Source of the DNA: Christensenellales bacterium
GTDB lineage: Bacteria > Bacillota > Clostridia > Christensenellales > DTU072
Length of the DNA stretch: 64,000 nucleotides
NCBI GenBank assembly: GCA_050309775.1
Contig: JBNRMV010000001.1
Span: 95,014-159,013 of the forward strand
Direction of reading: 5' to 3'
Shown: positions 1 to 64,000 of the stretch, one piece after another
How the letters are laid out: every line of letters begins with the position of its first letter
Numbering within the stretch: position 1 is the first letter of the stretch
The notes under the pieces: generated by a model
What the model saw: the letters and a program-made list of their open reading frames with translations, nothing else
Databases searched by the model: none
What the model was told of the DNA's origin: nothing
Translations under genes and position numbers: made by a program

Positions 1-1
1 C

Positions 2-178
2 AATGCCAGTCGCAGAGCAAAGTCCACGCTTTACGAAACGGGTATTTTGACGGCAGACGAAGTTCCCCTCACGGGCAAAGTACTTTCCGCAGCGGCAAAA
101 ACCTATGTGGCGTCCTTTGCGGTATCGCTGCTTTATTTAATACGCTTCATGGGGATATTTTTGCGCAGAAGAAGATAA
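2..178 (+). CDS. 3' end of an unidentified CDS entering from the left edge (hydrophobic/basic C-terminus ...FAVSLLYLIRFMGIFLRRRR)
   Basis: Frame 2 is open from the window edge to TAA at 176-178. No start is visible and the product is not recognisable. Confidence 0.3.
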   Translation, partial: NASRRAKSTLYETGILTADEVPLTGKVLSAAAKTYVASFAVSLLYLIRFMGIFLRRRR

Positions 179-179
179 T

Positions 180-1277
180 TTAATTACAACTACAAACTGA
201 ATAGACGGCAATAGCTTGACTGTTTCCGATTGTGCCCGCATGCTCTGTCGTTGTGGCGCTTATGGACACAGCCGAGCTTTTTATTTTCAGTACTGCGGCA
301 ATGTTCGCCGCCATTTTTGGGATATAAGCCGCAAGTTTTGGTTGTTGCGCCAAAATAACGCTGCTGATATTATTGATTTTTATATTTTTTTGATGCAAAA
401 TATCAGCAACTTTTTCTAAAAGCACAAGGGAGGACATGCCTTCATATTGTGCGTCGTTGTCGGGGAACAGGCAGCCGATATCTCTTTCTCCTGCCGCCGA
501 CAACAAGGCGTCCATAACCGAATGTACCAATACATCGCCGTCCGAATGCGCCGCCAATCCCTTGTGATAGGGAATGACAACGCCGCCCAGCGTCAGCGTC
601 AAGCCATCTTCCAGACGGTGTAAATCGAAACCGTTGCCCACTCTTGCATTTATGCCCAACAAATCGTGGTCAAAAGTAATTTTTTTGTTGCTCTGCTCGC
701 CCTCAATAACATGCGGCGCATAAAGTATTGCGAATACCTGACTGTCGTCCGTGAAAGTCTGCTCCCCAGTTTGCGCATATGCCTGACAAAGTTTTTTGCG
801 GTCAAAGCCCTGCGGAGTTTGCGCCAGGCAAAAATCTTTTCTGTCGGGAAAGCCCGTCAGTATTTCTCCGTCTGTTGAGCGTACGCTGTCGGGCAAGGGG
901 ATTACGGGGATTGCCGAGCCATATTCTTTCGTGTGTTTTATTACGGCTTTGACCAAATCCGAGGACACAAAGGCTCTTGCTCCGTCATGAATAAGCACAA
1001 TGTCAGCGCTAGAAAGCCGCAAGGCATTTTTTACTGATTGCGTGCGTGTGTCGCCGCCCTCTACAAAGGTCAGCCTGCTGTCAAAAGACAACTGCGCTTT
1101 TATGTTTTCGTCGTCCGTGACAACAAAGATTTTGGTAATTTCCGCAATGCGAAGAAAGGTAACCGCCGTTCGGACAATCAACGGAGTGTCGCCCAACTCA
1201 TAAAGCAGCTTGTTGGCGCTCATGCGGCGGCTTTTGCCGGCGGCAACAATTATGGCGTCAACGCTCATTCTCTTCAC
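180..1277 (-). CDS. ispDF: Bifunctional IspD/IspF (MEP cytidylyltransferase / MEcPP synthase)
   Basis: The N-terminus has the IspD motif IIVAAGKSRRM. The C-terminal half has IspF motifs GNGFDLHRL and HSDGDVLVHS in a single 365-aa ORF. Confidence 0.9.
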   Translation of the reverse strand: MKRMSVDAIIVAAGKSRRMSANKLLYELGDTPLIVRTAVTFLRIAEITKIFVVTDDENIKAQLSFDSRLTFVEGGDTRTQSVKNALRLSSADIVLIHDGARAFVSSDLVKAVIKHTKEYGSAIPVIPLPDSVRSTDGEILTGFPDRKDFCLAQTPQGFDRKKLCQAYAQTGEQTFTDDSQVFAILYAPHVIEGEQSNKKITFDHDLLGINARVGNGFDLHRLEDGLTLTLGGVVIPYHKGLAAHSDGDVLVHSVMDALLSAAGERDIGCLFPDNDAQYEGMSSLVLLEKVADILHQKNIKINNISSVILAQQPKLAAYIPKMAANIAAVLKIKSSAVSISATTTEHAGTIGNSQAIAVYSVCSCN

Positions 1278-1518
1278 CTATGAGTTCAAAAAGCTCTGTT
1301 GAAGCGTTTTTTGGTACATTGCCGGTGGGTACGGCAAGCACTTTGAAAGTGTATTGCCTGTCGCCGAAGCGTACGGACACTATGTCGCCGACCTTAACTT
1401 CCTTTGACGGTTTGGCGTCTTTGCCGTTTATGCTGACTCTGTCAGCCGAGCAGGCCTCGTTGGCTACGGAGCGCCTTTTTATTATTCTTGCTACTTTCAG
1501 ATATTTGTCCAATCTCAT
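1258..1518 (-). CDS. Small S4-domain RNA-binding protein (Hsp15/YabO-RqcP-like)
   Basis: 86 aa with an S4-type N-terminus, MRLDKYLKVARIIKRRS...GDIV. It overlaps the ispDF start by 20 nt. Confidence 0.75.
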   Translation of the reverse strand: MRLDKYLKVARIIKRRSVANEACSADRVSINGKDAKPSKEVKVGDIVSVRFGDRQYTFKVLAVPTGNVPKNASTELFELIGEENER

Positions 1519-1665
1519 GAATTCAGTTTACCACAACCTCGACGATTTTTCCACAAAAAAAACCGCACAACCGCCTATTATTGTCGAAAAGTACAACGGT
1601 AATACTTTTTTTTGTTTGGTCAATAATATATTTTAATTATTTTATAGAAAAAAGGTAATTTTCAT

Positions 1666-1694
1666 TTGACTTACTTGACTTAGTGTATTATAAT
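1666..1694 (+). promoter_or_regulatory. Sigma-A-type promoter for rpoB
   Basis: TTGACT (1666-1671), a 17-nt spacer, then TATAAT (1689-1694), about 140 nt upstream of the rpoB ATG. Confidence 0.55.
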
Positions 1695-1830
1695 GCTAAA
1701 ATGTCTACTTATACGATATTTCTCTCCGACCCGATAATGCACAGTTCTCGGGGTAGGGGATTAATGCCGTTAAAAAGGGTAGACACAAACGCAATTTTAT
1801 TTTAGATTATATTTCAAAAGGAGCAAACGC

Positions 1831-4800
1831 ATGTCCCAAAAAATTCACAAGATTAAGTGCGGCAAGACCGAAAGATGGAGTTTCAGCCAAATTAAACCCA
1901 TTCTCGAGATGCCGTACCTTATTGAGGTCCAAAAAAATTCCTATGAGAAGTTCGTAAATGAAGGGATTCGGGAAGTCTTTGACGACTTTTCGCCAATCGC
2001 CGATTACAGCGGCAAAATGGAGCTTGAATTCCTTGAACATTCACTTGAAGGGGACTGTAAGTACTCAGTAAAAGAGTGCAAGGACAGGGATATTACCTTT
2101 ACATCGCCGCTGAAAGTAAAAGTAAGACTGACTATCAAAGAGACCGGCGAGATGAAGGAACAAACTGTTTTCATGGGCGATTTCCCCAGAATGACAGAAA
2201 AGGGTACATTCATTATCAACGGCGCAGAAAGAGTCGTCGTTTCGCAGCTTGTCAGAAGCCCCGGCGTTTACACCAAGGGCGACACCGACAAGAACGGCAT
2301 AATGAGATACGACACCACGGTCATTCCGAACAGAGGCGCATGGCTGGAGTTTGAACAAGACTACAACAATGTTCTGTCCGTCAGAGTTGACAGAAACAGG
2401 AAAATAACGGCTACCATACTTTTGAGAGCGTTGGGATACGGCACCGATGAGGAACTTATCGAGCTTTTCGGCGAGGACGAAATGATAATTGTCACCGCTC
2501 AAAAAGACGGCGAAATAAATTCCTCCGAGGCGGCAAAAATTGAGGTTTACAGAAAACTTAAACCCGGCGAAGTACCCACCGCAAACGGCGTAGATGTTTT
2601 GCTCAGCAACATTTTCTTTGATGCCAGAAGGTATGACCTTTCCAGAGTGGGCAGATACAAGTTCAACAAAAAGCTGTCCATAGCCGAAAGAATAGAAAAG
2701 CAGATTCTGTCCAGAGATGTAGTGCTGGACGGCGAAATTCTTGCCGAAAAAGGCGAGGAAGTCTCCAAAGAAAAAGCCAAAGAAATTCAGGACAGCGGCA
2801 TAAATGTCGTATACATTGTTGCTCCCGAGGACAGGGAATACAAAGTTATCGGCAACAACACCGTTGACCTTGCCAAGTATGTAGACTGCAACCCCAAAGA
2901 ATTGGGTATTCTTGAAAATGTCTATTACCCTGCGCTGAAACCGTTGCTTGAAACCTACGGTGATGACATGGAAGGGCTGAAGGCCGCCATAAGAGAAAAT
3001 GTCGATAATTTGGTGCTGAAACATATCTCGATTGACGACATCGTAGCCTCAGTTTCGTATAACCTAGGCATGAAATACGGCTTTACGCAGGTGGACAACA
3101 TTGACCACCTTTCAAACAGAAGAGTGCGTTCCGTCGGCGAACTTTTGCAGAACCAGTTCAGAATAGGAATAGCCAGACTTGAAAGAGTTGTAAGAGAGAG
3201 AATGAGCATTGCTCAAGAGCCCTCCGAGATTACTCCGCAGTCGCTCATAAATATCAGACCGGTTTCCAGCGCCATAAGAGAGTTCTTTGGCAGCTCCCAA
3301 CTTTCGCAATTTATGGACCAGCCCAACCCGATAGCAGAGCTTACGCACAAAAGAAAGCTGTCGGCCCTTGGACCGGGCGGACTAAACAGAGAGAGAGCCG
3401 GCTTTGAAGTTCGTGACGTTCACCACTCGCATTATGGCAGAATGTGCCCGATTGAAACACCTGAAGGACAAAATATCGGACTTATTACTTCGCTCAGCAC
3501 ATATGCAAAAATAAACGAATACGGCTTCATAGAGGCACCGTACCGTCTTGTCAACAAAAAAACCGGCGTGGTTACCGACAAGGTGGAGTACCTCACAGCC
3601 GACGAAGAAGACAAATATATCATAGCGCAAGCCAACGAGCCGCTTAACGAAGAGGGCAAATTCATAAATGACCGCGTAACCTGCCGTTATCGCGACTTCA
3701 TAAAAGAATACCCTGCGGCAAGCGTTGACTACATGGACGTTGACCCGAAAGAACTTGTTTCGGTAGCCACCAGCTTGATACCTTTCTTAGAGAACGACGA
3801 CGCCAACAGAGCGTTGATGGGCTCCAACATGCAAAGACAGGCAGTGCCTTTGCTTTGCCCCGAAGCGCCGATTATCGGCACGGGCATGGAGCATAAAGTT
3901 GCTTATGACTCCGGAGTTTGCGTAATAGCTAAGAACAGCGGCATCGTAGTAAGAGCCGTTGCCGACGAAATAGTGATTAAGAGCGACGACGGCGAACTGC
4001 AAAGCTATCCGCTGCAAAAATTTGTGCGCTCCAACCAAGGCACTTGCATAAACCAAAAACCCACGGTCCACAAGGGACAAAGGGTGGAAAAAGGCGAAAT
4101 CATAGCCGACGGTCCGTCTATTGACAACGGAGAGCTGGCGCTTGGCAGAAACATTCTCATAGGCTTTATGACCTGGGAAGGTTACAATTATGAGGACGCT
4201 ATCCTAATCAGTGAAGACCTGGTTAAGCACGATGTGTTCACCTCCATTCATATCGAAGAGTACGAACTGGAAGCGCGCGACACAAAACTTGGAGAAGAAC
4301 AAATAACAAGAGATATCCCCAATGTCAGTGAAGACTTGCTGAAGTATCTTGACGAGGACGGCATAGTAATGGTCGGCGCGGAAGTGCGTTCGGGAGATTA
4401 TCTTGTCGGCAAGGTCACCCCGAAAGGCGAAACCGAGTTGACCCCGGAAGAAAGACTGCTTAGGGCTATTTTCGGCGAAAAGGCCAGAGAAGTAAGAGAT
4501 GTCTCCTTGAAAGTACCCCACGGAGAGGGCGGCACGGTTGTCGATGTCAAAGTCTTTACCAGAGAGAACAAAGACGAACTTGAACCGGGCGTCAATAAAC
4601 TTGTCAGAGTATATATTGCCCAGAAGAGAAAGATTTCTGTCGGCGACAAAATGGCCGGTCGACATGGCAACAAGGGCGTTATATCAAGAGTGTTGCCGAG
4701 AGAGGATATGCCTTTCCTTGCGGACGGCACACCCCTTCAGATAGTGCTGAACCCCCTTGGCGTGCCTTCGCGTATGAATATCGGTCAGGTGCTGGAAGTG

Positions 4801-5667
4801 CATCTTGGCTTGGTAGCAAAACTTATCGGCATAAAGATAGCCACACCGGTTTTTGACGGCGCGTCAGAGAACGACATAAAAGAAATGTTTGAGCAAAACA
4901 ACTTGCCACTTGACGGCAAGGTACAACTCTATGACGGCAGAACGGGAGAGCCGTTTGAAAACAAGGTTACCGTCGGATATATGTATATGCTGAAGTTGGT
5001 TCACCTTGTTGACGACAAGATACATGCGCGCAGCGTGGGTCCGTATTCGCTTGTTACCCAACAGCCTTTGGGCGGCAAGGCGCAATTCGGCGGACAGCGC
5101 TTCGGAGAAATGGAAGTTTGGGCATTGTACGCTTACGGCGCCTCAAACATTCTGCAAGAAATCCTCACCGTCAAGTCCGACGATGTCATGGGTAGACAAA
5201 AAGTCTTTGATTCCATCATAAAATCCTCTTTGACGACCGAGCCGGGCATTCCAGAATCCTTTAAGGTGCTGATGAAAGAAATGCAGAGCCTTGGTTTGGA
5301 TATGAGATTGCTCACCGAAAGTCAAGAAGTGATGAAACTGCCTGAAGTCTATGACGACGAGAGAGATTATGAGCCGGCGCACTCCACGAGAGAACCTGAA
5401 AAAGAGATTTCGCTTGACCACCTTGACTTTGGCAATATGTTTGGCAAAGAAAAGGATTCGCTATTCGAGGACGACGACGACCTCATAGTAGAGGGCGGAC
5501 TTTTTGAAGAAACCAGCTTTGCCAGCTTGTTTGACATTGAACCATTGGACGAGCAGAGCAGCGACAGCGTAAAACCCGGCGGATTGGACAGCGCAAACGA
5601 TATCTTCAATTTTGATGATGCCGAAGCAATACTACAAAGCGAATTCGACGATGACGAACAGATATAG
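1831..5667 (+). CDS. rpoB: DNA-directed RNA polymerase beta subunit with an acidic C-terminal extension
   Basis: 1278-aa ORF with canonical beta-subunit blocks ([46 protein letters not shown]). RBS is AAAGGAG. Confidence 0.97.
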
Positions 5668-5676
5668 AGGTGACAG

Positions 5677-8600
5677 ATGATAGAAAATAATAATTTTGAA
5701 TCAATACAAATAGGTATTGCGTCTCCCGAAAAAATTAGGGAGTGGTCACACGGGGAAGTAACGAAGCCCGAAACCATAAATTACAGAACACAAAAACCCG
5801 AAAGAGACGGACTTTTCTGTGAAAAAATATTTGGGCCGACACGGGACTATGAATGCCATTGCGGCAAATACAAAAGAATACGGTACAGAGGCGTCATCTG
5901 CGATAAATGCGGCGTCGAAGTAACAAAAGCAAAGGTCAGAAGAGAGCGTATGGGACACATAGAGCTTGCTGCGCCTGTATCGCATATCTGGTATTTCCGC
6001 GGAGTGCCGTCAAGAATAAGCACTATTTTGAACATGAGCCCCAAGCATGTGGAGCAGGTCATATATTTTGCATCTTTTGTCATCATCGACCCCAAAGAAA
6101 CCGAGTTCTACGCAAAGCAAGTAATCAGAGATGAGGAGTACCGCGAGGCAGTAGAAAAATACGGTGCCGACGGTTTTGTGGCAGGCATGGGCGCAGAGGC
6201 GCTTAAAAGATTGCTGCGCGACATAGACCTTGACGCCGAAGCCGAAGAAATGAAAGAAGTCATAGCCACTTCACAAAGTCTGAAAAGGGCAAGAGCCGCC
6301 AAAAGACTGGAGATTATCGAGGCTTTCAGAAAGAGCGGCAACAAACCTGAATGGATGATTATGGATGTCATTCCCGTGCTTCCTCCAGAGTTGCGCCCGA
6401 TGGTGCAGCTTGACGGCGGCAGATTCGCCACCAGCGACCTGAATGACCTTTATAGAAGAGTTATCAACAGAAACAACAGACTTAAGAAGATGATAGAATC
6501 GGGCGCTCCCGACATCGTCATTCGCAACGAGAAAAGAATGTTGCAAGAAGCCGTTGACGCACTTATTGACAACGGCAGACACGGCAAAGCCGTCACCGGT
6601 CCGGGAAACAGAAATCTGAAGTCATTGTCAGATATGCTCAGAGGCAAACAAGGCCGCTTCAGACAAAACCTGCTTGGAAAGCGTGTTGACTATTCCGGCC
6701 GTTCAGTTATCGTTGTCGGACCCGAATTAAAAATTTATCAATGCGGACTGCCGAAAGAAATGGCGCTGGAATTGTTCAAACCGTTTGTATTCAGAAAACT
6801 TGTAGATTTGGGCATTTCTCACAACATAAAGAGCGCAAAGAGAACGGTAGAAAGACAAAAACCGCAGGTTTGGGATATTCTTGAAGAAGTCATAAAAGAC
6901 CACCCGGTGTTGCTCAATAGAGCGCCGACGCTGCACAGACTGGGCATACAGGCTTTTGAGCCGGTGTTGGTTGAGGGTCGCGCCATAAAATTGCATCCGT
7001 TGGTTTGCCCGGCATTTAACGCTGACTTTGACGGCGACCAAATGGCGGTGCATGTACCTCTTTCCATTGAGGCGCAGACCGAGGCAAGAATTCTGATGCT
7101 GGCCAGCAACAACATTTTGCGGCTTTCAGACGGCAAACCCATTGTCAGCCCGACTCAGGATATGATTATCGGCGCCTATTATCTGACGCAGGACAAACCC
7201 GGCGCAAAGGGCGAGGGCAGATGGTTTATGAACGCCGACGAAGCAAAAATGGCTTATCAGGTCGGAGACATAGAGCTTCAAGCAAAAATAAAAGTAAGAG
7301 TGCGCAAAGAAATTGACGGCAAGATGTACCAAAAAATACTGGAAACCACCGTCGGCAAGATTATTTTCAACGAGGCGATTCCGCAGGATTTGGGGCTGAC
7401 TCCGAGGAATACCCCCGAAGAAATGTTGGATTATGAAGTAGACTATTTGGTCAGCAAAAAGCAGCTGTCACAGATTGTAGAAAACTGCTTCAAATTGAAA
7501 GGCGCAACAGAAGTAAGCAAGGTGCTTGACAGAATAAAAGAGTTGGGCTTCAAATATTCGACTATCGGAGCTATTACGACCAGCATATTTGACATGCAGA
7601 TTCCCGGCTCCAAGAAAGAAATCCTCAAAAAGGCCGAAGAAGATGTCATTCGCATAGAAAAGAACTTTAAGAGAGGTCTTATAACCGAGGAAGAGAGATA
7701 TGCCGAGGTTGTGGATATCTGGAAAAAGGCAACCGACGATGTTGAAAGAGACCTTGAGGCAAACTTTAAGAATTTCGACAAAATGAACCCCATATGGATG
7801 ATGGCGCACTCCGGCGCGCGCGGAAGCATGCAACAAATAAAACAGCTTTCCGGTATGCGCGGACTGATGAATGACCCTACAGGAAAGGTTATCGAAATTC
7901 CCGTTAAATCTTCCTTCCGCGAAGGGCTGTCGGTTTTGGAATACTTCATATCTTCCCACGGCGCCAGAAAAGGCGGAGCCGATACGGCGCTCAAGACGGC
8001 TGACTCAGGCTATCTGACCAGAAGACTTGTCGATGTGGCGCAGGATGTCATTGTCAGAGAAGAAGATTGCGGAGACAAGAAAGGCTTTGTCATAAAGAAT
8101 CTGTACGACATAAACGGCAGACTTGTCGAAGACATAAAAGAAAGAATTATTGGCAGGTTTACCATAGACGCTATCATTAACCCCAAGACAAAAGAGGTTA
8201 TTGTAGAGGCGGATTCTTTGATTACCGAGGACCAGGCCAATGCCATTCAAAAGGCCGGCATAGAAGAAATAAGAATTAGGAATGTGCTTTCCTGCAAAAC
8301 TAAGGTTGGTATCTGCTCCAAGTGTTACGGCGCCAATATGTCCTCCAGCAATATCGTCAAACTTGGCGAGGCTGTGGGCATCATAGCCGCTCAATCCATC
8401 GGCGAGCCTGGCACGCAGTTGACCATGAGAACTTTCCATACAGGCGGCGTTGCATCAGTAGCCGACATTACGCAAGGTCTTCCCAGAGTTGTAGAACTTT
8501 TTGAAGCCAGAAACCCCAAGGGCGAAGCAACGGTTGCCGACATAAAAGGCGAGGTCAGCATAAGAGAGGAAAAAGGACAAAGAATAGTTACCGTCCAAAA

Positions 8601-9258
8601 CAAAGACAACCAGTTTGAATACAAAATTCCTTTCGGCGTCAAACTTACCGTCAAGGACGGCGACATAATCGAGGCAGGTGAACAGTTGTTTGCAGGCTCT
8701 GTCAATCCGCAGGATATATTGAGAACAAAAGGCTATATCGGCGTGCAGGAATTGATGATAAGAGAAGTGCAGTCGGCATACCGCTCAAACGGCGTTCACA
8801 TCAACGACAAGCATATTGAAGTTATCGTGCGCCAGATGTTGCGCAATGTAAGAGTCAACAACCCCAATGACACCGACTTGCTTATGAATGAACTTATTGA
8901 CAGAAACAGACTGGACGAAGCAAACGAAAAGGTGCTGGAACAAGGCGGAATGCCGGCGACTGCCACCCGTGTGCTGTTGGGCATAACCAAAGCGTCTTTG
9001 GCTACCGAGTCTTTCCTTTCTGCGGCATCTTTCCAAGAGACGGCAAGAGTGCTTACAGATGCAGCCATAAAAAGCAAGGTAGACAAATTGACGGGACTGA
9101 AAGAAAATGTCATCATAGGCAAACTCATTCCGGCAGGTACGGGCATGAAACAATACAGAAATGTTTCGCTTGAATTCACCGGCGAGAGAACACCGCCGAG
9201 AGAAACTATGCTGGCTCATGAAGAAATAGACTATGACAAGGTGGCAGAGTTAGAATAG
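5677..9258 (+). CDS. rpoC: DNA-directed RNA polymerase beta' subunit
   Basis: Zinc-ribbon CHCGKYK...CDKCGVEV, catalytic [12 protein letters not shown] and trigger-loop blocks. It starts 10 nt after the rpoB stop. Confidence 0.97.
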
Positions 9259-9270
9259 AAGGAGAAACTG

Positions 9271-10443
9271 ATGAAGAGGCTTTTTACTTCAGAAAGCGTT
9301 ACTGAAGGGCATCCGGACAAGATATGCGACCAAATCAGCGACGCTATTCTGGACGCAATACTTGAACAAGACAGCAGCGCCCGTGTTGCATGCGAAACTT
9401 GCACAACCACAGGGCTTGTGCTTGTAATGGGCGAAATCTCAACAAAGGCTTATGTGGATATTGCCGGTATAGCCAGAGAAACCATAAAAAAGATTGGCTA
9501 CGATTCTTCAGACCTAGGGTTTGATTATAACACTTGCTCCGTGCTTACCGCCATAAACGAGCAGTCGCCAGACATCGCTCAGGGCGTAAATGCCAGTTTA
9601 GAATGCAGCACTTCTTGCGCAGACAGGCTTGACAGCGTCGGCGCCGGAGACCAAGGAATGATGTTCGGCTATGCCACAGACGAGACGGAAGAGTATATGC
9701 CGCTTGCGCTGATGCTTTCGCACAAACTTTGCATGAGACTTGCGGAGGTGCGCAAACTTGGACTAGTCGACTATTTGCGCCCTGACGGCAAGGCGCAGGT
9801 AACTGTGGAATACCAAGCAGGCGTTCCCAAGAGAATTGAAGCTGTTGTGTTGTCAACACAGCATAGCGAAAGCATAGACATATCTAAGTTGCGTCAAGAA
9901 ATGACAGAACTTGTGGTAAAACAGGTTATATCGCCGGATATGATGGATAATGACACCAAAATATATATCAACCCCACCGGCAGGTTCGTAAAAGGCGGAC
10001 CAAATGCCGACAGCGGTTTGACCGGTCGCAAAATCATCGTAGACACCTACGGCGGTTATGCGCCCCACGGCGGCGGCGCTTTCTCAGGCAAGGACCCCAC
10101 GAAAGTAGACCGCAGCGCATCATACTATGCAAGATATGTGGCAAAAAATATCGTTGCCGCAGGTCTGGCAAAACGGTGCGAAATCTGTGTGGCTTATGCC
10201 ATAGGCAAAGCCAATCCGGTCTCTATCGACATAAATACTTTTGGCACGGCGACAGTTGATGAAGCAGAATTATTGACTGCCGTTAAGAAAGTTTTTGACT
10301 TTCGTCCTCAGGCTATTATCGAAAATCTTGAACTCAGAAGGCCGCAGTACCTTGCAGCGGCAACATATGGGCATTTCGGCAGGAGCGAATTCAGCTGGGA
10401 AAAAACTGACAAGACCGAAGAGCTTCGGGACTGTCTGTCATAA
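9271..10443 (+). CDS. metK: S-adenosylmethionine synthetase
   Basis: [32 protein letters not shown] and [16 protein letters not shown] motifs. It lies 12 nt after rpoC with an AAGGAG RBS. Confidence 0.95.
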
Positions 10444-12626
10444 TGGTTATTCAAGGGACCGTAGAAGAGATTATTTTCAGAAATGAAGAAAACGGTTATA
10501 CCGTCATGAATTTTGATGCCGATGGCGCGCTGATAGTTGCTGTCGGCATTTTTCCGTTCATAAACGAGGGCGAACGCCTTGAACTGACGGGAGAGAACAA
10601 GTTTAACACAAAGTTTGGCGAACAATTTGTAGTATCGAATGTTGAATTCTTGAAACCGAACGACACAGAAAGCATAAAAAGATATTTGGCGAGCGGACTT
10701 TTCCGCGGCGTTGGCGAAATAACCGCCGACGCCATTGTCAGGAAGTTCGGTAACAAAACGCTGGATATAATAGAAACGCATCCGCACTTGCTGACAACGG
10801 TCAGCGGCATTGGCGCCATAAAGGCGGAAGAAATCTCAAAATGTTATATCGAAAACAGCCGCATAAAAGAAACGGTACTGTTTTTGCAAAACTACGGTAT
10901 TACGACGGCAATGGCGCTCAAGATATACAAGCAGTACGAGCAGGACACTATTATTGTAGTAAAAAGCAACCCGTACAAACTGGTAGAAGATATTGAGGGC
11001 ATAGGTTTTCTTACGGCAGACAGGCTGGGCGCAAAACTTGGAATTGACCGCGACAGCAAATTCCGATTGCAGGCAGCTATTCATTATACTTTGCAGGAAG
11101 CGTCGGGCAAAAACGGGCATACTTATCTTCCAAAGGATTTATTGATAGATGAAGTATTGCGGCTGACCGAGACATTTGACAAACAGCGTATTTGCCAAGT
11201 ACTGGAGGAGCCGCAGAACGGTTTGCGAGAGGTGGAGATTGACGGAGAAGTCGGCTATTGCCTTTCGCTGAACTACCATACCGAGAACGGCATTGCCGCC
11301 AAGTTGGTGATGCTGAAAAATGCCGAAAGTATGGATTTGGATTTGGACGAGGAGTTGCGCAATTATGAACAAACAAATGATATAGTTTTGGATGTTCAGC
11401 AGCGCTTAGCGATAAAAAGCGCCATAAATGAGGGCGTTGTCATCATAACCGGCGGACCCGGCACAGGCAAAACGACAATCATAAAATGCATAACGACGAT
11501 TATGGGGCAGAGGGGTTTTCGCGTGGCGCTGTCGGCGCCGACCGGCAGAGCGGCAAAGCGCATGAGCGAAGCAACGGGCGAGGACGCAAAGACATTGCAT
11601 AGGCTGCTGGGCATAAACAGCCGTCAGTTTGATACAAACGAGCTTTCAGAGCTGGAATATGATGTTGTCATTATCGACGAAATCAGCATGGCTGACATAT
11701 ATATCTTTAATGCGCTGATGAAAGCCATGCCGCATGGAGCCCGTCTTGTGCTTGTGGGCGACAAAGACCAGCTGCCGTCGGTAGCTTGCGGCAATATTTT
11801 GTCGGATATGATATGCAGCGGACTTTTTTGTACGGTTTATTTGGAGGAGATTTATCGTCAGGCAAAGGAAAGTATGATAGTCGTAAATGCCCACAGAATA
11901 AACAACTCAAAAATGCCGATAACCAAGAATTCCAAGGACTTTTTCATAGACAACAAGAGCCACCCCATGGACATAAGAGACAGCGTAATATCTATGGTCA
12001 GTCAGCGCATTCCGAACTTTCTTGATATCAATCCCAGAGATATCCAAGTGCTGGCGCCCATGAAAAAAGGCATTGCCGGAGTCGAGGCCTTGAATGACAG
12101 TTTACAGCAGGCGCTAAATCCTCAAGGCAAACAAATCGTTTATAAAAACCGCATTTTCAGGGTTGGCGACAAGGTCATGCAGACCATAAACAATTATACA
12201 ATTGAGTGGATGAAGAATGACATCTTCCACGAAAGCGGAACAGGCGTCTTTAACGGCGATATAGGATATATAATTGACATTTACAACGGCGAACTGCTTG
12301 TGGAGTTTGAGGACGGCAAGCTGGTGAGGTATCAGGAGAGCGGACTGGACGAGCTTATGACGGCATACTGTATCAGCGTGCATAAGTCGCAGGGGTCTGA
12401 GTTCCCCGTGGTAATCATAGCCGTCACGAGCGGCAGCTATGCAATACTGACAAAAAATCTTCTTTATACCGCAGTAACGCGCGCCAAAAGAATGGCAGTT
12501 ATTGTAGGAGATGAGCAAAATATTGAAAAAATGGTAAAAAACACTTATATTACACGGCGGTTTTCAATGCTTAAGCATTTTCTGGAAAAAAATCAATCAA
12601 AAGTGCGTATGCTTTGGGGAATATGA
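10443..12626 (+). CDS. recD2: RecD2-type SF1B ATP-dependent DNA helicase
   Basis: N-terminal OB/HhH region, Walker A GGPGTGKTT, VIIDEISM, and C-terminal SVHKSQGSEF...LLYTAVTRAK. Its ATG overlaps the metK stop (TAATG). Confidence 0.85.
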   Translation: MVIQGTVEEIIFRNEENGYTVMNFDADGALIVAVGIFPFINEGERLELTGENKFNTKFGEQFVVSNVEFLKPNDTESIKRYLASGLFRGVGEITADAIVRKFGNKTLDIIETHPHLLTTVSGIGAIKAEEISKCYIENSRIKETVLFLQNYGITTAMALKIYKQYEQDTIIVVKSNPYKLVEDIEGIGFLTADRLGAKLGIDRDSKFRLQAAIHYTLQEASGKNGHTYLPKDLLIDEVLRLTETFDKQRICQVLEEPQNGLREVEIDGEVGYCLSLNYHTENGIAAKLVMLKNAESMDLDLDEELRNYEQTNDIVLDVQQRLAIKSAINEGVVIITGGPGTGKTTIIKCITTIMGQRGFRVALSAPTGRAAKRMSEATGEDAKTLHRLLGINSRQFDTNELSELEYDVVIIDEISMADIYIFNALMKAMPHGARLVLVGDKDQLPSVACGNILSDMICSGLFCTVYLEEIYRQAKESMIVVNAHRINNSKMPITKNSKDFFIDNKSHPMDIRDSVISMVSQRIPNFLDINPRDIQVLAPMKKGIAGVEALNDSLQQALNPQGKQIVYKNRIFRVGDKVMQTINNYTIEWMKNDIFHESGTGVFNGDIGYIIDIYNGELLVEFEDGKLVRYQESGLDELMTAYCISVHKSQGSEFPVVIIAVTSGSYAILTKNLLYTAVTRAKRMAVIVGDEQNIEKMVKNTYITRRFSMLKHFLEKNQSKVRMLWGI

Positions 12627-13339
12627 TGTCATCAACAATTTGGCACAAAATAATGGACGCGCTGTTTCCGTCGGATATTACTTGCATTTGTTGCAATGGG
12701 GAGTTGCAGAACGACAAAGAAAGGCAGTTTTGCGTTTGTTCGAGTTGCGAAAGACAACTGGACAACATATCACACAGGTCGCAAGAGATAGACAATGTAA
12801 ATTTGTATTTTACGGAGTTTCATACGGTTTTCAGTTACAGCGGGGCGGCAAAAAATTTGATTGTCGGCTTCAAAGACGGCAACAAGCCTTATCTTGGCGA
12901 ATATATGGCAAGGTTTATGCATTCTGTTTTTTTAGCGCAGTACACGGTGGCGGATTGTGTGGCATATGTGCCGGCATCGTCAAAAAAGGCGGCAAAGAGA
13001 GGTTATGACCATATGAAGATTATAGCCGAGCATTTTGCAAAAATGAGCAATCTGCCGCTGATAATGGCATTGAAAAGGTCGGAACAAAGCGAGGACCAGA
13101 CGGAGAGCGAGGACAGGTACGCCAACATAAAAGGACAGTTCAGTTTGCAGGAAAACATAAAGGGCAGGCGAGTGCTGCTGCTTGATGATGTGGTGACAAC
13201 AGGCGCTACGGCTTCCGAATGCGCAAAAGTACTTATTGAGGGCGGCGCGGCGCATGTGGCGCTTTTGACCTTTGCCGAGGCTGCCAGTTTCAGCCAATAC
13301 AAAGAACATGCGGCAAGGCGAATGGCGCAGCGTAAATAA
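12614..13339 (+). CDS. comFC: ComF-family protein (zinc-finger plus phosphoribosyltransferase domain)
   Basis: N-terminal CICC...CSSC pairs and the PRTase motif VLLLDDVVTTGATASE. It overlaps the recD2 end by 13 nt. Confidence 0.75.
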   Translation: MGNMMSSTIWHKIMDALFPSDITCICCNGELQNDKERQFCVCSSCERQLDNISHRSQEIDNVNLYFTEFHTVFSYSGAAKNLIVGFKDGNKPYLGEYMARFMHSVFLAQYTVADCVAYVPASSKKAAKRGYDHMKIIAEHFAKMSNLPLIMALKRSEQSEDQTESEDRYANIKGQFSLQENIKGRRVLLLDDVVTTGATASECAKVLIEGGAAHVALLTFAEAASFSQYKEHAARRMAQRK

Positions 13340-13343
13340 TTCG

Positions 13344-13372
13344 TTGCGTTGAGTTTTAGCCTATGCTATAAT
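13344..13372 (+). promoter_or_regulatory. Candidate promoter for the P-type ATPase gene
   Basis: TTGCGT, a 17-nt spacer, then TATAAT (13367-13372). Confidence 0.45.
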
Positions 13373-13405
13373 GACATAGACATTGCAATTCTTTAGGATA
13401 AAGAG

Positions 13406-15925
13406 ATGAACAAAACCGAACATAAGAAGATTACCAAAGCCAGAAGCAAATCAAAGAAAGACAGCCTAAAGCTCAAAAAAGCAGAAAGGTACAACCCCGA
13501 TATAAAAATTGGTCTGAGCGATGAAATCGTACGGCAGCGTGTAGAGGACAATCTCACCAACAATAAGCCGATAAACAGAAGCAAATCGTACAGTCGCATA
13601 ATTTTTGAAAATGTCTTTAACTTTTGCAACACCATTACTTTGTTATTAGTTATAATTTTGATTGCCGTCGGTCAACCAAACCAGACGGTTTCCTCAAGCA
13701 TAATTTTGCTGAACATAGCCATAGGAATTTATCAGGAAATAAAGGCAAAATGGACGGTCGAGAAACTTTCGCTTGTCGTTGACAGCGTTTGCGATGTGTT
13801 GCGCGGCGGCAAAGTATATTCTGTCAGCACTAAGGAAATAGTGCTTGACGACTTGTTTTATTTGTCGGCAGGTTTGCAAGTGCCCGTAGACGGTATTATA
13901 GTTGACGGCATAATAGAGCTTGACGAGTCCATACTTACGGGAGAATCCGAGGTAGTCAAAAAAAATGTCAACAGCCCTATATTGGCAGGCAGTCACATAG
14001 TTGCCGGCAAGGCGCTTGTGCGCGCTGACAGAGTGGGCAAAGACTGTTACATAGAAAATGTCGCCAGAATAGCTCGCAGAGTGGCAAAGCCGCGCTCAAA
14101 CATTTTCCGTGTGCTGGACAAAATAATAAAAGGCATCACCGTGGCGCTGATACCGCTTGCGCTGTTGCTGTTCATATCCACAAGAGTAGTCGCTCAGGCA
14201 AGCATGTCGGCAACCATAACGCAGGTAGCCGGCGCAGTATTGGGCATGCTACCGATAGGTATGTTCCTTCTCACCAGCACTGCGCTGGCGTCAAGTGTTC
14301 TGAAACTGGCAAAAAAGAACACCTTGGCGCAGGACTTGTACAGCGTAGAGATGTTGGCAATGGTAGATACTTTGTTGTTAGATAAAACCGGCACTATTAC
14401 TGACGGTAAGCTCAAAGTAATTGAAGAAAAGGCGCTTATTCAGGATAATATCGATTTGAATACCATAATAACAACCATTGTCGAAGCAACGCATGACCGC
14501 AACCCCACGGCATTGGCGCTGAAAGAAAAGTATTCCGGCGGCAGTAAACTCAATGTCGTTAATGTAATGCCTTTTTCTTCCGACAGAAAAATGAGCGCTG
14601 TTGAAGTCGAAAACAATGTGGTGTATTGTTTGGGGGCGCCGGATTTTGTTGTAGAGAACTCTGACGAGTTGACAAATTATGTAGAGACAAGCTGTCAGAT
14701 TTGCCGCCGTACTTTGGTACTTGGCAAATGTCATGGCAGCCTTGAGGATTTTGACAAGAAAAAAACTCAGGCTTTGTATGCATTTTCGCTTGAAGACAGG
14801 TTGCGTGACGATGTCAAGGATACGCTGAACTGGTTCTACGAAAACGGCGTTGACATCAAGATAGTATCGGGTGACAACCCCCGAACGGTCAGCGAAATTG
14901 CGCAGCTTACGGGAGTAAAGAACGCCGAAAGCTATGTAAATTGCAGCGAGTTGTCAGATAGCGAACTGGAAGAACGGGTGACGGATACAGCCATATTCGG
15001 CAGGGTGGCTCCGGAGCAAAAGAGCAAAATTGTCAACTTCCTTCAAAACAAGGGCAGAATTGTCGGTATGGTAGGCGACGGCGTCAACGATGTGCAAGCG
15101 CTTAAAGAAGCCGATTGCTCAATATCCTTTGCGTCGGCAAATGAAGTTGCGCGCAACATTTCTAGAATAATTATGCTGGACAGCAACTTTAAGGCGTTGC
15201 CGAATGTCGTCAGTGAGGGCAGACGGGTAATAAGCAACATAGAGAAAGTGTCGGCGCTTTACATAATGAAGAATTTGTTTGTCATGTTCATGACGCTACT
15301 TTTCTCCATTGTGGCTTTTGTCGTCAAAAAAGATTTGTATCCCTTTATTCCTACAAGAATGCTGTTGATAGAACTGTTTGTCATAGGTATTCCCACATTT
15401 GCGCTGGCTTTGCAAGCAAACAACAAGCGAGTAGAAGGCAACTTCCTGACCAACATAATGAAGTCATGTGTGCCTGCGGCAATGTCGCTGATTACCGGCG
15501 TCGGGCTGGTGCTGATACTTATGTTTACTGGAGTAGTCGATTTTGGCGGCATAAGTTTACCGCTTGCTGATTATCGGTCTTCAATGGCGGTACTCACCTT
15601 CACCATGGCGGGATTTTCGGCGCTTTTTATTATTGCGCTGCCGCTCAACAAGTTCCGTCTGTTTGTAATATTCTCTGCATTTGCGCTGTCTATCGGCGGG
15701 CTTTTCCTTGACCAAATGTTGGTAGATGGGTGGTTCCTTGAAATAAACCTATTGAAAGACGGCATGCATATTTTATGGGTGGCTGTCGGCATGATATTGG
15801 CGACCATAAGTCATATCTTTTATCGTAAAGCCGTCATTAAGATTGACGAGCGGTGGGGCGACAAAATCAGAGAGAGCGTCTCAAGAGTAGGAAAGCTCTT
15901 CAAACGCGCCAAAACCGCCAAATAA
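13406..15925 (+). CDS. P-type (HAD-IC) transporting ATPase with an atypical TM4 motif; substrate unknown
   Basis: TGES, DKTGTITDG and GDGVNDVQALKEAD motifs, with about 10 predicted hydrophobic segments. The TM4 motif is PIGM where P2 pumps have PEGL. Confidence 0.85.
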   Translation: MNKTEHKKITKARSKSKKDSLKLKKAERYNPDIKIGLSDEIVRQRVEDNLTNNKPINRSKSYSRIIFENVFNFCNTITLLLVIILIAVGQPNQTVSSSIILLNIAIGIYQEIKAKWTVEKLSLVVDSVCDVLRGGKVYSVSTKEIVLDDLFYLSAGLQVPVDGIIVDGIIELDESILTGESEVVKKNVNSPILAGSHIVAGKALVRADRVGKDCYIENVARIARRVAKPRSNIFRVLDKIIKGITVALIPLALLLFISTRVVAQASMSATITQVAGAVLGMLPIGMFLLTSTALASSVLKLAKKNTLAQDLYSVEMLAMVDTLLLDKTGTITDGKLKVIEEKALIQDNIDLNTIITTIVEATHDRNPTALALKEKYSGGSKLNVVNVMPFSSDRKMSAVEVENNVVYCLGAPDFVVENSDELTNYVETSCQICRRTLVLGKCHGSLEDFDKKKTQALYAFSLEDRLRDDVKDTLNWFYENGVDIKIVSGDNPRTVSEIAQLTGVKNAESYVNCSELSDSELEERVTDTAIFGRVAPEQKSKIVNFLQNKGRIVGMVGDGVNDVQALKEADCSISFASANEVARNISRIIMLDSNFKALPNVVSEGRRVISNIEKVSALYIMKNLFVMFMTLLFSIVAFVVKKDLYPFIPTRMLLIELFVIGIPTFALALQANNKRVEGNFLTNIMKSCVPAAMSLITGVGLVLILMFTGVVDFGGISLPLADYRSSMAVLTFTMAGFSALFIIALPLNKFRLFVIFSAFALSIGGLFLDQMLVDGWFLEINLLKDGMHILWVAVGMILATISHIFYRKAVIKIDERWGDKIRESVSRVGKLFKRAKTAK

Positions 15926-15960
15926 ACCGCAACAAAATGCAGTATATTTTATCATTTTGT

Positions 15961-15989
15961 TTGACAACGGCTTAATGACTTGATATAAT
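15961..15989 (+). promoter_or_regulatory. Consensus promoter of the L7Ae-rpsL-rpsG(-fusA) operon
   Basis: TTGACA (15961-15966), a 17-nt spacer, then TATAAT (15984-15989). Confidence 0.6.
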
Positions 15990-16104
15990 AACTTAGCTTG
16001 CATGGTTATATGCAGGCTTTTATGTTTAATTTGCCCAAGAATTGTCAAAACAGACAATAATTGCAAGCAAAAATAAGCAAAAAAGCGTTCATTAAGGAGC
16101 ATTA

Positions 16105-16374
16105 GTGGACAAAGTACTATCAGAACCCAGCGAAAATCGTGTCGTCGGTTTGCGCCAGGTCAAGAAAGCAATAAATAACAATCGTCTAAGGTGTGTGATG
16201 ATTGCTATGGATACGGACGAACTTATTAAGACGCAGCTCATAAACATGTGTGAGAAGAAGAAGTTGCCGCTTGAGTTTTTTTCATCAAAAGCAGAGATGG
16301 GCAGGCTTCTGGGAATAGATGTTGCGTGTTCTGTGCTTGGCATAAGATGTCCGGCAAAAAAAGAGTTATCCTAA
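16105..16374 (+). CDS. Ribosome-associated L7Ae/L30e-family protein (YbxF-like)
   Basis: 89 aa with a GTG start. The L7Ae-like core is GLRQVKKAI...CVMIAMD...GRLLGIDVACSVLGI, and it sits in the conserved position just upstream of rpsL. Confidence 0.75.
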   Translation: MDKVLSEPSENRVVGLRQVKKAINNNRLRCVMIAMDTDELIKTQLINMCEKKKLPLEFFSSKAEMGRLLGIDVACSVLGIRCPAKKELS

Positions 16375-16418
16375 GGGTTGAACGGATACTCATCCAATAA
16401 AAAACAGGAGGAACCTAA

Positions 16419-16790
16419 ATGCCTACAATTAACCAGCTCATACGGGCGGGAAGAACGACAAAAGAAAAGAAATCCATGTCTCCCATGCTTGAAAGCAGTC
16501 CTCAAAAGAGGGGAGTATGTCTTTCTGTAACTACCACGACTCCCAAAAAGCCCAATTCTGCCGTAAGAAAAATCGCCAGAGTACGCTTGGTTAACGGAAT
16601 GGAAGGAACGGTGTATATACCCGGCGTCGGACATTCGTTGCAAGAACACAGCGTAGTATTGGTAAGAGGCGGAAGAGTTAAGGATTTGCCCGGTGTGCGT
16701 TATCACATTGTGCGCGGCACGCTTGATACAGCGGGCGTAGCAAAACGCATGCAAGCCAGGTCAAAATACGGCGCCAAAAGACCGAAATAG
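16419..16790 (+). CDS. rpsL: 30S ribosomal protein S12
   Basis: MPTINQLIR...[10 protein letters not shown]...[15 protein letters not shown]. Confidence 0.97.
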
Positions 16791-16841
16791 CCGTATCGGA
16801 TGAAAAACTTGTCAACCATAAATATCAGGAGGTAAAACGAA

Positions 16842-17312
16842 ATGCCCAGAAGAAGCGGAGTCCCAAAACGCGATGTGTTGCCGGACCCTATATATAACTC
16901 AAAAATAACCACAAAACTCATAAATCAAATAATGCTTGACGGAAAGCGTGGTACTGCCCAAAACATAACCTATGAGGCTTTCAAAATAATTGAAGAAAAG
17001 CTCAATATGAATCCTCAAGAGGTTTTCCTAAAAGCTCTCGAGAATGTTATGCCGGTTCTCGAAGTAAAGGCGCGCAGGGTAGGCGGCTCAAACTATCAGG
17101 TCCCACTGGAAATTAGACCTGACAGACGCCAGACGCTTGGAATAAGATGGATTGTTCTGTATTCGCGGAAGAGAGGCGAAAAGACAATGAAGGAAAGACT
17201 TGCCGGAGAAATCATGGATGCATACAATAGCGCCGGCGGTGCCTTCAAGAAAAAGGAAGATACCCATCGTATGGCAGAGGCCAACAAAGCTTACGCGCAT
17301 TACAGGTATTAA
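16842..17312 (+). CDS. rpsG: 30S ribosomal protein S7
   Basis: [21 protein letters not shown]...[15 protein letters not shown]. Confidence 0.97.
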
Positions 17313-17338
17313 CCCGAAAAAAGGACAAAACAAAAAGG

Positions 17339-17366
17339 GCGGCATACTGAACAGATGCCGCTTTTT
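17339..17366 (+). terminator. Intrinsic terminator/attenuator between rpsG and fusA
   Basis: 7-bp GC-rich stem GCGGCAU/AUGCCGC with a 9-nt loop, followed by UUUUU. Confidence 0.6.
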
Positions 17367-17427
17367 ATATCATAAACAATGATTAGAAAGACAAAAAATA
17401 AAGAAACTATACAATTAGGGAGTAAAG

Positions 17428-19494
17428 ATGACGAAAGTATATCCGCTGGATAAAATTAGAAATATAGGTATTATGGCTCACATAGACGCCGGCAAGACCA
17501 CGACCTCAGAAAGGATATTGTTTTATACGAACAAGGTCCACAAAGTAGGCGAAGTTCATGACGGCACAGCCACAATGGACTGGATGGTGCAGGAACAGGA
17601 AAGAGGCATCACCATAGTTTCGGCTGCCACAACAACGGAATGGAAGGATTTTTGCATAAATATTATTGACACCCCCGGGCATGTGGATTTTACCGTTGAA
17701 GTCGAAAGAAGTTTGAGAGTGTTGGACGGTGCCGTAGCGGTATTTTGCGCCAAAGGCGGTGTTGAGCCGCAGTCCGAAACGGTTTGGAGACAAGCCAACA
17801 AATACAAAGTGCCAAGGATTGCTTTTGTCAATAAGATGGACATAAACGGAGCAGATTTTTATAATGTTGTCGACATGATGAGGACAAGGCTGCACACAAA
17901 CGCCGTGCCTATCGTCTTGCCCATGGGCAAGGAAGACACCTTTGAGGGTATTATTGATGTGCTGAAGAACAAAGCAATAAAGTACAACGACCCCAAGGGC
18001 ATCGAAATAACATATGTAGATGTTCCCGAGCAATACAAGGAAGAAGTGGCGGCGGCAAGGGCATATATTGAAGAAGTCTGCGGCGACAATGACGACGATG
18101 CCATGATGAAAGTTCTTGAGGGCGAGCCGCTGACCGAAGAAGACATGCTTAGGGCGCTGCGCAAGGCTACAATTGCTCTGAAAATAACTCCCGTAGTATG
18201 CGGCACGGCATATAGGAATAAGGGCGTCCAAAAATTGTTGGACATGATAGTTGCGCTGTTGCCGTCACCTCTTGAAATTGAATCCATAAAAGGCATAGAC
18301 GAAAGAGGCAAAGAGACGGAAAGGCACGCCAGTTTTTCTGAGCCTTTGGCAGGGCTGGCTTTCAAAATAATGGTAGACCCGTTTGTCGGCAAGCTGGCAT
18401 TTTATAGAATTTATAGCGGCATTTTGAGAACAGGAATGCAGGTATATAACAGTACCAAACAAAGAAAAGAAAGAATCAGCAGAATTCTTAGAATGCATTC
18501 AAACAACAGAACTGAGATTGACGAGGCCAGCGCCGGCGACATTGTGGCTCTTGTCGGGCTGAAAGATACCACGACAGGCGACACGCTTTGCGATATCCAA
18601 AAACCCATTATACTTGAAAGCATGGATTTCCCTGACCCCGTTGTTAGGGTTGCAATTGAGCCAAAAACAAAAATAGGTCAAGAAAAAATGGGGCTTGCGC
18701 TGTCAAAACTTTCGGAAGAGGACCCCACTTTCAAAACATATACCGACAGAGAAACCGGACAGACAATCATAGCCGGTATGGGCGAGTTGCATTTGGAAAT
18801 AATAGTCGACAGACTGTTGCGCGAGTTCAAAGTTGAAGCCAACATAGGTCAGCCGCAGGTGGCATACCGCGAGGCAATCAAGAAAGAAGCTGTTGCCGAA
18901 GGCAAGTATGTCAGGCAGTCGGGCGGCAGAGGACAATATGGTGTGTGCAAAATTATTATTTCGCCGAATGAACAGGGCAAAGGAATTGTGTTTATTGACG
19001 AAATCGTCGGCGGCGTCATACCCAAAGAGTATATCAAACCCATTGAAGACGGCATAAGAGAGGCGGCAATGGGCGGAGTGCTGCTGGGTTATGAGATGGT
19101 GGACTTTACCGTAAGGCTTGTAGACGGCAGCTATCATGAAGTAGACAGCAGCGAAATGGCGTTCAAGATTGCCGGCTCAATGGCATACAAGGAAGCCGCA
19201 ATGAAAGCCAACCCGACAATTCTGGAGCCTATGATGGAAGTTGAGGTGACGGCTCCGGCGGAATATCTTGGTGCAGTACTGGGTTCTTTGTCATCAAGAA
19301 GGGGCAGCGTAAAGTCTATGGACGACCGCCACGGAGCAAAAGTTATCATTGTCGATGTGCCGCTTTCAGAGATGTTCGGATACACGACCGTACTAAGAAG
19401 CGCCACTCAGGGCAGAGGTTCAAGTTCAATGCAACTCAAATGCTACACTGAGGTTCCGCTCTCCGAAAGGAAAAAAATGCTTGAGAAAGTATAA
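17428..19494 (+). CDS. fusA: Elongation factor G
   Basis: [28 protein letters not shown] and NKMD G-domain motifs; 688 aa. Confidence 0.97.
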
Positions 19495-19554
19495 CTTTTG
19501 AGCAAAACGATAATTATTTTAATTATAATTTCCTCAAAAATGATATGAAATCAG

Positions 19555-19583
19555 GTGACAAGACAAAATAAATATTATATAAT
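19555..19583 (+). promoter_or_regulatory. Candidate dedicated promoter for tuf
   Basis: GTGACA, a 17-nt spacer, then TATAAT (19578-19583) in the AT-rich fusA-tuf spacer. Confidence 0.55.
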
Positions 19584-19629
19584 AGGTATTACAAATATAA
19601 GTATGTAAAATTATTGGAGGACATAATAA

Positions 19630-20835
19630 ATGGCTAAAGCTAAATTTGAAAGAACAAAACCCCATGTGAATGTTGGCACAATCGGCCACGTCGACCATGG
19701 CAAAACAACTTTGACTGCCGCTATTACTATGGTATCAGCTGCTGCCGGTTTTGCACAGAGCATCAAGTATGACGAGATTGATAAGGCTCCCGAAGAGAAG
19801 GCAAGAGGCATAACGATAAACACATCTCACGTTGAGTATCAGACCGCCAACAGGCACTATGCTCACGTTGACTGCCCCGGACACGCTGACTACGTAAAGA
19901 ACATGATTACCGGAGCCGCTCAGATGGACGGCGCTATCCTTGTTGTTGCTTCGACAGACGGACCCATGCCCCAAACGCGTGAGCATATACTGCTTGCCAG
20001 ACAGGTTGGTGTTCCCTATATCGTAGTATTCATGAACAAGGTTGACCAGGTTGACGACCCCGAGTTGCTTGAACTTGTCGAAATGGAAATAAGAGATTTG
20101 CTTTCTCAATACGAGTTCCCCGGCGACGACATTCCAATCATAAAGGGTTCTGCTTTGAAGGCTATGGAAGCCTGCGCAGCCGGCAAGTCCGACAGCCCCG
20201 ATTGCGATTGCATCCGCGAGTTGCTTGATGCTGTTGACAGCTATATTCCTGCTCCCGAAAGAGACACCGACAAGCCTTTCCTTATGCCTGTCGAAGACGT
20301 CTTCACCATCACCGGCCGCGGCACAGTTGCTACCGGCAGAGTTGAGAGAGGTCAAATAAAGATTCAAGACAAAGTCGAAATAGTCGGACTTATGGACAAA
20401 TCAGTTGAGACCACCGTTACCGGTATCGAAATGTTCCGCAAGTTGCTTGACTTTGCTCAAGCCGGCGACAACATCGGCGCTTTGCTCAGAGGTATTGACC
20501 GCAACAACATCGAAAGAGGTCAAGTTCTGGCTAAAGTCGGCTCAATCAAACCCCACACCCACTTCAAAGGTCAAGTTTATGTCCTTAAGAAAGAAGAGGG
20601 CGGCAGACATACCCCGTTCTTTAACGGCTATCGTCCCCAGTTCTATTTCCGTACAACCGACGTTACCGGCTCCATTCAGCTTCCTGAAGGCGTCGAAATG
20701 GTTATGCCCGGCGACAACATCGATATGGAAATAAAGCTCATCACTCCTATTGCTATGGAGCAGGGACTGCGCTTTGCTATCCGTGAAGGCGGCCGTACTG
20801 TTGGCTCTGGTGTTGTATCCAGCATCCTTGGCTAA
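19630..20835 (+). CDS. tuf: Elongation factor Tu
   Basis: [37 protein letters not shown] and NKVD. RBS is GGAGG. Confidence 0.98.
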
Positions 20836-20853
20836 TATACAACAATGTATCTC

Positions 20854-20887
20854 AAAAGGTCGGCAGCAGCCGACCTTTTTTGTTTTT
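20854..20887 (+). terminator. Intrinsic terminator of tuf
   Basis: AAAAGGUCGGC-agca-GCCGACCUUUU stem followed by a U-run. Confidence 0.85.
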
Positions 20888-20928
20888 ACAAAATATCTGA
20901 TTTATGGGTATTCCGCTAAGTATGCATT

Positions 20929-21165
20929 TAGGGAAGAAAAATAACCGTTAGGGCATGTGGCGATTGGAAGCATACCACATCGCTGTGCATGCAACGGGGA
21001 AAAAAAAGACCGGGCATGCGGCGAAAATTGAAAAATTCATTTCTGATTGGGGGGTAATGTCGCTAAATACGCGGTCAGGGAAGAAAACTAGCCCGTTAGG
21101 GACGATTGGAAGCATACCGCCAGACATGCGGCGAGAGTTGGAAAGTTGTTGTGGAAACAACGGCA
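20929..21165. repeat. Degenerate direct repeats in the tuf/GNAT convergent spacer
   Basis: AGGGAAGAAAA..CCGTTAGGG..GATTGGAAGCATACC occurs at about 20930 and 21077. A CATGYGGCGA-n-TTGRAA motif occurs three times, at about 20954, 21015 and 21125. Confidence 0.5.
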
Positions 21166-21169
21166 CGGC

Positions 21170-21670
21170 CTATTTTTTCAGCGCCGCTGAGATGTCATAA
21201 GGCTCATTTGACAGCTCTTTTATGAAAAGCGCTCTGATATAGCCGCGGTCAAATGTCGTCGAATGCACAAAAAAGTTTTTGCCGTAATAATATCTTGCCA
21301 GCTTGAAGTATTTTGTATTGGTGTGCAGTGCAATGGCTTTTACTCCCATTTCTTCGCATTCTTCAATTGCGTATGCAAGCAATGAGCTGCCTACACCCGT
21401 TCCGCTTTCTTCCGGAGAAACGGCAAAACGGTAAATGTATGCCAAGTCGTCTGTCAATTTTTCAATTCTTATGCAGCCGATAATGGCGCCATGTCGGACT
21501 GCCGCAAGCACGGTATTGTTTGTTATGTCATTTATGACATCTTGTTCTGTCTCGTTCAGCGCGGATACCGCCACGCTGTCTTGCAGCTGTTCCTTGTACT
21601 GGCGGAAAGCCAGCAGGGTGAGGGTGTTTATTTCCTTGGCTTGTGATAATTTTGCGGGAATTATTTTCAT
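21170..21670 (-). CDS. GNAT-family N-acetyltransferase; candidate short-form N-acetylglutamate synthase by context
   Basis: 166 aa with a GNAT acetyl-CoA motif region, RFAVSPEESGTGVGSSLL. It lies 7 nt downstream of argB on the same strand. Confidence 0.8.
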   Translation of the reverse strand: MKIIPAKLSQAKEINTLTLLAFRQYKEQLQDSVAVSALNETEQDVINDITNNTVLAAVRHGAIIGCIRIEKLTDDLAYIYRFAVSPEESGTGVGSSLLAYAIEECEEMGVKAIALHTNTKYFKLARYYYGKNFFVHSTTFDRGYIRALFIKELSNEPYDISAALKK

Positions 21671-21677
21671 GACATAC

Positions 21678-22538
21678 CTATTTTGTAATCATTGTGCCTA
21701 TGCCGGAATCGGTAAAGATTTCTAACATGACCGGGTGGGGAATGTTGCCGTTTATGATATGTACGCAGTTTATGCCGTTTTCAACTCCTTGAATGCAGGC
21801 ATTGACCTTGGGAATCATGCCCCCGTCAATACCGCCCTCGGCAATCATTTTTTGCAGTTCTGCTGCGGAAGCAAAATTCAGCAGAGTACTCTTATCATTT
21901 TTGTCGGTAAATACGCCGTCAATATCCGTAAGATAAATGAGCTTTTCTGCGCGCAACGCAACGGCTATCTCTGCGGCGGCTGTGTCGGCGTTTATGTTAT
22001 AGCTGTTTCCTTGCCCGTCTGTTCCTACGGGCGCAATGATGGGTATAAATTCGTCGCTGATTAGCAATTCAAGCAGTTTTGCGTTGATTTTTTTGATGCT
22101 GCCGACATATCCCAAATCAAAACCGTCGGCGGCGCTCATTTTTTCTACTTCAATAAGGTTTGCGTCTTTGCCGCAAATGCCCAAAGCCTTGACACCCAAA
22201 GTGTTCATCTTTGCCGTTATGTCCTTGTTTAATTTGCCGCAAAGCACCATTTGGACAACTTCGATTGCTTCTTTGGAGGTGACGCGCAAGCCGCCGTGAA
22301 AAGTTGATGATATATCAAGCCTTTTTAGATATTGGTTAATTTCCGGTCCGCCGCCATGAACAAGTATGGGATTTACTCCGACAATTTTCAGCATTGCCAC
22401 ATCTTCAAGAATGGTATGCTCATTGGAAATATTCATGGCATTTCCGCCGTATTTTATGACGACGGTCTTTCCTGCCAGCTTGTGAATATAAGGCAGCGCC
22501 TCTGCAAGTATGTTGGCTTTTTCTATTAGTTTATCCAT
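21678..22538 (-). CDS. argB: Acetylglutamate kinase
   Basis: VVIKYGGNAM, LVHGGGPEI and amino-acid-kinase fold motifs; 286 aa. Confidence 0.93.
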   Translation of the reverse strand: MDKLIEKANILAEALPYIHKLAGKTVVIKYGGNAMNISNEHTILEDVAMLKIVGVNPILVHGGGPEINQYLKRLDISSTFHGGLRVTSKEAIEVVQMVLCGKLNKDITAKMNTLGVKALGICGKDANLIEVEKMSAADGFDLGYVGSIKKINAKLLELLISDEFIPIIAPVGTDGQGNSYNINADTAAAEIAVALRAEKLIYLTDIDGVFTDKNDKSTLLNFASAAELQKMIAEGGIDGGMIPKVNACIQGVENGINCVHIINGNIPHPVMLEIFTDSGIGTMITK

Positions 22539-22539
22539 T

Positions 22540-23577
22540 TTATATGTACCTCGCTACAAAGTTCAGCCCCACCGTTTGGTCCAGTCCAAACATTATATTC
22601 ATGTTTTGTACGGCTTGACCGCTTGCGCCCTTTACCAAATTGTCAAGACAGGATACTACGATAAGACGGTTGAGCCGTTTGTCTTTTATGAACCCTATTT
22701 GAATATTGTTGCTGCCGGCAACATTTTTTATTTCGGGCAGCTTGTTTTCGGGCAGTATCTGCACAAAAGGCTGGTTTTTATAAAAGTCGTTATAAATTGC
22801 CGCAATATCGGCATCAAAATCTGTTAATTCGCAATAGATTGTCGACAAAATGCCGCGCTTTATGGGCAAAAGATGCGGTGAAAAACTCAAAGCAATATTC
22901 TGTCCGTATGCTTCGGAAAGCCTTTCCTCAATCTCTGAAGTGTGGCGATGGTTTGTAAGAGAATATGCCTTGAAGTTTTCGGCGGATTCGGTCATTATGT
23001 AATCTATGGCCGCTTTTCTCCCTGCGCCGCTAATGCCGCTTTTTGCGTCAATAATGATATTGTTGCCGCTTATTGCCTCTTTTTGCAACAAGGGATAAAG
23101 CGCCATAATTGAGCAGGTGGTGTAGCAGCCGGGGTTTGCCACCAAGGCTGCTTTCTTGATATCATCTTTGTAAATTTCGCAAAGTCCATATACGCAGTAC
23201 GCAGCAAGGTCGGGTCGGGGGTGCGCTATTTTGTATACCGCATTGTATTTTTGTATGTCCTTGTATCGAAAATCTGCGCTCAAATCAACAACCTTGATGC
23301 CTGCGTCAAAAAACTTGCCTGCCATAACTGCGCTTTCACCGTGAGGCAACGCCAAAAAGACAATGTCGCTGCCCTTTGCTATTTCTTCAAAACTGTCATT
23401 TGAAAAACATTTGTCTACCTTGCCCAGCAACGAGGGATAAAGCTCCGATATCGGTCTGCCGTCATTTGAACGGGAGATAAGTTTGTTCAGCGTGACATTC
23501 GGGTGGTTTGCCAGAATGTTCATAAGCTCAAGACCCGTATAGCCGTTTGCTCCGACTATGCTTGCATTTATATTCAT
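22540..23577 (-). CDS. argC: N-acetyl-gamma-glutamyl-phosphate reductase
   Basis: ASIVGANGYTGLEL, the catalytic region ANPGCYTT and GASGQAVQNMN; 345 aa. Confidence 0.93.
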   Translation of the reverse strand: MNINASIVGANGYTGLELMNILANHPNVTLNKLISRSNDGRPISELYPSLLGKVDKCFSNDSFEEIAKGSDIVFLALPHGESAVMAGKFFDAGIKVVDLSADFRYKDIQKYNAVYKIAHPRPDLAAYCVYGLCEIYKDDIKKAALVANPGCYTTCSIMALYPLLQKEAISGNNIIIDAKSGISGAGRKAAIDYIMTESAENFKAYSLTNHRHTSEIEERLSEAYGQNIALSFSPHLLPIKRGILSTIYCELTDFDADIAAIYNDFYKNQPFVQILPENKLPEIKNVAGSNNIQIGFIKDKRLNRLIVVSCLDNLVKGASGQAVQNMNIMFGLDQTVGLNFVARYI

Positions 23578-23600
23578 TATTCACCTCTTATATCTATCAA

Positions 23601-23641
23601 TTATACAAAAAATGCAAATTATATGCAAGTATTTTGCATAT
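23601..23641 (-). promoter_or_regulatory. argCB promoter overlapped by a 7-5-7 inverted repeat (candidate ArgR operator)
   Basis: On the minus strand: TTGCAT, a 17-nt spacer, then TATAAT. The palindrome TATGCAA-n5-TTGCATA (23623-23641) covers the -35, and there is a further ATTTGCAT copy in the spacer. Confidence 0.5.
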
Positions 23642-23652
23642 AAATACAAACA

Positions 23653-24243
23653 TCATCGCAGCGAAAAGATACAGCCGCAGTAGGATTGACGATAGAGATT
23701 GAATTGTCGGCTGAGTTCTATGCTGCGCAAATAACCGCCGCCCTTTTTGAAATCTGAAAACAAGAATGCAATGTCATAAATTTTTGAAAGCTCGCTGCCT
23801 ATTTGGTTGATGAGCTGCGCATTCTTTAGCGGACTGACGGAAAGCGTCGTAGTAAAGAAATCAAAGCCGTTTGCGGCGGCATACTGAGCGGCTTTTTCCA
23901 TGCGCATTCTTATACATATATTGCAACGCTCTCCGCCCTCAGGCGCACTTTCCAAACCTTTTGTGTTTTTTGCAAAATCATCAGGGCTGTAATCTTCTTC
24001 AATTATATTTATGCCGCCCATTTCGGCAATCAGCCGTTTTTGTTCGGCAAGCCTTTTGTAATACTCCTCTGTCGTGTCAATGTTCGGATTGTAATAATAT
24101 ACGGTGATTTCAAAATGCTTTTTGAGCAACTCCAGACAAGAACTGCTACAAGGAGCACAACAGCTGTGCAGCAGCAATTTCGGACGGAAAGTCAGCCCAT
24201 CGAAAATTTTATTCATTTCCTTTTGATAATTGATTTTTATCAT
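23653..24243 (-). CDS. queH: Epoxyqueuosine reductase QueH (DUF208)
   Basis: LLLHSCCAPCSS, ERCNICIRMR and YCGCIFS cysteine motifs; 196 aa. Confidence 0.85.
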   Translation of the reverse strand: MIKINYQKEMNKIFDGLTFRPKLLLHSCCAPCSSSCLELLKKHFEITVYYYNPNIDTTEEYYKRLAEQKRLIAEMGGINIIEEDYSPDDFAKNTKGLESAPEGGERCNICIRMRMEKAAQYAAANGFDFFTTTLSVSPLKNAQLINQIGSELSKIYDIAFLFSDFKKGGGYLRSIELSRQFNLYRQSYCGCIFSLR

Positions 24244-24355
24244 ATAGTAAGTATAACATAAAATTCATTAAAGCAAGGTTTTTCTTGATAGAATCCTTTA
24301 ATTGTGTTTTTATCTTAAATGGTATATAATAATATAAGTATAGAAAGAGAGTAGA

Positions 24356-24766
24356 ATGAATAAAAAGAAAATAATAACAATTATTTGCCTGTTGCTTGTG
24401 GCAATTCTTTTGGTGTCATGTACTTATGGCAGCTATGTCACCAAGCGCGCATATAAGCAGTTTTCTTCACAAAGAATGTATATGCGGTATGAGAGTTTTT
24501 CCGGTCACCTGTCCAGAAAAGTACGTATTCCGGCAGGTGAAATGTTTGTGATAACTATCACTACACAGACCAACTCAGGCAGTCTTACCGTGCAAGTGCT
24601 TGACGAAAACGACGCTGTTTTGGTATCCCAGGATACAAAAACAACCGATAAAGCCGCATATGATATTCCTGCAAGACAAGACAAAGCAGTGTATAAAATT
24701 AAGGTAGAGGGCAAGCACGGAGGAAGTTTTGATATAATCTGGGCAACGGAAAAAATGCAGCAATAA
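24356..24766 (+). CDS. Small lipoprotein, function unknown
   Basis: Signal peptide with the lipobox LLVSC near residue 21. No recognisable catalytic motif. Confidence 0.6.
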   Translation: MNKKKIITIICLLLVAILLVSCTYGSYVTKRAYKQFSSQRMYMRYESFSGHLSRKVRIPAGEMFVITITTQTNSGSLTVQVLDENDAVLVSQDTKTTDKAAYDIPARQDKAVYKIKVEGKHGGSFDIIWATEKMQQ

Positions 24767-24805
24767 ATAAAATTGACAACAAGAAATGATATCTTAAGGG
24801 GTAAT

Positions 24806-25684
24806 ATGAATTTAAGTTATAAAGCAAAATTTGAAGATATGGAAAAGAGGGGCTGTCCTGTGGTGGCTCTGTGCTATGATTTTGACAAAACGCTGTCACC
24901 CAGAGATATGCAGGAATACGGCTTTATTGAGCGGCTGGGAATGACGCCGGACGAATTCTGGAGTTTGTCAAACAATCTGGTTGAGAATCGGGGCATGGAT
25001 ATGATTATGGCATATATGCATACGATGATTTTTGAGGCAAAAAAGCGCAATATTGACATAACCATGCAAGATATGCGCGATTTAGGCAAAAAAATAACAT
25101 TGTTTAAGGGCGTTGAGGATTGGTTTGACCGCATAAACGACTTTGGCGTAAAGAACGGAGTAATTACCGAACATTATATAATATCTTCGGGATTGGAGGA
25201 AATAATAGGCGGTATATCCATTGCCAACGAGTTCAAGAGGATATACGCGTCCAGCTTTTTTTACGATGAGTCGGGCAAGGCGATTTGGCCGAGAAAAGCC
25301 GTGAATTCCACCTCAAAAACACAATATTTGTTCAGAATAAACAAGAGTACCGACGATGTAAATGTGTATATGCCGGACGAGTTGAGGCGTGTGCCTTTTA
25401 CTCACTTCATATATATAGGCGACAGCATGACGGACATTCCTTGCATGCGTCTCATAAAGTCTTATGGAGGCAATTCCGTCGGGGTCTTTAATCCCGAAGA
25501 CGAAGACGCCAACAAGCTGGTAAAAAGGCTGTTGCTTGAGGGACGCATAAACTATTATGCTCCGACGGATTATACAAAGGGTAGCAGCATAGAGGATATT
25601 ATTCACAAAATTATTTTAGACATAAAAACAAGGCATGATTTGTTGAGAATAACCCGCAACCAAAAGGCTGACACGACAAACTGA
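24806..25684 (+). CDS. HAD-superfamily hydrolase-like protein
   Basis: DxDxT-type motif YDFDKTL and late motif IGDSMTDIP. I place the start at ATG 24806, behind an AAGGGG RBS, rather than at the TTG at 24773. Confidence 0.65.
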   Translation: MNLSYKAKFEDMEKRGCPVVALCYDFDKTLSPRDMQEYGFIERLGMTPDEFWSLSNNLVENRGMDMIMAYMHTMIFEAKKRNIDITMQDMRDLGKKITLFKGVEDWFDRINDFGVKNGVITEHYIISSGLEEIIGGISIANEFKRIYASSFFYDESGKAIWPRKAVNSTSKTQYLFRINKSTDDVNVYMPDELRRVPFTHFIYIGDSMTDIPCMRLIKSYGGNSVGVFNPEDEDANKLVKRLLLEGRINYYAPTDYTKGSSIEDIIHKIILDIKTRHDLLRITRNQKADTTN

Positions 25685-25741
25685 CAGTTTTGTCAAAATT
25701 TCGTAAAAATTAGACAAAGATTCTGGCAAGTATAAACATTG

Positions 25742-25770
25742 TTGACAGTAAAACTGCGCAATGTTATAAT
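25742..25770 (+). promoter_or_regulatory. Consensus promoter of the ABC-exporter operon
   Basis: TTGACA (25742-25747), a 17-nt spacer, then TATAAT (25765-25770). Confidence 0.6.
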
Positions 25771-25820
25771 GGTTTATATAATAATAAGGAAACGGGGGGC
25801 TTTGACCCACAAGGATATAA

Positions 25821-26588
25821 ATGCTTGAAATAAATAATTTACATAAAAAGTATCTGCGTAGTGACAGATATGCTGTTGAAGATTTAAGTTTAAGTTTGAA
25901 AGAAGGGGAGGTGTTCGGCTTTCTTGGCATGAACGGAGCCGGAAAGTCCACCACAATAAAATGCCTGACAGGTATTTATCCTTTCAATAGCGGCAAAATA
26001 AAAATTTGCGGTCATGACATCGCAAAAGACCCCATAAACGCAAAGCTGAATATGGGCTATGTTCCGGACAACCATTCCGTATACGAGAAGTTTACGGGCA
26101 GAGAGTATGTCAATTACATAGCGGACCTTTACAGAGTTGACAAAGCTCAAAGAGAGGAGCAGCTCAATAAGTTCGCAAAACTCTTTCGCCTAACCCATGC
26201 TCTTGACAGCCAAATCAAGTCATATTCGCATGGCATGAAACAAAAAATTTGCATAATAGCCGCCTTGATACACTCACCAAAACTTTGGGTGCTGGACGAG
26301 CCTATGATGGGACTTGACCCGCAATCAATGGTTGAGATTATCAAATATATGAGGATACACTGCGAAAAAGGCAATACGGTTTTTTTCTCCTCGCACAATC
26401 TTGACCTAGTCGCCAAGCTGTGTGACAGGGCAGCCATTATAAATGCAGGCAAACTGCATTGCATAATAGACCTCCACGAACCGGGCAACAAAGAAGCGCT
26501 GGAAGAAAACTTTTTGCGCATAACCGGCTATGGGGAAGACGAAGGGGGAGATTCGGAAGCCATTGCAACCGCAAGGGAGGGTGACTGA
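25821..26588 (+). CDS. ABC transporter ATP-binding protein
   Basis: Walker A GMNGAGKST, signature YSHGMKQK and Walker B LWVLDEP. Confidence 0.9.
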   Translation: MLEINNLHKKYLRSDRYAVEDLSLSLKEGEVFGFLGMNGAGKSTTIKCLTGIYPFNSGKIKICGHDIAKDPINAKLNMGYVPDNHSVYEKFTGREYVNYIADLYRVDKAQREEQLNKFAKLFRLTHALDSQIKSYSHGMKQKICIIAALIHSPKLWVLDEPMMGLDPQSMVEIIKYMRIHCEKGNTVFFSSHNLDLVAKLCDRAAIINAGKLHCIIDLHEPGNKEALEENFLRITGYGEDEGGDSEAIATAREGD

Positions 26589-26590
26589 CG

Positions 26591-28282
26591 ATGCATAATG
26601 TACTGACCCTCATCAAAATGGAATTCATAAACCGTTTTGGCAAGGTTGACATAAAAGACACAAAAGCCATTGCCAAGGGCGTTTTTTCCTTAATCTTTTC
26701 TATTGCGCTGTTTGCCTTTGTTTACTGGGCAGCCAATGTGCTTTTCAGCATGTTCGACAAAGCAGGGCTGGCATATGAAGTGCTGGTGCTTTTTTTTACC
26801 GTTGTCTTTGTTTTTTTGCTGTTCACAAACATAAGTTCCACCATCAAAGTGCTTTATTATAAAGGTGACAACGAAATACTCATGCGTTTTCCCGTTGCCG
26901 GCTGGGAAGTGTTCTGGGCAAAGACAATTTATTTGCTGATTTCCCAACTGGTCATTACTTCGCTGATACTCATACCTTTTCTTGTTGCTTACGGCAATGT
27001 TGTGTCTGCCGGCGGCATGTTTTTCGGCGCCATACCCTTTGTCATGATTTTCATGGTGCTGATACCTTTCTTTCTCTCAAACATACTTGCCATACCTTTT
27101 ATGCACATCAGCAATTCAATCAGGTACAAGTTCGGCACAATAATAATTGCTCTTGCAGTGTTTATGACGGCAATATTTTTTATTTACACGCTGCTTTTTG
27201 AAAAAGCCGTAATATATTTGCGTGACGAGCAGACTTTTTCGGTTTTTGACGACAACACCGTCATGCTTATCAGCAACATGATAAAATATTTTATACCGAC
27301 AAAATATTTTGCCGGCATGATGACGGGTGAATTTGAGGTAACGAGAATAATAAACAGAGAAACCATTGTGGCTACGGTGGGCGACAACAGAGCGCTTAGT
27401 TTCTCGGCTATCATAATTTTGTTTGAACTGGCAACAATCGGGTCATTCTTAGTGATAAAATTCCTTTATCAAAAGACTTTGCTTTTAAACATAGAAATAG
27501 AGGGTTGCGCATTTACCAAAGTGACCAAAAACAAAGTCTTGCCGATTTTCCGAACGCTGTTCCGAAAAGAGTTTATACAAGTGTTCCGTTCGGTTAATTA
27601 TTCATTTCAATATTTTGTATTGGCATGTTCCATGCCGGTTATGGTATTTTTCTGCAATCGCATAGCCATCAGCATAGGGCTGAACGACATCGGCAACAAA
27701 ATAGTGCCGGGGCTGACCTTGCTTATTATGCTGATTTTTAATACCGTAATCATTTCGTTCTCTGCTTCATCCATAACAAGGGAGGGCGCAAACTTCTACC
27801 ACACAAAGGTTATGCCCGTTTCCATTAAGACGCAGCTTGCGGTGAAGTTCGTCATGTATTTTTTGGTGTCTTTCATAGCCAATACGGTGACAATCGCCAT
27901 AATCATTTTCTCCAAACAAATGGTTGTTGACGGCTCCGGCATGGACTACATAAAGCCTCTTGCTATTTATGCGGTGTCATTGTTGCTTTCCGTAGGGCTG
28001 ACGCTCTATTCTATGAAAATAGACATAATCCGTCCGAGATTTAATCTTGGCGGCGACGGCGAATTGGTCAGCAACAACATTAACACTACGCACTCGGTCA
28101 TTGTCGGGTTGATTATTGCATTGGTTTTCGGAGTGACGGGCATGCTTATGCCTTATGTTTTCGGTGACCTAGGATTAAGAATAATGTTCTATGTCCTGCT
28201 TTGCGGCGCTGCGCTGTTTTTTGTATTTTCATTGCTGTTTTATTTCATAAAACTAAAAGCCGCATATAATAAGATTGTGTAG
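26591..28282 (+). CDS. Polytopic membrane protein, putative ABC-exporter permease
   Basis: 563 aa and almost entirely hydrophobic helices. It starts 2 nt after the ATPase stop. Confidence 0.7.
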   Translation: MHNVLTLIKMEFINRFGKVDIKDTKAIAKGVFSLIFSIALFAFVYWAANVLFSMFDKAGLAYEVLVLFFTVVFVFLLFTNISSTIKVLYYKGDNEILMRFPVAGWEVFWAKTIYLLISQLVITSLILIPFLVAYGNVVSAGGMFFGAIPFVMIFMVLIPFFLSNILAIPFMHISNSIRYKFGTIIIALAVFMTAIFFIYTLLFEKAVIYLRDEQTFSVFDDNTVMLISNMIKYFIPTKYFAGMMTGEFEVTRIINRETIVATVGDNRALSFSAIIILFELATIGSFLVIKFLYQKTLLLNIEIEGCAFTKVTKNKVLPIFRTLFRKEFIQVFRSVNYSFQYFVLACSMPVMVFFCNRIAISIGLNDIGNKIVPGLTLLIMLIFNTVIISFSASSITREGANFYHTKVMPVSIKTQLAVKFVMYFLVSFIANTVTIAIIIFSKQMVVDGSGMDYIKPLAIYAVSLLLSVGLTLYSMKIDIIRPRFNLGGDGELVSNNINTTHSVIVGLIIALVFGVTGMLMPYVFGDLGLRIMFYVLLCGAALFFVFSLLFYFIKLKAAYNKIV

Positions 28283-28291
28283 AGGGAGCAT

Positions 28292-30895
28292 ATGAAAAAA
28301 TTTTTGATTGCTTTGATATTCCTCATTCCCGTAATAGTTGTTGTTGCAATTCAGGGCACGGGCGCCGTAATAGAAGCGTGGGCGCCTGCGGTTAACGCTG
28401 AAAATATTGAAATCAGAGACAGCTTCAACGACTATATAGGCGGCGGCAGAATTATCATTCCGCGCTACTTCAATGACGGCAGCGACGGCAGCGAATATAT
28501 TTATATAAATGTCTATCCCAGCGTGGCTTATTCTGACGAAATCGATTATGTAGTTTCGGCGGAGGAGGGCTATGACGGCGAATGCCAACTGGTGCATGTC
28601 AGCAAGACAAAGTACAAATTGATAGCCAAAAAAAGCGGCAGCGTGCTGATGAAGATATTTTCCGTAACCAACAACAATGCATACAAGATGCTGAATGTGT
28701 ATATCACTTCGGAGTTGGTTACCGAAATAAACATCTTTGCCGATGACGGAGAAAGCGTCGAAAGAGTAATTGAGGACGACACCATAGATTTGACAGAGCA
28801 GATGCGGCTTTATGCTTATGCTTATCCTGCCGAAGCTATCGGACAAAACTTTACCGTTTGGGAGAGCGCCGACCCGACAATTGCCACAGTTGACGAAAAC
28901 GGCGTTGTCACAGCCACAGGAAAAGGCCGAACAAAAATAACTTGCTGGCTAAAAGACAAGACCGGCACAGAGCATTTTTCATTTATTCATGTCAATGTAG
29001 AAGAGGATATCATACTCAAACAGCATCAATTGTATTTGGAAAAGGCTTTTTTCAGTTCGCTTGACGAACATGAACAGAAGGAATTTATTTTGAAGAATGT
29101 CGTCAACAATTATGACAAATATGACGACTTGCCGCCGCTGACAACCAACGACATAGTACGCACCTTTGCCGACGATGATTTTATGAATTTTGAAGTTGAC
29201 GGCATACCGCTGAGAATAGATTTGCTGGACGATTATGACGCCATAATGCTGAAAAGCGGTTATTTGAGTGAGATTTATATAGAAAACGGCGGATATACTT
29301 TAATACCGCGATACAAAGATTTCCGCAGAAAGGACATTCCCAAAGTAAACTATGTTGTTTCAGACCCATCGATATTGAGCGTTGAAAACGGGAGGATTAT
29401 TGCCAAGAAAGAAGGCGTATGCTCCGTATATGCCGAACAAGAAGGACGGCGCACGGACGCGGTTAATCTTACGGTAAGGACCAGAGTTATTTCCTTCCAG
29501 CTGAATTTGTCAAACTTTGACAATAACAGGGGCATAAAACAAGAAAGAGTGTGGGGTCAGCATTTCCTTGAAGATGGAAAGTTGACGAATACTTTTGATT
29601 TGGGGTATGACGCAGCGTCGGTACACCCGGCGGCAAAAGATTTTGAATTGCTATGGGAAGTTGACAACCAGTTTGCCGAAATAGACCAAAAAGGCAAGAT
29701 TACATTCCTTGACGGCTGCGCAAACCAAACCATAAATGTCACGGCTACGGCGATGGTGCATGGCATAAGAACGGCATTGAATAGACGGTATACTTTCCTT
29801 ATGGCAGATGAAGGCACCATAAATATCGACAGTATCGAGGAGATGGAGCAGGCGTACAGCGAGGCAATGGGGAAAAGACCGGTTGCTTTGCAAAACGATA
29901 TCCTTGTAGCCGACGGACGGGAAACCAAAGTCAACAACAACCTTTATGGCAACGGTTATATGTTTGATGTTCAGTATGGCGGAGAATCCATATACTCCTA
30001 CGCATTGTGGGTGCGTGACGGCGACTTCAACGCAGACAGTCAGTATTATATCCTTGAGAATTTCACAGTGCAGTGCGCGCCAAGTTTTGAAGAGGGGTTG
30101 CGCAGAGGCAACGGCATTTGCCTGGAGAACATGAAAATTGACGGCACCGTAAGATATGTCATATCAAGGTATTCTTGGAATTCAATGCATGTAATATGCA
30201 ATAAAGGCGTGCTAAAAGTCGAAGGTTGCATTCTCGGCACCGCAGGCTTTGCCGCCATATATTTTACGGACGATTATCTTGAGTCTGAAGACGAAAAAGG
30301 CACCATGATAATAAAGAATACCGTCATGCGCGAAACAAAGTGCGCGTCGCTGGTGACTACACCGCGCGATTTTCAGATGGACAACAAAAAGAACTATGTA
30401 GCCAATGTTGTTTTTGAAGGCTTTTTAGACAGTTACAACTGGAGAAAGGTTGAGGAATTGCAAGGCATATTTGACGCCATAGACAGCAGTATGTTGGGAC
30501 CGCTGGAAGCTGCAAGAGACTTTCTCAGTAGATTGCTGGGCAGTTTGCTGGAAGCATACTTCTCCAAAGAACCCTACAAGAGCGCTGTTTATACCGACAG
30601 CAGCGGACAAAGATGGGTGTCTATGAATATGTTTGCGTTGGGCTTGTGCCAAACGGTTGACCCGAATTCGTTTGATTTCACCAAGAATTCAGAATTTTAT
30701 TTGGTGCCCGTAAAACTTAACAGCAGCGAAGCATGGTTAATCAAAGGTATTCTTAAGAAAGATATGGATTTGCCATGTTATCTGCTCTCTTATAAGTTTG
30801 ACGAAACAAGAGGTCCGGTAATTAAACCGCAAGACAATTGCCCCGAAAATGAAGAACTGTTCGACAGGCTTCATCCGGTGCCGGAAGAACAATAA
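28292..30895 (+). CDS. Large membrane-anchored extracellular protein with a Big_2-like Ig domain
   Basis: N-terminal TM/signal anchor. Big_2-type segment TVWESADPTIATVDENGVVTATGKGRTKITC. The C-terminal half has repetitive beta-rich segments of possible beta-helix type. Confidence 0.65.
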   Translation: MKKFLIALIFLIPVIVVVAIQGTGAVIEAWAPAVNAENIEIRDSFNDYIGGGRIIIPRYFNDGSDGSEYIYINVYPSVAYSDEIDYVVSAEEGYDGECQLVHVSKTKYKLIAKKSGSVLMKIFSVTNNNAYKMLNVYITSELVTEINIFADDGESVERVIEDDTIDLTEQMRLYAYAYPAEAIGQNFTVWESADPTIATVDENGVVTATGKGRTKITCWLKDKTGTEHFSFIHVNVEEDIILKQHQLYLEKAFFSSLDEHEQKEFILKNVVNNYDKYDDLPPLTTNDIVRTFADDDFMNFEVDGIPLRIDLLDDYDAIMLKSGYLSEIYIENGGYTLIPRYKDFRRKDIPKVNYVVSDPSILSVENGRIIAKKEGVCSVYAEQEGRRTDAVNLTVRTRVISFQLNLSNFDNNRGIKQERVWGQHFLEDGKLTNTFDLGYDAASVHPAAKDFELLWEVDNQFAEIDQKGKITFLDGCANQTINVTATAMVHGIRTALNRRYTFLMADEGTINIDSIEEMEQAYSEAMGKRPVALQNDILVADGRETKVNNNLYGNGYMFDVQYGGESIYSYALWVRDGDFNADSQYYILENFTVQCAPSFEEGLRRGNGICLENMKIDGTVRYVISRYSWNSMHVICNKGVLKVEGCILGTAGFAAIYFTDDYLESEDEKGTMIIKNTVMRETKCASLVTTPRDFQMDNKKNYVANVVFEGFLDSYNWRKVEELQGIFDAIDSSMLGPLEAARDFLSRLLGSLLEAYFSKEPYKSAVYTDSSGQRWVSMNMFALGLCQTVDPNSFDFTKNSEFYLVPVKLNSSEAWLIKGILKKDMDLPCYLLSYKFDETRGPVIKPQDNCPENEELFDRLHPVPEEQ

Positions 30896-30957
30896 CCAAC
30901 ACAACCAACAAAACAACCAACCACAACCAACAAAATTGAAAATTAGGGAGGCATATT

Positions 30958-31935
30958 ATGGCAGCAAGAAAAAGCTGTTGCGCAGGCGGCTGTCTGCTGA
31001 AAGCAATTATCTCAATAGTAATTATTTTGGCTTTGATAGCAGGCGCCATTATTTGGGCAATAAATCAAACACCGGAAAAGTTTGGATTTGCGGATTACGA
31101 AATCGAGGGAATGAGTCTTCGACAATTGGGACTTGCAAACACCAAAATCAAGGACATTATAGGCATTGTAAGAAAGCTATTTAAGCCCGACGAAAAGGCC
31201 ATACTTAACAATGTTTTTGACCCCGTAAAGGACAAGGCGGGCGCTGACAGCAAAGCCGACCAAATGGGGCTTCCGCAGGGGGAAGGGGGACAATATGACT
31301 ATTTGGCGTTGGTGGGTGACACGCCGATTGCAACGGATAACCCCGAATTGTTGTCTTTCAAGGATACAGAAATAGCTTTTATATTGAACAGCATCGTAAT
31401 GCAAGCGTCAGAACAGTCAGAGGGCGAGGAGGAGGCTCAGGTGGTCAGGGATTTGAACGCATCCATAGCCCAAGTTACGATAACAAAGGGCACGGACATC
31501 ACTCTGGAAATATTGCTGAAAATTGACATATCTTCCATAAGAAATGAACTGCCGTCCATTGTTCAGAACAGCTTTCCCAGCGTCGTGTACCTGAACAGCA
31601 TAAACAAGATGACTATTGGTCAGACGGCTCCGAATGAGGGCATTATTTCGACACAGTCTTCGGGCATAGTCATAAACGGCATGGACGGCGCCACTACCGC
31701 CATTGTCATAAATGCGCTTGCAGGCAAAATTGCCGAGGCGTCCGAATCCGAAGACCCAGTCAAATACTTCAACGATACTTTCGGCGCTTTCTTCCAGAAA
31801 GTTGTCAACAACATGGGGCTTGTCGGAGATGCCGAACTTGACGAGAATGAAGCTGTCATACCCGCAACCATACAATACGGCGCAAACGGCATAGTAAACC
31901 ATGGCATAAAAGTTATCACCAGGGAGCAGGCGTGA
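30958..31935 (+). CDS. Membrane-anchored hypothetical protein
   Basis: One N-terminal TM helix (LLKAIISIVIILALIAGAIIW) followed by a soluble acidic domain. RBS is GGGAGG. Confidence 0.55.
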   Translation: MAARKSCCAGGCLLKAIISIVIILALIAGAIIWAINQTPEKFGFADYEIEGMSLRQLGLANTKIKDIIGIVRKLFKPDEKAILNNVFDPVKDKAGADSKADQMGLPQGEGGQYDYLALVGDTPIATDNPELLSFKDTEIAFILNSIVMQASEQSEGEEEAQVVRDLNASIAQVTITKGTDITLEILLKIDISSIRNELPSIVQNSFPSVVYLNSINKMTIGQTAPNEGIISTQSSGIVINGMDGATTAIVINALAGKIAEASESEDPVKYFNDTFGAFFQKVVNNMGLVGDAELDENEAVIPATIQYGANGIVNHGIKVITREQA

Positions 31936-32597
31936 TAGGAATAATAATAGCAATGCCCCAAGAACTGGCGCCCTACAAGCCGCACATAAAAACAACAAAG
32001 CGGCTTATGGGCAAGGATTTTTATGAAGGGGCAATCGGCGCTCAGGAGATTGTTATTTGCCATAGCGGCATCGGCAAGGTAAACGCTGCGTACGCAGCGA
32101 CCTTAATGGTGCAGCTCTATAAGCCTACGGTGCTTATCAGCACAGGGCTTTCAGGGGGGCTGGGCATTCTGAATCAGTTTGACATTGTGCTTGCCGAAAG
32201 ACTGGTACAGCACGATGTCGACACTACGGCGTTGGGCGACCCGAAGGGCATGGTTTCGACAGTGAATAAGGTGTATTTTGAAACCGATAGCGAATTGCTC
32301 AATAAGTTTTCCCAGACGCTGCCGGCGGCAAAAATCGGCACTATTGCCAGCGGCGACCAGTTTATTGCCGACAAAAAAAGCTCAGCAGCCATAGCCGAGC
32401 AGTTCGGCGCAATTGCTTGCGATATGGAGAGCGGGGCTGTGGCGCAGGTGGCGCACATAGCAGGCGTGCCTCTTGCCGTATTACGAGCCATAAGCGATTC
32501 GGCAGACGGGCAAGCGGCTGTGGATTTCCTGACTGCGGCAGAAAAAATAAGCATAGCCACATACAAAGCCGTTCAATGCGTAATTGAAAAGCTATAA
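31932..32597 (+). CDS. mtnN: 5'-methylthioadenosine/S-adenosylhomocysteine nucleosidase
   Basis: IGIIIAM.QE, GIGKVNAA and DMESGAVAQVA...LRAISD. A GTG start overlaps the upstream stop. Confidence 0.88.
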   Translation: MIGIIIAMPQELAPYKPHIKTTKRLMGKDFYEGAIGAQEIVICHSGIGKVNAAYAATLMVQLYKPTVLISTGLSGGLGILNQFDIVLAERLVQHDVDTTALGDPKGMVSTVNKVYFETDSELLNKFSQTLPAAKIGTIASGDQFIADKKSSAAIAEQFGAIACDMESGAVAQVAHIAGVPLAVLRAISDSADGQAAVDFLTAAEKISIATYKAVQCVIEKL

Positions 32598-32628
32598 TGA
32601 TACAAAATATACATAAGCAGGTAAAAAG

Positions 32629-34491
32629 ATGAAGATAAAGAATCTTGTAAAAAGATATAATATGTTGTTTGCGCTGCTGCGCGACATTGGGCTGGGCGCG
32701 CTGGCGTTTGTAGCGGCATACTGGGTCAATCGAGGCAGCATGATAACGCTTCCCAGCCTGCGTTTGCTGTGGGTATATTTCTTTATCTGCATATTTACGA
32801 CTATTTCCGCCATGGCGGTGCTGAAAAGTTATCGGGTGGAATGGCGCTATGCCGGCATTACCGAAATAGTAAATGTCGTACTGGCTTTTATAGTATCGGG
32901 AGTAATTGCCACCATATTGAAGATTAGTTATTTCCAAGATGTATATTTAAGCCTGCTGTTCCTCTTTTATTTCTTTTATTTTGGCTTTTCTCTGATTTGG
33001 CGGCTGTCGGCAAGGTTTGCGCTGGTACTGAAAAAGCGATTCCGCGTCGTGGGCAGCAACAACGAGAATATCATTGTGTACGGCGCAGGCTACACCGGCG
33101 CCACTCTGGTAAAAAGACTTGTTGAGAAACCCGAAGAGGGATTTGACCCCGTAGCCATTATTGATGACGACCCGACCAAACACCGCAAGTTTGTCAGCAA
33201 CATACCCGTAATAGGCGGCAGAGACTGCATCGGTTATGCCATAAGGAAGTACAAGGCGACGACAATAGCCATAGCCATTTCAAAAATCACCCGTGAACAG
33301 TTGTTATCGATTTATACTTATATAAAAAAATTCAACATAAAAATCAAAATCACCAGCAATATGAGCGGCGCCAATTCGGTGCTGAACTCCGATGTAATTT
33401 CCTTAAAAAATTTGAAAATCGAGGACCTTTTGCACAGAAAGGAGCATAAAATAGACAAGGAGTTGCTGGATAGTTTCATAAATGACAAAGTTATTATGGT
33501 AACCGGCGGCGCCGGCTCAATCGGCAGCGAAATATGCCGTCAGGCTTTGGAGTACCATTGCAAGAAGCTGATTATTTTTGACCACCACGAATACGGCATG
33601 TTCAAAATAGGCGAGGAGTTCAAAAAAGGTTATTCTGAAGACCTGTTTGCCCTTGAAGTGGGTTCTGTGAGAGACCGCGAAAAAGTGCGCGCAGTCATGG
33701 AGAAACATAAACCCGACTTAGTCTTTCATGCGGCAGCGTACAAACATGTGCCGATGATGGAAATCAGCGCAGACGAAGCCGTAAAGAACAATGTAATGGG
33801 CACGGAAAATGTCATTGACCAATGCAATGAAAGCGGCGTAAAGAAGTTTATACTTGTGTCAACGGATAAGGCAATAAACCCGGCGAACATTATGGGCGCC
33901 ACAAAGCGCATTGCGGAATTGGTGCTTGAGTGCAAGTCAGCCACCTCAAAAACACAATTGGCGGCAGTTAGATTTGGCAATGTGCTAGGCTCCAGCGGCA
34001 GCGTTATCCCCACCTTTATGAAACAAATAAACAACCGTGAACCTATCACAGTCACCCACCCCGAGATGAAAAGATATTTTATGACAATTCCCGAAGCCGT
34101 CAGACTGGTAATTCAAGCCGGAGCATTGGCAAATGGCGGAGAGGTGTTTGTGCTTGATATGGGCGAGCCGGTATATATAAAAGACCTGGCAATGGACCTC
34201 ATAAGAGCCAGCGGACTTGTGCCGGACAAAGACATAAAGATTATTTATACAGGATTGCGCCCGGGCGAAAAACTTTTTGAAGAATTGCAGTATTCCGACG
34301 AAGATGTAAACGCCACCAGACACAGCGGAATTTTTGTATGCAAGTTGGCAGGCGTTGACTGCGAGGAGTTTTTCAAAAAATTGCAGCAGCTGAAAGAGTC
34401 GGCGCAAAGGAACGAAAAAGAACAAGTGGGGAAAATCATTTTTGAGATAGTCCCCAGCGAATATCGCGAACAAGCAAAAGGAGCATCATAA
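32629..34491 (+). CDS. CapD/PglF/WbpM-family membrane-bound NDP-sugar 4,6-dehydratase
   Basis: Four N-terminal TM helices, Rossmann motif VTGGAGSIGSE, and the YKHVP...STDKAINP...GATKR catalytic region. Confidence 0.85.
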   Translation: MKIKNLVKRYNMLFALLRDIGLGALAFVAAYWVNRGSMITLPSLRLLWVYFFICIFTTISAMAVLKSYRVEWRYAGITEIVNVVLAFIVSGVIATILKISYFQDVYLSLLFLFYFFYFGFSLIWRLSARFALVLKKRFRVVGSNNENIIVYGAGYTGATLVKRLVEKPEEGFDPVAIIDDDPTKHRKFVSNIPVIGGRDCIGYAIRKYKATTIAIAISKITREQLLSIYTYIKKFNIKIKITSNMSGANSVLNSDVISLKNLKIEDLLHRKEHKIDKELLDSFINDKVIMVTGGAGSIGSEICRQALEYHCKKLIIFDHHEYGMFKIGEEFKKGYSEDLFALEVGSVRDREKVRAVMEKHKPDLVFHAAAYKHVPMMEISADEAVKNNVMGTENVIDQCNESGVKKFILVSTDKAINPANIMGATKRIAELVLECKSATSKTQLAAVRFGNVLGSSGSVIPTFMKQINNREPITVTHPEMKRYFMTIPEAVRLVIQAGALANGGEVFVLDMGEPVYIKDLAMDLIRASGLVPDKDIKIIYTGLRPGEKLFEELQYSDEDVNATRHSGIFVCKLAGVDCEEFFKKLQQLKESAQRNEKEQVGKIIFEIVPSEYREQAKGAS

Positions 34492-35787
34492 ATGGCGCAT
34501 TTCGGAACCGACGGCATAAGAGCCAAGGCGTCGGAGTTTTCAACTGAGTATTTGCACAAAATAGCCGATGCGGCGTTGTCGGCATCACCGAATGCAAAAA
34601 TTGTAATCGGTCGGGACACACGCACAAGCGGCCCTTTCATAGAGAGCGAGCTTGCCAAAAGACTGGCGCAAAAAGGCGCAGAGGTCATGGTTGTAGGCAT
34701 GACGGCTACGCCGACGCTTGCTTTCCTGACACAACAAAAGGCGGCGGATTTTGGCATAATGATATCGGCGAGCCACAACCCGCCTGAATACAACGGCATA
34801 AAGTTCTTTTCTTCCACCGCCGAAAAACTTAGCGAAGAAACCGAAAGAGAAATAGAGCATTTTATTGATAACCCGAAAGGTATTGCAGATGCCGTAAAGC
34901 CGAAAGAGGTTGTTTATTATAATGGGGATGAGGATTATATAAATTTTCTCATAGATAGGCTCAACCCGAATATTGCCGGCATGAAAATACTTTTGGATTG
35001 CGCAAACGGCGCAACTTCAAAAATTGCGCCGGCGCTTTTCAAAAAACTTGGCGCCGAGGTGACTGTTCACAACAGTAATACAAGCGGTGAGGACATAAAC
35101 GCCGGCTGCGGAGCCGCAGTGCCGGAATATCTCTTAAACAGCATGGAAGGGGGAGATTTTGACATTGGATTCACCTATGACGGTGACGGTGACCGCATTA
35201 TGGTTGTCGAAAAAGACAAGCTGTTCAACGGCGACCACCTTATGTATGTTCATGCAAGGAACATGAAACAAAAGGGCGCTTTGAAGCATGACACCATAGT
35301 TGCCACAATTATGAGCAACATGGGCACGGAAGCAGCTTGCAACAGATGCGGAATTAAACTCTTACGAACAGGCGTAGGGGACAAATATGTTCATCGCGAG
35401 ATGATGAAACACGGTTACAACATAGGGGGAGAGGAGTCTGGACATATCATATTCAGCGATTATATGAAAACAGGCGACGGCATTTTGGCATCGCTGCTTA
35501 CGGCCATATTAGCCAAAGAGATTTCGCTTAGCGCTCTTGACGACATAGCCGAGTACCCCAAGGCAATAAAAAGCTATATGTGTGACAAGGCTGCAGCGCA
35601 AAGATTTTATACCGATGAAGAAATACAAAATTATTTGAATAACCTCAAATTTGAAGGCAGGAGTGTGGTGCGTCCCAGCGGCACAGAGCCAAAAATCAGA
35701 ATATTAGTCGAGGCTGCCGACGCGCAGCTTGCCGAACAGAAAGCCGCAGAAATAAAAGAATTCTTAACAAGGAGATTGGGCTGTTAA
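34492..35787 (+). CDS. glmM: Phosphoglucosamine mutase
   Basis: FGTDGIRA, phosphoserine loop SASHNPPEYNGIKF, the DGDGDR metal loop and GEESGH. Confidence 0.9.
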   Translation: MAHFGTDGIRAKASEFSTEYLHKIADAALSASPNAKIVIGRDTRTSGPFIESELAKRLAQKGAEVMVVGMTATPTLAFLTQQKAADFGIMISASHNPPEYNGIKFFSSTAEKLSEETEREIEHFIDNPKGIADAVKPKEVVYYNGDEDYINFLIDRLNPNIAGMKILLDCANGATSKIAPALFKKLGAEVTVHNSNTSGEDINAGCGAAVPEYLLNSMEGGDFDIGFTYDGDGDRIMVVEKDKLFNGDHLMYVHARNMKQKGALKHDTIVATIMSNMGTEAACNRCGIKLLRTGVGDKYVHREMMKHGYNIGGEESGHIIFSDYMKTGDGILASLLTAILAKEISLSALDDIAEYPKAIKSYMCDKAAAQRFYTDEEIQNYLNNLKFEGRSVVRPSGTEPKIRILVEAADAQLAEQKAAEIKEFLTRRLGC

Positions 35788-35789
35788 AT

Positions 35790-36773
35790 ATGATTAAAGT
35801 ATATGTAGTAAACGAAAATAGGTATTCTCATTTGGACATTTTGGGGAAACATCCTCAGGATATCCTGACTGACGGACTAAAGAATTTCTCAACGATAGAA
35901 AACATAGCCGAGGCTGACGGAGATGACGCGGAATTTTGCGCCGTACTTTATTATGACACTCCTTTGGCAGACGATTCGTTTTTGCAGGAGTTGGCGGCAA
36001 AGGGCGACGGTTGGAAAATCGGCGACGGTTGGCTGAAGAAGAAGGGCTATACCGGCGAAATGAAAGAATGCGACGATGTCCGAGCCACGCAAATAAAAAA
36101 TCTTGGCATGCTGGCTCCCATTTATAAAGAATTGCGCAAAAGAACGCTGGACAAATTTCGCGGCAGGAATATATTGTTTTATGACATCGACAGTTGTTAT
36201 ATCGATATGACTGTTGAAATTGCCGACGGCTGCATAATACACCCCATGGTGATATTGCGCGGAAAGACAAAGCTGGGCAATGACTGCGTTATTTTCCCGC
36301 AAACAGAACTCATAGATACTGTAGTCGAAAACTGCGTTGACATTCGCTCTTCATTTTCCATCGATGCCAAAATAGGGTCATATACTACTGTCGGACCCTT
36401 TGCATGTCTAAGAAAAGGCGCAGAAATAGGCGCATATTGCCGTGTCGGAGACTTTGTCGAAGTCAAAAACTCCGTTATAGGCGACGGCACAAAGATGGCG
36501 CATTTGGCTTATGTCGGCGACTCTACCGTCGGTCAGAATACCAATGTAGGCTGCGGCACGGTATTTGCAAACTACAACGGCAAAATAAAACAAAGATGTT
36601 CCGTAGGCAGCAATGTCTTTATCGGAGCCAATAGCAATCTGGTGGCGCCTGTCGTAGTGCATGACGGCGCTTATATTGCCGCCGGCAGCACAGTCACTCA
36701 CGATGTCCCGGGCGGCAACCTTTGCATAGCAAGGTCAAGACAAGTGCTGAAAGAAAACTGGGAAAGAAAATAA
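35790..36773 (+). CDS. GlmU-like protein: intact left-handed beta-helix acetyltransferase domain with a truncated/degenerate uridyltransferase domain
   Basis: Hexapeptide repeats and the C-terminal part resemble GlmU (VGDFVEVKNS..., GCGTVFANYNG). The 327-aa protein lacks the LAAGKGTRM motif; the equivalent region reads VVNENRYS. Confidence 0.75.
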   Translation: MIKVYVVNENRYSHLDILGKHPQDILTDGLKNFSTIENIAEADGDDAEFCAVLYYDTPLADDSFLQELAAKGDGWKIGDGWLKKKGYTGEMKECDDVRATQIKNLGMLAPIYKELRKRTLDKFRGRNILFYDIDSCYIDMTVEIADGCIIHPMVILRGKTKLGNDCVIFPQTELIDTVVENCVDIRSSFSIDAKIGSYTTVGPFACLRKGAEIGAYCRVGDFVEVKNSVIGDGTKMAHLAYVGDSTVGQNTNVGCGTVFANYNGKIKQRCSVGSNVFIGANSNLVAPVVVHDGAYIAAGSTVTHDVPGGNLCIARSRQVLKENWERK

Positions 36774-36815
36774 CTGCAACGCTTGGATTGCTGCGACAAT
36801 GGAATTTTATTGATT

Positions 36816-36846
36816 ATTGACATGCCAGGCTTATAGTTATATAATA
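36816..36846 (+). promoter_or_regulatory. Candidate promoter of the seven-gene glycoside locus
   Basis: TTGACA followed by a TATAAT-like element 15-17 nt downstream. Exact spacing is uncertain because of a 1-nt reading ambiguity (see rejected notes). Confidence 0.45.
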
Positions 36847-36879
36847 ATTAAGACTTTTAATTATTGTAGAGGTATTTTT

Positions 36880-37350
36880 GTGATAGCAATCGGTTCTGAT
36901 AAGTCTGGGTTTGCACTCAAGGAAAGCATAAAAAGTTTTTTGAAGCAAGAGGGTTTTGCATTTGACGACCTCGGAACGCAGAGCATGGACGCAGGTGTTC
37001 CTTATTTTGAGGTAGCAAGCAAAATTGCTCCGCTGGTAGCTGACGGAACTTATGAGAAAGCTATACTTGTTTGTGGAACGGGCATGGGAATGAGCGTTGT
37101 TGCCAACAAGCACAAGGGAGTATATGCCGCCGCCGTTGAAAGCGTGTACAGCGCAAAAATGGCAAGGGCAATAAACAATGCGCAAATACTTTGTATGGGC
37201 GGCTGGATTATTGCAACCGAAATGGGCATAGAGATGACGAAGGTTTTTCTCAATACGGAATTTTTGCAGGGGTTGGAAGACTGGCGGCAACAGTTTTTGA
37301 CTAATGCGGCGCAAAAATTAAAAGATATTGAAGAGGACATTTATGGATAA
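36880..37350 (+). CDS. RpiB/LacA/LacB-family sugar(-phosphate) isomerase
   Basis: IAIGSDKSGFALKE...LVCGTGMGMSVVANK core. I place the start at GTG 36880, after GTAGAGG, rather than at the upstream TTG at 36817. Confidence 0.8.
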   Translation: MIAIGSDKSGFALKESIKSFLKQEGFAFDDLGTQSMDAGVPYFEVASKIAPLVADGTYEKAILVCGTGMGMSVVANKHKGVYAAAVESVYSAKMARAINNAQILCMGGWIIATEMGIEMTKVFLNTEFLQGLEDWRQQFLTNAAQKLKDIEEDIYG

Positions 37351-38458
37351 TTTTACTTATGCGCAACCCGTAAAGATTTATTTCGGCGCAGGCAAGCTCA
37401 ATGAGTTGGGCGAAATTGCCGAAAAAAACGGCTACAAGCGAGGCGGTTTGATAGCCGACTCAATTTTTATTAAAAACGGATTGGCGCAGTCCCTGAAAGA
37501 AAAAACACCATGCATTATAGGTGTTTTTTCTGAGTTTTCGCCAAACCCTATGCTGAATGAAGTGCTTGCCGCAGCGGCAAAGCTCAAAGAATGGCAAGTG
37601 GATTTTGTCGTAGCTTTGGGCGGAGGCAGCGCGCTGGATTTGGCGAAGTTTGCCGCGTCCATGGTCTATGCGCAGCATGACATAAGAGATTATTTTTTTG
37701 GAAAGAAAACATTTTCATCAGAACATTTGCCGCTTTTTGCCGTGCCTTCAACGGCAGGCACAGGCTCGGAAGTTACCACAGTATCCGTATGTACCGACGA
37801 CGACACCGGCATAAAGGCGCCGCTATTACATAAGAATTTTTTACCGGAAATAGCTATTGTAGATTCTCAACTGACGCTGAGCGTGCCGCCTTTTGTGACA
37901 GCGCTGACGGGCATGGATGCCTTGTCGCATGCGCTGGAGGCTTTTTGGAGTATCAATCATCAGCCTATTTGCGACTTGCTGGCAACTGCGGCTTGCAGGT
38001 TGATATTTGCCAATCTGGAAACAGCGTATGCAGACGGCAGAAACCCTACCGCAAGACACAACATGTCCTTGGCGGCTCTTTACGCCGGACTGGCTTTTTC
38101 CCAAACAAAGACGGCGGCTTGCCATGCTTGTTCCTATCCGCTTTCTTCAGATTACAACCTAGCGCACGGGGAAGCTTGCGCCTTTACTCTTGACAGCATA
38201 ACCCGTTTGAATGCCGCTGCCGAAGGCGGTCGGGTGGAAAGGCTGGCAAAAGAAATAGGGATTGAGAACGCCGACGCAATGGCGGACAAGATATACGCAA
38301 TGAAAAAAGCTATGGGCTTGAGATGTACGCTTGCCGAATGCGGCATAGAGGACATTTCCGCTCTTAGTGAAAAGTGCGTTGCTCATCCGCTGATGAACAA
38401 CAATCCCGTAAAAATAGACAAAAGTACCATGATAAAAATCTTTGAAAATTTGAGGTGA
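37343..38458 (+). CDS. Iron-containing (group III) alcohol dehydrogenase
   Basis: GGGSALDLAK, PSTAGTGSEVT, DALSHALEA and HACSYPL...HGEA metal ligands. ATG 37343 overlaps the upstream stop (ATGGATAA). Confidence 0.85.
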   Translation: MDNFTYAQPVKIYFGAGKLNELGEIAEKNGYKRGGLIADSIFIKNGLAQSLKEKTPCIIGVFSEFSPNPMLNEVLAAAAKLKEWQVDFVVALGGGSALDLAKFAASMVYAQHDIRDYFFGKKTFSSEHLPLFAVPSTAGTGSEVTTVSVCTDDDTGIKAPLLHKNFLPEIAIVDSQLTLSVPPFVTALTGMDALSHALEAFWSINHQPICDLLATAACRLIFANLETAYADGRNPTARHNMSLAALYAGLAFSQTKTAACHACSYPLSSDYNLAHGEACAFTLDSITRLNAAAEGGRVERLAKEIGIENADAMADKIYAMKKAMGLRCTLAECGIEDISALSEKCVAHPLMNNNPVKIDKSTMIKIFENLR

Positions 38459-38459
38459 C

Positions 38460-39539
38460 ATGACTAATCAAGGGTCAAACAGCAAATCGCTGAGATGCAA
38501 CAACAGGAGGGTTATCCTTTGGAAATTGTTCAACAACGGTCCGATGTCCAGAGTTGAGCTTGCCAAGGAGTGCCGTCTTACGGGTGCGGCTATCACAATC
38601 ATAGTAAAAGAACTGCTTGAAAGCGGGAAAATTATTGAAAACGGGCAGAGGTTGCAACGCAACCACCAGGGCAGGAAAGAGGTATTGCTTGATTTGAACT
38701 ATAACGAATACCTTGCCTGCAACATAAATATTGAACGGGACAACATTCATTTTTCTCTTTGCAGTCTGAAAGGCATTGTCTTTAAATCCATAAAACCCAC
38801 AAAAGAGATGATGGGCATAGAGTATTTACGCATAAACATTGAGCGTATAACAAGAGGCTATGAGCACAGGCTTGTAGGCATAGGCATAGGAGTGACGGGC
38901 GCCGTAGACGAACAGAGCGGCGAATTGGTTAATTCATACGGCTTGTTCCCTAACGGCTTGAACATTAAAGAAGAGCTGGGCAGATATTTTCAAGTGCCGA
39001 TATATGTTGCCAACAATGTACGAGCGCAAGCAATGGCAATAATAAGTATGGACAACAGGAATTTCTTATACATAAAACACGGGCCGGGAGTAGGTTGCGC
39101 CATTGTCATAAATGGCAAGGTGCTGAACGGGCATACCAACAAAGCCGGAGAAATGTCCCAAGTGCGCATTTCCTGCGCTTCGGACAAGCTGGAAGACTAT
39201 TTGAAGGAAGATGAGTTGCTGGCAAAAACGCACTTCAGCACCACAAAGGAACTGTATGCGGCATACAGGGTAAACAAACAAGCAACGGAAGTGCTGGACG
39301 AGTGCATCTTAACTATGGCTTATTGTGTAATAAACATGAACAAGCTGATAGACCCCGAAAAAATTATTCTGGGCGGCGGATTTTTTTATAGCCAGTTGAT
39401 ATACGAAGAATTGTATAAAAAACTTTGTGAAATAGACTCAGAAGCCGCCGAAAAGGTTGAACTTTTGTCAGAGGAAGTCAACATAAAAAGCATTGCCAGC
39501 GCCAGACTGGTTTTTAACAAAGTATTCTTTGAAGCGTAA
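38460..39539 (+). CDS. ROK-family transcriptional regulator (N-terminal wHTH)
   Basis: The N-terminal NNRRVILWKLFNNGPMSRVELAKECRLTGAAITIIVKEL is followed by a ROK sugar-binding-like domain. The kinase DxGxT and CxCGxxGC motifs are degenerate. Confidence 0.8.
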   Translation: MTNQGSNSKSLRCNNRRVILWKLFNNGPMSRVELAKECRLTGAAITIIVKELLESGKIIENGQRLQRNHQGRKEVLLDLNYNEYLACNINIERDNIHFSLCSLKGIVFKSIKPTKEMMGIEYLRINIERITRGYEHRLVGIGIGVTGAVDEQSGELVNSYGLFPNGLNIKEELGRYFQVPIYVANNVRAQAMAIISMDNRNFLYIKHGPGVGCAIVINGKVLNGHTNKAGEMSQVRISCASDKLEDYLKEDELLAKTHFSTTKELYAAYRVNKQATEVLDECILTMAYCVINMNKLIDPEKIILGGGFFYSQLIYEELYKKLCEIDSEAAEKVELLSEEVNIKSIASARLVFNKVFFEA

Positions 39540-39549
39540 GGAGGACTAC

Positions 39550-41037
39550 ATGCGCCAAGACAAAAAGATTTATCAGGACCCAAAACTGTTTACCGAAAAG
39601 GTAGCGCTGAAAGAGAAAATGATATTTGCTTCAGCCGATTTGTACGGCGGCGGCGCCCCCTCTCTTGTCAATACGCTGTATTTTGCTTTTTTGGTAGCTA
39701 TGGGCGTAGGTACGGTTTGGGCGGGAGTAATTGTCGCAGTCGCAAAGATATGGGACGCTGTTACCGACCCGTTCATGGGCGTCATAAGCGACAACACCCG
39801 TTCAAAGTGGGGCAGGCGCAGGCCATACATATTATTTGGCGGAATGCTGATTATTGCCAGCTTTGCGCTGTTGTTTTTGCCTATGCAATCGGTCAGCTCA
39901 AAAGCGCTGAAAGTTACCGTATATATGGCGGCATATCTCTTTTATAATACGCTGTCAACAGTCATAAATGTCAGCTATTCGAGTTTTTCGACAGAGCTTG
40001 CCAACAATCCCAAAGAGACGACGCAGGTCAACACGCTGCGCCTTATATTCTCCATGTGTTCGGGCGGCATAGCCGCAATAGGCGGCACTTTACTGCTTGA
40101 TAAACTGCTTACGGGAGCCATTTCCATAAACACATTGTACTTTATAGTGGTATTCGGATTCGGCGCGCTGTACACTGTGCCTTGCGTACTTACAGGTCTT
40201 TTCACCAAAGAAAGAGTAAGACTGCCTGAAACCAAGTCAACTTTCACATTCAAGACTTTCATTACGCCGCTGAAAGTTAAGGCATTCATTTATTTGCTTT
40301 GCGGCTATCTCTTTGCTTATGTGTGCATGGATTTGCTCAGCACAAATATAGTTTATTTTGCAAACTACGCTTTGGATGTGGAGGTAGGCGGCACCGTTAT
40401 ACTAGGCACAGTCATGGTCATTACTTTCTTCACATTGCCGCTGTATTACCTTATGATGCAAAAAGGCGTTGCCAAGCCATTTATTTTTAGGGTGGGTATA
40501 CCCGTCTATATCATAGGAATTGTCTTGCTGACCATGGTACCGCTTAACAACCTGCCGCTGGTGTTATTCTTTTGCTTTCTCATAGGCATAGGCATGGCTG
40601 GCTCACAACTTATGCCATGGATAATATTCCCCGACATCATCGACATAGCCGAATTAAAACTCGGCAACAGACCTACGGGCAGTTTCAGCGGAGTTATGAC
40701 TTTTACAAAAAAATCCACATCGGCGATAGCCATACTCTTATCCGGCATTGTGCTGAAACTTGTCGGGTTCAATGAGCCTAAGGCAGACCCGACAACGGGA
40801 AAAATAAATTATGAGGACTTTGTACAGACCGATATCGCCGTATGGGGCATAAAGTTGCTCATTATGGTTTCGGTAGTAATATTCATGGGACTGGCGTTCT
40901 TTGCCATGCGCAGGCTCAAACTAAACAACGCAATAAGCGAAAAGGTAAGATATCTCATAGAAAAGAGAAATCGCGGAGAGGAATACGACGAACAGGACAA
41001 AAAAGATTTTGCGCAAATAGAGAAAGACTTTTTTTAA
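39550..41037 (+). CDS. GPH-family glycoside:cation symporter (MelB/YihO-like MFS)
   Basis: GPH signature DAVTDPFMGVISDNTRSKWGRRRPY and 12 hydrophobic segments. ATG 39550 follows an AGGAGG RBS. Confidence 0.85.
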   Translation: MRQDKKIYQDPKLFTEKVALKEKMIFASADLYGGGAPSLVNTLYFAFLVAMGVGTVWAGVIVAVAKIWDAVTDPFMGVISDNTRSKWGRRRPYILFGGMLIIASFALLFLPMQSVSSKALKVTVYMAAYLFYNTLSTVINVSYSSFSTELANNPKETTQVNTLRLIFSMCSGGIAAIGGTLLLDKLLTGAISINTLYFIVVFGFGALYTVPCVLTGLFTKERVRLPETKSTFTFKTFITPLKVKAFIYLLCGYLFAYVCMDLLSTNIVYFANYALDVEVGGTVILGTVMVITFFTLPLYYLMMQKGVAKPFIFRVGIPVYIIGIVLLTMVPLNNLPLVLFFCFLIGIGMAGSQLMPWIIFPDIIDIAELKLGNRPTGSFSGVMTFTKKSTSAIAILLSGIVLKLVGFNEPKADPTTGKINYEDFVQTDIAVWGIKLLIMVSVVIFMGLAFFAMRRLKLNNAISEKVRYLIEKRNRGEEYDEQDKKDFAQIEKDFF

Positions 41038-41048
41038 TGAGGTCATAA

Positions 41049-42362
41049 ATGAAAAAACATATAAGACTGGGCGTAGTGTGCCTGGCAAGAAAGACCTTTG
41101 ATTTTGAGGCGGCGGCGCAGCTGTATGATATTATTTTGCAAAATCTGCAAACGCTTGAAAATGTCACCGTTTGCGCTGTAAAACAGCTTGTAATTGAGGT
41201 CTGCGACGCCGAGAAAGCCGCATCGGAACTGTATGACAGCAAAGTTGACGGCATAGCCGTAATCAGCGGAACTTTCCACCTTGGGCATCTTGCGTTGGAA
41301 ATAAAAAAGAGAGTAGACAAGCCGCTTTTGCTATGGGGTTTGCCAGAATTACCCTATGACGGCGGCAAAATAAGGCTGAATTCAGTTTGCGGCGTAAACC
41401 TCAACGCGTCCAATCTCGTAAAGGGCGGCATAAACGACTTTACCTATACCATAAGCTCTGAAATTGACGAAAACTGGTTGGACGCTGTACGCATGACGGC
41501 GGCATTAAAAAATGCCAAGGTGGGTATTCTAGGCTATCGCGCGCACGGGTTTTTTAATCTTGACATTGACGAACCGGCGCTTTACAAAAAGTTCGGCATA
41601 CTTATAGACCATTTTGAGTTGGAGCAGGTCTGGAACTACAAATTTGACGAAAAAGACAGGACTACCTATGCCGAAATTATGAAACAGCGCTTTGATGCCT
41701 CCGAGATAACGGACAAACAAGCTGCGTTGGTGGCGGATTTGGCAGCCAAACTCAAAGCCTTTGTCCAAGACAATCGTCTGAACGCGCTGGCAATCAGATG
41801 CTGGCCGGAATTTGCCGCAGGCTTTGGAGTGGCGCCTTGCGCGGCTATGAGTTTGCTGCAAAGTCAGGATATTGTACTGGCATGCGAGGGGGATATTGAC
41901 TGCGCGTTGACTATGCTTTGTCATCAGGCGGCAGGCGCAGAAACGCCTTTTATGGCAGACCTGTCGCAAGTAAACTTAGCAGAGGATTTTGCGCTTATGT
42001 GGCATTGCGGAGTGGCGGCGGTCAACCTTTGCGACAAACAATGCGCTGCGACGCTGGACACTTATTTTGCCGGGGGCAAAGGAGTGACAGCCGGCTTTGT
42101 CATGAGAAGCGGCGCAATAAACATGGCGCGGTTGGACAGCATAAACGGACGGTATAGACTGTTCCAAGAAAAAGGTCAAGCCGTGCCTATGAAAAAACTG
42201 TTGACGGGAACATATGCCAAGGTCAGTTTTGACAAGCCCATGAAAGAGGTGCTGGACAAGGTGGTCTACAACGGCGTTGCGCATCATGTTTCTATGGTCT
42301 ATGGCGACTATACCCGAGCCATGCAGATATTTGCCAGACTGAACGGAATAGAGATGTTGTAG
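41049..42362 (+). CDS. L-fucose/L-arabinose isomerase-superfamily protein (aldose-ketose isomerase), specificity unknown
   Basis: 437 aa. The N-terminus is a Rossmann-like sugar-isomerase domain. The C-terminal CEGD, WHCG and HHVSMVYGD match the Glu/His metal-site pattern of this superfamily as I recall it. Confidence 0.6.
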   Translation: MKKHIRLGVVCLARKTFDFEAAAQLYDIILQNLQTLENVTVCAVKQLVIEVCDAEKAASELYDSKVDGIAVISGTFHLGHLALEIKKRVDKPLLLWGLPELPYDGGKIRLNSVCGVNLNASNLVKGGINDFTYTISSEIDENWLDAVRMTAALKNAKVGILGYRAHGFFNLDIDEPALYKKFGILIDHFELEQVWNYKFDEKDRTTYAEIMKQRFDASEITDKQAALVADLAAKLKAFVQDNRLNALAIRCWPEFAAGFGVAPCAAMSLLQSQDIVLACEGDIDCALTMLCHQAAGAETPFMADLSQVNLAEDFALMWHCGVAAVNLCDKQCAATLDTYFAGGKGVTAGFVMRSGAINMARLDSINGRYRLFQEKGQAVPMKKLLTGTYAKVSFDKPMKEVLDKVVYNGVAHHVSMVYGDYTRAMQIFARLNGIEML

Positions 42363-42370
42363 AAAAAGCG

Positions 42371-44368
42371 TTGAAAAGGAAAGAAATGATGGAACTCATT
42401 GACATAAACGGACAGGCGATATTGAAATTCAAAGGCAGGAAGGTGTTTTCGCACAGCGCCGATGCCCCCTTTGTTACCGTTGCCAAAGGCAGAGTAAAAT
42501 TCAAGAGCAGCCACGGCAGTTTTTCCGTTAAAAAGCAAAAAAGACAACTCATTGCGCTGCCTGAATACAAGGTCTTGACAGACTGTCTTGAAATCTTTGG
42601 GGAGGGCGCAAGCGTAAGGCTTGAATTCTCCGAAAAGAACGGCATGCTTTATGCCAAAATCAGCGCCGGCGGAGCCATTGACAGCATATCATTTTGCTTT
42701 GACAGCAACAAGGACGAAATGTTCTTTGGCGGCGGCGAGCAGTACAGAAAACTCAATCTGAAAGGCGAAATAGTTACAAACTTTGTGTCGGAACACATAA
42801 AGGTCATGCCTATTGCCGAAAAGACGATTTTTCGCAAATTCAAAAAATACCGTGTGAGAAATCACAGCGAAATAACCACTTACAGCCCTATGTCGACCTT
42901 TGTTTCAAGTGAAAAATATGCTTTGCGTTTTGACACAGACGGTTATGGAGAACAGGACTTTACACAAAATGATAAATCGGTATTTACCTATTGGGGCATA
43001 CCCGAGGGGTTTTGTTATGTCGCAGAGGACAGTTTCAAGGATATTTCAAAAAAGCTGGCTATGGACATTGCAGCAAACCCGTTTTTGCCGGACTGGGCTT
43101 ATGAGGGTATGATTCTGGGTGTGCAAGGCGGCATTGATACGGTAAAAAAGAAAGCGTATTACATGCTGGGTCAGGGCGCAAAGGTCGTTGGCGTTTGGTG
43201 TCAGGACTGGTCTGGCAAGAAAGTCACAGCCGCCGGTAGTCAGGTTTATTGGAACTGGCAAGCTGACGAAACCATGTATGCCGCTTTGAAAGAAGAAATT
43301 GCCGAATTGAAAAGCAAGGGAGTGCGCTTTCTTGCTTACATAAATCCATATTTGATAGTAAACGGCAAATTGTACAACGAATGCAAAGAAAAGGGTTATC
43401 TTATTAAGAACGCTGACGGCGGTATATACCACATAACAAGCACGACTTTTGCCGCCGGTATGATGGACCTAACAAATCCGGGAATGGTAAAGTATCTGAA
43501 AGATACCATAATAAAAAAGAACATGCTGGAACTAGGGATTGACGGATATATGGCTGACTTCGGCGAATATTTGCCGACAGACAGCGTACTGTATGACGGC
43601 GACGCAACCAAGCTGCACAACAAATGGCCGGTGCTTTGGGCAAAAATAAATCGTCAGGCTATAGCGGAGAGCGGCAGAGAAAAGGAAATTTTCTTTTTTA
43701 CCCGTTCGGGATACAACGGCGCGCAAAAATATACCACTATTATGTGGAACGGCGACCAGCACACTGACTTTACCCAAGACTACGGAATGCCTTGCATAAT
43801 TCCTGCATCAATAAACCTCGGTATGTCGGGGTTGACGGCAGTTCACAGCGATATCGGCGGTTTTATCTCTTTTCGCAATCTGAAAAGGGATGTCGAACTA
43901 TATGTCCGCTGGTTGGAACTTTGCACATTCAGTCCGCTTTTGAGAGGGCATGAAAGCATAAGACCGCAGGCAAATGTGCAGTATGACCACCCGGAAGTTG
44001 TGCCGTATGCCGTGACATTCTCCACCCTTCATAAAAAACTTGCTCCGTACATAAAGCATTGCATGGCGGAGGCAAAAGGGGGGCTACCCGTAATGCGCGC
44101 GCCTTTTTATGAATACAATGACATGTCGCTTTATAAAGAAGACTATGTTTACATGTTGGGCAGCGAGCTTTTTGTGGCGCCCGTTATCACTCCAAATACA
44201 TATGAAAGACAGGTGTTTGTGCCAGAAGGAGAATGGATACATCTCCTTAGCGGCAAACTGTACAAAGGCGGGCAACAGACCATATCCGCACCGTTGGGCA
44301 CGCCGGCGGTGTTATACAAGAAAGACAGCAGTTTTGCGGCGCTGTTTGAAAGCTGCAAATCAGACTAA
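42371..44368 (+). CDS. GH31 alpha-glycosidase of the YihQ-like size class
   Basis: Nucleophile motif YMADFGEYLP, acid/base motif WNGDQ, and HSDIGGF. The ORF-track start is TTG 42371; ATG 42386 behind AAGGA is an alternative. Confidence 0.85.
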   Translation: MKRKEMMELIDINGQAILKFKGRKVFSHSADAPFVTVAKGRVKFKSSHGSFSVKKQKRQLIALPEYKVLTDCLEIFGEGASVRLEFSEKNGMLYAKISAGGAIDSISFCFDSNKDEMFFGGGEQYRKLNLKGEIVTNFVSEHIKVMPIAEKTIFRKFKKYRVRNHSEITTYSPMSTFVSSEKYALRFDTDGYGEQDFTQNDKSVFTYWGIPEGFCYVAEDSFKDISKKLAMDIAANPFLPDWAYEGMILGVQGGIDTVKKKAYYMLGQGAKVVGVWCQDWSGKKVTAAGSQVYWNWQADETMYAALKEEIAELKSKGVRFLAYINPYLIVNGKLYNECKEKGYLIKNADGGIYHITSTTFAAGMMDLTNPGMVKYLKDTIIKKNMLELGIDGYMADFGEYLPTDSVLYDGDATKLHNKWPVLWAKINRQAIAESGREKEIFFFTRSGYNGAQKYTTIMWNGDQHTDFTQDYGMPCIIPASINLGMSGLTAVHSDIGGFISFRNLKRDVELYVRWLELCTFSPLLRGHESIRPQANVQYDHPEVVPYAVTFSTLHKKLAPYIKHCMAEAKGGLPVMRAPFYEYNDMSLYKEDYVYMLGSELFVAPVITPNTYERQVFVPEGEWIHLLSGKLYKGGQQTISAPLGTPAVLYKKDSSFAALFESCKSD

Positions 44369-44378
44369 CGGAGGACAT

Positions 44379-45278
44379 ATGAAAGAACTTAGACTGCCGT
44401 CATGGGACGGCAAAGAGATTTTTTGCTCATTGTGGGATGAAGTCGAAAACCCAAAAGGCGTTGTGCAGATTTCGCACGGCATGAGCGAGTATGCCGGCAG
44501 ATATGACCGATTTGCCAGATTTCTGAATGACAACGGTTATATTGTCTTTGCAGATGACCACAGAGCGCACGGCAGGACAGAAACCGACCAAAACCGCGGA
44601 CATGACAAGGGTTTTATTTTTAGCAACACGCTGAAAGATTTGGTATTTATACATAATTATCTCAAAGAAAAATATAACTTGCCTCAGGTGCTGGTGGGGC
44701 ACAGTTACGGCAGTTTTTTGGCGCAGGCGTTTTTCCTTGAAGATACTGATGCAAAAGGCGTGGCACTTCTTGGCTCCGCATATATTCCCAATGCGTTGGT
44801 AGGCGTCGGTGTTGCCATAATGTCGCCCATACAGTTGCTTTTCGGCAGTTGCCGCCCGAAGATTTTTATAAAAGCCACAGATGCGCTTTTCCGCTACAAA
44901 GGCGACAACGGTCCCAGCCAATGGGTGACTAGCGACAAACAAAGCCGTAAGGAATTCTTAGAGGACAAATATTGCGGTATCAACATGAGCATAAATTTTG
45001 TGTTTTCTATGATGAGGGGAATTTATATTACCAATAAGAATATAAAAAAACTCAACCCCGACAGAAAGCTGGGCATATTTTCAGGCGACGGCGATCCGAT
45101 AGGCGGCAAAGGAACCAAAGTTAAGGCGCTTATGAACCGCTATAAAAAGTACGGCGTCAAGGACATTACTTACCGCTTGTATGAAGGAGTGCGCCACGAA
45201 GTGCTGAACGAAACCATTTTTGAACAAACACAGCAAGATGTTTTGGCATTCATTGAACATTGCATAAACGATAAATAA
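44379..45278 (+). CDS. Alpha/beta-hydrolase, lysophospholipase/monoacylglycerol-lipase-like
   Basis: ISHGMSEYAGRY, the nucleophile elbow GHSYGS, and a C-terminal RHE region. ATG 44379 follows a GGAGG RBS, and the longer track ORF overlaps the GH31 gene. Confidence 0.8.
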   Translation: MKELRLPSWDGKEIFCSLWDEVENPKGVVQISHGMSEYAGRYDRFARFLNDNGYIVFADDHRAHGRTETDQNRGHDKGFIFSNTLKDLVFIHNYLKEKYNLPQVLVGHSYGSFLAQAFFLEDTDAKGVALLGSAYIPNALVGVGVAIMSPIQLLFGSCRPKIFIKATDALFRYKGDNGPSQWVTSDKQSRKEFLEDKYCGINMSINFVFSMMRGIYITNKNIKKLNPDRKLGIFSGDGDPIGGKGTKVKALMNRYKKYGVKDITYRLYEGVRHEVLNETIFEQTQQDVLAFIEHCINDK

Positions 45279-45320
45279 AAACAAGCTGCAACAAAACATA
45301 AAATTCAAGCAACCAAAACA

Positions 45321-45349
45321 AAAGAACGGTAGAAAACCCGTTCTTTTTT
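45321..45349 (+). terminator. Intrinsic terminator ending the glycoside locus
   Basis: AAAGAACGG-uagaaaac-CCGUUCUUU stem followed by a U-run. Confidence 0.75.
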
Positions 45350-45411
45350 GTTGCATATGTTACAGAATTTTTTGTAGCCATGTTACAGAATGGTTTTTAG
45401 CGGCTACAAAA

Positions 45412-47298
45412 CTATCTTGAACGGCCGCCGCCTCCGCCGAACCCTCCGCCGCCGAATCCTCCTCCGCCGCCGAAGCCTCCGCCGCCGCCAAATCCGCCGC
45501 CAAATCCACCGCCGCCAAATCCGCCTTTATTGATTTGGCTTGCAGGGCGGGACAAAGCTGTTCGGGTAATGCTGTTTATGGAGCGAGAGAACATAGCGTT
45601 GAAAAGTATGAAGTCAAACGGTCTGTATCCGACATAATATCTTGGCGGTTCCACGGACAAGCCGCTGAATTTGCTCATCCAGATATTTGACACTCCCAGC
45701 GTGTTGGCAAAGGGCAGTATCTCATAATAGTATGAGGGGTTTTCATGCAGCATCATTTCCATTTTGTCTTTTTCTACGCTTGCGATATAGTTCTTGAAGC
45801 CAATCAGGTCATTAAGCTGTGCGGCATAGGTGTCCGTCCTTTTCTGCGCAAAAGGCGCAAATGTAAAGACCAGTCCGAAGGTAAGCACATATACGATTAC
45901 ATCGGGTTTCGGAATAAAGTTGCTTCGGAAAAAGAGCGTCATGAAAAGACAAAGCAAAAATATCAATGCCGCATATCCGAAATAATAGTATTTTCGCTTT
46001 TCAAATACTTTTGGCTCCATTCGGAAGATTGCCGTTGCGGCAAAATACAGAACTACGGCAGGCGCCACCACCATGAGAATATCGGGCGTGAAGTAGGAAC
46101 TGTGAATGGCTGTTGAACTGAAAACAAGAGAAATCAGCACAAAAACAATCGGCAGCGCGCATAGGACAATTGAAAGGACGGCGCTTTTGGAGTCAAACAA
46201 TTTGCCGTGGAATTGCGCAATAAGCTGTTGCCTTGTCATCTCCATTGTTGTATAGAACTTGTTTTGCAAATCGCCGACTCTGACGACTTCGCCATTTGCA
46301 AAAAGTCCGTTGAACATTGTCTGTTCATGGCGCTTGCGGTCTTGAGGCAGGGGCTTGAGTCTTGTCAGCGTGATATCCCTGTATTTTTCGCTGTCGGCTA
46401 TGTCGATATACCCTTGCGCCGCCCAATAATAAATCAAAGCGGTCAAGTCGGACGGCTGACATTTTGTATCAACGAGATAGCCTGCCTCTGCAGGGTTGAG
46501 TCCGTTGGCGGTAAAGTTTATTATCGGATAAATCTGATTGTTCTTGCCGTATTTGGCATAGATAAAATAGCATATAAGAATGAGCGCCAGCCCTACCAAA
46601 ATCTTTGGCAGCAGCGACCATTCAAATTTTTGTTTAAGCGCGCCGTCGGCAAAATCATAACTTATGGTTATGCCTTCGTATGCGGCAAGCGTATCTTTTG
46701 TCTTTATGTTTATGTGTTTGCCCTCGGTGGTGATGTCCAGCCTCTGTTGGCCGCCTCTTTCGCCCCACTTGCCGGCATAATAATATGCGCCTACGGGGTC
46801 AAAGGGCAGTGTGACATCTATTTCGGCATTTAATATTTTTGTCGGCCAGCCCACGCCTATAACATTCAGTGGAATGGTGTTCTTTGAATCTTTTATTTTT
46901 GGCAAAATCAGCGTATAGGTCAGCGTGTATTGCCTTGGTTGTGTTGAGGCGGTAAAATTTTCTGCGTCAAGGTCAATGGAAATATACTTGCCGTTCTTCT
47001 CCACGGAAACAACCCTGTCGGGGCTGTCAATGTCTTTTATTTGCAAACCTTTTACTATGGGTATATCCCGAATTATGGCGCTGCGCGGTTCAAGAAAATT
47101 TATGTCGATTATTTCTTTGACTTGTACATGTCTGTACTCATCTATCTTTATTTCGATATAATAATTTGAGACCTCAAAAGTCGTGTCATATATTTCGTTG
47201 ATATCCGGCTCAATGTTATTGAATGGAATGACCGCCAGCATCAGAATAATAAGCGGCAAAAAAATTGCCAGCATTATGATGAGGGTTTTTTTGTTCAT
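45412..47298 (-). CDS. DUF2207-like membrane protein with a Gly/Phe-rich C-terminal tail
   Basis: Signal/TM, then a large extracytoplasmic domain, then several TM helices, then the tail GGFGGGGFGGGFGGGGGFGGGGG. It lies immediately downstream of lemA. Confidence 0.75.
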   Translation of the reverse strand: MNKKTLIIMLAIFLPLIILMLAVIPFNNIEPDINEIYDTTFEVSNYYIEIKIDEYRHVQVKEIIDINFLEPRSAIIRDIPIVKGLQIKDIDSPDRVVSVEKNGKYISIDLDAENFTASTQPRQYTLTYTLILPKIKDSKNTIPLNVIGVGWPTKILNAEIDVTLPFDPVGAYYYAGKWGERGGQQRLDITTEGKHINIKTKDTLAAYEGITISYDFADGALKQKFEWSLLPKILVGLALILICYFIYAKYGKNNQIYPIINFTANGLNPAEAGYLVDTKCQPSDLTALIYYWAAQGYIDIADSEKYRDITLTRLKPLPQDRKRHEQTMFNGLFANGEVVRVGDLQNKFYTTMEMTRQQLIAQFHGKLFDSKSAVLSIVLCALPIVFVLISLVFSSTAIHSSYFTPDILMVVAPAVVLYFAATAIFRMEPKVFEKRKYYYFGYAALIFLLCLFMTLFFRSNFIPKPDVIVYVLTFGLVFTFAPFAQKRTDTYAAQLNDLIGFKNYIASVEKDKMEMMLHENPSYYYEILPFANTLGVSNIWMSKFSGLSVEPPRYYVGYRPFDFILFNAMFSRSINSITRTALSRPASQINKGGFGGGGFGGGFGGGGGFGGGGGFGGGGFGGGGGRSR

Positions 47299-47321
47299 AG
47301 CTTTTCCTTATTGATGAGGCG

Positions 47322-47888
47322 TCAATTGAATGATACCTTTACATTTTGTCTTTCTTCGGCACTGTCCAGTTCAAAATATGCTTTTTTCTCAAGTTTCATG
47401 CTTTTTGCTACAATACTGTCGGGGAATATTCTTATTCTTGTGTTATAGCTCTTTACGACGGCGTTGTAGTATTTGCGTGATTGCGCAAGTTCTGTTTCGA
47501 TAACTTTCAACTGACCCTGCAATTCGGTGAACTGGGTATTGGCTTTCAGTTCGGGGTAGTTTTCGGATAATGCAAAAAGCGTCTTCAGCGTATCGCTCAG
47601 GGCATTTTCGGCATCGGCTTTGGCTTCGCCGCTGGCGTTCATTGCCATGTTTCGGGCTTTTATGACGCCTTCCAGCGTTTCTTTCTCGTGTTTCATATAG
47701 CCCTTGACTGTTTCAAGCAGGTTGGGAATGAGGTCATATCTTTTTTTCAAATAGACATCTATCGTCGCAAAGCCCTCTTCAACATTGTTTGTCATGGTGA
47801 CGAACTTGTTTCGTACAGAGACAAACCATACTGCAATAAGCACCGCAAGCGCGGCAATAACTATGAGAACAATAACAAAAGGATTCAT
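47322..47888 (-). CDS. lemA: LemA-family protein
   Basis: One N-terminal TM helix and LemA-type helical repeats (DVYLKKRYDLIPNL, RKYYNAVV..YN). Confidence 0.88.
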   Translation of the reverse strand: MNPFVIVLIVIAALAVLIAVWFVSVRNKFVTMTNNVEEGFATIDVYLKKRYDLIPNLLETVKGYMKHEKETLEGVIKARNMAMNASGEAKADAENALSDTLKTLFALSENYPELKANTQFTELQGQLKVIETELAQSRKYYNAVVKSYNTRIRIFPDSIVAKSMKLEKKAYFELDSAEERQNVKVSFN

Positions 47889-48063
47889 TTTCTTACCACC
47901 TTATTTTTTCTCTATTGTATCATAATTATATGCAGCTATGCAATTATAATTCAAAACCTGCGGCTTTCTGCGCCGTCATTTCTTAATAATTTGAATTCTG
48001 TCAAAATATTTGAAAATTCGACAAAATAGCATAGATTTATGCCGTTTTTATGCAGCGCAAAAG

Positions 48064-48092
48064 TTGACAATAAAAATCTGCAAACATACAAT
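48064..48092 (+). promoter_or_regulatory. Consensus promoter upstream of a 51-codon ORF
   Basis: TTGACA (48064-48069), a 17-nt spacer, then TACAAT (48087-48092). Confidence 0.6.
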
Positions 48093-48118
48093 AAGAGAAC
48101 ACATTATAGGAGGACAAA

Positions 48119-48274
48119 ATGTCAGTACCAGAATTTTCAGAATTAGTTGCGGAATGCGTATTTGTAGAAATAGAAGCTGTAGAATCTATTAAAGAACAAG
48201 CCTGCGACGGCATACATAATTTTTCGGTGAGGCTGTCAAGCGGGGATACTTTCAATATTATCGTTAAGGGCTGA
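48119..48274 (+). CDS. Unannotated small protein, 51 aa (MSVPEFSELVAECVFVEIEAVESIKEQACDGIHNFSVRLSSGDTFNIIVKG)
   Basis: AGGAGG RBS ends 5 nt before the ATG, behind a consensus promoter. It is below the 60-aa cutoff of the ORF track and I recognise no homology. Confidence 0.45.
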   Translation: MSVPEFSELVAECVFVEIEAVESIKEQACDGIHNFSVRLSSGDTFNIIVKG

Positions 48275-48344
48275 AAACATCGCTTATTGCGCCCAATCTG
48301 ATTATATGCTATCATTTATTTACAGAATAATTTTGAGGTGAATT

Positions 48345-49637
48345 ATGTGTGATACAATGGTAGCCATGCCCTCCGTCACAAAAAACGGAGCCATGCTTTT
48401 TGCAAAGAATTCAGACCGCGCAGCCAACGAGCCGCACCTTGTGGTACGCTATGCCGCCAAGGATTATGACCTTGCCGACAATCCCACAGTCAGGCTGACT
48501 TATGTCAGCATTCCCCAAGTTGCGCATACTCATGAGGTAGTACTGCTTAAACCCGACTGGATTTGGGGCGCAGAAATGGGCTTCAACGAATTCGGACTGA
48601 ACATCGGCAACGAGGCGGTTTTTACCAGAGAAAAAAAGGGCAAGCGCAGTCTTATCGGCATGGACCTCTTGCGGCTGGCGCTGGAACGCGCAAAGACAGC
48701 CAGCGAGGCAATGCAGCTTATTATCGACTTGCTAGGTAAGTATGGACAAGGCGGCAATTGCGGCTATGACCATGAGTTTCATTATCACAATTCATTTTTA
48801 ATAGCCGACGACGCCGAAGCTTATGTGTTGGAGACGGCAGGCGCATACTATGCCGCAAAAAAAGTAACCGATTTTTATGCAATATCGAATTGTCTTTCTA
48901 TTGAAGATGACTATGACATCATTCACCCCGACGCCATAAACAATGCCATAAAAATGCGCCGCCACAAAACAGGCACGCCGTTTTCATTTGCCGCCAGTTA
49001 TAGCGACAAGATTTTTACGCACTTCGCAAAGGCAAGGAACAGAAGGTGCCAGGCGATTGAAAAACTTGAAAAAAACCGCGGCGGCATCACCACCGCAACT
49101 ATGATGGACATTTTGCGCACTCATGCCGCTGACTTCAAAGAGGACGGCAACTCAGTCGGTTCGATATGCATGCATGCAGGTGGACTGATAGGCGACCATA
49201 CGACGGGCAGTTATGTTGCTTCTCTTGGCAAAGACAGGTATTATTTTATCACCGGCTCGTCGCTTCCGTGTATCAGCATATTCAAACCTGCTGTGTTTGA
49301 GGATATGCCCATACCTACGGAAGACGAGGAGAGCGCAAGGAAGTATTGGCTGCGCCTTGAACGGCTCAACAGATTGATTTTGTCGGGACAAATTGACAAA
49401 TGCGCATATATTGCAGAAAGAGATGCGTTTGAACAAAAACATTTGACACAGTTTGAAAATAGCGCAAAAGACAGGCTCAAGCTGTCCAAAGAAATATGGA
49501 AAAAAGCGCAAGAACTTGCCGAAAAGTACCTTCTGCCGTTCGATGGTCAAGACATAGTTTTCAAAAAAGGCAGCGCGTCATATAGGCGCTATTGGAAGAA
49601 AAAGACTGCTGTTTTGGGGAATAGGGTTTTCAAATAA
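48345..49637 (+). CDS. C69-family (Ntn-hydrolase) dipeptidase-like protein
   Basis: The MCDTMVA N-terminus places a nucleophile Cys right after Met, followed by FAKNSDR. Confidence 0.8.
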   Translation: MCDTMVAMPSVTKNGAMLFAKNSDRAANEPHLVVRYAAKDYDLADNPTVRLTYVSIPQVAHTHEVVLLKPDWIWGAEMGFNEFGLNIGNEAVFTREKKGKRSLIGMDLLRLALERAKTASEAMQLIIDLLGKYGQGGNCGYDHEFHYHNSFLIADDAEAYVLETAGAYYAAKKVTDFYAISNCLSIEDDYDIIHPDAINNAIKMRRHKTGTPFSFAASYSDKIFTHFAKARNRRCQAIEKLEKNRGGITTATMMDILRTHAADFKEDGNSVGSICMHAGGLIGDHTTGSYVASLGKDRYYFITGSSLPCISIFKPAVFEDMPIPTEDEESARKYWLRLERLNRLILSGQIDKCAYIAERDAFEQKHLTQFENSAKDRLKLSKEIWKKAQELAEKYLLPFDGQDIVFKKGSASYRRYWKKKTAVLGNRVFK

Positions 49638-49640
49638 ACC

Positions 49641-49667
49641 AAAGGCGGCTTGACGGCCGCCGATTTG
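49641..49667. terminator. Shared hairpin between convergent genes (weak bidirectional terminator)
   Basis: GGCGGC-uugacg-GCCGCC stem flanked by short A and U tracts. Confidence 0.45.
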
Positions 49668-49668
49668 T

Positions 49669-50340
49669 CTATTTGTCGGAATATCTGATTCCCACATGCA
49701 TGGCATCGCAAAAGGGCATATTGTTGGAATGCCCGCATCGACAAAGCGTCACTCTGTTTCGCCTTTCGTACTCAAAGCCATCGGCGGACACTATTTTTAT
49801 GTAGCCCTTAACAAAAATCGGACCGCTGACGCCTTCTTCGGGGTCTTGCAAAATCTCTATTGAGGGGGCATGGGGCGGTTCTATTTCTGTGCCGTCTTTC
49901 TCCATAGCCACCAAACGCCCGGCAGGACATTCATATGCGGCTATTATGGCTTCCTTTTTGTCGGCATCGCAATTTGCCCTCTCTGCCAACATCCAGGCGT
50001 CGCCCTTTTCGCGGTGACAAAACCTTGCAAAAGCGCATCTGCCGTCGTCAAGCAAATCCATCATTTTGCCCTCAATCTTTTCTTGCAGCCTGTCCATAAA
50101 CTTGGCTCTTGACGCCGTTTCTTCACCTTCAAAGCCTGCTTGGACATGCTTGCCGTCGCAAAAAGGCGCTGTCTCCGATATTCCGCAGCGGCACAGCGCA
50201 TAAACCTGTTTTTGCGGCAAACTTCTGCCTTCGGTCAGCACATAATGGTTTCCTACGGGAGTGATGATTTTTTCACTTATCGGAATGCCTCCGCTTACAA
50301 TATACGGTCCGTTTTTTGCAATAACTATTTTTTGTTCCAT
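49669..50340 (-). CDS. CDGSH iron-sulfur domain protein with a central extra Cys cluster
   Basis: Two CDGSH-type motifs (CRCGISETAPFCDGKH and CRCGHSNNMPFCDAMH) flank C..C....C...C(P) spacing. Confidence 0.8.
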   Translation of the reverse strand: MEQKIVIAKNGPYIVSGGIPISEKIITPVGNHYVLTEGRSLPQKQVYALCRCGISETAPFCDGKHVQAGFEGEETASRAKFMDRLQEKIEGKMMDLLDDGRCAFARFCHREKGDAWMLAERANCDADKKEAIIAAYECPAGRLVAMEKDGTEIEPPHAPSIEILQDPEEGVSGPIFVKGYIKIVSADGFEYERRNRVTLCRCGHSNNMPFCDAMHVGIRYSDK

Positions 50341-50483
50341 ATCTTTTCCTTATATCGTTTTTTATATTATAAGCCCAAAGCTGCCCATGGGTCAATACCG
50401 AGGTCAGGATTGCAATAAAAAGGGCAAAAAGTGTTTTGATTGATTTTATGTTATGCTATAATGAAATGCAAAGAGAGGTTATT

Positions 50484-51533
50484 ATGAAATTTACTTTTAG
50501 ATGGTACGGAGAAAAAGATTCGATAACGCTGGAAAAAATTCGCCAAATACCCGTAATTAAGGGTATTGTATGTTCGGTATATGACACACCGCCGGGGGAG
50601 GTTTGGAAACGGAAGGATATCGCCAAGATAAAACAAGCCGCCGAAAGCAACGGTCTGGAATTTGAAGTAGTAGAGAGCGTACCCGTGCATGAGGACATAA
50701 AGCTGGGACGGGTCGACACTCGTGACGGGTATATTGACAACTATATCGAAACCATAAAAAGGCTGGCAGAGGCGGGCATAAAAGTAATTTGCTACAACTT
50801 TATGCCGGTATTTGACTGGATGAGAAGCGACCTCAACAAAAAGAATGCCGACGGCTCGCTTTCGCTGGCATACGACAATGAAGTAGTAAACAGTCTGAAC
50901 CCATTGACGCTTTCCGATGATTTGAACCTCCCGGCATGGGACAAGAGCATCGGCAGAGAGCGCATGAAAGAATTGCTGGAAACATATCAGACATTTACCG
51001 AAGAACAATATTTCAGCAATGTTAAATATTTTCTTGACAGGATTATACCGACGGCCGAGGCCTGCGGCATAATGATGGCAATTCATCCCGACGATCCGCC
51101 GTGGAGCATTTATGGCTTGCCCAGAATAATAGGAAAGAAAGAAAACCTACAAAGGTTCCTCAATCTGAACAACAGCGTAAACAACGGTCTGACGCTTTGC
51201 ACAGGCTCGTTGGGAGTCGACGCCGACAACAACATTTCCGAACTGGCGCAGCTTGCAAAAGGCAGAATACACTTTGTGCATATGCGCAATGTGCTGATTA
51301 CGGGTGAGAAAAGTTTTCAAGAGACAGCACACCCGTCAGAATGCGGCAGCCTTGACATGTACAATATATTAAAAACGCTTGTTGACAACGGATTTGACGG
51401 CTATATTCGCCCCGACCACGGCAGACAGATTTGGGGAGAGAGCGGCAACGCCGCCGGTTATGGTTTATATGACAGGGCGCTGGGCGCAATGTATCTTGCC
51501 GGGCTTTATGAAGCAATAAAAAAGGCAGACTAA
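50484..51533 (+). CDS. uxuA: Mannonate dehydratase
   Basis: MKFTFRWYG...ITL..IRQIP N-terminus and overall UxuA-like length. ATG 50484 is preferred over the upstream ATG at 50436. Confidence 0.85.
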   Translation: MKFTFRWYGEKDSITLEKIRQIPVIKGIVCSVYDTPPGEVWKRKDIAKIKQAAESNGLEFEVVESVPVHEDIKLGRVDTRDGYIDNYIETIKRLAEAGIKVICYNFMPVFDWMRSDLNKKNADGSLSLAYDNEVVNSLNPLTLSDDLNLPAWDKSIGRERMKELLETYQTFTEEQYFSNVKYFLDRIIPTAEACGIMMAIHPDDPPWSIYGLPRIIGKKENLQRFLNLNNSVNNGLTLCTGSLGVDADNNISELAQLAKGRIHFVHMRNVLITGEKSFQETAHPSECGSLDMYNILKTLVDNGFDGYIRPDHGRQIWGESGNAAGYGLYDRALGAMYLAGLYEAIKKAD

Positions 51534-51650
51534 ACAACAAGGCGGCGGCATATCAGCAGGTAATAATTAAACATATAATACCAACATTCTTTGCCGAGAT
51601 TTTATTGTCAAATGGTATAAAATATGCTATTGTGTTTTACAGGAGAAACG

Positions 51651-52520
51651 ATGAAAAAACTTTTGGCAATAGTAATAATAATTATTTGTTTGGCGGTATT
51701 ATTTATGATCACGACGATAGGCGCTCAAAGCCAGGTTGGCAAAGCCCCGGAAATCACTGTGATGAGTTTCAATGTGCGTACCTTCACCATCGAGAGCAAT
51801 TCGCTCAACTTGTGGAAAAACAGAACAGAGTCAGTCCTTGCAGTCATTGCCGAGAATGACCCCGACATAATAGGATTTCAGGAACTAAAACCCGTACAGC
51901 TGGATTTCTTGGCAGAAAATTTGTCCAAAGACTACGGATATTTCGGAGAATTCCGCGACGCATTCCCATTGTTTTCAGAAGCAACGGCGGTATTTTATAA
52001 GAAAAAGCGTTTCAAAGCGCTGGAAAATAATACATATTGGCTGTCAGAGACCCCCGAAGAAATCAGCAGAGGTTGGGATGCCTCAATGAACAGAATCTGG
52101 ACGCAGGTATTGCTGAAAGACGGTCACACGGGAAAGACATTTGCCTTTTTCAACACGCACCTTGACCACATAGGCAATGTGGCGCGTCACGAAAGCGTGT
52201 TGCTGCTCAACAGGCGCATTGCCGCAATGAACTGTCCCGCCGTACTGGTCGGAGACTTCAATTTTAACGAAAACTCTCCTCATTACGAATGGGCCGTTGC
52301 CGACATTATGCGTGACACAAAGTATCTTGCCGCCGACTCAGATGACGGCGGTACCTTTCATGGTTTCAAAGGCGATGCCGGTTCCTCACCCATAGACTTC
52401 ATATTTGTTACGGCTGGGCATTTTGAGGTGGATTCCTACAAAATTATTCGCACTCCCAACCCAAAAGGCACATACCCGTCCGACCATTTTCCCATAAAAG
52501 CCGTCGTTAGACTTTTATAA
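51651..52520 (+). CDS. Secreted endonuclease/exonuclease/phosphatase (EEP) family protein
   Basis: Signal peptide, then GFQELKP, NTHLDH, LVGDFNF and SDHFPI motifs. ATG 51651 follows an AGGAG RBS. Confidence 0.8.
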   Translation: MKKLLAIVIIIICLAVLFMITTIGAQSQVGKAPEITVMSFNVRTFTIESNSLNLWKNRTESVLAVIAENDPDIIGFQELKPVQLDFLAENLSKDYGYFGEFRDAFPLFSEATAVFYKKKRFKALENNTYWLSETPEEISRGWDASMNRIWTQVLLKDGHTGKTFAFFNTHLDHIGNVARHESVLLLNRRIAAMNCPAVLVGDFNFNENSPHYEWAVADIMRDTKYLAADSDDGGTFHGFKGDAGSSPIDFIFVTAGHFEVDSYKIIRTPNPKGTYPSDHFPIKAVVRLL

Positions 52521-52540
52521 AATACAATTCTCGACAAACA

Positions 52541-52571
52541 AAAAGGTTGCCCGAATGTAGGCAACCTTTTT
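52541..52571. terminator. Bidirectional intrinsic terminator between the EEP gene and glnN
   Basis: AAAAGGUUGCC-cgaaugua-GGCAACCUUUU, with A/U runs on both sides. Confidence 0.8.
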
Positions 52572-52594
52572 GCATATTATGGTAGTGAAATACA

Positions 52595-54688
52595 TTAGTT
52601 TACGCTGTACAATATCTCCCCGTATGCCGGATAGGGCCAGTATTTTTTGGCGACCAGCGTTTCAAGTTCGTCCACAACGCTGCGCAGCGTTTGCATTGAC
52701 AAAAAGACATTGTCATGATAATGCAAAGCTGTTTCATAGCAGTACCTGTCTTTACTGGCTTGCAGAACGGAAATTTCCAGAGCGTTGATTTTGCTGTACA
52801 TTGATGCCGACAGCGATGATATTTTTGTCAGTAGGGTTTGTTCAAGCGTGCAGTCAAGTTCTATGCCCAGCGATTTTTTACTTGCCACAAGTTCTGAAAG
52901 TTCCTTTGAGAAGGTGACAATGGCAGGGATTATGTCTTTTTTGACCATGTCCAAAATAGTCAGCGCCTCAATATGAATTATTTTGCAATAGTTTTCAAAC
53001 ATAATCTCCTGACGGGAATGCACTTCGTTTTCGGTGAAGATGCCGTGCCGCTCAAAAAGCTCTATGTTCTTTTTGTTTGTGAAACAGGGCAGTGCGTCAA
53101 CGGTGGACTTCATATTTAATAGCCCTCTCTTTGCTGCCTCCTGCGTCCATGCCTCGGAATAGTTGTTGCCGTTGAAGATTATTTTTTTGTGCTTCTTTAT
53201 GGTTTGGCTGATAAGATTGTTCAGTTCAGCATTGAAGTCCTCGGCATTTTCCAGAATGTCGGCAAACTCCTTCAAAGCGTCGGCAACTATGGTGTTTATG
53301 ACGATATTTGCGCCTGAAATGCTGCTGGACGAGCCGGGCATTCTGAATTCAAACTTGTTTCCTGTGAAAGCAAAAGGACTGGTTCTGTTGCGGTCGGTGG
53401 TATCCTTCGGGAAATAAGGCAAAGTGTCGACGCCTATTTCCAGACGGGATACGGCTTTGGCGCTGTACTTTGTTTTTGTTTCAAGGGATTCCAGAATGGA
53501 GGTAAGCTCATCACCCAAGAACATTGAAATGATAGCCGGCGGCGCTTCGTTGGCGCCCAAACGGTGGTCATTGCCTGCGCTGGCTACGCTGAGGCGCAAC
53601 AAATCCTGATACTCATCTACCGCCTTGATTATGGCGGTAAGGAATAGCAAAAATTGCGCGTTGTCGCAGGGAGTGTCGCCCGGCTCAAGCAGATTTATGC
53701 CCTTGTTGGTAATAATGGACCAGTTATTATGTTTGCCGCTGCCGTTTATGCCTGTAAAAGGCTTTTCGTGGAGCAGACACGCCATGCCGTGCTTGTTTGC
53801 CAGCGTTTTTAGCGTTTCCATGGTTATTTGATTATGGTCGGTGGCAATGTTTGTTGTTTGGAATATGGGCGCAAGTTCATGCTGCGCCGGCGCTACTTCG
53901 TTGTGCTTGGTCTTTGCCAGCACGCCCATTTTCCACAATTGTTCGTCAAGTTCTGCCATGAATGCCGCTACTCTGGGTTTTATGGCGCCGAAATAATGGT
54001 CCTCAAGGTCCTGTCCTTTCGGCGGTCTGGCTCCAAGCAGCGTCCTGCCGCAATACATAAGGTCAGGTCTGCGGTTGAGCATGGAGCGGTCTATAAGGAA
54101 GTATTCTTGTTCGGGTCCGACGGTGGTTGTGACAGATACTGTGTCCTCGTGACCGAACAATTTCAAAATTCTTTTGGCTTGTTTTGAGATGACTTGCATT
54201 GAGCGCAGCAAAGGCGTTTTTTTGTCAAGCACCTCTCCGCCGTATGAGCAGAATGCCGTAGGTATGCAAAGAGTGCCGTCTTTTATGAAAGCATAGGAGG
54301 TGGGGTCCCATGCGGTATAGCCTCTTGCTTCAAAAGTTGCGCGCAAGCCGCCCGAGGGAAAACTTGAAGCGTCAGGCTCGCCTTTTATTAGGGACTTGCC
54401 CGAGAATTCCATAATGACCCTGCCGTCTCTTGTCGGCGTGATAAAGCTGTCGTGTTTTTCGGCGGTGATACCTGTCATCGGCTGGAACCAATGGGTATAA
54501 TGCGTCACGCCTTGTTCGACTGCCCAGTCTTTCATTGCGCTTGCGACGGTGTCGGCAATATCTGCAGACAGCGGCTCGCCATTAAATATGGTTCTTTTCA
54601 GCGCCTTGTAAGTTTCGTGCGGCAGTCTGTCGCGCATAACCTTATCATTAAAGACCAGCGAACCGAAAATTTCACTAACATTTTTCAT
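52595..54688 (-). CDS. glnN: Glutamine synthetase type III
   Basis: About 697 aa with a GSIII-type N-terminus ([16 protein letters not shown]) and catalytic blocks ([19 protein letters not shown]). ATG 54688 follows an AGGAGG RBS, and the track ORF extends upstream spuriously. Confidence 0.9.
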
Positions 54689-54707
54689 CCAAAACCTCCT
54701 TATGTTA

Positions 54708-54752
54708 TAAAAAAAGCGCCGTAGGTGAAACAACCTACAGCGCCATTGCTGT
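54708..54752 (-). promoter_or_regulatory. glnN leader attenuator: 5' hexaloop hairpin overlapping an intrinsic terminator
   Basis: The minus-strand RNA reads ACAGC-AAUGGC-GCUGU, then GGCGCUGUAGGU-uguuuc-ACCUACGGCGC followed by U7, ending about 10 nt before the RBS. No upstream minus-strand gene exists for it to terminate. Confidence 0.6.
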
Positions 54753-54759
54753 TTGTAAT

Positions 54760-54789
54760 AGTATAGTATATGTTTTTGCGGACAGTCAA
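54760..54789 (-). promoter_or_regulatory. Candidate glnN promoter
   Basis: On the minus strand: TTGACT (54784-54789), an 18-nt spacer, then TATACT (54760-54765). Confidence 0.45.
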
Positions 54790-54880
54790 GTATTTTGATA
54801 AGAAAAATACAAAAAAAATGATAATCTGTTGCCGTAAGATTTTCTTGGAAGATTTTTTTGAAAATGTACATCGAAAATAT

Positions 54881-54909
54881 TTGACATCATATATATGGTA
54901 ATGTAATAT
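54881..54909 (+). promoter_or_regulatory. Promoter of the split glutamate synthase operon
   Basis: TTGACA (54881-54886), a 17-nt spacer, then TAATAT (54904-54909). Confidence 0.65.
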
Positions 54910-54921
54910 AAAATTATAAAC

Positions 54922-54990
54922 GGACAAAGGCGTTCATCAATATAGAAGACCTAACAAAAGGGAGTTTTCTGCATTGATGAGCGCCTTTTT
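54922..54990 (+). promoter_or_regulatory. GOGAT-operon leader attenuator: 5' hexaloop hairpin overlapping a long terminator
   Basis: GGAC-AAAGGC-GUUC (54922-54935). A 13-bp stem GGCGUUCAUCAAU / AUUGAUGAGCGCC (54929-54941 with 54973-54985) is followed by UUUUU. No upstream plus-strand gene exists for it to terminate. Confidence 0.55.
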
Positions 54991-55020
54991 CTATTTTAGC
55001 AAAAGAAGGAGAAAGACAGC

Positions 55021-56103
55021 ATGCAAAGAGAAGGAGAAGTCAGAATTCCGTCGGGCTGCGCCATATCGGGGATATTTCACAAGAAAGGCGGCAACATAAA
55101 CGGCAGAGAAATAATAAAATCCATAGCTGTAATGCACGACAGGTCAAACGGCTTGGGCGGTGGCTTTGCCGGATACGGCATATATCCCGAGTATAAGAAT
55201 TATTATGCCTTCCATGTTTTTTATGACGACAAAGCCGCAAAAGAAAGGTGCGAAGTTTTTTTAGAGAACCATTTTGACATAGTAAATCTGTCGCGCATTC
55301 CCACGAAAAAAATTGATAAAATAAGGAATGAGCCTCTCATTTGGCGGTATTTTGTTACGCCGCTGCCCACAAAACTTGCCAGTCGGCAGCTTGACGAAAG
55401 GGAATATGTGGCGCAGTGCGTAATAAATATAAACAGCAAGATAGACGGCGCCTATATCTTTTCCAGCGGCAAGAATATGGGTGTTTTTAAGGCGGTGGGA
55501 TATCCCGAAGATGTCGGAGAATTTTATATGCTGGACAACTATGAGGGCTATTGCTGGACGGCGCATGGCAGATATCCCACGAACACCCCGGGTTGGTGGG
55601 GCGGTGCGCACCCGTTCGGCATTTTGGACTATTCAGTGGTGCATAACGGCGAAATAAGCTCCTATGACGCAAACAGAAGATATATTGAAAGTTATGGCTA
55701 TAAATGTAATCTCTTGACGGATACGGAAGTAATAAGCTATATCATTGACTTTCTTAACCGCCGTCAGCAATTGAGTTTTCTGGACATAGCCGGCGTAATT
55801 GCCGCGCCATTTTGGTCGACAATATCAAAACTTGACGAAGAACAGCAACAAAAACTGACCTATTTCCGCAACAATTATGCCAGTTTACTTATCACCGGGC
55901 CTTTTTCAATATTAGTAGGCAGTCAGGGCAGGCTGATGGCGCTTAATGACAGGCTCAAACTGCGTTCGCTTGTCGTGGCGGAAAATGATGATATGGCTTA
56001 TGTGGCAAGCGAGGAGTGCGCCATAAGAATACTTGAGCCGCAAATAACAAAATTGTATGCGCCAAAGGGCGGAGAAGCTGTGGTGTTCAGCTTAGAGGAA
56101 TAA
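55021..56103 (+). CDS. Glutamate synthase, class-II glutamine amidotransferase domain protein (GltB domain 1)
   Basis: A propeptide precedes CAISGI (Ntn Cys), followed by HGRYPTNT and HNGEISSY motifs. Confidence 0.85.
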   Translation: MQREGEVRIPSGCAISGIFHKKGGNINGREIIKSIAVMHDRSNGLGGGFAGYGIYPEYKNYYAFHVFYDDKAAKERCEVFLENHFDIVNLSRIPTKKIDKIRNEPLIWRYFVTPLPTKLASRQLDEREYVAQCVININSKIDGAYIFSSGKNMGVFKAVGYPEDVGEFYMLDNYEGYCWTAHGRYPTNTPGWWGGAHPFGILDYSVVHNGEISSYDANRRYIESYGYKCNLLTDTEVISYIIDFLNRRQQLSFLDIAGVIAAPFWSTISKLDEEQQQKLTYFRNNYASLLITGPFSILVGSQGRLMALNDRLKLRSLVVAENDDMAYVASEECAIRILEPQITKLYAPKGGEAVVFSLEE

Positions 56104-56106
56104 TAT

Positions 56107-57606
56107 ATGGAATACTTATTTAATGAATATGAAGTAGAGAGAGACGATTATCGCTGCTCAAGGTGCGAGGTGTGCGCCAAGCAATGCGCCAACGGTGTGC
56201 ATAAACTTAACGAGCTGACCAAGTCAATGGAAGCCGACAACTTCAAATGCGTAAATTGTCACAGGTGCGTCAGCCTTTGTCCGTCAAATGCGCTGAAAAT
56301 AATCAAAAACCGCCATACATTCAAAGACAATGCCAACTGGTCAAGGGATAACATAACCGAGATATTCAAACAAGCCGCTACCGGCGGAGTGCTGTTGTCG
56401 AGCATGGGAAACCCAAAGGATTATCCGGGGTATTTTGACCGAATGCTGATAAACGCATCTCAAGTCACCAACCCGTCCATTGACCCGCTGCGTGAACCTA
56501 TGGAAACAAAGACCTTTTTGGGTAAAAAAATTACGGACATTGTGCGTGACTCTCAGGGCAACACAGTGTATAAGAACAAACCCGTGCTGGAACTTTCTGT
56601 GCCGATAATGTTTTCTGCAATGTCATACGGCTCAATAAGCTACAACGCGCATGAAAGTCTGGCGAGGGCAAGCCGGGAGTTGGGCATTTATTACAACACC
56701 GGAGAGGGCGGATTGCACAAGGATTTTTATGGCTATGGCGCAAACACCATAGTGCAGGTAGCGTCAGGCAGGTTCGGCGTACACAAAGAGTATCTTGAAA
56801 CAAGCGCGGCTATTGAAATAAAAATGGGACAGGGTGCAAAACCCGGCATTGGCGGACATCTCCCCGGCTATAAAATAATAAAAGACATCTCCGAAACCAG
56901 AATGATACCCGAAGGCAGCGACGCCATATCGCCAGCGCCTCACCATGACATTTATTCCATTGAGGACTTGCGGCAGCTGGTCTATTCGCTGAAAGAGGTA
57001 ACAAACTACAAGAAACCCATTATAGTCAAAATTGCCGCAGTGCATAATGTGGCGGCTATTGCCAGCGGCGTTGCTAGAAGCGGCGCCGACATAATAGCCA
57101 TAGACGGCTACCGCGGCGGCACAGGAGCCGCACCAACAAGAATTAGGGACAATGTGGGCATACCCATTGAACTGGCTCTTGCCGCCGTTGACGAAAGACT
57201 GCGGCGGGAGGGCATAAGAGAGGAAGTGTCAATAGTAGTCGGAGGCAGCATCAGAAACAGCGCCGATGTTGTAAAGGCGGTTGCGCTGGGCGCCGACGCC
57301 GTTTATATAGCTACAAGCGCGCTGATTGCGCTGGGGTGCCATTTGTGCAGAAACTGTCAGATGGGCAAGTGCAACTGGGGCATAGCCACTCAGGACGCCG
57401 AACTTGTAAGAAGGCTGAATCCCGATATCGGCAGCAAGCGGTTGGTAAACCTCATAACCGCTTGGCAACACGAAATAAAAGAAATGATGGGCGGCATGGG
57501 CATAAATTCAATTGAAGCATTGAAAGGCAACAGGTTTATGCTGCGCGGCATTGGACTGAACGCAAAAGAATTGGACATTCTCGGCATAAAGCATGCAGGG
57601 GAATAG
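56107..57606 (+). CDS. Glutamate synthase FMN/Fe-S domain protein with an N-terminal 2x[4Fe-4S] ferredoxin module (GltB domain 2)
   Basis: CSRCEVCAKQC...CVNCHRCVSLCP, then the FMN-domain blocks KMGQGAKPGIGGHLPG, SPAPHHDIYSIEDL and DGYRGGTGAAP. Confidence 0.88.
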   Translation: MEYLFNEYEVERDDYRCSRCEVCAKQCANGVHKLNELTKSMEADNFKCVNCHRCVSLCPSNALKIIKNRHTFKDNANWSRDNITEIFKQAATGGVLLSSMGNPKDYPGYFDRMLINASQVTNPSIDPLREPMETKTFLGKKITDIVRDSQGNTVYKNKPVLELSVPIMFSAMSYGSISYNAHESLARASRELGIYYNTGEGGLHKDFYGYGANTIVQVASGRFGVHKEYLETSAAIEIKMGQGAKPGIGGHLPGYKIIKDISETRMIPEGSDAISPAPHHDIYSIEDLRQLVYSLKEVTNYKKPIIVKIAAVHNVAAIASGVARSGADIIAIDGYRGGTGAAPTRIRDNVGIPIELALAAVDERLRREGIREEVSIVVGGSIRNSADVVKAVALGADAVYIATSALIALGCHLCRNCQMGKCNWGIATQDAELVRRLNPDIGSKRLVNLITAWQHEIKEMMGGMGINSIEALKGNRFMLRGIGLNAKELDILGIKHAGE

Positions 57607-57649
57607 CCGAAATGCAAAAACTTTTTTCAAAAAAATTTGGAGGCAACAT

Positions 57650-58369
57650 ATGGTCATAAATGCGAAAAACATAAATTTTGACGAACTCAACGCCGCCATA
57701 AGGCAAAGTCCGGATACTGAGATATTTATAAAAAACTGTTACGGACAGCGTTATATCGGAACGGGAGTAGAAGGCAAGCAAATACACATAGAGGGTACGG
57801 CAGGCAACGCCACCGGCGCCTATTTGAATGGCACGGATATTTTTGTCAAAGGCAATGCGCAAGACGCAATCGGCGATACTATGAACGCAGGCAAGATTGT
57901 CATTGACGGCAACGCAAGAGACGGCACGGGATACGGTGCCCGAGGCGGCAAAATATATATAAAAGGCAGCGTGGGATACCGCGCAGGCATACATATGAAA
58001 GCTTACAAAGACAAAAGACCCGTGCTGATTGTCGGAGAAAAGAGTGGCAGTTTTTTAGGGGAATATCAGGCAGGCGGTTATATAATTATTCTCAACCTTT
58101 CGGATACGCCCGGCAGTTTGGCAGGCAACTTCTGCGCTACGGGAATGCATGGCGGAAAGATGTTTTTCCGCACAAATACGCCGCTTGAAATAAATAGCGC
58201 CACGCTGATAACGCAAAAGGCGCAAGCAAACGACATGGCGGAGATTTTGCCGTATCTTGAAGAATATTGCGACTTACTGAATGTCGACAAAAAGATTCTT
58301 AGCGACGCATATCACATGATATTGCCCAATACCGTCAATCCTTACAAGCAGCTGTATACTTATAATTGA
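57650..58369 (+). CDS. Glutamate synthase GXGXG-repeat domain protein (GltB domain 3)
   Basis: Repeats GTAGNATGAYLNG, GNAQDAIGDTMNAG, GNARDGTGYGARGG and GSVGYRAG. ATG 57650 follows a GGAGG RBS. Confidence 0.85.
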   Translation: MVINAKNINFDELNAAIRQSPDTEIFIKNCYGQRYIGTGVEGKQIHIEGTAGNATGAYLNGTDIFVKGNAQDAIGDTMNAGKIVIDGNARDGTGYGARGGKIYIKGSVGYRAGIHMKAYKDKRPVLIVGEKSGSFLGEYQAGGYIIILNLSDTPGSLAGNFCATGMHGGKMFFRTNTPLEINSATLITQKAQANDMAEILPYLEEYCDLLNVDKKILSDAYHMILPNTVNPYKQLYTYN

Positions 58370-58434
58370 AAGATTATTGCAGGCTTGCTTGAATAAAAAA
58401 ACAAATCAATCAGATTTATCGCATATCATCCTTG

Positions 58435-58463
58435 TTTACAAATATGCGTAAAAAGGTTATTAT
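58435..58463 (+). promoter_or_regulatory. Candidate glnA promoter (short, unstructured leader)
   Basis: TTTACA, a 17-nt spacer, then TATTAT (58458-58463). Confidence 0.5.
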
Positions 58464-58489
58464 AAATATATTGAATTACGGAGGAACAT

Positions 58490-59806
58490 ATGAACAATTT
58501 TTCTGTGGCTGAAGTCATAAAATTCGTTCGGGACAATGATGTCAAGTTTATTCGGCTGGCATTTTGCGACATTTTCGGAGAAATGAAGAATATCTCAATT
58601 ATGCCGTCAGAACTGCCAAAGGCGTTTGACACGGGCATTCCTTTTGACGCTTCGGCAATAAAAGGCTTTATGAATGTGGAGGAGTCGGATTTATTCCTTG
58701 TGCCTGACGCTTCAACAATGGCAATATTGCCATGGCGGCCGTCACAAGGCGGAGTTATCCGGTTTTTTTGCAACATACGCATGCCCGACGGCAGACCTTT
58801 CGAGGGTGACGGCAGAAATTTGCTGAAACAAGCCGTCAGCTATGCCGCCTCAAAAGACTATACTATTAAGGTAGGTACGGAGTGCGAGTTTTATTTGTTT
58901 GAGCTTGACGAACATGGCAGACCCACACGCAAGCCCCATGACGATTGCGGCTATTGCGATATTGCGCCTTTGGATAAGGGCGAAAATGTACGCAGAGAGA
59001 TTTGCCTGACATTGGAAGAAATGGGCATATATCCCGAGATGTCGCATCATGAACAAGGCAGGGGACAGCACGAAATTGTGTTCAAGTACAGCGAGGCTCT
59101 GAAAGCCGTCGACAATCTTGTCACCTTCAAATCTGTCGTCAAAGTCATTGCCGCCAGACACGGGCTGCATGCCAGCTTTATGCCAAAGCCGTTGATAGGC
59201 TCCAGCGGCAGCGGTCTGCACATCAATCTTTCGCTTTTCCGTGAGCATAAGAATGTGTTTGATATGAAAGGTTCGACAAAGGGCATCTCCGAAAGTTTTG
59301 TGGCCGGCATAATGGACTGCATTGAGGAAATAAGCGTTTTTACAAACCCGATAAAAAACTCCTATGCCAGACTTGGGGAATACGAGGCGCCGAGATATGT
59401 TTCATGGTCCTGCGGCAATCGTTCGCAATTGGTGCGCATACCTGCCGCAGAGGGCGACTTGCGCAGAATGGAGTTGCGCAGCCCAGACCCTGCATGTTCT
59501 TCTTATATTGCGTTGGCGCTGCTGATATATGCCGGCATTGAGGGTATTGACCGCAAGGCAGAGCTTGACCCCCCGATGAACATTAATCTTTTTGAGGGCG
59601 GCAAGGAAACAAAGAGCTTGCGAAAGTTGCCCAAGACGCTTGACGAAGCCATAAAGAAAGCCGCCTCCAGCCAATTTGTAAAGGCGCATCTGCCGGCATC
59701 AATGTTGTCAAAATATCTGAAATATAAAAAAGAGGAAAGCCAGAAGTTTACCGAAAGCATTGATGCGCAAGGCGCCGAAATGGACTATTATTTTAACAGA
59801 TTATAG
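58490..59806 (+). CDS. glnA: Glutamine synthetase type I
   Basis: FIRLAFCDIFG, GTECEFYLF, MSHHEQGRGQHEI and NRSQLVRIP motifs; 438 aa. Confidence 0.93.
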   Translation: MNNFSVAEVIKFVRDNDVKFIRLAFCDIFGEMKNISIMPSELPKAFDTGIPFDASAIKGFMNVEESDLFLVPDASTMAILPWRPSQGGVIRFFCNIRMPDGRPFEGDGRNLLKQAVSYAASKDYTIKVGTECEFYLFELDEHGRPTRKPHDDCGYCDIAPLDKGENVRREICLTLEEMGIYPEMSHHEQGRGQHEIVFKYSEALKAVDNLVTFKSVVKVIAARHGLHASFMPKPLIGSSGSGLHINLSLFREHKNVFDMKGSTKGISESFVAGIMDCIEEISVFTNPIKNSYARLGEYEAPRYVSWSCGNRSQLVRIPAAEGDLRRMELRSPDPACSSYIALALLIYAGIEGIDRKAELDPPMNINLFEGGKETKSLRKLPKTLDEAIKKAASSQFVKAHLPASMLSKYLKYKKEESQKFTESIDAQGAEMDYYFNRL

Positions 59807-59846
59807 CCGTTCTAAAGAAAAATACGGGAGGAGGTTGTCGGCTGAT

Positions 59847-60413
59847 ATGGACAGGGCTATGATAGTATCCGGCTCCGAAAAGAGTCTGGAAGAGCTATGC
59901 AGCATACTAAAAACCTGCGGAATAAACCAAATCAGCATAATAAATAACTGCGCCGAATCGCGCAGAAGTCTTGTCAGCGGCGAAAAAACCGTAATTATCA
60001 TCAATACTCCGCTCACAGATGAGTTCGGCACGGCTTTTGCGCTGCATGCCACGAGGACAAACGCCGGCATAATAATGCTGGTAAGGTCGGAACTTGCCGA
60101 AGATATTGCCTGCAAGGTAGAAAACGACGGAGTCATTGTCGTTGCAAAACCCCTGCAAAAGTCAGCGCTCTTTCAAGCCGTACGACTGGCAATCTCTATG
60201 AACAGAAGAATAATGGGCGTAAAGAACGAAAACTTGCAGTTGCAAAGAAAACTTGAAGAAATGAAAGTTATTGACCGCGCCAAATGTCTGCTCATTCAGT
60301 GCCTTTCCATGACAGAGCCTCAGGCGCATAGGTTCATAGAAAAACAAGCTATGGATATGCGTATCAGCAAAACAGCGGTGGCGGAAGGCATTTTGAAAAC
60401 CTACGAATCATAA
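59847..60413 (+). CDS. ANTAR-domain RNA-binding antiterminator with a pseudo-receiver N-domain
   Basis: The C-terminal ANTAR motif is VIDRAKCLLIQCLSMTEPQAHRFIEKQAMDMRISKTAVAEGIL. The N-domain is REC-like, but the phospho-acceptor position reads IIINTPL (Asn). ATG 59847 follows GGGAGGAGG. Confidence 0.85.
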   Translation: MDRAMIVSGSEKSLEELCSILKTCGINQISIINNCAESRRSLVSGEKTVIIINTPLTDEFGTAFALHATRTNAGIIMLVRSELAEDIACKVENDGVIVVAKPLQKSALFQAVRLAISMNRRIMGVKNENLQLQRKLEEMKVIDRAKCLLIQCLSMTEPQAHRFIEKQAMDMRISKTAVAEGILKTYES

Positions 60414-60445
60414 CCAATAACCGGATATGCATATTACCGCAACGC

Positions 60446-60480
60446 AAAAAACCGCCTTTTGTTCAGACCGAGCAAAAGGC
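60446..60480 (-). terminator. Intrinsic terminator of the minus-strand DUF4234 gene (may also stop the glnA-ANTAR transcript)
   Basis: GCCUUUUG-11 nt-CAAAAGGC stem, followed on the minus strand by GGUUUUUU. Confidence 0.65.
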
Positions 60481-60519
60481 TGATTGCGAACTGTGTTTTA
60501 GTCTTCTTTATTAGTAAAT

Positions 60520-60837
60520 TTAATCAGAAAGTTTGTTGGCTTGGTCCTGCATTAAAAACACATTCAGCCAACCCAATGAAAATAGGGAAAGCACGAGATA
60601 CAACACTGAGTTGTCAGAAGCGCCCAGCTTTGCCAATCTTTTGCCGGCGGCATACTGCCAATAAATATAATAAATTCCGAATGTAAATAGTGTCGCCAAC
60701 AAATGCCCAAAGCCCCCAAAACCCTCGTTGGTTTTTTGTTTCAGTTGTGACTGAAAATCAATATACCAATAAATCATATAAATGCCCAAAGTAATGAGAG
60801 CAAGAATTATCATTGTTCCTAAAGAACGCTTTTTCAT
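60520..60837 (-). CDS. Small DUF4234-like membrane protein
   Basis: Two TM segments with GIY..YW repeats (LGIYMIYWY, FGIYYIYWQ). ATG 60837 follows a GGAGG RBS, and the track TTG start overlaps that RBS. Confidence 0.65.
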   Translation of the reverse strand: MKKRSLGTMIILALITLGIYMIYWYIDFQSQLKQKTNEGFGGFGHLLATLFTFGIYYIYWQYAAGKRLAKLGASDNSVLYLVLSLFSLGWLNVFLMQDQANKLSD

Positions 60838-60878
60838 AAAATCCTCCAATATTGTAGTGTAGTTTTGAATGCTTGGGG

Positions 60879-61271
60879 TTATGGCGCCAGTCGATGTACC
60901 CGCGTCGGCTTTTCGTGTTCGTCAAGGGCAACCATAATGAAGTTTGCGCGGTTTATGGTGGTTCTTTCACCGGTCAGTTTTTCGACATAGGCTTTTACTT
61001 GAACAGTCATCGAAGTGTTGCCTACCGCCAGCATTTTTCCGACAATGATTACGGTATCATTGAGCTTGGCAGGGGCAGCAAAGTCCATTTTTTCTATGGA
61101 AACCGTCGTAACCTCCCGTTCAGAATGGCGGCGCGCAACTACGGCGGCGACAATATCCATCCATTCCACCAGCTTGCCGCCAAAAAGTCTGCCCACACCA
61201 TTAATATATTCTGAAAATACTATTTGTGTATGCTCAGTTATGGAACATTCGACGCTTTTTATTTTTTCCAT
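60879..61271 (-). CDS. Hotdog-fold acyl-CoA thioesterase (YciA/BFIT-like)
   Basis: GRLFGGKLVEWMD...TVSIEKMDF..P...GD pattern; 130 aa. RBS is GGAGG. Confidence 0.8.
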   Translation of the reverse strand: MEKIKSVECSITEHTQIVFSEYINGVGRLFGGKLVEWMDIVAAVVARRHSEREVTTVSIEKMDFAAPAKLNDTVIIVGKMLAVGNTSMTVQVKAYVEKLTGERTTINRANFIMVALDEHEKPTRVHRLAP

Positions 61272-61316
61272 GTGTTGCCTCCGTTGTTATAGCATTTGTA
61301 ATTATGGTTTTTGTTA

Positions 61317-62084
61317 TTATATGTCGCTTGCTTCGGGCGCACAGTGCAGGTGAAGGGAGGACAGCACGCGGTATGCTTCGGCATAACGGCAAAAACGGCG
61401 CAGTCCATGACGAATAGCTGTTATTTTCATATAAAGCATCATCAAGCGTGTTTCTTCACTTTCAGGGAATTGACTCTCGTGCAACTTCAGACTGTCCATT
61501 TTGTCGGCAAAAGTGTCTGATACATTTATGAAAGTGTTTGGTCTGTCGGTATAATAAAAAGCTACGCCTTTCGGGGCGGCGGCTTGTTCGACACCCAAGT
61601 CTTTAAGCATAAGCGGCATCATGCATACCAGCATGGCTATTTCTGCGGCTCTGCCCGTCTTGATGTGGTCGGGGTGGGTTTCTGCTTTCATATGGTTGTC
61701 GGGAGCAAAGACAATGTCAGGCTTAAAATCCGCAAGCTCTATGGCAATTTTGCTTTTCAAATCCTCCACTGAATAATCTCCGCCGTCGGGAAAATCAAGA
61801 AAACGCACATCTGTGACACCCAGCCTCTTTGCGGAGGCTAGCGCCTCTTTTCTGCGGGTGGCGACCAACTCTTTTTTATCGGTGTTCTTGTCAAAGCTGC
61901 CGTATTGTCCATCGGTGGCAATAATGAAACAAATGCGCTTTGACATTTTTGCCAGCTTTGCTACGGTAGCGCCGCAACCGACTTCTATGTCGTCAGGGTG
62001 AGGACCGATGAAAGCAAAGGATTGCTGTTTTAACAGTTTTGGAATGGGAACGACCTTTTTTATTAAGAATCTATATAAGCTCAT
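61317..62084 (-). CDS. PIG-L/LmbE-family deacetylase
   Basis: IGPHPDDIEVGCGATV and HPDH motifs. ATG 62084 follows a GGAGG RBS. Confidence 0.8.
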   Translation of the reverse strand: MSLYRFLIKKVVPIPKLLKQQSFAFIGPHPDDIEVGCGATVAKLAKMSKRICFIIATDGQYGSFDKNTDKKELVATRRKEALASAKRLGVTDVRFLDFPDGGDYSVEDLKSKIAIELADFKPDIVFAPDNHMKAETHPDHIKTGRAAEIAMLVCMMPLMLKDLGVEQAAAPKGVAFYYTDRPNTFINVSDTFADKMDSLKLHESQFPESEETRLMMLYMKITAIRHGLRRFCRYAEAYRVLSSLHLHCAPEASDI

Positions 62085-62159
62085 ATGCGCCTCCAAACAT
62101 AATGTTACAAATTATATTATACAGCAAATACCATTCTATGACAACGGGGAAAGTCATAC

Positions 62160-62188
62160 TTGCACACTAAAACAAAATATGTTATTAT
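62160..62188 (+). promoter_or_regulatory. Candidate promoter of the lipoprotein leader
   Basis: TTGCAC, a 17-nt spacer, then TATTAT (62183-62188). Confidence 0.45.
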
Positions 62189-62212
62189 ATGTGCATATCC
62201 GATTCTATTTTC

Positions 62213-62290
62213 CTAAGGCAGTGGCTACGGAACTTAGAACGATAGGGCAAGGGCAGAAATGCCTTTACCTTCCGGTGCGAAAAGGGTATG
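62213..62290 (+). promoter_or_regulatory. Structured leader (riboswitch-like, unclassified) with an antiterminator segment
   Basis: Three hairpins: CUAAG/CUUAG (62213-62237), AAGGGCA-GAAA-UGCCUUU (62249-62266) and ACCUU/AAGGGU (62267-62287). GGUGCGAAAAGGG (62275-62286) can instead pair with the left arm of the terminator. Confidence 0.5.
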
Positions 62291-62322
62291 CTCTCTTTTC
62301 GTGCGGAAAAGAGAGTTTTTTT
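62291..62322 (+). terminator. Leader terminator directly upstream of the lipoprotein RBS
   Basis: Perfect 10-bp stem CUCUCUUUUC-gugcg-GAAAAGAGAG followed by U7. The upstream gene is on the other strand. Confidence 0.8.
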
Positions 62323-62337
62323 ATTTTTGGAGGACAT

Positions 62338-63600
62338 ATGAAAAGAAAACTGCTTGTTGTGTTTGTTATTATGCTTATTGCCGCGCTTTGCTTATCGGCA
62401 TTTGCTTGCAAAGCGCCTACCGATGACAATGCTGGAGGCAACCCGAGCAATGAAGAAGACAATGAGCCGTCGACTGAAAACGATGACGATTATGTGCTGG
62501 AAATAGAGGGCATAGGCGCCGAAATAATAAGCGTCACTAAGGCGCAAATAAAAGCTTTGGCGCAGACAAAACTTGTAGAGTACACAAAAGAAGAGCCTTG
62601 TTATACCTCTGACAAGACCGACGAAGACAACAACCCTATACCGCATTGGTTGAAAGGAGTATACCTTGACGACATTCTTGCCGAATATGCCGACGGCGCG
62701 GTTTCGGGATATTATTCGTCAATGGTACTGAAAGCCGAAGACGGCTATGAAAATCAGCTGACGCAGGATACTTTCAGCGTAGAACATGGCGGCAGCAAAA
62801 TGATAATCGCCTATGAATATGACGGGCATGAACTGAAACCCGGAGAGGAAAGCGGCGCGCTCCGCGCAGTTTTTCCCGACCAAGTAGCAAACAGTTGGGC
62901 AAAAAAGCTGAAGAAAATCATATTTACCGACGCGCAGTTGTTACCTCCGGCGCCGACTTCACTCAATTTTGTTGAGATGCTGGGCGAGGACTTTGACGGC
63001 AGTTTCCAAAAAGATGTCACAACGGGAGCAGGCACAAGCGCTTATACTTTTTATGGCGTAAGCCTTGCCGCGCTTTTTGAGGCAGGCATACTTGCGGCAG
63101 AGGAAAGCGACAAAATGTACCTGAATGCGTGGGACTATATCACAGACGGCACAAGTTCATTTTATAGGGAATATACGAACTGGAAGAGCTATGAATACTA
63201 TTCAAATGCCTATCTTGTGTACCAGTATAAAGTTGGTGACGGCGAAATACAGCAGGAAAGCACAGCGCCCAATTTGGACGGCGAAAACATATTGAAAGGC
63301 ATGACCGTAAAAAATATGCTTTCATTGTCGGTTAAAAACACCGCATTGGTATGTCTTGATATGGCATACGAAAGATTTGATACCGACAATGACGATACCA
63401 TAATGCTGTCAGATGTATTGGGGCTTGTCAATATGATGAATGATAAGAAAACATATACCATAACGACTGCTTCAGGTGCTCAGGTGCAAGTTTCAGGCGA
63501 TACGCTGTCCTCGGCAACTCTTTCAAAAACCCAAAGCGGTTACACGCTGAATTATGGAGCGGAAAGTGTGGCAATAAAATCAATTTCAATAAACAAATAA
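62338..63600 (+). CDS. Lipoprotein with a sulfite-oxidase/MsrP-like (Oxidored_molyb-type) fold segment, function unknown
   Basis: Lipobox LSAFAC, an acidic linker, then GVYLDDIL...AEDGYE...IIAYEYDGHEL...GALRAVFPDQ...KKLKKIIF. ATG 62338 follows a GGAGG RBS. Confidence 0.65.
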   Translation: MKRKLLVVFVIMLIAALCLSAFACKAPTDDNAGGNPSNEEDNEPSTENDDDYVLEIEGIGAEIISVTKAQIKALAQTKLVEYTKEEPCYTSDKTDEDNNPIPHWLKGVYLDDILAEYADGAVSGYYSSMVLKAEDGYENQLTQDTFSVEHGGSKMIIAYEYDGHELKPGEESGALRAVFPDQVANSWAKKLKKIIFTDAQLLPPAPTSLNFVEMLGEDFDGSFQKDVTTGAGTSAYTFYGVSLAALFEAGILAAEESDKMYLNAWDYITDGTSSFYREYTNWKSYEYYSNAYLVYQYKVGDGEIQQESTAPNLDGENILKGMTVKNMLSLSVKNTALVCLDMAYERFDTDNDDTIMLSDVLGLVNMMNDKKTYTITTASGAQVQVSGDTLSSATLSKTQSGYTLNYGAESVAIKSISINK

Positions 63601-63617
63601 ATATAAGGAGAACCATT

Positions 63618-64000
63618 ATGAAAAAATTCCTATCCGTAAAAACTATTGCAGTATTTTTGATACTTGCGCTGTCAGTTGTGGCGTTTGTTGCTTGCGTAAA
63701 GCCCACACCCGAGGACAACAACGAAGACGACAAAACGCCGGCTTACGCCATTCCCGAATTTGAATTGAAAATCAAAGACGGAGAAAGCGAATATACCGTG
63801 ACCAAGAGCGATGTTTCCTCCCTAAGCTTTGCCTCCGCCAGCCGTACAAGCAAGGGTGTCACAACTTATTATAAAGGCTTTTTGCTTAGCGATATTTTGG
63901 AATTAAAGAATATTGCCATAGAAGGCATAACAAGCGTAACCATTGACGACGGAGATTATGACAGCGATTTGGAGGCGGCGAACATATCCTCTTGTGTGCT
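63618..64000 (+). CDS. Second, paralogous lipoprotein (5' part; runs off the right edge)
   Basis: AAGGAG RBS, signal peptide with lipobox FVAC, an acidic linker, then the related segment YKGFLLSDILE. The frame is open to the window end. Confidence 0.55.
   Translation, partial: MKKFLSVKTIAVFLILALSVVAFVACVKPTPEDNNEDDKTPAYAIPEFELKIKDGESEYTVTKSDVSSLSFASASRTSKGVTTYYKGFLLSDILELKNIAIEGITSVTIDDGDYDSDLEAANISSCV

Follow-up and report, generated by a model that had tools for sequence, protein, structure and literature searches.

Around 10 gigatonnes of the plant sulfosugar sulfoquinovose (SQ) are produced each year, and gut bacteria fed by it make sulfonates whose respiration yields hydrogen sulfide (PMC8397734, PMC13219744). 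Degraders of SQ are now recognised by yihQ together with a pathway-defining C–C-cleaving enzyme, and sulfoquinovosidases by a Q/E-RWY motif. The locus described here, located in a window of 64,000 nucleotides (the whole stretch of DNA that was analysed), belongs to a type that breaks both rules, and raises the question of which sugar it handles and how the carbon chain of that sugar would be cleaved. It is probably an inducible SQ-glycoside operon of a gut-type Clostridia bacterium that works like the published sulfo-transketolase (sulfo-TK) pathway, with a transketolase (TK) supplied from elsewhere in the genome.

Operon organisation and control

By ORF reading, seven tightly packed genes occupy the + strand between 36880 and 45278 and, as an earlier sequence-only reading had described, are bracketed by a promoter and a terminator:

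36817–36845, + strand: sigma-70-type promoter, TTGACA-17 nt-TATAAT, 12/12 matches
36846–36862, no strand assigned: operator-like palindrome AATTAAGACTTTTAATT, directly 3' of the −10 box
36880–37350, + strand: RpiB/LacAB-family isomerase, putatively SqwI-type, GTG start (Pfam PF02502)
37343–38458, + strand: Fe/Zn-dependent alcohol dehydrogenase, putatively TauF/SqwF-type (best PDB match BkTauF)
38460–39539, + strand: ROK-family regulator with an N-terminal winged HTH (Pfam ROK and HTH_24/MarR; NCBIfam NagC/Mlc-like)
39550–41037, + strand: GPH/MFS_2 cation symporter (PF13347, 218 bits)
41049–42362, + strand: AraA/FucI-fold aldose-ketose isomerase (NCBIfam SftI model, Foldseek)
42386–44368, + strand: GH31 alpha-glycosidase of the YihQ subfamily, 'Q301' type (NCBIfam PRK10426)
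44379–45278, + strand: alpha/beta-hydrolase, monoacylglycerol-lipase-like (Pfam Hydrolase_4, 123 bits)
45320–45347, no strand assigned: bidirectional intrinsic terminator with a palindromic 10-bp stem, AAAAGAACGG...CCGTTCTTTT

The promoter is the sole perfect site within the 10 kb scanned (36000–46000), and related loci have promoters at the equivalent position, 5' of their RpiB-like genes. The junctions are as small as had been claimed, with an 8-nt overlap of the RpiB and ADH genes at ATGGATAA and remaining gaps, in gene order, of 1, 10, 11, 8 and 10 nt, the fourth being 23 nt if GH31 starts at the ATG at 42386 and not at the alternative TTG at 42371. The terminator closes the operon; its stem has A and T runs on either side and is placed between the convergent gene ends at 45278 and 45412. 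Domain calls for the operon proteins against Pfam and NCBIfam uphold the gene content as first named.

The palindrome corresponds to the motif AATTAAA-N3-TTTAATT, which occupies the equivalent position in related loci L003, L007, L009, L010, L011, L092 and L094; canonical sulfoquinovose loci have it as well, at a distance of 20–160 nt upstream of genes for TAL, YihU-like, GH31 and DUF4867 proteins. Allowing at most one mismatch, 24 matches are observed against 2.7 expected from shuffles, and the operator motif is common to the window operon and canonical sulfoquinovose clusters of Firmicutes. Inspected by eye, the ROK protein contains neither a DxGGT ATP motif nor a Cys/His zinc motif; it is a transcriptional regulator and not a kinase, and ROK genes are present at the corresponding position in related and canonical loci. 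The palindrome is presumably the binding site of this ROK repressor, which would sit against the −10 box.

Downstream enzymes and the carbon-cleaving step

The window RpiB-like protein is 53–63% identical to the RpiB-like genes that adjoin TK genes in L046, L077, L078, L085 and L090. Among the TK-less loci, defined below, identity to the TK_N/TK_C-adjacent RpiB of L077, L085 and L090 is at most 68% (62–63% for the window protein), which equals the identity inside the TK-less group. The window protein and its TK-adjacent counterparts share GSDKSG, RAINNA and MGGW motifs and a C-terminal LEDWR...IYG tail, unlike RpiB 3he8. The protein is proposed to be SqwI-type and would convert 4-deoxy-4-sulfoerythrose to 4-deoxy-4-sulfoerythrulose; SqwI activity itself has never been directly measured (PMC9594981). 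The protein does not match a true ribose-5-phosphate isomerase B: the score lies under the NCBIfam cut-offs for true RpiB (TIGR01120, 121.5 against 138.65) and GSDKSG, AINN and GGW replace the GSDHGG, EHND and GER of 3he8.

The best PDB match of the Fe-ADH is BkTauF (6jko/6jkp, 323 bits; the next match scores 167). TauF residues D192, Q196, F252, T257, H261, F265 and H275 correspond to D, H, F, T, H, Y and H in the window protein, and Q196H and F265Y are variants reported among close TauF homologues (PMC6616044); the active site is kept. Identity to the SqwF-type Fe-ADH of sulfo-TK loci is 45–47%, and reaches 56–59% for the Fe-ADH of sister locus L010. The enzyme is proposed to be of the TauF/SqwF type and to reduce sulfoacetaldehyde to isethionate, the likely product of the pathway.

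The isomerase aligns over its full length to the NCBIfam SftI model (E 1e-64, 219 bits; cut-off 700), and Foldseek searches of the PDB with its AF2 model (pLDDT 90.4) recover L-arabinose isomerase (TM 0.86) and L-fucose isomerase (TM 0.8). Relatives at 50–64% identity are located in TK clusters L093, L142, L148, L152 and L160, including L093, in which the relative sits between TK/RpiB and DUF4867, and in TAL or aldolase clusters L020–L022, L131 and L141, of which L021 combines a class II aldolase with a YihU-like gene and the others are TAL/YihU-like clusters. The proposed reaction is the conversion of SQ to 6-deoxy-6-sulfofructose.

The sequence-only reading had described the enzymes as non-orthologous to those of sulfoglycolysis and the combination as no described pathway. 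Neither description stands: RpiB, Fe-ADH and isomerase are about 45–64% identical to counterparts in canonical sulfoquinovose clusters, and the combination is the published sulfo-TK pathway, in which SqvD-type isomerase, SqwI, SqwF and SqwGH have their roles, minus SqwGH (PMC9594981, PMC11659671). The EamA/TauE exporter and DUF4867 (SqvB/SftX) are both absent from the window operon; among the sister TK-less loci, EamA is present in 7/13 (45–53% identical to EamA of sulfo-TK loci) and DUF4867 in 6/13 (34–43% identical to canonical counterparts).

The carbon-cleaving enzyme is truly missing from the window, as had been noted. Searches of the 64 kb by tblastn with Pfam-verified references (E ≤ 0.01), together with reading of the ORFs of at least 150–200 aa outside the cluster, found neither a transketolase nor a transaldolase, and neither a class II aldolase nor a YihU-like gene; no sugar kinase was seen among the ORFs that were read. 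The split transketolase SqwGH (TK_N and TK_C) has no tblastn match at E ≤ 0.01 in the window and 10 related loci, and none at E ≤ 1e-8 in L096–L099; TK genes are present in L046, L077, L078, L085, L090, L093, L101, L102, L109 and L114. The window and 13 related loci contain a SqwI-type isomerase with no transketolase, transaldolase or aldolase, which is a new arrangement. The neighbourhood comparison suggested by the earlier reading shows that the gene set recurs in these 13 other independent loci (43–66% identity for RpiB-like, Fe-ADH, isomerase and GH31, about 31–33% for ROK), and the arrangement is therefore not due to chance. This locus type is common in Clostridia metagenome assemblies, and some homologue clusters hold hundreds of member sequences. 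Because transketolase is absent from the window and the 13 related loci, the central C–C cleavage is assumed, not seen.

The GH31 glycosidase and alternative readings of the locus

The GH31, described earlier merely as YihQ-sized, scores 645 bits against NCBIfam PRK10426 (product name 'alpha-glucosidase'), which we take to be the YihQ model, over its curated cut-off of 553. Its best PDB matches are solved sulfoquinovosidases, with YihQ (5aed) at 468 bits, full-length and about 36% identical. Alignment to 5aed shows that the catalytic nucleophile D405, acid/base D472 and H537 are kept (within MADFGEY, WNGDQ and RGHES), and both catalytic Asp residues are kept in 120/120 closest GH31 homologues. 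The sulfonate-binding Trp304 is retained within VYWNW, and position 288 (Gln or Glu), involved in +1/hydroxyl recognition, is Gln within CQDWSG.

R301 and Y508 are two of the three residues reported for sulfonate recognition by YihQ (PMC12780224; bioRxiv 10.64898/2026.02.11.705467). The position of R301 is Gln in the window enzyme and in 119/120 closest homologues, and that of Y508 is Phe in the window enzyme (103 Phe and 17 Tyr among the homologues). The clade departs further from sulfoquinovosidases through G175H, D481Y and a remodelled, more hydrophobic 150–185 loop, in which WTSEQGVGRNK...AGGDY becomes FVSEHI..PI..K...H..I, whereas in canonical GTDB loci each of the 79 GH31 genes bearing the Q/E-RWY motif keeps G175, R301, D481 and Y508. 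No basic residue conserved across the clade was found that could compensate, the His at 175 being only about 86% conserved. Judged by these residues, the enzyme is sulfoquinovosidase-like with an altered sulfonate pocket, and a large clade in which R301 and Y508 are replaced by Q and F is new.

The GPH/MFS_2 symporter, which scores below the cut-off of TIGR00792, is presumed to import a sulfoquinovosyl glycoside. The alpha/beta-hydrolase contains a GHSYG serine motif, matches bacterial esterases and monoglyceride lipases in the PDB and has no signal peptide apparent by eye; it is proposed to be cytoplasmic and to deacylate a lyso-sulfolipid. Mutually unrelated esterases are located in or near 6/14 TK-less loci (the window, L007, L008, L092, L094 and L098), and no homologue of any of these esterase types was found in 80 canonical loci.

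In the proposed scheme, the symporter would bring in sulfoquinovosyl glycerol, either as such or in monoacyl (lyso-sulfolipid) form, the lipase-like hydrolase would strip the residual acyl chain and the GH31 would free SQ for isomerisation to sulfofructose. A transketolase encoded elsewhere would then transfer C1–C2 to glyceraldehyde-3-phosphate, leaving sulfoerythrose; the SqwI-type isomerase would yield sulfoerythrulose, from which the same transketolase would take a second C2 unit, and the resulting sulfoacetaldehyde would be reduced to isethionate by the TauF/SqwF-type ADH and excreted. The sulfoglycolysis logic first seen in the locus (import, deacylation, GH31 cleavage, aldose-ketose isomerisation and aldehyde reduction) is preserved in this scheme. 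What the analysis shows is homology, active-site residues, synteny and the common operator motif; every substrate named, the use of a transketolase encoded elsewhere and the part played by the esterase are inferences.

It is unlikely that the GH31 is a companion glycosidase with its own MFS_2 transporter for another alpha-glycoside accompanying sulfolipid (candidates are a sulfoquinovoside with acyl or other modifications, or the head group of an alpha-glucuronosyl or alpha-glucosyl glycerolipid), with the other genes of the operon running the sulfo-TK pathway on SQ that enters otherwise. Two specificities would explain why a window-type Q301 GH31 and a canonical RWY GH31 adjoin each other within single loci (L102, L103, L104 and L106) and why Q301 enzymes of other subtypes are paired with an RWY enzyme in L173 and L059. 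An MFS_2 gene regularly follows the Q301-type GH31, both in L007, L009, L011, L092, L094, L095 and L098 and in the TK-containing L101, L102, L109 and L114; R301Q, D481Y, Y508F and the more hydrophobic loop point to a changed pocket, and the only loci with associated esterases are TK-less ones of the window type. However, within the sequence available, the Q301 enzyme is the sole GH31 in 24 of the 27 TK- or TAL-containing sulfoquinovose loci that carry it and in all 14 TK-less loci, so that these clusters would have no way to release SQ if it served another glycoside. It also adjoins the isomerase, with which it is co-conserved, and no gene for catabolism of a second sugar is present.

Distinctly improbable is the reading first offered for the locus, in which a non-sulfonated 6-modified alpha-glucoside, such as a 6-deoxyglucoside, is converted to a small neutral alcohol by enzymes that merely parallel sulfoglycolysis. 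This idea retains some plausibility, two of the three residues that bind sulfonate being lost from the GH31, with more hydrophobic substitutions in the pocket, and it would suit the lack of a dedicated transketolase and, in the window version, of a sulfonate exporter. Against it, the window RpiB, Fe-ADH and isomerase and the sister EamA and DUF4867 intermix with those of proven-type SQ clusters, which makes the substrates put forward earlier (glucosylglycerol, alpha-glucosyl-DAG, quinovosides and alpha-xylosides) unlikely; Q301-type GH31 genes are also found in clusters with TauE, YihU-like and TAL genes, the Fe-ADH is TauF-type and the operator motif is shared with sulfoquinovose clusters. 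That the operon is a decaying sulfo-TK remnant no longer supporting the pathway is very hard to credit: the key enzyme, exporter and DUF4867 are all missing from the window, but none of the seven ORFs is disrupted, the promoter ahead of them is perfect and the operator conserved, homologue clusters can be large, and the persistence of the TK-less arrangement in 14 loci despite their divergence implies long-term selection.

Returning to SQ-glycoside catabolism with a transketolase in trans, we tentatively suggest, as a possibility short of an even chance, that Q301-type YihQ homologues are an unrecognised second class of sulfolipid-head-group glycosidases, which either bind sulfonate without the canonical Arg or act specifically on a different substrate, lyso-sulfolipid being an example. 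On this reading, TK-less operons would also be evidence that sulfoglycolysis can be run by a general transketolase. A second class would explain both the tandem occurrence with canonical sulfoquinovosidases and the esterase association. In its residue signature Arg301 is Gln, Asp481 is usually Tyr or Phe, Tyr508 is often Phe and the 150–185 loop is remodelled.

Should these operons be functional, the Clostridia of gut and rumen would include a sizeable group of isethionate producers missed by pathway-marker screens, a housekeeping transketolase would suffice for sulfoglycolysis and the structural rule for sulfonate recognition by GH31 would need revising. Surveys based on sqwGH would undercount sulfoquinovose degraders and those based on the RWY motif or yihQ would misclassify them. 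The recurrent esterase is also a candidate enzyme for the 'sulfolipase' step that has long been missing in bacteria.

Comparison with known systems

The sulfo-TK clusters of Clostridium sp. MSTE9, Faecalicatena spp. and rumen Oscillospiraceae (PMC9594981, PMC11659671, PMC13219744) provide the comparison set. Like these, the window contains an AraA/FucI-type isomerase, an RpiB-family SqwI, an Fe-ADH SqwF, a YihQ-subfamily GH31 and a ROK gene, and its sister loci contain the EamA/DMT permease and DUF4867, with protein identities to TK_N/TK_C-carrying loci of about 45–68% (34–43% for DUF4867). In contrast, there is no SqwGH in or near the operon in the 14 loci, the window GH31 lacks R301 and Y508, an esterase gene is added, and the isomerase belongs to a branch, found also in TK and TAL clusters, that shares only about 25% identity with the SqvD type found in canonical GTDB sulfo-TK loci.

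The window GH31 shares D405, D472, H537, Q288 and W304 with the GH31 subfamily 13 sulfoquinovosidases (E. coli YihQ, 5AED; A. tumefaciens SmoI, 5OHS; E. rectale SftG, 6PNR), and its clade is likewise located in sulfoglycolysis clusters, but differs at R301Q, Y508F (Tyr in a minority), D481Y and G175H. The E. coli yih sulfo-EMP system and the window both combine a GPH-type transporter, a YihQ-subfamily GH31, isomerisation and a final aldehyde reduction. Unlike yih, the window is devoid of YihS, the YihV kinase, the YihT aldolase and YihU; references for YihS, YihT, YihV and YihU-like proteins have no tblastn match in the window, and the same queries did recover their targets in 9 E. coli-type metagenome loci. 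Whereas yih proceeds by aldol cleavage to DHPS, the window implies transketolase C2 transfer leading to a C2 sulfonate. Finally, the metal ligands, F252, T257 and F265 (as Tyr) of BkTauF from Bifidobacterium kashiwanohense (6JKO/6JKP; PMC6616044) are conserved in the window Fe-ADH; BkTauF serves taurine nitrogen assimilation, whereas the context of the window enzyme is sulfosugar catabolism, as for SqwF.

Organisation and regulatory signals of the operon

The seven genes lie on one strand between a promoter with perfect consensus elements and a palindromic terminator that sits between convergent genes, the bracket that had been described from the sequence-only reading; its domain assignments are likewise all confirmed by Pfam and NCBIfam.

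Features of the operon (genes called as open reading frames with Pfam/NCBIfam domains)
36817-36845, promoter, perfect TTGACA-17-TATAAT
36846-36862, palindrome AATTAAA-N3-TTTAATT, directly after the -10 box
36880-37350, + strand, RpiB/LacAB-family isomerase
37343-38458, + strand, iron-dependent alcohol dehydrogenase (Fe-ADH)
38460-39539, + strand, ROK protein with a helix-turn-helix (HTH) domain
39550-41037, + strand, GPH/MFS_2 transporter
41049-42362, + strand, AraA/FucI-like isomerase
42386-44368, + strand, GH31 glycoside hydrolase
44379-45278, + strand, alpha/beta-hydrolase
45320-45347, palindromic terminator

The junctions are as tight as first noted, with an 8-nt overlap of the RpiB-like and Fe-ADH genes at ATGGATAA and remaining gaps of 1 to 11 nt; with an ATG start for the GH31, the gap before it is 23 nt. 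The operon is flanked by housekeeping genes (glmM-like and hexapeptide-repeat genes upstream, LemA and others downstream), and the presence of rpoB/rpoC, fusA and tuf elsewhere in the window places it on the chromosome of a Clostridia-type organism with a GC content of about 45%. Convergent with the operon is a gene (45412-47298, - strand) for a 628-aa membrane protein with a long C-terminal Gly/Phe repeat (GGFGGGGFGGG...), which is paired with the LemA-family gene (47322-47888, - strand). A solitary UxuA-like mannonate dehydratase gene (50436-51533, + strand) lies about 5 kb downstream; a link to the operon was dropped, as neither uxaC nor uxuB (uronate isomerase and mannonate oxidoreductase) is found among the larger ORFs of the window, and among the related loci compared UxuA recurs near the operon only on a contig of the same organism (L001).

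The ROK protein has a winged helix as its N-terminal HTH and lacks both the DxGGT ATP motif and the zinc motif, which rules it out as the missing kinase and identifies it as a regulator. Its putative operator in the window is AATTAAGACTTTTAATT. The same palindrome also abuts the -10 box in seven relatives of the operon that lack a transketolase (TK), and is found upstream of transaldolase (TAL), YihU-like, GH31 and DUF4867 genes in canonical Firmicutes sulfoquinovose (SQ) clusters, most of which encode ROK regulators where they bear the palindrome. There are 24 matches observed against 2.7 expected, with positions in the comparison loci including L003:4900, L009:4283, L010:1385, L011:191, L092:6935 and L094:7097, and L040:9891, L083:9907, L021:1704 and L024:5866. 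The palindrome probably serves as operator for a ROK-type sulfoglycolysis repressor that is as yet undescribed.

Accessory enzymes and the missing transketolase

The sulfo-transketolase (sulfo-TK) pathway employs a FucI-type SQ isomerase (SqvD/SftI) and the transketolase SqwGH, together with an RpiB/LacAB-family isomerase (SqwI) and a metal-dependent alcohol dehydrogenase (SqwF), often accompanied by DUF4867 (SqvB/SftX), a DMT/EamA permease and a sulfoquinovosidase (PMC9594981, PMC11659671, PMC12890257). Compared with this pathway, the window operon has every catalytic part except the transketolase.

Three sets of loci were compared. The first comprised the regions surrounding close homologues of the GH31 and of the isomerase; the second, 80 loci centred on canonical sulfoquinovosidases on GTDB contigs (one genome per species); and the third, 80 loci from metagenomes centred on relatives of the window GH31. 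Reference sequences for TK_N, TK_C, TAL, DUF4867, EamA, TauE and class II aldolase were verified with Pfam. The arrangement recurs: in 14 independent loci bearing the RpiB-like gene (the window, L003, L005, L007, L009, L010, L011, L092 and L094-L099), the sequence at hand contains no TK, no TAL, no class II aldolase and no YihU-like gene. The carbon-cleaving enzyme first noted as missing from the window is likewise not found in this sequence for its 13 relatives. In several of these loci 10 kb is present on each side and contains unrelated housekeeping genes. Genomes that carry a TK-less operon include GCA_046989185, GCA_050952545 and GCA_044426265. As a SqwI-type isomerase is sensible only between two TK steps, a TK encoded elsewhere would do the work; this is probably the pentose-phosphate enzyme, and supply in trans is the simplest inference. 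Fuller relatives (L007, L009, L092, L094 and L098) carry both an EamA permease and DUF4867, which the window operon lacks, and only the window version has the Hydrolase_4-type esterase. In a Christensenellales MAG (L005/L006:12007-20683) a Zn-dependent phospholipase C gene and an iol-like cluster for inositol catabolism lie directly beside the TK-less cluster, and the whole resembles an island for lipid-head-group scavenging.

The window RpiB-like protein is 62-63% identical to the RpiB-like proteins adjacent to TK_N/TK_C in L077, L085 and L090 (Oscillospiraceae and Ruminococcaceae loci), and those of the TK-less loci reach up to 68% identity to these counterparts, a level that TK-less proteins do not exceed among themselves. 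Both sets share the motifs GSDKSG, RAINNA and MGGW and a C-terminal LEDWR...IYG tail, all absent from true RpiB, and the Fe-ADH and EamA proteins follow the same identity pattern between TK-less and sulfo-TK loci. The top PDB match of the Fe-ADH is 6JKO/6JKP (323 bits versus 167 for the runner-up), which is the sulfoacetaldehyde reductase BkTauF, and its metal-binding and substrate-lining residues are all either kept or equal to variants found in close BkTauF homologues (PMC6616044).

The isomerase matches the NCBIfam SftI (sulfoquinovose isomerase) model over its full length, but far below the cut-off, and a sequence search against the PDB gave no match. In Foldseek its confident AlphaFold2 model (pLDDT 90.4) superposes on L-arabinose isomerase with a TM of 0.86 and on L-fucose isomerase with one of 0.8. 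The protein falls in a branch that shares only about 25% identity with the SqvD type found in the canonical sulfo-TK loci L077/L085/L090; isomerases of the same branch, 50-64% identical, occur in TK clusters (L093, L142, L148, L152 and L160) and in TAL clusters (L020, L022, L131 and L141), and one is present in L021 with a YihU-like gene and a class II aldolase. Taken together, the RpiB-like, Fe-ADH/EamA, isomerase and palindrome results tie the operon to SQ catabolism.

The GH31 and its glutamine-301 relatives

The GH31 scores 645 bits against NCBIfam PRK10426 (curated cut-off 553), a model named 'alpha-glucosidase' that we take to be the YihQ model, and its best PDB matches are the sulfoquinovosidases YihQ, SmoI and SftG (445-468 bits). 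Of the initial view of non-orthologous enzymes with sulfoglycolysis-like logic, profile and structure searches bear out the AraA/FucI-like fold of the isomerase and the domain calls, but place the GH31 in a YihQ-type model. In alignment to YihQ, W304, Q288, D405, D472 and H537 are kept, while R301 is replaced by Q and Y508 by F (Q286 and F493 in the numbering of the 660-aa window protein); given the residue roles in YihQ (PMC12780224; bioRxiv 10.64898/2026.02.11.705467; secondary sources), the window enzyme differs in lacking two of the three sulfonate-binding residues.

Q301 runs through the whole clade: 119 of the 120 nearest homologues carry it, and residue 508 is F in 103 of them and Y in 17. 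Relative to sulfoquinovosidases, the window clade is systematically changed at G175H, Q184M, D481Y and other positions, and the conserved loop WTSEQGVGRNK...AGGDY is replaced. G175, R301, D481 and Y508 are invariant across the 79 Q/E-RWY GH31 genes of the canonical GTDB loci. The joint replacement of R301 and D481 in the window clade suggests a paired change; other Q301 subtypes often retain D481. A crude neighbour-joining tree of 50%-identity representatives has the window clade monophyletic and adjoining the classical sulfoquinovosidases. Among YihQ-like proteins represented at 50% identity (P0241-P0389), 74 have Q-Q-W-D-D-Y/F and 36 have Q-R-W-D-D-Y/F, plus eight with E288, so that Q outnumbers R about two to one at 301, on an alignment that is provisional at this distance; many of these proteins are 700-770 aa long and may be eukaryotic.

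A strict coupling of the Q301 GH31 to the lack of TK held for the first 11 loci and was broken by the complete sulfo-TK clusters L101, L102, L109 and L114, which contain window-type Q301 enzymes (45-49% identical). Other Q301 subtypes are the sole visible GH31 in nine sulfo-TAL clusters (L123, L125, L132, L135, L139, L144, L149, L153 and L156), and a minimal variant (R301Q alone) occurs in the further TK clusters L137, L142, L148, L152 and L162, giving 27 TK or TAL loci with a Q301 GH31 in total (motif calls in the metagenome loci are alignment-based). These nine sulfo-TAL clusters combine TAL, YihU-like and SqvD genes, with DUF4867 in most and TauE in some, and their GH31s have F or Y at 175, a VAEH loop and Y508.

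Window-type Q301 enzymes stand beside canonical RWY enzymes in L102 (4501-6486 and 7282-9225), L103, L104 and L106, and another Q301 subtype is likewise paired in L059 (7631-9634 and 9947-11989) and L173 (10001-11935 and 17616-19577). The pairs are adjacent in most of these loci; in L173 about 5.7 kb separates them. This hints at no more than partial redundancy between the two types, and suggests two complementary substrate specificities.

Proposed function and relation to known sulfoglycolysis

The seventh gene encodes a cytoplasmic, monoacylglycerol-lipase-type hydrolase whose serine motif reads GHSYG. At least three unrelated kinds of esterase, all alpha/beta-hydrolases, are found in or near six of the 14 TK-less loci, and the 80 canonical loci contain no homologues of these types; their recurrence suggests that such operons take up partly acylated sulfolipid.

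We consider it fairly probable that this is a sulfoquinovosyl-glyceride utilisation operon using sulfo-TK chemistry. It would import partly acylated sulfolipid, a transketolase supplied in trans would run the sulfo-TK steps, and the pathway would terminate in isethionate, the likely end product. The main rival, in which sulfo-TK chemistry is kept and the Q301 GH31 acts on a different, companion substrate, is a good deal less probable. The non-sulfonated substrate originally proposed is unlikely. The R301Q and Y508F changes in the GH31 could be read as pointing to 6-deoxyglucose, glucuronate, phosphonate or amino analogues, but as a main reading this was overturned by accessory enzymes interchangeable with those of sulfo-TK clusters and by Q301 GH31s inside TK and TAL clusters. 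That the operon is a decaying remnant is very unlikely.

The searchable literature, outside which the primary structural and GH31 subfamily papers lie, describes neither sulfo-TK operons without a TK nor YihQ homologues with Q301. The pathway had been thought undescribed, a view that does not stand, as the parts match the published sulfo-TK pathway except for TK (PMC9594981, PMC11659671, PMC12890257). Judged from its sequence, the TK-less operon appears to be a variant of that known pathway, with the lack of TK and the Q301 GH31 as its unusual features.

Follow-up and report, generated by a model that had tools for sequence, protein, structure and literature searches.

A YihQ-like GH31 glycosidase with Gln and Phe in place of the sulfonate-binding Arg and Tyr, encoded in a sulfosugar-type operon of a Christensenellales bacterium

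Sulfoquinovosidases are recognized, and bioinformatic calls of sulfoquinovose pathways trusted, by a published signature, the Arg-Trp-Tyr triad (PMC8795539, PMC12780224), which all four YihQ-type enzymes that have been both solved and tested carry. In the 64,000-nucleotide stretch of Christensenellales DNA analyzed here (the window), a GH31 gene encodes a YihQ-like protein lacking two of these three residues, which raises the question of whether such a protein still acts on sulfoquinovosides or reads another sugar. An earlier note on this DNA had proposed that the fold and register of YihQ are kept, that the Arg and Tyr are lost, and that the enzyme accepts a neutral or different C6 rather than sulfoquinovose. 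Our data bear out the structural part of this reading, but the gene context does not favor its conclusion on substrate. We estimate a probability of roughly 55% that the protein is a sulfoquinovosidase whose sulfonate pocket is charge-neutral and built from Gln, Thr, and Trp.

The open reading frame spans positions 42371–44368 on the + strand, as reported previously, and gives 665 aa when translated from its TTG codon. Numbering from this TTG, which we keep throughout, finds all motifs and codons where they had been placed: SQVYW at residues 290–294, with Gln291 encoded by CAG at 43241–43243 and Trp294 at 43250–43252; the nucleophile motif MADFGE, with Asp396 at 43556–43558; the acid/base motif NGDQ, with Asp462 at 43754–43756; and HSDIGGF, with Phe498 encoded by TTT at 43862–43864. 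What probably does not hold is the TTG at 42371 as the translation start. Because an AAGGA box lies 5 nt ahead of an ATG at 42386 and an identical database protein (P0001) is 660 aa long, the true start is probably ATG 42386, and the numbering of the true protein is probably 5 lower throughout (Gln286, Trp289, Asp391, Asp457, and Phe493). The product has no evident signal peptide and contains the GH31 domains PF01055 (1.9e-44) and PF21365 (the C-terminal domain, 3.7e-14). It scores 644.9 bits with the NCBIfam YihQ model PRK10426, for which the equivalog cut-off is 553 and a canonical Arg-type paralogue reaches 879 bits.

A phmmer search against the PDB aligned the query with E. coli YihQ (5AED, E = 4e-139) without gaps around the key sites. 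YihQ R301, W304, D405, D472, and Y508 lie opposite Q291, W294, D396, D462, and F498, confirming the offsets of 10, 10, 9, 10, and 10 residues counted before, and the YihQ roles given in the earlier note agree with the literature, in which Q288, R301, W304, and Y508 form the Q/E-RWY motif (PMC12780224). The equivalent sulfonate triad of Agrobacterium tumefaciens SmoI is Arg283-Trp286-H2O(Tyr491) (PMC8795539). Relative to both enzymes, the query lacks the sulfonate Arg (R301/R283), replaced by Gln291, and the water-bridging Tyr (Y508/Y491), replaced by Phe498, and retains the Trp (W304/W286) as Trp294. Gln291 to Trp294 (43241..43252, +) belong to the loop after barrel strand 2, and both residues are invariant in alignment A1, as are the catalytic Asp396 and Asp462. 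YihQ Q262 and Q288, the Gln/Lys and Gln/Glu positions of the QQRWY/KERWY signature, are both kept as Gln (Q252 and Q278), and E141, R445, and H527 are likewise conserved with W294 and the catalytic pair. Glu141 corresponds to YihQ Glu152 and to SmoI Glu135, which hydrogen-bonds the glyceryl aglycone (PMC8795539). Arg445 (43703..43705, +) corresponds to YihQ Arg455 by the +10 offset, and is taken by a –17 numbering offset only as SmoI Arg438, which binds the aglycone C2-OH (PMC8795539).

Other positions near the active site differ from YihQ. The loop Thr356-Ser357-Thr358-Thr359 (43436..43447, +) replaces Glu366-Phe367-Gly368-Glu369, Asn460 replaces the canonical Ala470 in the Asn460-Gly-Asp462 segment (43748..43756, +), and Tyr and His stand for Asp481 and Gln153, respectively. 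This His142, which adjoins Glu141 (42791..42796, +), is specific to the clade of Gln-type proteins described below, the Arg-type enzymes having Gln, Pro, or Asn there. Together with Thr444, Asn460, and Tyr471, it belongs to the changes that set the clade apart around the acid/base and the aglycone site, and these substitutions show that remodeling in the Gln clade extends beyond the C6 pocket. No compensating Arg or Tyr was gained elsewhere across the clade in a comparison of 128 Gln-type with 19 Arg-type sequences, the only gained basic residues being Lys356 (84% of the clade) and His142/His165. We considered and rejected these residues as a replacement for the Arg: none is an Arg, His142 adjoins the aglycone-binding Glu, and position 356 is Thr in the query despite being Lys in most of the clade. 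A full-text literature search found no relevant mutagenesis data on YihQ R301 or Y508.

The predicted structure agrees with the alignment. An AlphaFold (AF2) model of the query with a pLDDT of 90.4 superposes on 8R56, 5OHT, 6PNR, and 7OFX at a TM score of 0.92, the next fold scoring 0.73, in line with the YihQ-like fold and register claimed earlier; the range against 8R56, 5OHT, 5AEE, 6PNR, 7OFX, and 5OHS is 0.90–0.93. Model confidence is lowest in the active-site loops (pLDDT 59–78 for residues 141–160, 281–290, 351–360, and 461–470). These YihQ-type enzymes of GH31_13 (YihQ, 5AED/5AEE/5OHT; SmoI, 5OHS/7OFX; E. rectale SftG, 6PNR; and B. megaterium BmSQase, 8R56) share with the query their domain layout, about 35% sequence identity, the catalytic Asp pair, Gln262/Gln288, Trp304, the aglycone-binding Glu and Arg, and a sulfoglycolysis neighborhood. 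E. coli YicI and other GH31 alpha-xylosidases and alpha-glucosidases have the same barrel and catalytic Asp pair but are far more distant (E = 1e-40, TM ~0.7, 20% identity).

The loss of the Arg characterizes a whole lineage. Gln occupies the Arg301 position in 119 of the 120 best database homologues (47–100% identical to the query); at the Tyr508 position, Phe is found in 103 and Tyr in 17, with a single R-W-F sequence. Judged from these homologues, the substitution is neither chance nor a sequencing error nor a one-off. In a FastTree phylogeny of 139 representatives, the query falls outside the clade of assayed enzymes, in a Gln clade (support 0.94–1.0) whose sister group is the Arg clade of canonical enzymes (support 0.81), with a support of 0.975 at the node that joins the two. 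The literature that we searched yielded no description of this clade.

The exchange at position 291 is coupled to a second one. Among all positions, Thr358 (YihQ Gly368) has the highest mutual information with position 291 (0.70 bit). In the wider family, Arg is combined with Gly in 41 cases and Gln with Thr or Ser in 71, the mixed combinations being rare (Arg with Thr/Ser, 1; Gln with Gly, 4), and 7 of 17 changes between Arg and Gln share a branch with a change between Gly and Thr/Ser, against ~0.7 expected. Because the two positions switch together, Arg/Gly and Gln/Thr suggest two alternative builds of one pocket; judged by this covariation and by GH31 topology, Thr358 would line the C6 pocket. 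A natural revertant, P0077, has both Arg and Gly and is nested inside the Gln clade (supports 0.91–0.98), and its operon is unchanged (RpiB-ROK-isomerase-GH31-GPH).

In the window, the GH31 gene is one of seven genes lying, on the + strand, between one consensus promoter (TTGACA-17-TATAAT, 36817..36845, 12/12 matches, overlapping the TTG at which the first ORF was mechanically called) and one terminator (a hairpin with a T-run in the sequence, 45320..45347). The first gene encodes an RpiB-type, SqwI-like isomerase (36880..37350; PF02502, 1e-43; NCBIfam rpiB_lacA_lacB subfamily; likely GTG start at 36880 after an AGAGG box) and the second an Fe-dependent, SqwF-like alcohol dehydrogenase (37328..38458; PF00465 and PF25137), whose NCBIfam matches include the sulfoacetaldehyde reductase SarD at 184 bits, under its cut-off. 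They are followed by a probable repressor of the ROK family, whose N-terminal HTH is weak (38460..39539) and whose family recurs in related clusters, and by a GPH (MFS_2) glycoside:cation symporter, the proposed importer (39493..41037; PF13347, 2e-64; TIGR00792; true start probably downstream of the called TTG). Directly before the GH31 gene lies a FucI-family isomerase (41049..42362; PF02952), a distant homologue of the sulfoquinovose isomerase SftI/SqvD, whose only NCBIfam match is NF048012, sulfoquinovose isomerase (219 bits over the full length, cut-off 700). The last gene, preceded by a GGAGG box and starting 10 nt past the GH31 stop, encodes an alpha/beta hydrolase of the Hydrolase_4, monoacylglycerol-lipase type (44379..45278), which is rare in related loci (1/80).

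PF02502, PF00465, and PF02952 are the families of SqwI, SqwF, and SqvD/SftI in the sulfo-transketolase (sulfo-TK) pathway, the sulfoacetaldehyde reductase SqwF being a member of the Fe-dependent alcohol dehydrogenase family (PMC9594981). In the account of Liu et al. 2021 given by PMC9594981, a sulfo-TK cluster comprises an exporter along with the SqvD/SftI isomerase, the SqwGH transketolase, the SqwI isomerase, and the SqwF reductase. The operon in the window holds the isomerase, RpiB-like, and Fe-alcohol dehydrogenase genes but none for a transketolase, an exporter, or DUF4867. The genome encodes two split transketolase pairs outside the operon (C7, beside dnaN, and C4), and neither an EamA (SqwE-like) exporter nor a DUF4867 gene was found in this genome, which is 96.8% complete.

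Related loci contain the full sulfo-TK set. Genes of 81 Gln-clade loci were called with a codon-usage-scored ORF caller; GPH adjoins GH31 in 52, and an SftI-like isomerase is present in 43, the transketolase N subunit in 31 and C subunit in 21, an RpiB-like protein in 30, an Fe-alcohol dehydrogenase in 24, an EamA exporter in 22, and DUF4867 (SftX) in 15. One Gln-Trp-Tyr sister protein, from a Clostridium sp. with only a Gln-type enzyme, is encoded in a textbook sulfo-transaldolase (sulfo-TAL) cluster (TauE, ROK, TAL, beta-hydroxyacid dehydrogenase, isomerase, GPH, GH31, DUF4867) and another in a sulfo-TK cluster. In each of the 25 genomes tested that have such clusters, the Gln-type gene has no YihQ-like companion at E ≤ 1e-100, and the same is true of the window's own genome; an E. 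coli control genome stayed under the YihQ-model cut-off in the genome profile search. The NAD-dependent GH188 enzyme SqgA is proposed to have the same gateway role in clusters without a canonical YihQ, although its fold is unrelated and its mechanism oxidoreductive (PMC10755693). A cluster-borne Gfo/Idh/MocA gene, used as an SqgA query, had no close homologue in 22 of 26 genomes and none in the window's genome, a weak negative for GH188 because this stand-in is not a validated SqgA.

Since the clade sits inside sulfosugar-breakdown gene clusters, sulfoquinovose is probably still handled. We infer the following route. The protein would be a cytoplasmic retaining alpha-glycosidase with a YihQ (GH31 subfamily 13-like) fold, in which Asp396 (YihQ Asp405) would act as nucleophile and Asp462 (YihQ Asp472) as acid/base. 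Its likeliest substrate would be sulfoquinovosyl glycerol or deacylated sulfolipid, imported by the GPH symporter, whose gene lies two genes upstream. The freed sulfoquinovose would be converted in turn by the operon's SftI-like isomerase, by a split transketolase from elsewhere in the genome, and by the RpiB-like isomerase and Fe-alcohol dehydrogenase, both again from the operon. With Gln for Arg, Thr358 for the Gly of an adjacent hairpin loop, in a Ser/Thr-rich T-S-T-T segment, Phe for Tyr, and Trp294 kept, the sulfonate would be held by uncharged hydrogen-bond donors (the Gln amide, Thr hydroxyl, and Trp indole) in place of a guanidinium.

Known proteins offer partial precedents for such a grip. 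The solute-binding protein SmoF (7OFY) binds SQGro at 0.29 uM and rejects glucose and glucuronate; its sulfonate contacts are a Thr hydroxyl, backbone amides, and a water molecule that His and Gln hold in place, and no charged side chain touches the sulfonate directly (PMC8795539). Tight, selective sulfonate binding is therefore possible without a directly contacting charged side chain, although the fold of SmoF is unrelated and the precedent concerns the chemistry only. AmSqgH of Alteromonas macleodii (WP_014951134.1) is, like the query, a GH31 protein encoded in a sulfoquinovose cluster without the RWY motif, and in assays it cleaves pNP-SQ and SQGro; its predicted sulfonate ligands are R302, T377, K412, and F513 (PMC12780224). 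By numbering alone, its Thr377 and Phe513 are near the equivalents of Thr358 and Phe498. Unlike the query, it is still predicted to use Arg and Lys, and it belongs to a distinct GH31 clade, being only ~28% identical to YihQ and without its connecting beta-sheets (PMC12780224). YihQ itself has a kcat/KM of ~1e5 per M per s (PMC11968277), and the value for SftG is similar.

The substrate proposed in the earlier note would mean that the Gln/Thr/Phe pocket no longer reads sulfonate and takes an alpha-glucoside-like substrate with an uncharged or other C6 (6-deoxyglucose, glucose, or another 6-substituent), nearby transketolase-type genes processing that sugar or both sugars. We regard this as rather unlikely, though it accounts for the loss of the only charged sulfonate ligand together with the Tyr hydroxyl, and the FucI-family isomerase has the ancestry of a 6-deoxy-sugar isomerase. 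The missing isethionate-exporter-type EamA would also suit a neutral end product such as ethanol, which would need none, and across the wider family, where proteins of 700–1100 aa without nearby sulfo genes are included, Gln/Thr is found more often than Arg/Gly. In five loci, moreover, a canonical Arg-type paralogue (36–39% identity) with its own ABC transporter shares the cluster with the Gln-type and GPH pair, as is expected if the two substrates differ. Dual-paralogue clusters (L015, L019, L033, and L061) nevertheless have a single downstream enzyme set. The clade is tied to three hallmarks of sulfo clusters that a neutral sugar would leave without a function, namely EamA/TauE exporters, DUF4867/SftX, and a sulfolactaldehyde-reductase-type gene; nor would a plain glucoside require this pathway; 25 of 25 sulfo-TK genomes have no other YihQ-like gene; and the Arg/Gly revertant keeps the same operon. 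To our knowledge, rumen and digester habitats hold no abundant natural source of alpha-quinovosides. A more specific claim, that the Gln/Thr branch contains no sulfoquinovosidases and reads another 6-substituted alpha-glucoside undescribed as a bacterial nutrient, which transketolase-type and transaldolase-type clusters with only a Gln-type enzyme would degrade, we hold to be unlikely.

The sulfo neighbors might instead be a by-product of carbohydrate-island organization around a general alpha-glucosidase and symporter module of the melibiose/maltose type. The NCBI naming rule would call the product 'alpha-glucosidase', the best named NCBIfam relative of the symporter is MelB, and in about one quarter of the long-flank loci the GH31-GPH pair stands without sulfo genes within 10 kb. 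We find this improbable, as the association with sulfo genes recurs in Christensenellales, Oscillospiraceae, and Lachnospiraceae-labeled genomes with varied gene orders and both TK and TAL pathways, the GH31 gene of the window lies inside one promoter-to-terminator unit with pathway genes, and the proteins closest to it in sequence and in fold are without exception sulfoquinovosidases. The loss of two of three signature residues could also be read as the mark of a catalytically dead or binding-only relic, to which we attach almost no weight: the nucleophile, acid/base, and other sugar-binding residues are invariant in 30 aligned members 47–80% identical to the query, 25 of 26 genomes keep the reading frame open, and the clade is large and old.

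The outcome matters for how these genes are counted. The Gln clade lacks the signature Arg and often the Tyr, yet it supplies the sole YihQ-like enzyme of many sulfo-TK Clostridia of rumen, gut, and digester. If Gln/Thr enzymes are active sulfoquinovosidases, the signature needs widening, and the family would have solved sulfonate binding in both a charged and an uncharged way, with repeated natural switches between the two. Should they lack this activity, much of the sulfoquinovosidase diversity inferred so far belongs to something else. If the clusters that carry only this enzyme then degrade another sugar, some of the sulfoquinovose-degrading capacity now counted for microbiomes of rumen, gut, and digester would be wrongly assigned.

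A rumen yihQ amplicon survey placed most rumen variants on one long untested branch and found some Ca. Limivicinus with two yihQ copies, and rumen Ca. Limivicinus transcribes the sulfo-TK pathway as sulfoquinovose becomes isethionate (PMC13219744). The amplicon of that survey covers the Tyr508 position, whereas Arg301 falls outside it. This genus, Ca. Limivicinus, carries clusters of the kind described here (L055), and in DNA labeled Ca. Limivicinus one Arg-type and one Gln-type copy lie side by side. Bovine gut metatranscriptome contigs cover both paralogues of a Ca. Limivicinus locus at 95–100% identity and similar low depth, which shows only that such sequences are present in RNA libraries, contig depth being a poor measure of expression and the sample metadata being coded. 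The neighborhoods of distant Gln-type and Arg-type family members were uninformative or lay on short contigs; one distant Arg-type gene lies beside genes for glycerol kinase, glycerol-3-phosphate dehydrogenase, and a lipase.

The GH31 open reading frame at 42371–44368 (+) translates from its TTG into 665 residues, and a scripted check of the translation bore out every motif and codon listed for it in the earlier note: SQVYW at residues 290–294 with Gln291 as CAG at 43241–43243, MADFGE with Asp396, NGDQ with Asp462 and HSDIGGF with Phe498 as TTT at 43862–43864, all on the forward strand. The start used for that numbering is doubtful. An AAGGA box lies directly 5′ of an ATG at 42386, and an identical protein is entered in the database with a length of 660 residues; the TTG is therefore probably not used and true residue numbers would probably be five lower; TTG-based numbers are kept here. 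A phmmer search of PDB sequences matches the protein to E. coli YihQ (E = 4e-139), with an alignment that is ungapped near the triad and catalytic sites and that pairs, by chain count, YihQ Q262, Q288, R301, W304, D405, D472 and Y508 with Q252, Q278, Q291, W294, D396, D462 and F498. This alignment confirms that the Arg and Tyr of the YihQ sulfonate triad are Gln291 and Phe498 here. The sulfonate-binding roles that the earlier note gives to Arg, Trp and Tyr are stated in published work, which describes a Q/E-RWY motif of sulfoquinovosidases (PMC12780224) and a SmoI triad of Arg283-Trp286-H2O(Tyr491) (PMC8795539).

Fold and register are YihQ-like, as had been proposed. Pfam detects a GH31 barrel and a C-terminal domain, the NCBIfam YihQ model PRK10426 gives 645 bits (cut-off 553), and an AlphaFold2 model derived from 30 sequences of the clade (mean pLDDT 90.4, pTM 0.92) superposes in Foldseek at TM 0.90–0.93 on each of the four sulfoquinovosidases with known structure (BmSQase 8R56; EcYihQ 5OHT/5AEE/5AED; ErSftG 6PNR; AtSmoI 5OHS/7OFX), with Agd31B following as the next-best fold at TM 0.73. 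In an E. coli control genome the YihQ model scored below its own cut-off, though E. coli K-12 encodes YihQ; this miss could be due to the control assembly or to six-frame scoring.

The substitution of the Arg by Gln is a trait of a whole clade and not of one unusual gene. Among the best 120 matches (47–100% identity) from a 5.8-billion-protein collection, the triad positions read Q-W-F in 103, Q-W-Y in 17 and R-W-F in 1. Nearly all of the source genomes belong to uncultured Christensenellales, Oscillospiraceae and other Clostridia of rumen and gut origin, and the window's own sequence was found again in metagenomes of poultry litter, digesters, sludge and compost. A FastTree phylogeny of 139 sequences (50%-identity cluster representatives plus 17 closer homologues) supports the window's core clade at 0.98 and the enlarged Gln clade at 0.94, the sister of the latter being a canonical Arg-Trp-Tyr clade (support 0.81; joining node 0.975). 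As far as the searchable literature collection reaches, a YihQ branch without the Arg is nowhere described; reviews to July 2026 name YihQ-type GH31_13, the SqgH clade and GH188 SqgA and nothing else. Two database records stood out: P0161, a 4269-residue homologue from the representative library, aligns with the query over six distinct segments, which suggests a giant protein containing several YihQ-like GH31 modules, and CAVGWF010000016.1, titled 'Escherichia coli isolate ... cleanbin', carries a Clostridia-type Q-W-F GH31 and GPH glycoside:cation symporter pair that is 48% identical to the window's, which suggests mislabelling or contamination of the bin.

Few positions are conserved within each of 128 Gln-type and 19 Arg-type sequences yet differ between them: Gln versus Arg at 291, (K/T)-S-T-T versus (D/E)-F-G-E in the loop 356–359, His142-Ile143 versus Gln-Gly, Thr444 versus Met, Asn460 versus Ala, Tyr471 versus Asp and Cys475 versus Ser. 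No Arg or Tyr was gained anywhere in the Gln-type set, so at the sequence level no replacement for the lost residues comes from elsewhere in the protein. Of all positions, 358 (YihQ Gly368) shares the highest mutual information with 291 (0.70 bit), followed by its three neighbours; across the whole YihQ-like family the pairs are R+G in 41, Q+T/S in 71, R+T/S in 1 and Q+G in 4. Fitch parsimony over 277 branches gives 17 R↔Q and 12 G↔T/S changes, with 7 branches carrying both where about 0.7 are expected. From this coupling and these coincident changes, we read a single pocket built in either of two ways, with Arg above Gly or with Gln next to Thr, between which the family would have switched repeatedly. 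GH31 topology would make this loop the hairpin that follows barrel strand 3 as an insertion; in other members we take that hairpin to line the sugar on its C5/C6 side, and by analogy 358 would lie there in the query.

The gene belongs to an operon of seven same-strand genes, bracketed by a perfect promoter (TTGACA-17-TATAAT, 36817–36845, +) and a hairpin terminator (45320–45347, +), that encode an RpiB/LacAB-family isomerase, an Fe-alcohol dehydrogenase, a ROK protein, a GPH symporter, a FucI-family isomerase, the GH31 enzyme and a monoacylglycerol-lipase-type hydrolase. NCBIfam gives the FucI-family protein a single match, 'sulfoquinovose isomerase SftI', which spans its full length but at 219 bits stays under the 700-bit cut-off. 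PF02952, PF02502 and PF00465, all present in the operon, are the very families to which SqvD/SftI, SqwI and SqwF of the sulfo-transketolase pathway belong (PMC9594981). The TTG from which the RpiB-like frame was mechanically called is itself the –35 hexamer of the promoter; the gene most likely starts at a GTG at 36880, preceded by an AGAGG box, predicting a 156-aa protein. No transketolase gene lies within the operon; two split (N plus C subunit) pairs lie elsewhere in the 1.98-Mb genome (96.8% complete), at C7:65136–66906 and C4:15532–17408 on two of its contigs. The C7 pair adjoins dnaN and other origin-region genes and is the closer of the two to cluster-borne SqwGH (55% and 49% identity). 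That genome holds no EamA-type exporter, DUF4867 gene or second YihQ-like gene. An EamA gene directly adjoins the GH31 gene in three same-genus or same-family relatives (L085, L095 and L084, the last also with DUF4867); in the window the lipase-type hydrolase follows instead, as in just 1 of 80 related loci.

For these 80 loci, genes predicted by a codon-usage-scored caller were grouped into clusters, and the groups were then checked with Pfam. Counting the window (81 loci), the Gln-type gene neighbours a GPH symporter in 52, an SftI-like isomerase in 43, transketolase N and C subunits in 31 and 21, an RpiB-like isomerase in 30, Fe-ADH in 24, an EamA exporter in 22, and DUF4867 (SftX) and ROK in 15 each, typically ordered GH31-GPH / isomerase / TKn-TKc-RpiB-FeADH-EamA-ROK-DUF4867. 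In all 25 of 25 genomes with such clusters it is the sole YihQ-like gene at E ≤ 1e-100. Of two distant Q-W-Y sisters, one sits in a sulfo-transaldolase cluster (TauE, ROK, transaldolase, beta-hydroxyacid dehydrogenase, isomerase, GPH, GH31, DUF4867) and the other in a sulfo-transketolase cluster with an ABC transporter. Transcription of the sulfo-transketolase pathway during conversion of sulfoquinovose to isethionate is reported for rumen Ca. Limivicinus, Caproiciproducens and Sphaerochaetaceae (PMC13219744); the same study puts most rumen yihQ amplicon variants on one long branch and finds two yihQ copies in some Ca. Limivicinus. At a locus labelled Ca. Limivicinus (L055), a Gln-type gene with GPH adjoins ABC permease genes and the terminal part of a second YihQ-like gene, which has Tyr at the Tyr508 position and is cut off by the contig end before the Arg301 position.

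The earlier note had inferred from the missing Arg and Tyr that the enzyme probably accepts an uncharged or differently substituted C6 rather than sulfoquinovose. These neighbourhoods do not favour that view, nor does P0077, a homologue nested in the Gln clade (supports 0.91–0.98) that has gone back to Arg at 291, Gly at 358 and Ala at 460 in an unchanged RpiB-ROK-isomerase-GH31-GPH operon (isomerase 55% identical to the window's), which argues that both builds serve one pathway. Four loci (L015, L019, L033, L061) cut both ways: each combines, in one cluster, two paralogues of 36–39% identity, one Arg-type and accompanied by ABC permeases, the other Gln-type and accompanied by GPH. Their single downstream enzyme set suggests one sugar, and their two glycosidases and two transporters suggest two substrates, which perhaps differ in the aglycone, as clade-specific changes near Glu141, Arg445 and Asp462 hint. 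Glu141 and Arg445 are themselves conserved in the query; by numbering offset they would be equivalent to SmoI Glu135 and Arg438, which hydrogen-bond the glyceryl aglycone (PMC8795539), and their retention fits a glycosyl-glycerol substrate. Action on a different C6 group, for which the altered triad and the paired paralogues speak, is doubtful. An unrelated alpha-glucosidase module is quite improbable beside the sulfosugar operons, and a dead enzyme is barely credible with Asp396 and Asp462 in place; a small share of the probability is given to none of these readings.

An uncharged sulfonate pocket, as proposed for the query, has a precedent in SmoF, which takes up sulfoquinovosyl glycerol with an affinity of 0.29 uM, contacting it by a Thr hydroxyl, two backbone amides and a water that His and Gln position, and which accepts neither glucose nor glucuronate (PMC8795539). 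AmSqgH is, like the query, a GH31 enzyme without the RWY motif, and its own sulfoquinovosidase activity has been assayed; its predicted ligands include Thr and Phe (PMC12780224). We favour, at a probability of roughly 0.55, a putative sulfoquinovosidase with a Gln/Thr/Trp pocket.

Two further loci differ in content. A sulfo-transketolase cluster with a Q-W-Y GH31 (L082:4672–9856) carries, between its RpiB-like gene and ABC transporter, genes for a Gfo/Idh/MocA oxidoreductase and an AP_endonuc_2 protein (xylose-isomerase-like TIM barrel), which may represent a second, NAD-dependent glycosidase or an added sugar-modifying step. The distant Arg/Gly-type member P0150 (locus L098; 742 aa, H-E-R-W-Y signature) has no sulfosugar genes at its locus; its neighbours are glycerol kinase, a Hydrolase_4 lipase and a set of three genes resembling those of anaerobic glycerol-3-phosphate dehydrogenase. 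Its substrate may be a glycosyl-glycerol lipid head group, cleaved chiefly for the glycerol.

Follow-up and report, generated by a model that had tools for sequence, protein, structure and literature searches.

Two divergent nitrogen-assimilation transcription units lie in the window, i.e. the whole 64,000-nucleotide stretch of Christensenellales DNA analysed here: glnN on the minus strand, and on the plus strand a glutamate synthase (GOGAT)-glnA operon ending in an ANTAR regulator gene. Their features, in order of position, are the following:

52595-54688, minus strand: glnN, type III glutamine synthetase of 697 aa (Pfam GSIII_N 9.7e-82, Gln-synt_C-ter 7e-45, Gln-synt_C)
54709-54744, minus strand: glnN intrinsic terminator (terminator scan), with a 12-bp stem GGCGCUGUAGGU/ACCUACGGCGCU and loop UGUUUC at 54744-54715, then U7 at 54715-54709
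54737-54752, minus strand: putative glnN antiterminator hairpin ACAGC-AAUGGC-GCUGU, with an A1 and G4 hexaloop (sequence read directly)
54760-54789, minus strand: predicted glnN promoter, -35 TTGACT (54789-54784), spacer of 18 nt, -10 TATACT (54765-54760) (consensus scan, 10/12 matches)
54881-54909, plus strand: predicted GOGAT operon promoter, TTGACA-17 nt-TAATAT (consensus scan, 10/12 matches)
54922-54935, plus strand: putative GOGAT antiterminator hairpin GGAC-AAAGGC-GUUC, with an A1 and G4 hexaloop and a stem of 4 bp including one G-U (sequence read directly)
54926-54997, plus strand: GOGAT intrinsic terminator, a long imperfect hairpin AAAGGCGUUCAUCAAU...AUUGAUGAGCGCCUUU then UUCUAUUUU (folding; covariance model R1, 39.1 bits)
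55021-58369, plus strand: split (archaeal-type) glutamate synthase, with an amidotransferase (55021-56103), an FMN/Fe-S subunit (56107-57606) and a GXGXG subunit (to 58369) (Pfam GATase_2, Glu_synthase 1.6e-139, GXGXG 1e-26)
58435-58463, plus strand: candidate internal promoter TTTACA-17-TATTAT, 5′ of glnA (consensus scan, 10/12 matches; consensus match alone)
58490-59806, plus strand: glnA, type I glutamine synthetase (Pfam Gln-synt_C 1.2e-99, Gln-synt_N)
59847-60413, plus strand: NitR-like regulator of 188 aa, the proposed effector, with pseudo-receiver, coiled coil and ANTAR domain (Pfam ANTAR 3.7e-17)

The two hexaloop hairpins that the initial annotation had proposed in the divergent leaders were found where it had placed them, and the overlap with a terminator that it had described was borne out in both, the 5′ base of the terminator being formed by loop nucleotides G4-G5-C6 together with the hairpin 3′ arm. 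For glnN, the first base of the terminator 5′ arm is loop position G4; the GOGAT terminator hairpin extends from 54926/54929 to 54985 and is followed by UUUUUCUAUUUU at 54986-54997. A U-run comes after each terminator and the ribosome binding site lies further 3′, as annotated (AGGAGG at 54700-54695 with start ATG at 54688, minus strand, for glnN; GAAGGAG, then ATG at 55021, for GOGAT). Folding of both leaders, a check recommended at that stage, returned the terminator fold as the minimum free energy structure in each, glnN reaching -21.5 kcal/mol (z -3.6) and GOGAT -36.4 kcal/mol (z -6.6). Taken alone, the hairpins reached -5.4 kcal/mol (glnN) and -1.1 kcal/mol (GOGAT), compared with -20.1 and -33.0 kcal/mol for the respective terminators. 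Transcript starts near the hairpins, as had been assumed, are consistent with the consensus promoter scan, in which the predicted -10 boxes, strong ones of the sigma70 type, end 7 nt upstream of the glnN hairpin and 12 nt upstream of the GOGAT one, and low-depth metatranscriptome contigs spanning glnN and its leader as far as 54729-54734 fit the predicted glnN start.

The 120-nt gap before glnA (58370-58489) was searched for a second attenuator and held none, just the promoter-like site listed above, which may provide basal expression of glnA and of the regulator. The ANTAR regulator announced next to glnA was confirmed as the last gene of the GOGAT-glnA operon, its C-terminal three-helix ANTAR domain (PF03861) scoring 62.3 bits for a cut-off of 27.3, and 64.7 bits in a genome search where it was the sole ANTAR open reading frame (ORF). 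Its homologs of solved structure are Rv1626 (1s8n, 1.5e-13), EutV (6wsh) and AmiR (1qo0). The Met172 plug of EutV is also Met in the regulator, the G4-stacking site Tyr164 is His, as in AmiR (Phe in Rv1626), and other RNA contacts of EutV are kept at K143, K147 (as R), K149, E160, N173 (as D) and R175, with 3 of 11 RNA-contact residues changed (R142M, R168E, R177S). The phospho-acceptor Asp is missing, the VIMDVKMP region of Rv1626 aligning with IIINTPL, and beta-1 is followed by MIVSGSEK, without acidic pair; the protein is pseudo-receiver-like, as AmiR, and lacks the phosphorylatable receiver of the EutV/Rv1626 subclass. No kinase gene adjoins it. Given this lack of the phospho-acceptor Asp and of an adjacent kinase, it is probably a protein partner or a ligand, and not phosphorylation, that controls its activity.

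The 8-mer CAAWGGCG pointed out earlier is indeed common to both leaders, but it is not rare on its own: with 400 occurrences in the 1.98-Mb genome, mostly in coding sequence, for 88 expected from composition, it was rejected as a genome-wide marker. Also uninformative was a loose scan for any A..G.. hexaloop with a downstream complement and a T-run, which gave 571 matches versus 585 in the reversed-sequence control; what rose above background was the strict AA.GGY form, in leaders alone. Weaker R1 matches in the same genome (C1:10452, C1:37977 and others) were discarded as ordinary gene-end terminators without the 5′ arm, and generic terminators AAAAGGCGC...GCGCCUUUU, present in the genome, reached R1 scores of 26-28 bits. 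That AAAGGCG is conserved may thus be due in part to its being a frequent base of terminators. What is significant here is the structured module, together with its conservation; the 8-mer is not. An Rfam search of the whole window at gathering score returned nothing credible in the leaders, i.e. no curated family, glutamine riboswitch included, and a search of 54600-55100 at E<=10 gave no credible match to them, with a best E of 0.18 or higher; cow-rumen-4 (E 0.48) and trpB (E 1.9) were rejected, both matching the terminator alone.

On another contig of the same genome, the amt-PII leader contains two hexaloop/terminator modules in tandem, ~100 nt apart and each with its own terminator. The loops of the four sites in this genome are AAUGGC, AAAGGC, AAAGGU and AAAGGC, all with A1 and G4, and the module is confined to nitrogen-assimilation genes. 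From the two-operon ANTAR regulon proposed initially, the regulator by glnA stood but the extent was too small: these sites support a regulon that would comprise glnN, GOGAT-glnA-ANTAR and amt-PII, i.e. at least three transcription units with four putative attenuators.

Conservation in orthologous leaders, also suggested as a check, was found at the level of structure: the module is present in 14 glnN and 10 GOGAT orthologous leaders, recurring with compensatory changes in many genera across the order, and in relatives it also lies 5′ of classical gltB, amt, carA and cynS. For the hairpin helix, 92% of cells are paired in 20 leaders, with compensatory change in 4 of 5 pairs and 0 of 500 shuffles as good, and for the terminator helix 98% of cells are paired and compensatory change affects 7 of 10 pairs, these paired-cell percentages being inflated by alignment seeds picked for having both hairpin and terminator. 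Both alternative helices covary, and the two structures are mutually exclusive. The hairpin stem below the loop keeps its structure and is free in sequence, as in ANTAR-target RNA, with stems of 4-7 bp among GOGAT orthologs (e.g. GAAC/GUUC, UGAAC/GUUCA, AAUGAGC/GUUCAUU). On the loop side, G, G, C and G do not vary, whereas the 3′ bases that pair with them are either C or U, which suggests that the loop sequence is itself under constraint. Loops among 40 sites in relatives were AAAGGC (23), AAUGGC (8), AAAGGU (4) and others, an A1/G4 agreement that is partly by construction since the search pattern required A..GG. at these positions. A promoter matching 10-12 of 12 positions, with its -10 box ending 6-13 nt before the hairpin, was predicted at ~33 of the 40 sites, and equivalent promoters lie just 5′ of the GOGAT-type hairpin in other genera.

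The distribution of the module supports a link with the glnA-linked ANTAR regulator, which it tracks across Clostridia, lying near it on the chromosome. Among 41 relatives, 20 have module and ANTAR, 3 ANTAR alone, 3 the motif alone and 15 neither (Fisher p=7.5e-6, a value that overstates significance since related genomes are phylogenetically non-independent). In 300 sampled Clostridia genomes, the module was found in at least 50 genomes and in 38 of 176 genera, and a homolog of the regulator was present in 38 of the 50 motif-positive versus 55 of the 250 motif-negative genomes (p=5.7e-13, overstated in the same way, and with unreliable negatives since the covariance-model search scored just 18 candidates per genome). 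Among the 12 motif-positive exceptions without homolog, 10 have a Pfam ANTAR ORF, at least 2 of them within 3 kb of the match, and in ~17 genomes the motif match and the regulator gene lie at most 14 kb apart on the same contig.

We interpret these leaders as transcription attenuators that are read by the product of the ANTAR gene 3′ of glnA, with a probability of about 80%. This interpretation is based on the anatomy of the leaders, the covariation of both helices, the promoter geometry, and the co-occurrence and linkage of the regulator; the binding of protein to RNA, the direction of regulation, the signal and the sufficiency of one hairpin are what we infer in the scheme below. The glnN, GOGAT-glnA-ANTAR and amt-PII transcripts would start a few nt 5′ of a 4-5 bp hairpin with the hexaloop AAWGGC, whose G4-G5-C6 and 3′ arm would double as the terminator 5′ base. 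As the hairpin (-1 to -5 kcal/mol) is far weaker than the terminator (-18 to -33 kcal/mol), the default would be termination after ~45-80 nt. Activation of the regulator, presumed to occur when nitrogen is limiting as is reported for NitR, would let an ANTAR dimer clamp the nascent hexaloop hairpin, so that the lower terminator stem is withheld and RNA polymerase reads through. Being the last gene of a target operon, the regulator would place the circuit under positive autoregulation.

A real switch with a reader other than the ANTAR protein, be it a small RNA, a small-molecule ligand or a different RNA-binding protein, is unlikely. The strong co-occurrence of the module with an ANTAR gene close on the chromosome and the fit of the loop to the ANTAR A1/G4 signature argue against such a reader, as does the failure of the leaders to match any Rfam family, and a hairpin of 14-16 nt is too small for a ligand pocket. 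An ANTAR domain was nevertheless not found in 2 of the 50 motif-positive Clostridia genomes (G124, G243), and 55 Clostridia genomes combine the homolog with no covariance-model match, but with 18 candidates scored per genome these negatives are unreliable.

The initial annotation had cautioned that a single hairpin was found per leader, and this was borne out: as far as sequence comparison can tell, the single hairpin is a conserved and defining feature, not a detection failure. The tandem P1-linker-P2 arrangement that belongs to ANTAR-target RNA in the definition of Ramesh 2012 and Mehta & Ramesh 2021 is absent, no conserved second A1/G4 hairpin occurs upstream or downstream across the sites checked in relatives, and P1 would have no space, as the -10 box ends 6-13 nt upstream of the single hairpin. 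The terminator tip was considered as a hidden P2 and rejected, its loops not being conserved and mostly lacking A1/G4. An A..G.. hexaloop does cap some GOGAT terminators (AAA-AGGGAG-UUU in this genome, AGAAUU-AGGGAU-AAUUCU in G004), but these are few and the feature is not general.

All characterised ANTAR targets being dual, the leaders might be canonical dual-hexaloop targets whose P1 was missed because transcription starts further upstream, a possibility that we regard as very unlikely. Within the genus, the GOGAT leader holds an all-A/U hairpin with an A1/G4 hexaloop (UAUAU-AUGGUA-AUGUA) ~32 nt 5′ of the main one, but it falls between the two boxes of the predicted TTGACA-17-TAATAT promoter and was not found outside the genus. 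Upstream extra A..G.. hexaloop hairpins are in slight excess (8 of 40 versus 4.2 +/- 1.8 shuffled), but the promoters at ~33 of the 40 sites leave no transcribed space, glnN-type leaders are without a second A1/G4 loop, and 54764-55033 is covered by no metatranscriptome contig, these contigs being of low depth and premature termination beyond their reach. Still less probable are constitutive or kinetically tuned attenuators in which the hairpin mainly stabilises the mRNA 5′ end with no dedicated regulator: 5′-terminal stem-loops shield Firmicute mRNAs from 5′ exonuclease and AAAGGCG...CGCCUUU is a common terminator base in the genome, but the three-way covariation of 5′ arm, shared segment and terminator 3′ arm, the invariant loop across different genes and families, the restriction of the element to nitrogen-assimilation genes, and regulator-less genomes (G005, G002) in which the motif was undetected too all speak against it.

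The proposed antitermination by the glnA-linked ANTAR protein has counterparts in EutV (eut leaders, Enterococcus faecalis), NasR (nasF, Klebsiella oxytoca) and AmiR (amiE, Pseudomonas aeruginosa), in which a short stem of unconstrained sequence likewise carries an A1/G4 hexaloop, the 3′ side of the hairpin shares nucleotides with the 5′ arm of a downstream intrinsic terminator, and the ANTAR regulator is encoded nearby, with nitrogen-metabolism genes as targets. In contrast to their P1-linker-P2 arrangement, one hairpin per terminator is found here, at the predicted extreme 5′ end of the transcript; the terminator overlap begins at G4, within a loop that is under tighter constraint (AAWGGY then G), and no kinase gene neighbours the regulator, whose pseudo-receiver is non-phosphorylatable. 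Both hairpins are required for antitermination by EutV, NasR and AmiR, in vivo and in vitro (Ramesh 2012, PMC3369931; Walshe 2022, PMC8934654), so that a co-transcriptional action of a single hairpin contradicts the characterised systems. In the EutV-RNA structure, the ANTAR dimer contacts one hexaloop, with G4 stacked on an aromatic residue and the three closing base pairs touched via the backbone alone; the same study suggested that single-hexaloop sites are perhaps restricted to settings without a time limit from the transcribing polymerase, and called for a bioinformatic search for such sites (Walshe 2022, PMC8934654). On balance, we lean towards a single 5′-terminal hexaloop being sufficient for co-transcriptional ANTAR antitermination without P1, through a phosphorylation-independent pseudo-receiver regulator with a nitrogen-status partner, a design that would govern ammonium assimilation in many Clostridia. 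Candidates for this partner are glutamine synthetase and the PII domain of the Amt-PII fusion.

Single hairpins overlapping a terminator are also found in the RAT/CAT systems (BglG, SacY, LicT), where they are stabilised by a protein dimer, but neither the protein fold nor the RNA element is related to those here, RAT being a 29-30 nt hairpin with internal loops, and control is exerted by the sugar phosphotransferase system whereas nitrogen is the proposed signal here. Closer in function, NitR, encoded beside glnA in Clostridium saccharobutylicum, is reported to induce GS/GOGAT genes by antitermination in nitrogen limitation (Stutz 2007, Microbiology 153:3081, as cited in PMC6316151). Likened by gene order, the ANTAR gene here is also directly 3′ of glnA; compared with NitR as described in that citation, the present regulon would extend further, to an amt-PII fusion, a type III GS and a GOGAT of the split archaeal type. 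Firmicutes are known to have ANTAR nitrogen regulons that take in GS, GOGAT, amt and PII (Ramesh 2012, PMC3369931), and those predicted in Table S2 of that study (Desulfotomaculum, Carboxydothermus, Alkaliphilus, Caldicellulosiruptor, C. thermocellum) similarly have attenuators 5′ of genes for GS, GOGAT, PII and the ammonium transporter, with several sites per genome, some adjoining glnA-ANTAR pairs. Their sites of 45-61 nt come from a dual-hairpin covariance model, whereas those described here are without a second hairpin. The type of regulon is already known from NitR and Ramesh 2012, and the unusual part would be the single 5′-terminal hexaloop, published targets being dual.

A conserved natural single-hexaloop class, if real, would make the need for two hairpins directly testable, in a small system consisting of a 16-nt hairpin and a 188-aa protein. 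Formed by the first nucleotides of the transcript and widespread in Clostridia of anaerobic digesters, guts and rumens, such single-hairpin sites would escape dual-hairpin covariance models. Our results also propose a regulator and a mechanism for the core ammonium-assimilation genes (GS I, GS III, GOGAT, Amt-PII) of many uncultured Oscillospirales.

The divergent glnN/GOGAT intergenic region, 332 nt long, lies within a nitrogen-assimilation island of the window and houses two mRNA leaders, in each of which a 5' hairpin with a hexanucleotide loop (A at position 1 and G at position 4, hereafter A1/G4) overlaps an intrinsic terminator. Inspection of both leaders recovered every element described in the initial annotation at its proposed position, and the features of the locus are as follows.

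52595-54688, minus strand: glnN, type III glutamine synthetase
54744-54715, minus strand: glnN terminator, 12 bp, GGCGCUGUAGGU/ACCUACGGCGCU, then U7, AGGAGG and ATG
54752-54737, minus strand: glnN hairpin, ACAGC-AAUGGC-GCUGU
ending at 54760, minus strand: promoter-like TTGACT-18-TATACT of glnN
ending at 54909, plus strand: promoter-like TTGACA-17-TAATAT of GOGAT
54922-54935, plus strand: GOGAT hairpin, GGAC-AAAGGC-GUUC
ending at 54985, plus strand: GOGAT terminator, a long hairpin, then UUUUUCUAUUUU and the RBS
55021-58369, plus strand: split, archaeal-type glutamate synthase (GOGAT), start of the operon diverging from glnN
58435-58463, plus strand: promoter-like TTTACA-17-TATTAT, a consensus match only, in the 120-nt gap before glnA
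58490-59806, plus strand: glnA, type I glutamine synthetase, same operon as the split glutamate synthase
59847-60413, plus strand: ANTAR-domain protein of 188 aa, last gene of the GOGAT-glnA operon
62185-62303, plus strand: Moco (molybdenum/tungsten cofactor) riboswitch (Rfam RF01055; E 5.8e-11; score 56.8 bits, gathering threshold 36)

The terminator form was the predicted fold of both leaders, at -21.5 kcal/mol (z -3.6) for glnN and -36.4 kcal/mol (z -6.6) for GOGAT. The isolated hairpins (-5.4 and -1.1 kcal/mol for glnN and GOGAT, respectively) are far weaker than the terminators (-20.1 and -33.0 kcal/mol), so that termination would be the default and the small hairpin would win only if stabilised. 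The 8-mer CAAWGGCG, highlighted earlier as a shared element, is indeed common to both leaders but carries no weight as evidence by itself, with 400 copies in the genome for 88 expected. The tip of the GOGAT terminator (54950-54968, plus strand) can also form a small A1/G4 hexaloop, AAA-AGGGAG-UUU, and the GOGAT leader of the relative G004 (site L098) displays one at the same place (AGAAUU-AGGGAU-AAUUCU); such tips were found in 3 of ~10 GOGAT leaders and in 0 glnN leaders.

Extracting the regions upstream of glnN and GOGAT orthologs from 41 genomes of the same order revealed the module in 14 glnN and 10 GOGAT leaders, with a near-invariant loop (AAAGGC or AAUGGC) carried by diverse stems (ACAGC/GCUGU, CUAGC/GCUAC, GCAAC/GUUGC, AAGGC/GUCUU, GUAAAC/GUUUAC, AAUGAGC/GUUCAUU). 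In an alignment of 20 leader sequences, the hairpin helix was 92% paired with compensatory changes at 4/5 pairs and the terminator helix 98% paired with compensatory changes at 7/10 pairs, the seeds having required both structures, which inflates the percentages and leaves the compensatory pattern and gene context unaffected. None of 500 shuffles matched the value of either helix, and slid registers collapsed. The 3' arm of the hairpin, shared by the two structures, covaries with both its partners, a pattern characteristic of RNA that switches between alternative folds. At four positions on the loop side (G, G, C, G) the base is always the same, whereas C and U interchange at the terminator positions pairing with them, implying a constraint on the loop sequence beyond pairing alone. 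We hold with strong confidence that the switch is real and conserved.

Combining a structured scan with a covariance model built for the module, we recovered two further copies in the same genome, UAGC-AAAGGU-GCUG and GCAC-AAAGGC-GUGU, which lie in tandem ~100 nt apart and have a terminator each. They occupy the leader, preceded by a consensus promoter, of an ammonium transporter of 578 aa with a fused C-terminal PII (GlnB/GlnK-like) domain, located outside the window on another contig (C8:21540-23513). Weaker matches in this genome were discarded as ordinary gene-end terminators (AAAAGGCGC...GCGCCUUUU) without the 5' arm. The regulon of this genome therefore comprises three transcription units and four attenuators, all devoted to ammonium assimilation. 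Relatives also carry the module ahead of classical gltB, amt (in tandem there, too), carA (for the small subunit of carbamoyl-phosphate synthase; L095, G034:C8:23612-23671) and a cyanase-like gene (L099, G028:C1:905545-905591), the last two named by eye from their N-terminal sequences. All these targets belong to nitrogen metabolism, and with carA and the cyanase-like gene the regulon extends further than GS, GOGAT and Amt.

The 188-aa protein is the only ANTAR ORF of the genome and is homologous to Rv1626, EutV and AmiR. Mapping onto the EutV-RNA structure (PMC8934654) indicated that the Met172 'plug' and most backbone-contacting basic residues are kept, while three contacts differ; the G4-stacking Tyr164 is replaced by His, as in AmiR. 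Its receiver-like N-terminus has no acidic pocket, and the acceptor position is not an Asp; kinase genes are absent from the neighbourhood. This domain is a pseudo-receiver of the AmiR kind.

The covariance model matched 23/41 relatives, and its matches coincided with homologs of this regulator (both in 20 genomes, regulator only in 3, motif only in 3, neither in 15; p=7.5e-6), as they did among 300 evenly sampled Clostridia (38/50 motif-positive against 55/250 other genomes at 1e-15; p=5.7e-13), these p-values being generous because genomes are phylogenetically non-independent, with a pattern that still extends across many families. In this wider sample, for which only 18 candidates were scored per genome, matches at E<=1e-3 occurred in 50/300 genomes and 38/176 genera. 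The three motif-only matches among the relatives were weak, came from genomes devoid of the ANTAR domain and are probably false positives; the regulator-only relatives included one 51% complete genome, one with a gene fragment only and one with a motif recognisable by eye. Among the 12 motif-positive Clostridia without a homolog match, 10 encode an ORF of about 190-217 aa with a Pfam ANTAR match, located <3 kb from the module in at least two of them (G263, G051). In ~17 genomes, module and regulator gene share a contig and are no more than 14 kb apart. Two members of the same genus appear to have lost regulator and targets together: in G005, the regulator, the split GOGAT and the motif are all missing and the glnN leader is unrelated, while G002 retains a 64-aa ANTAR fragment and glnN in two pieces, with no motif match. 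Altogether, we consider the ANTAR protein to be the effector of the switch with a probability of roughly 0.8.

In Firmicutes, ANTAR control of nitrogen genes, with targets ahead of GS, GOGAT, amt and PII, was predicted in 2012 (PMC3369931), and NitR, a glnA-linked ANTAR regulator, is known in Clostridium from work cited in PMC6316151, so the regulon as such is not new. Published definitions of ANTAR RNA targets are all dual stem-loops (P1 and P2), and EutV antitermination needs both hairpins in vivo and in vitro. In the work of Walshe et al., the ANTAR dimer was shown to touch one hexaloop only; the authors suggested that sites with a single hexaloop might be confined to situations in which polymerase sets no time limit, and called for bioinformatic work (PMC8934654). 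The sites described here are, by contrast, single hexaloops within attenuators, exactly where this model did not expect them.

Of the 40 sites whose stem reaches 4 bp or more, ~33 have a sigma70 promoter (10-12/12 positions matched) with a -10 hexamer that ends 6-13 nt ahead of the hairpin, so that transcripts are predicted to start 0-6 nt before it; most sites that depart from this are second modules in tandem arrays. Neither upstream nor downstream of the module did the sites in relatives show a conserved second A1/G4 hexaloop hairpin. The lone suggestive P1-like case, an all-A/U hairpin with an A1/G4 hexaloop in the GOGAT region of this genus (UAUAU-AUGGUA-AUGUA, 54889-54904, plus strand), is conserved in the genus only and sits within the predicted promoter spacer; it would be P1-like only if transcription began further upstream. 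Low-depth contigs from anaerobic-digester metatranscriptomes span glnN and reach into its leader as far as 54729-54734, and none covers 54764-55033, which is compatible with the predicted glnN start and too thin as proof. One hairpin is rather likely to suffice. No description of single-hexaloop ANTAR attenuators was found in the literature searched, and the element, which shares the other defining features of the published ANTAR-target family but not its two hairpins, is set apart from plain members as a one-hairpin variant.

ANTAR-mediated antitermination is the best-supported explanation of these observations. The active regulator would clamp the nascent hexaloop hairpin and withhold the lower terminator stem, allowing read-through into glnN, GOGAT-glnA-ANTAR and amt-PII, while transcription would otherwise end after roughly 45-80 nt. 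As the regulator gene is the last of a target operon, this would create a positive feedback. The site at 58435-58463 could act as an internal promoter providing basal expression of glnA and the regulator. By analogy with AmiC for AmiR, the pseudo-receiver suggests that the signal would come via a protein partner, and reports on NitR lead us to infer that the regulon would be switched on under nitrogen limitation.
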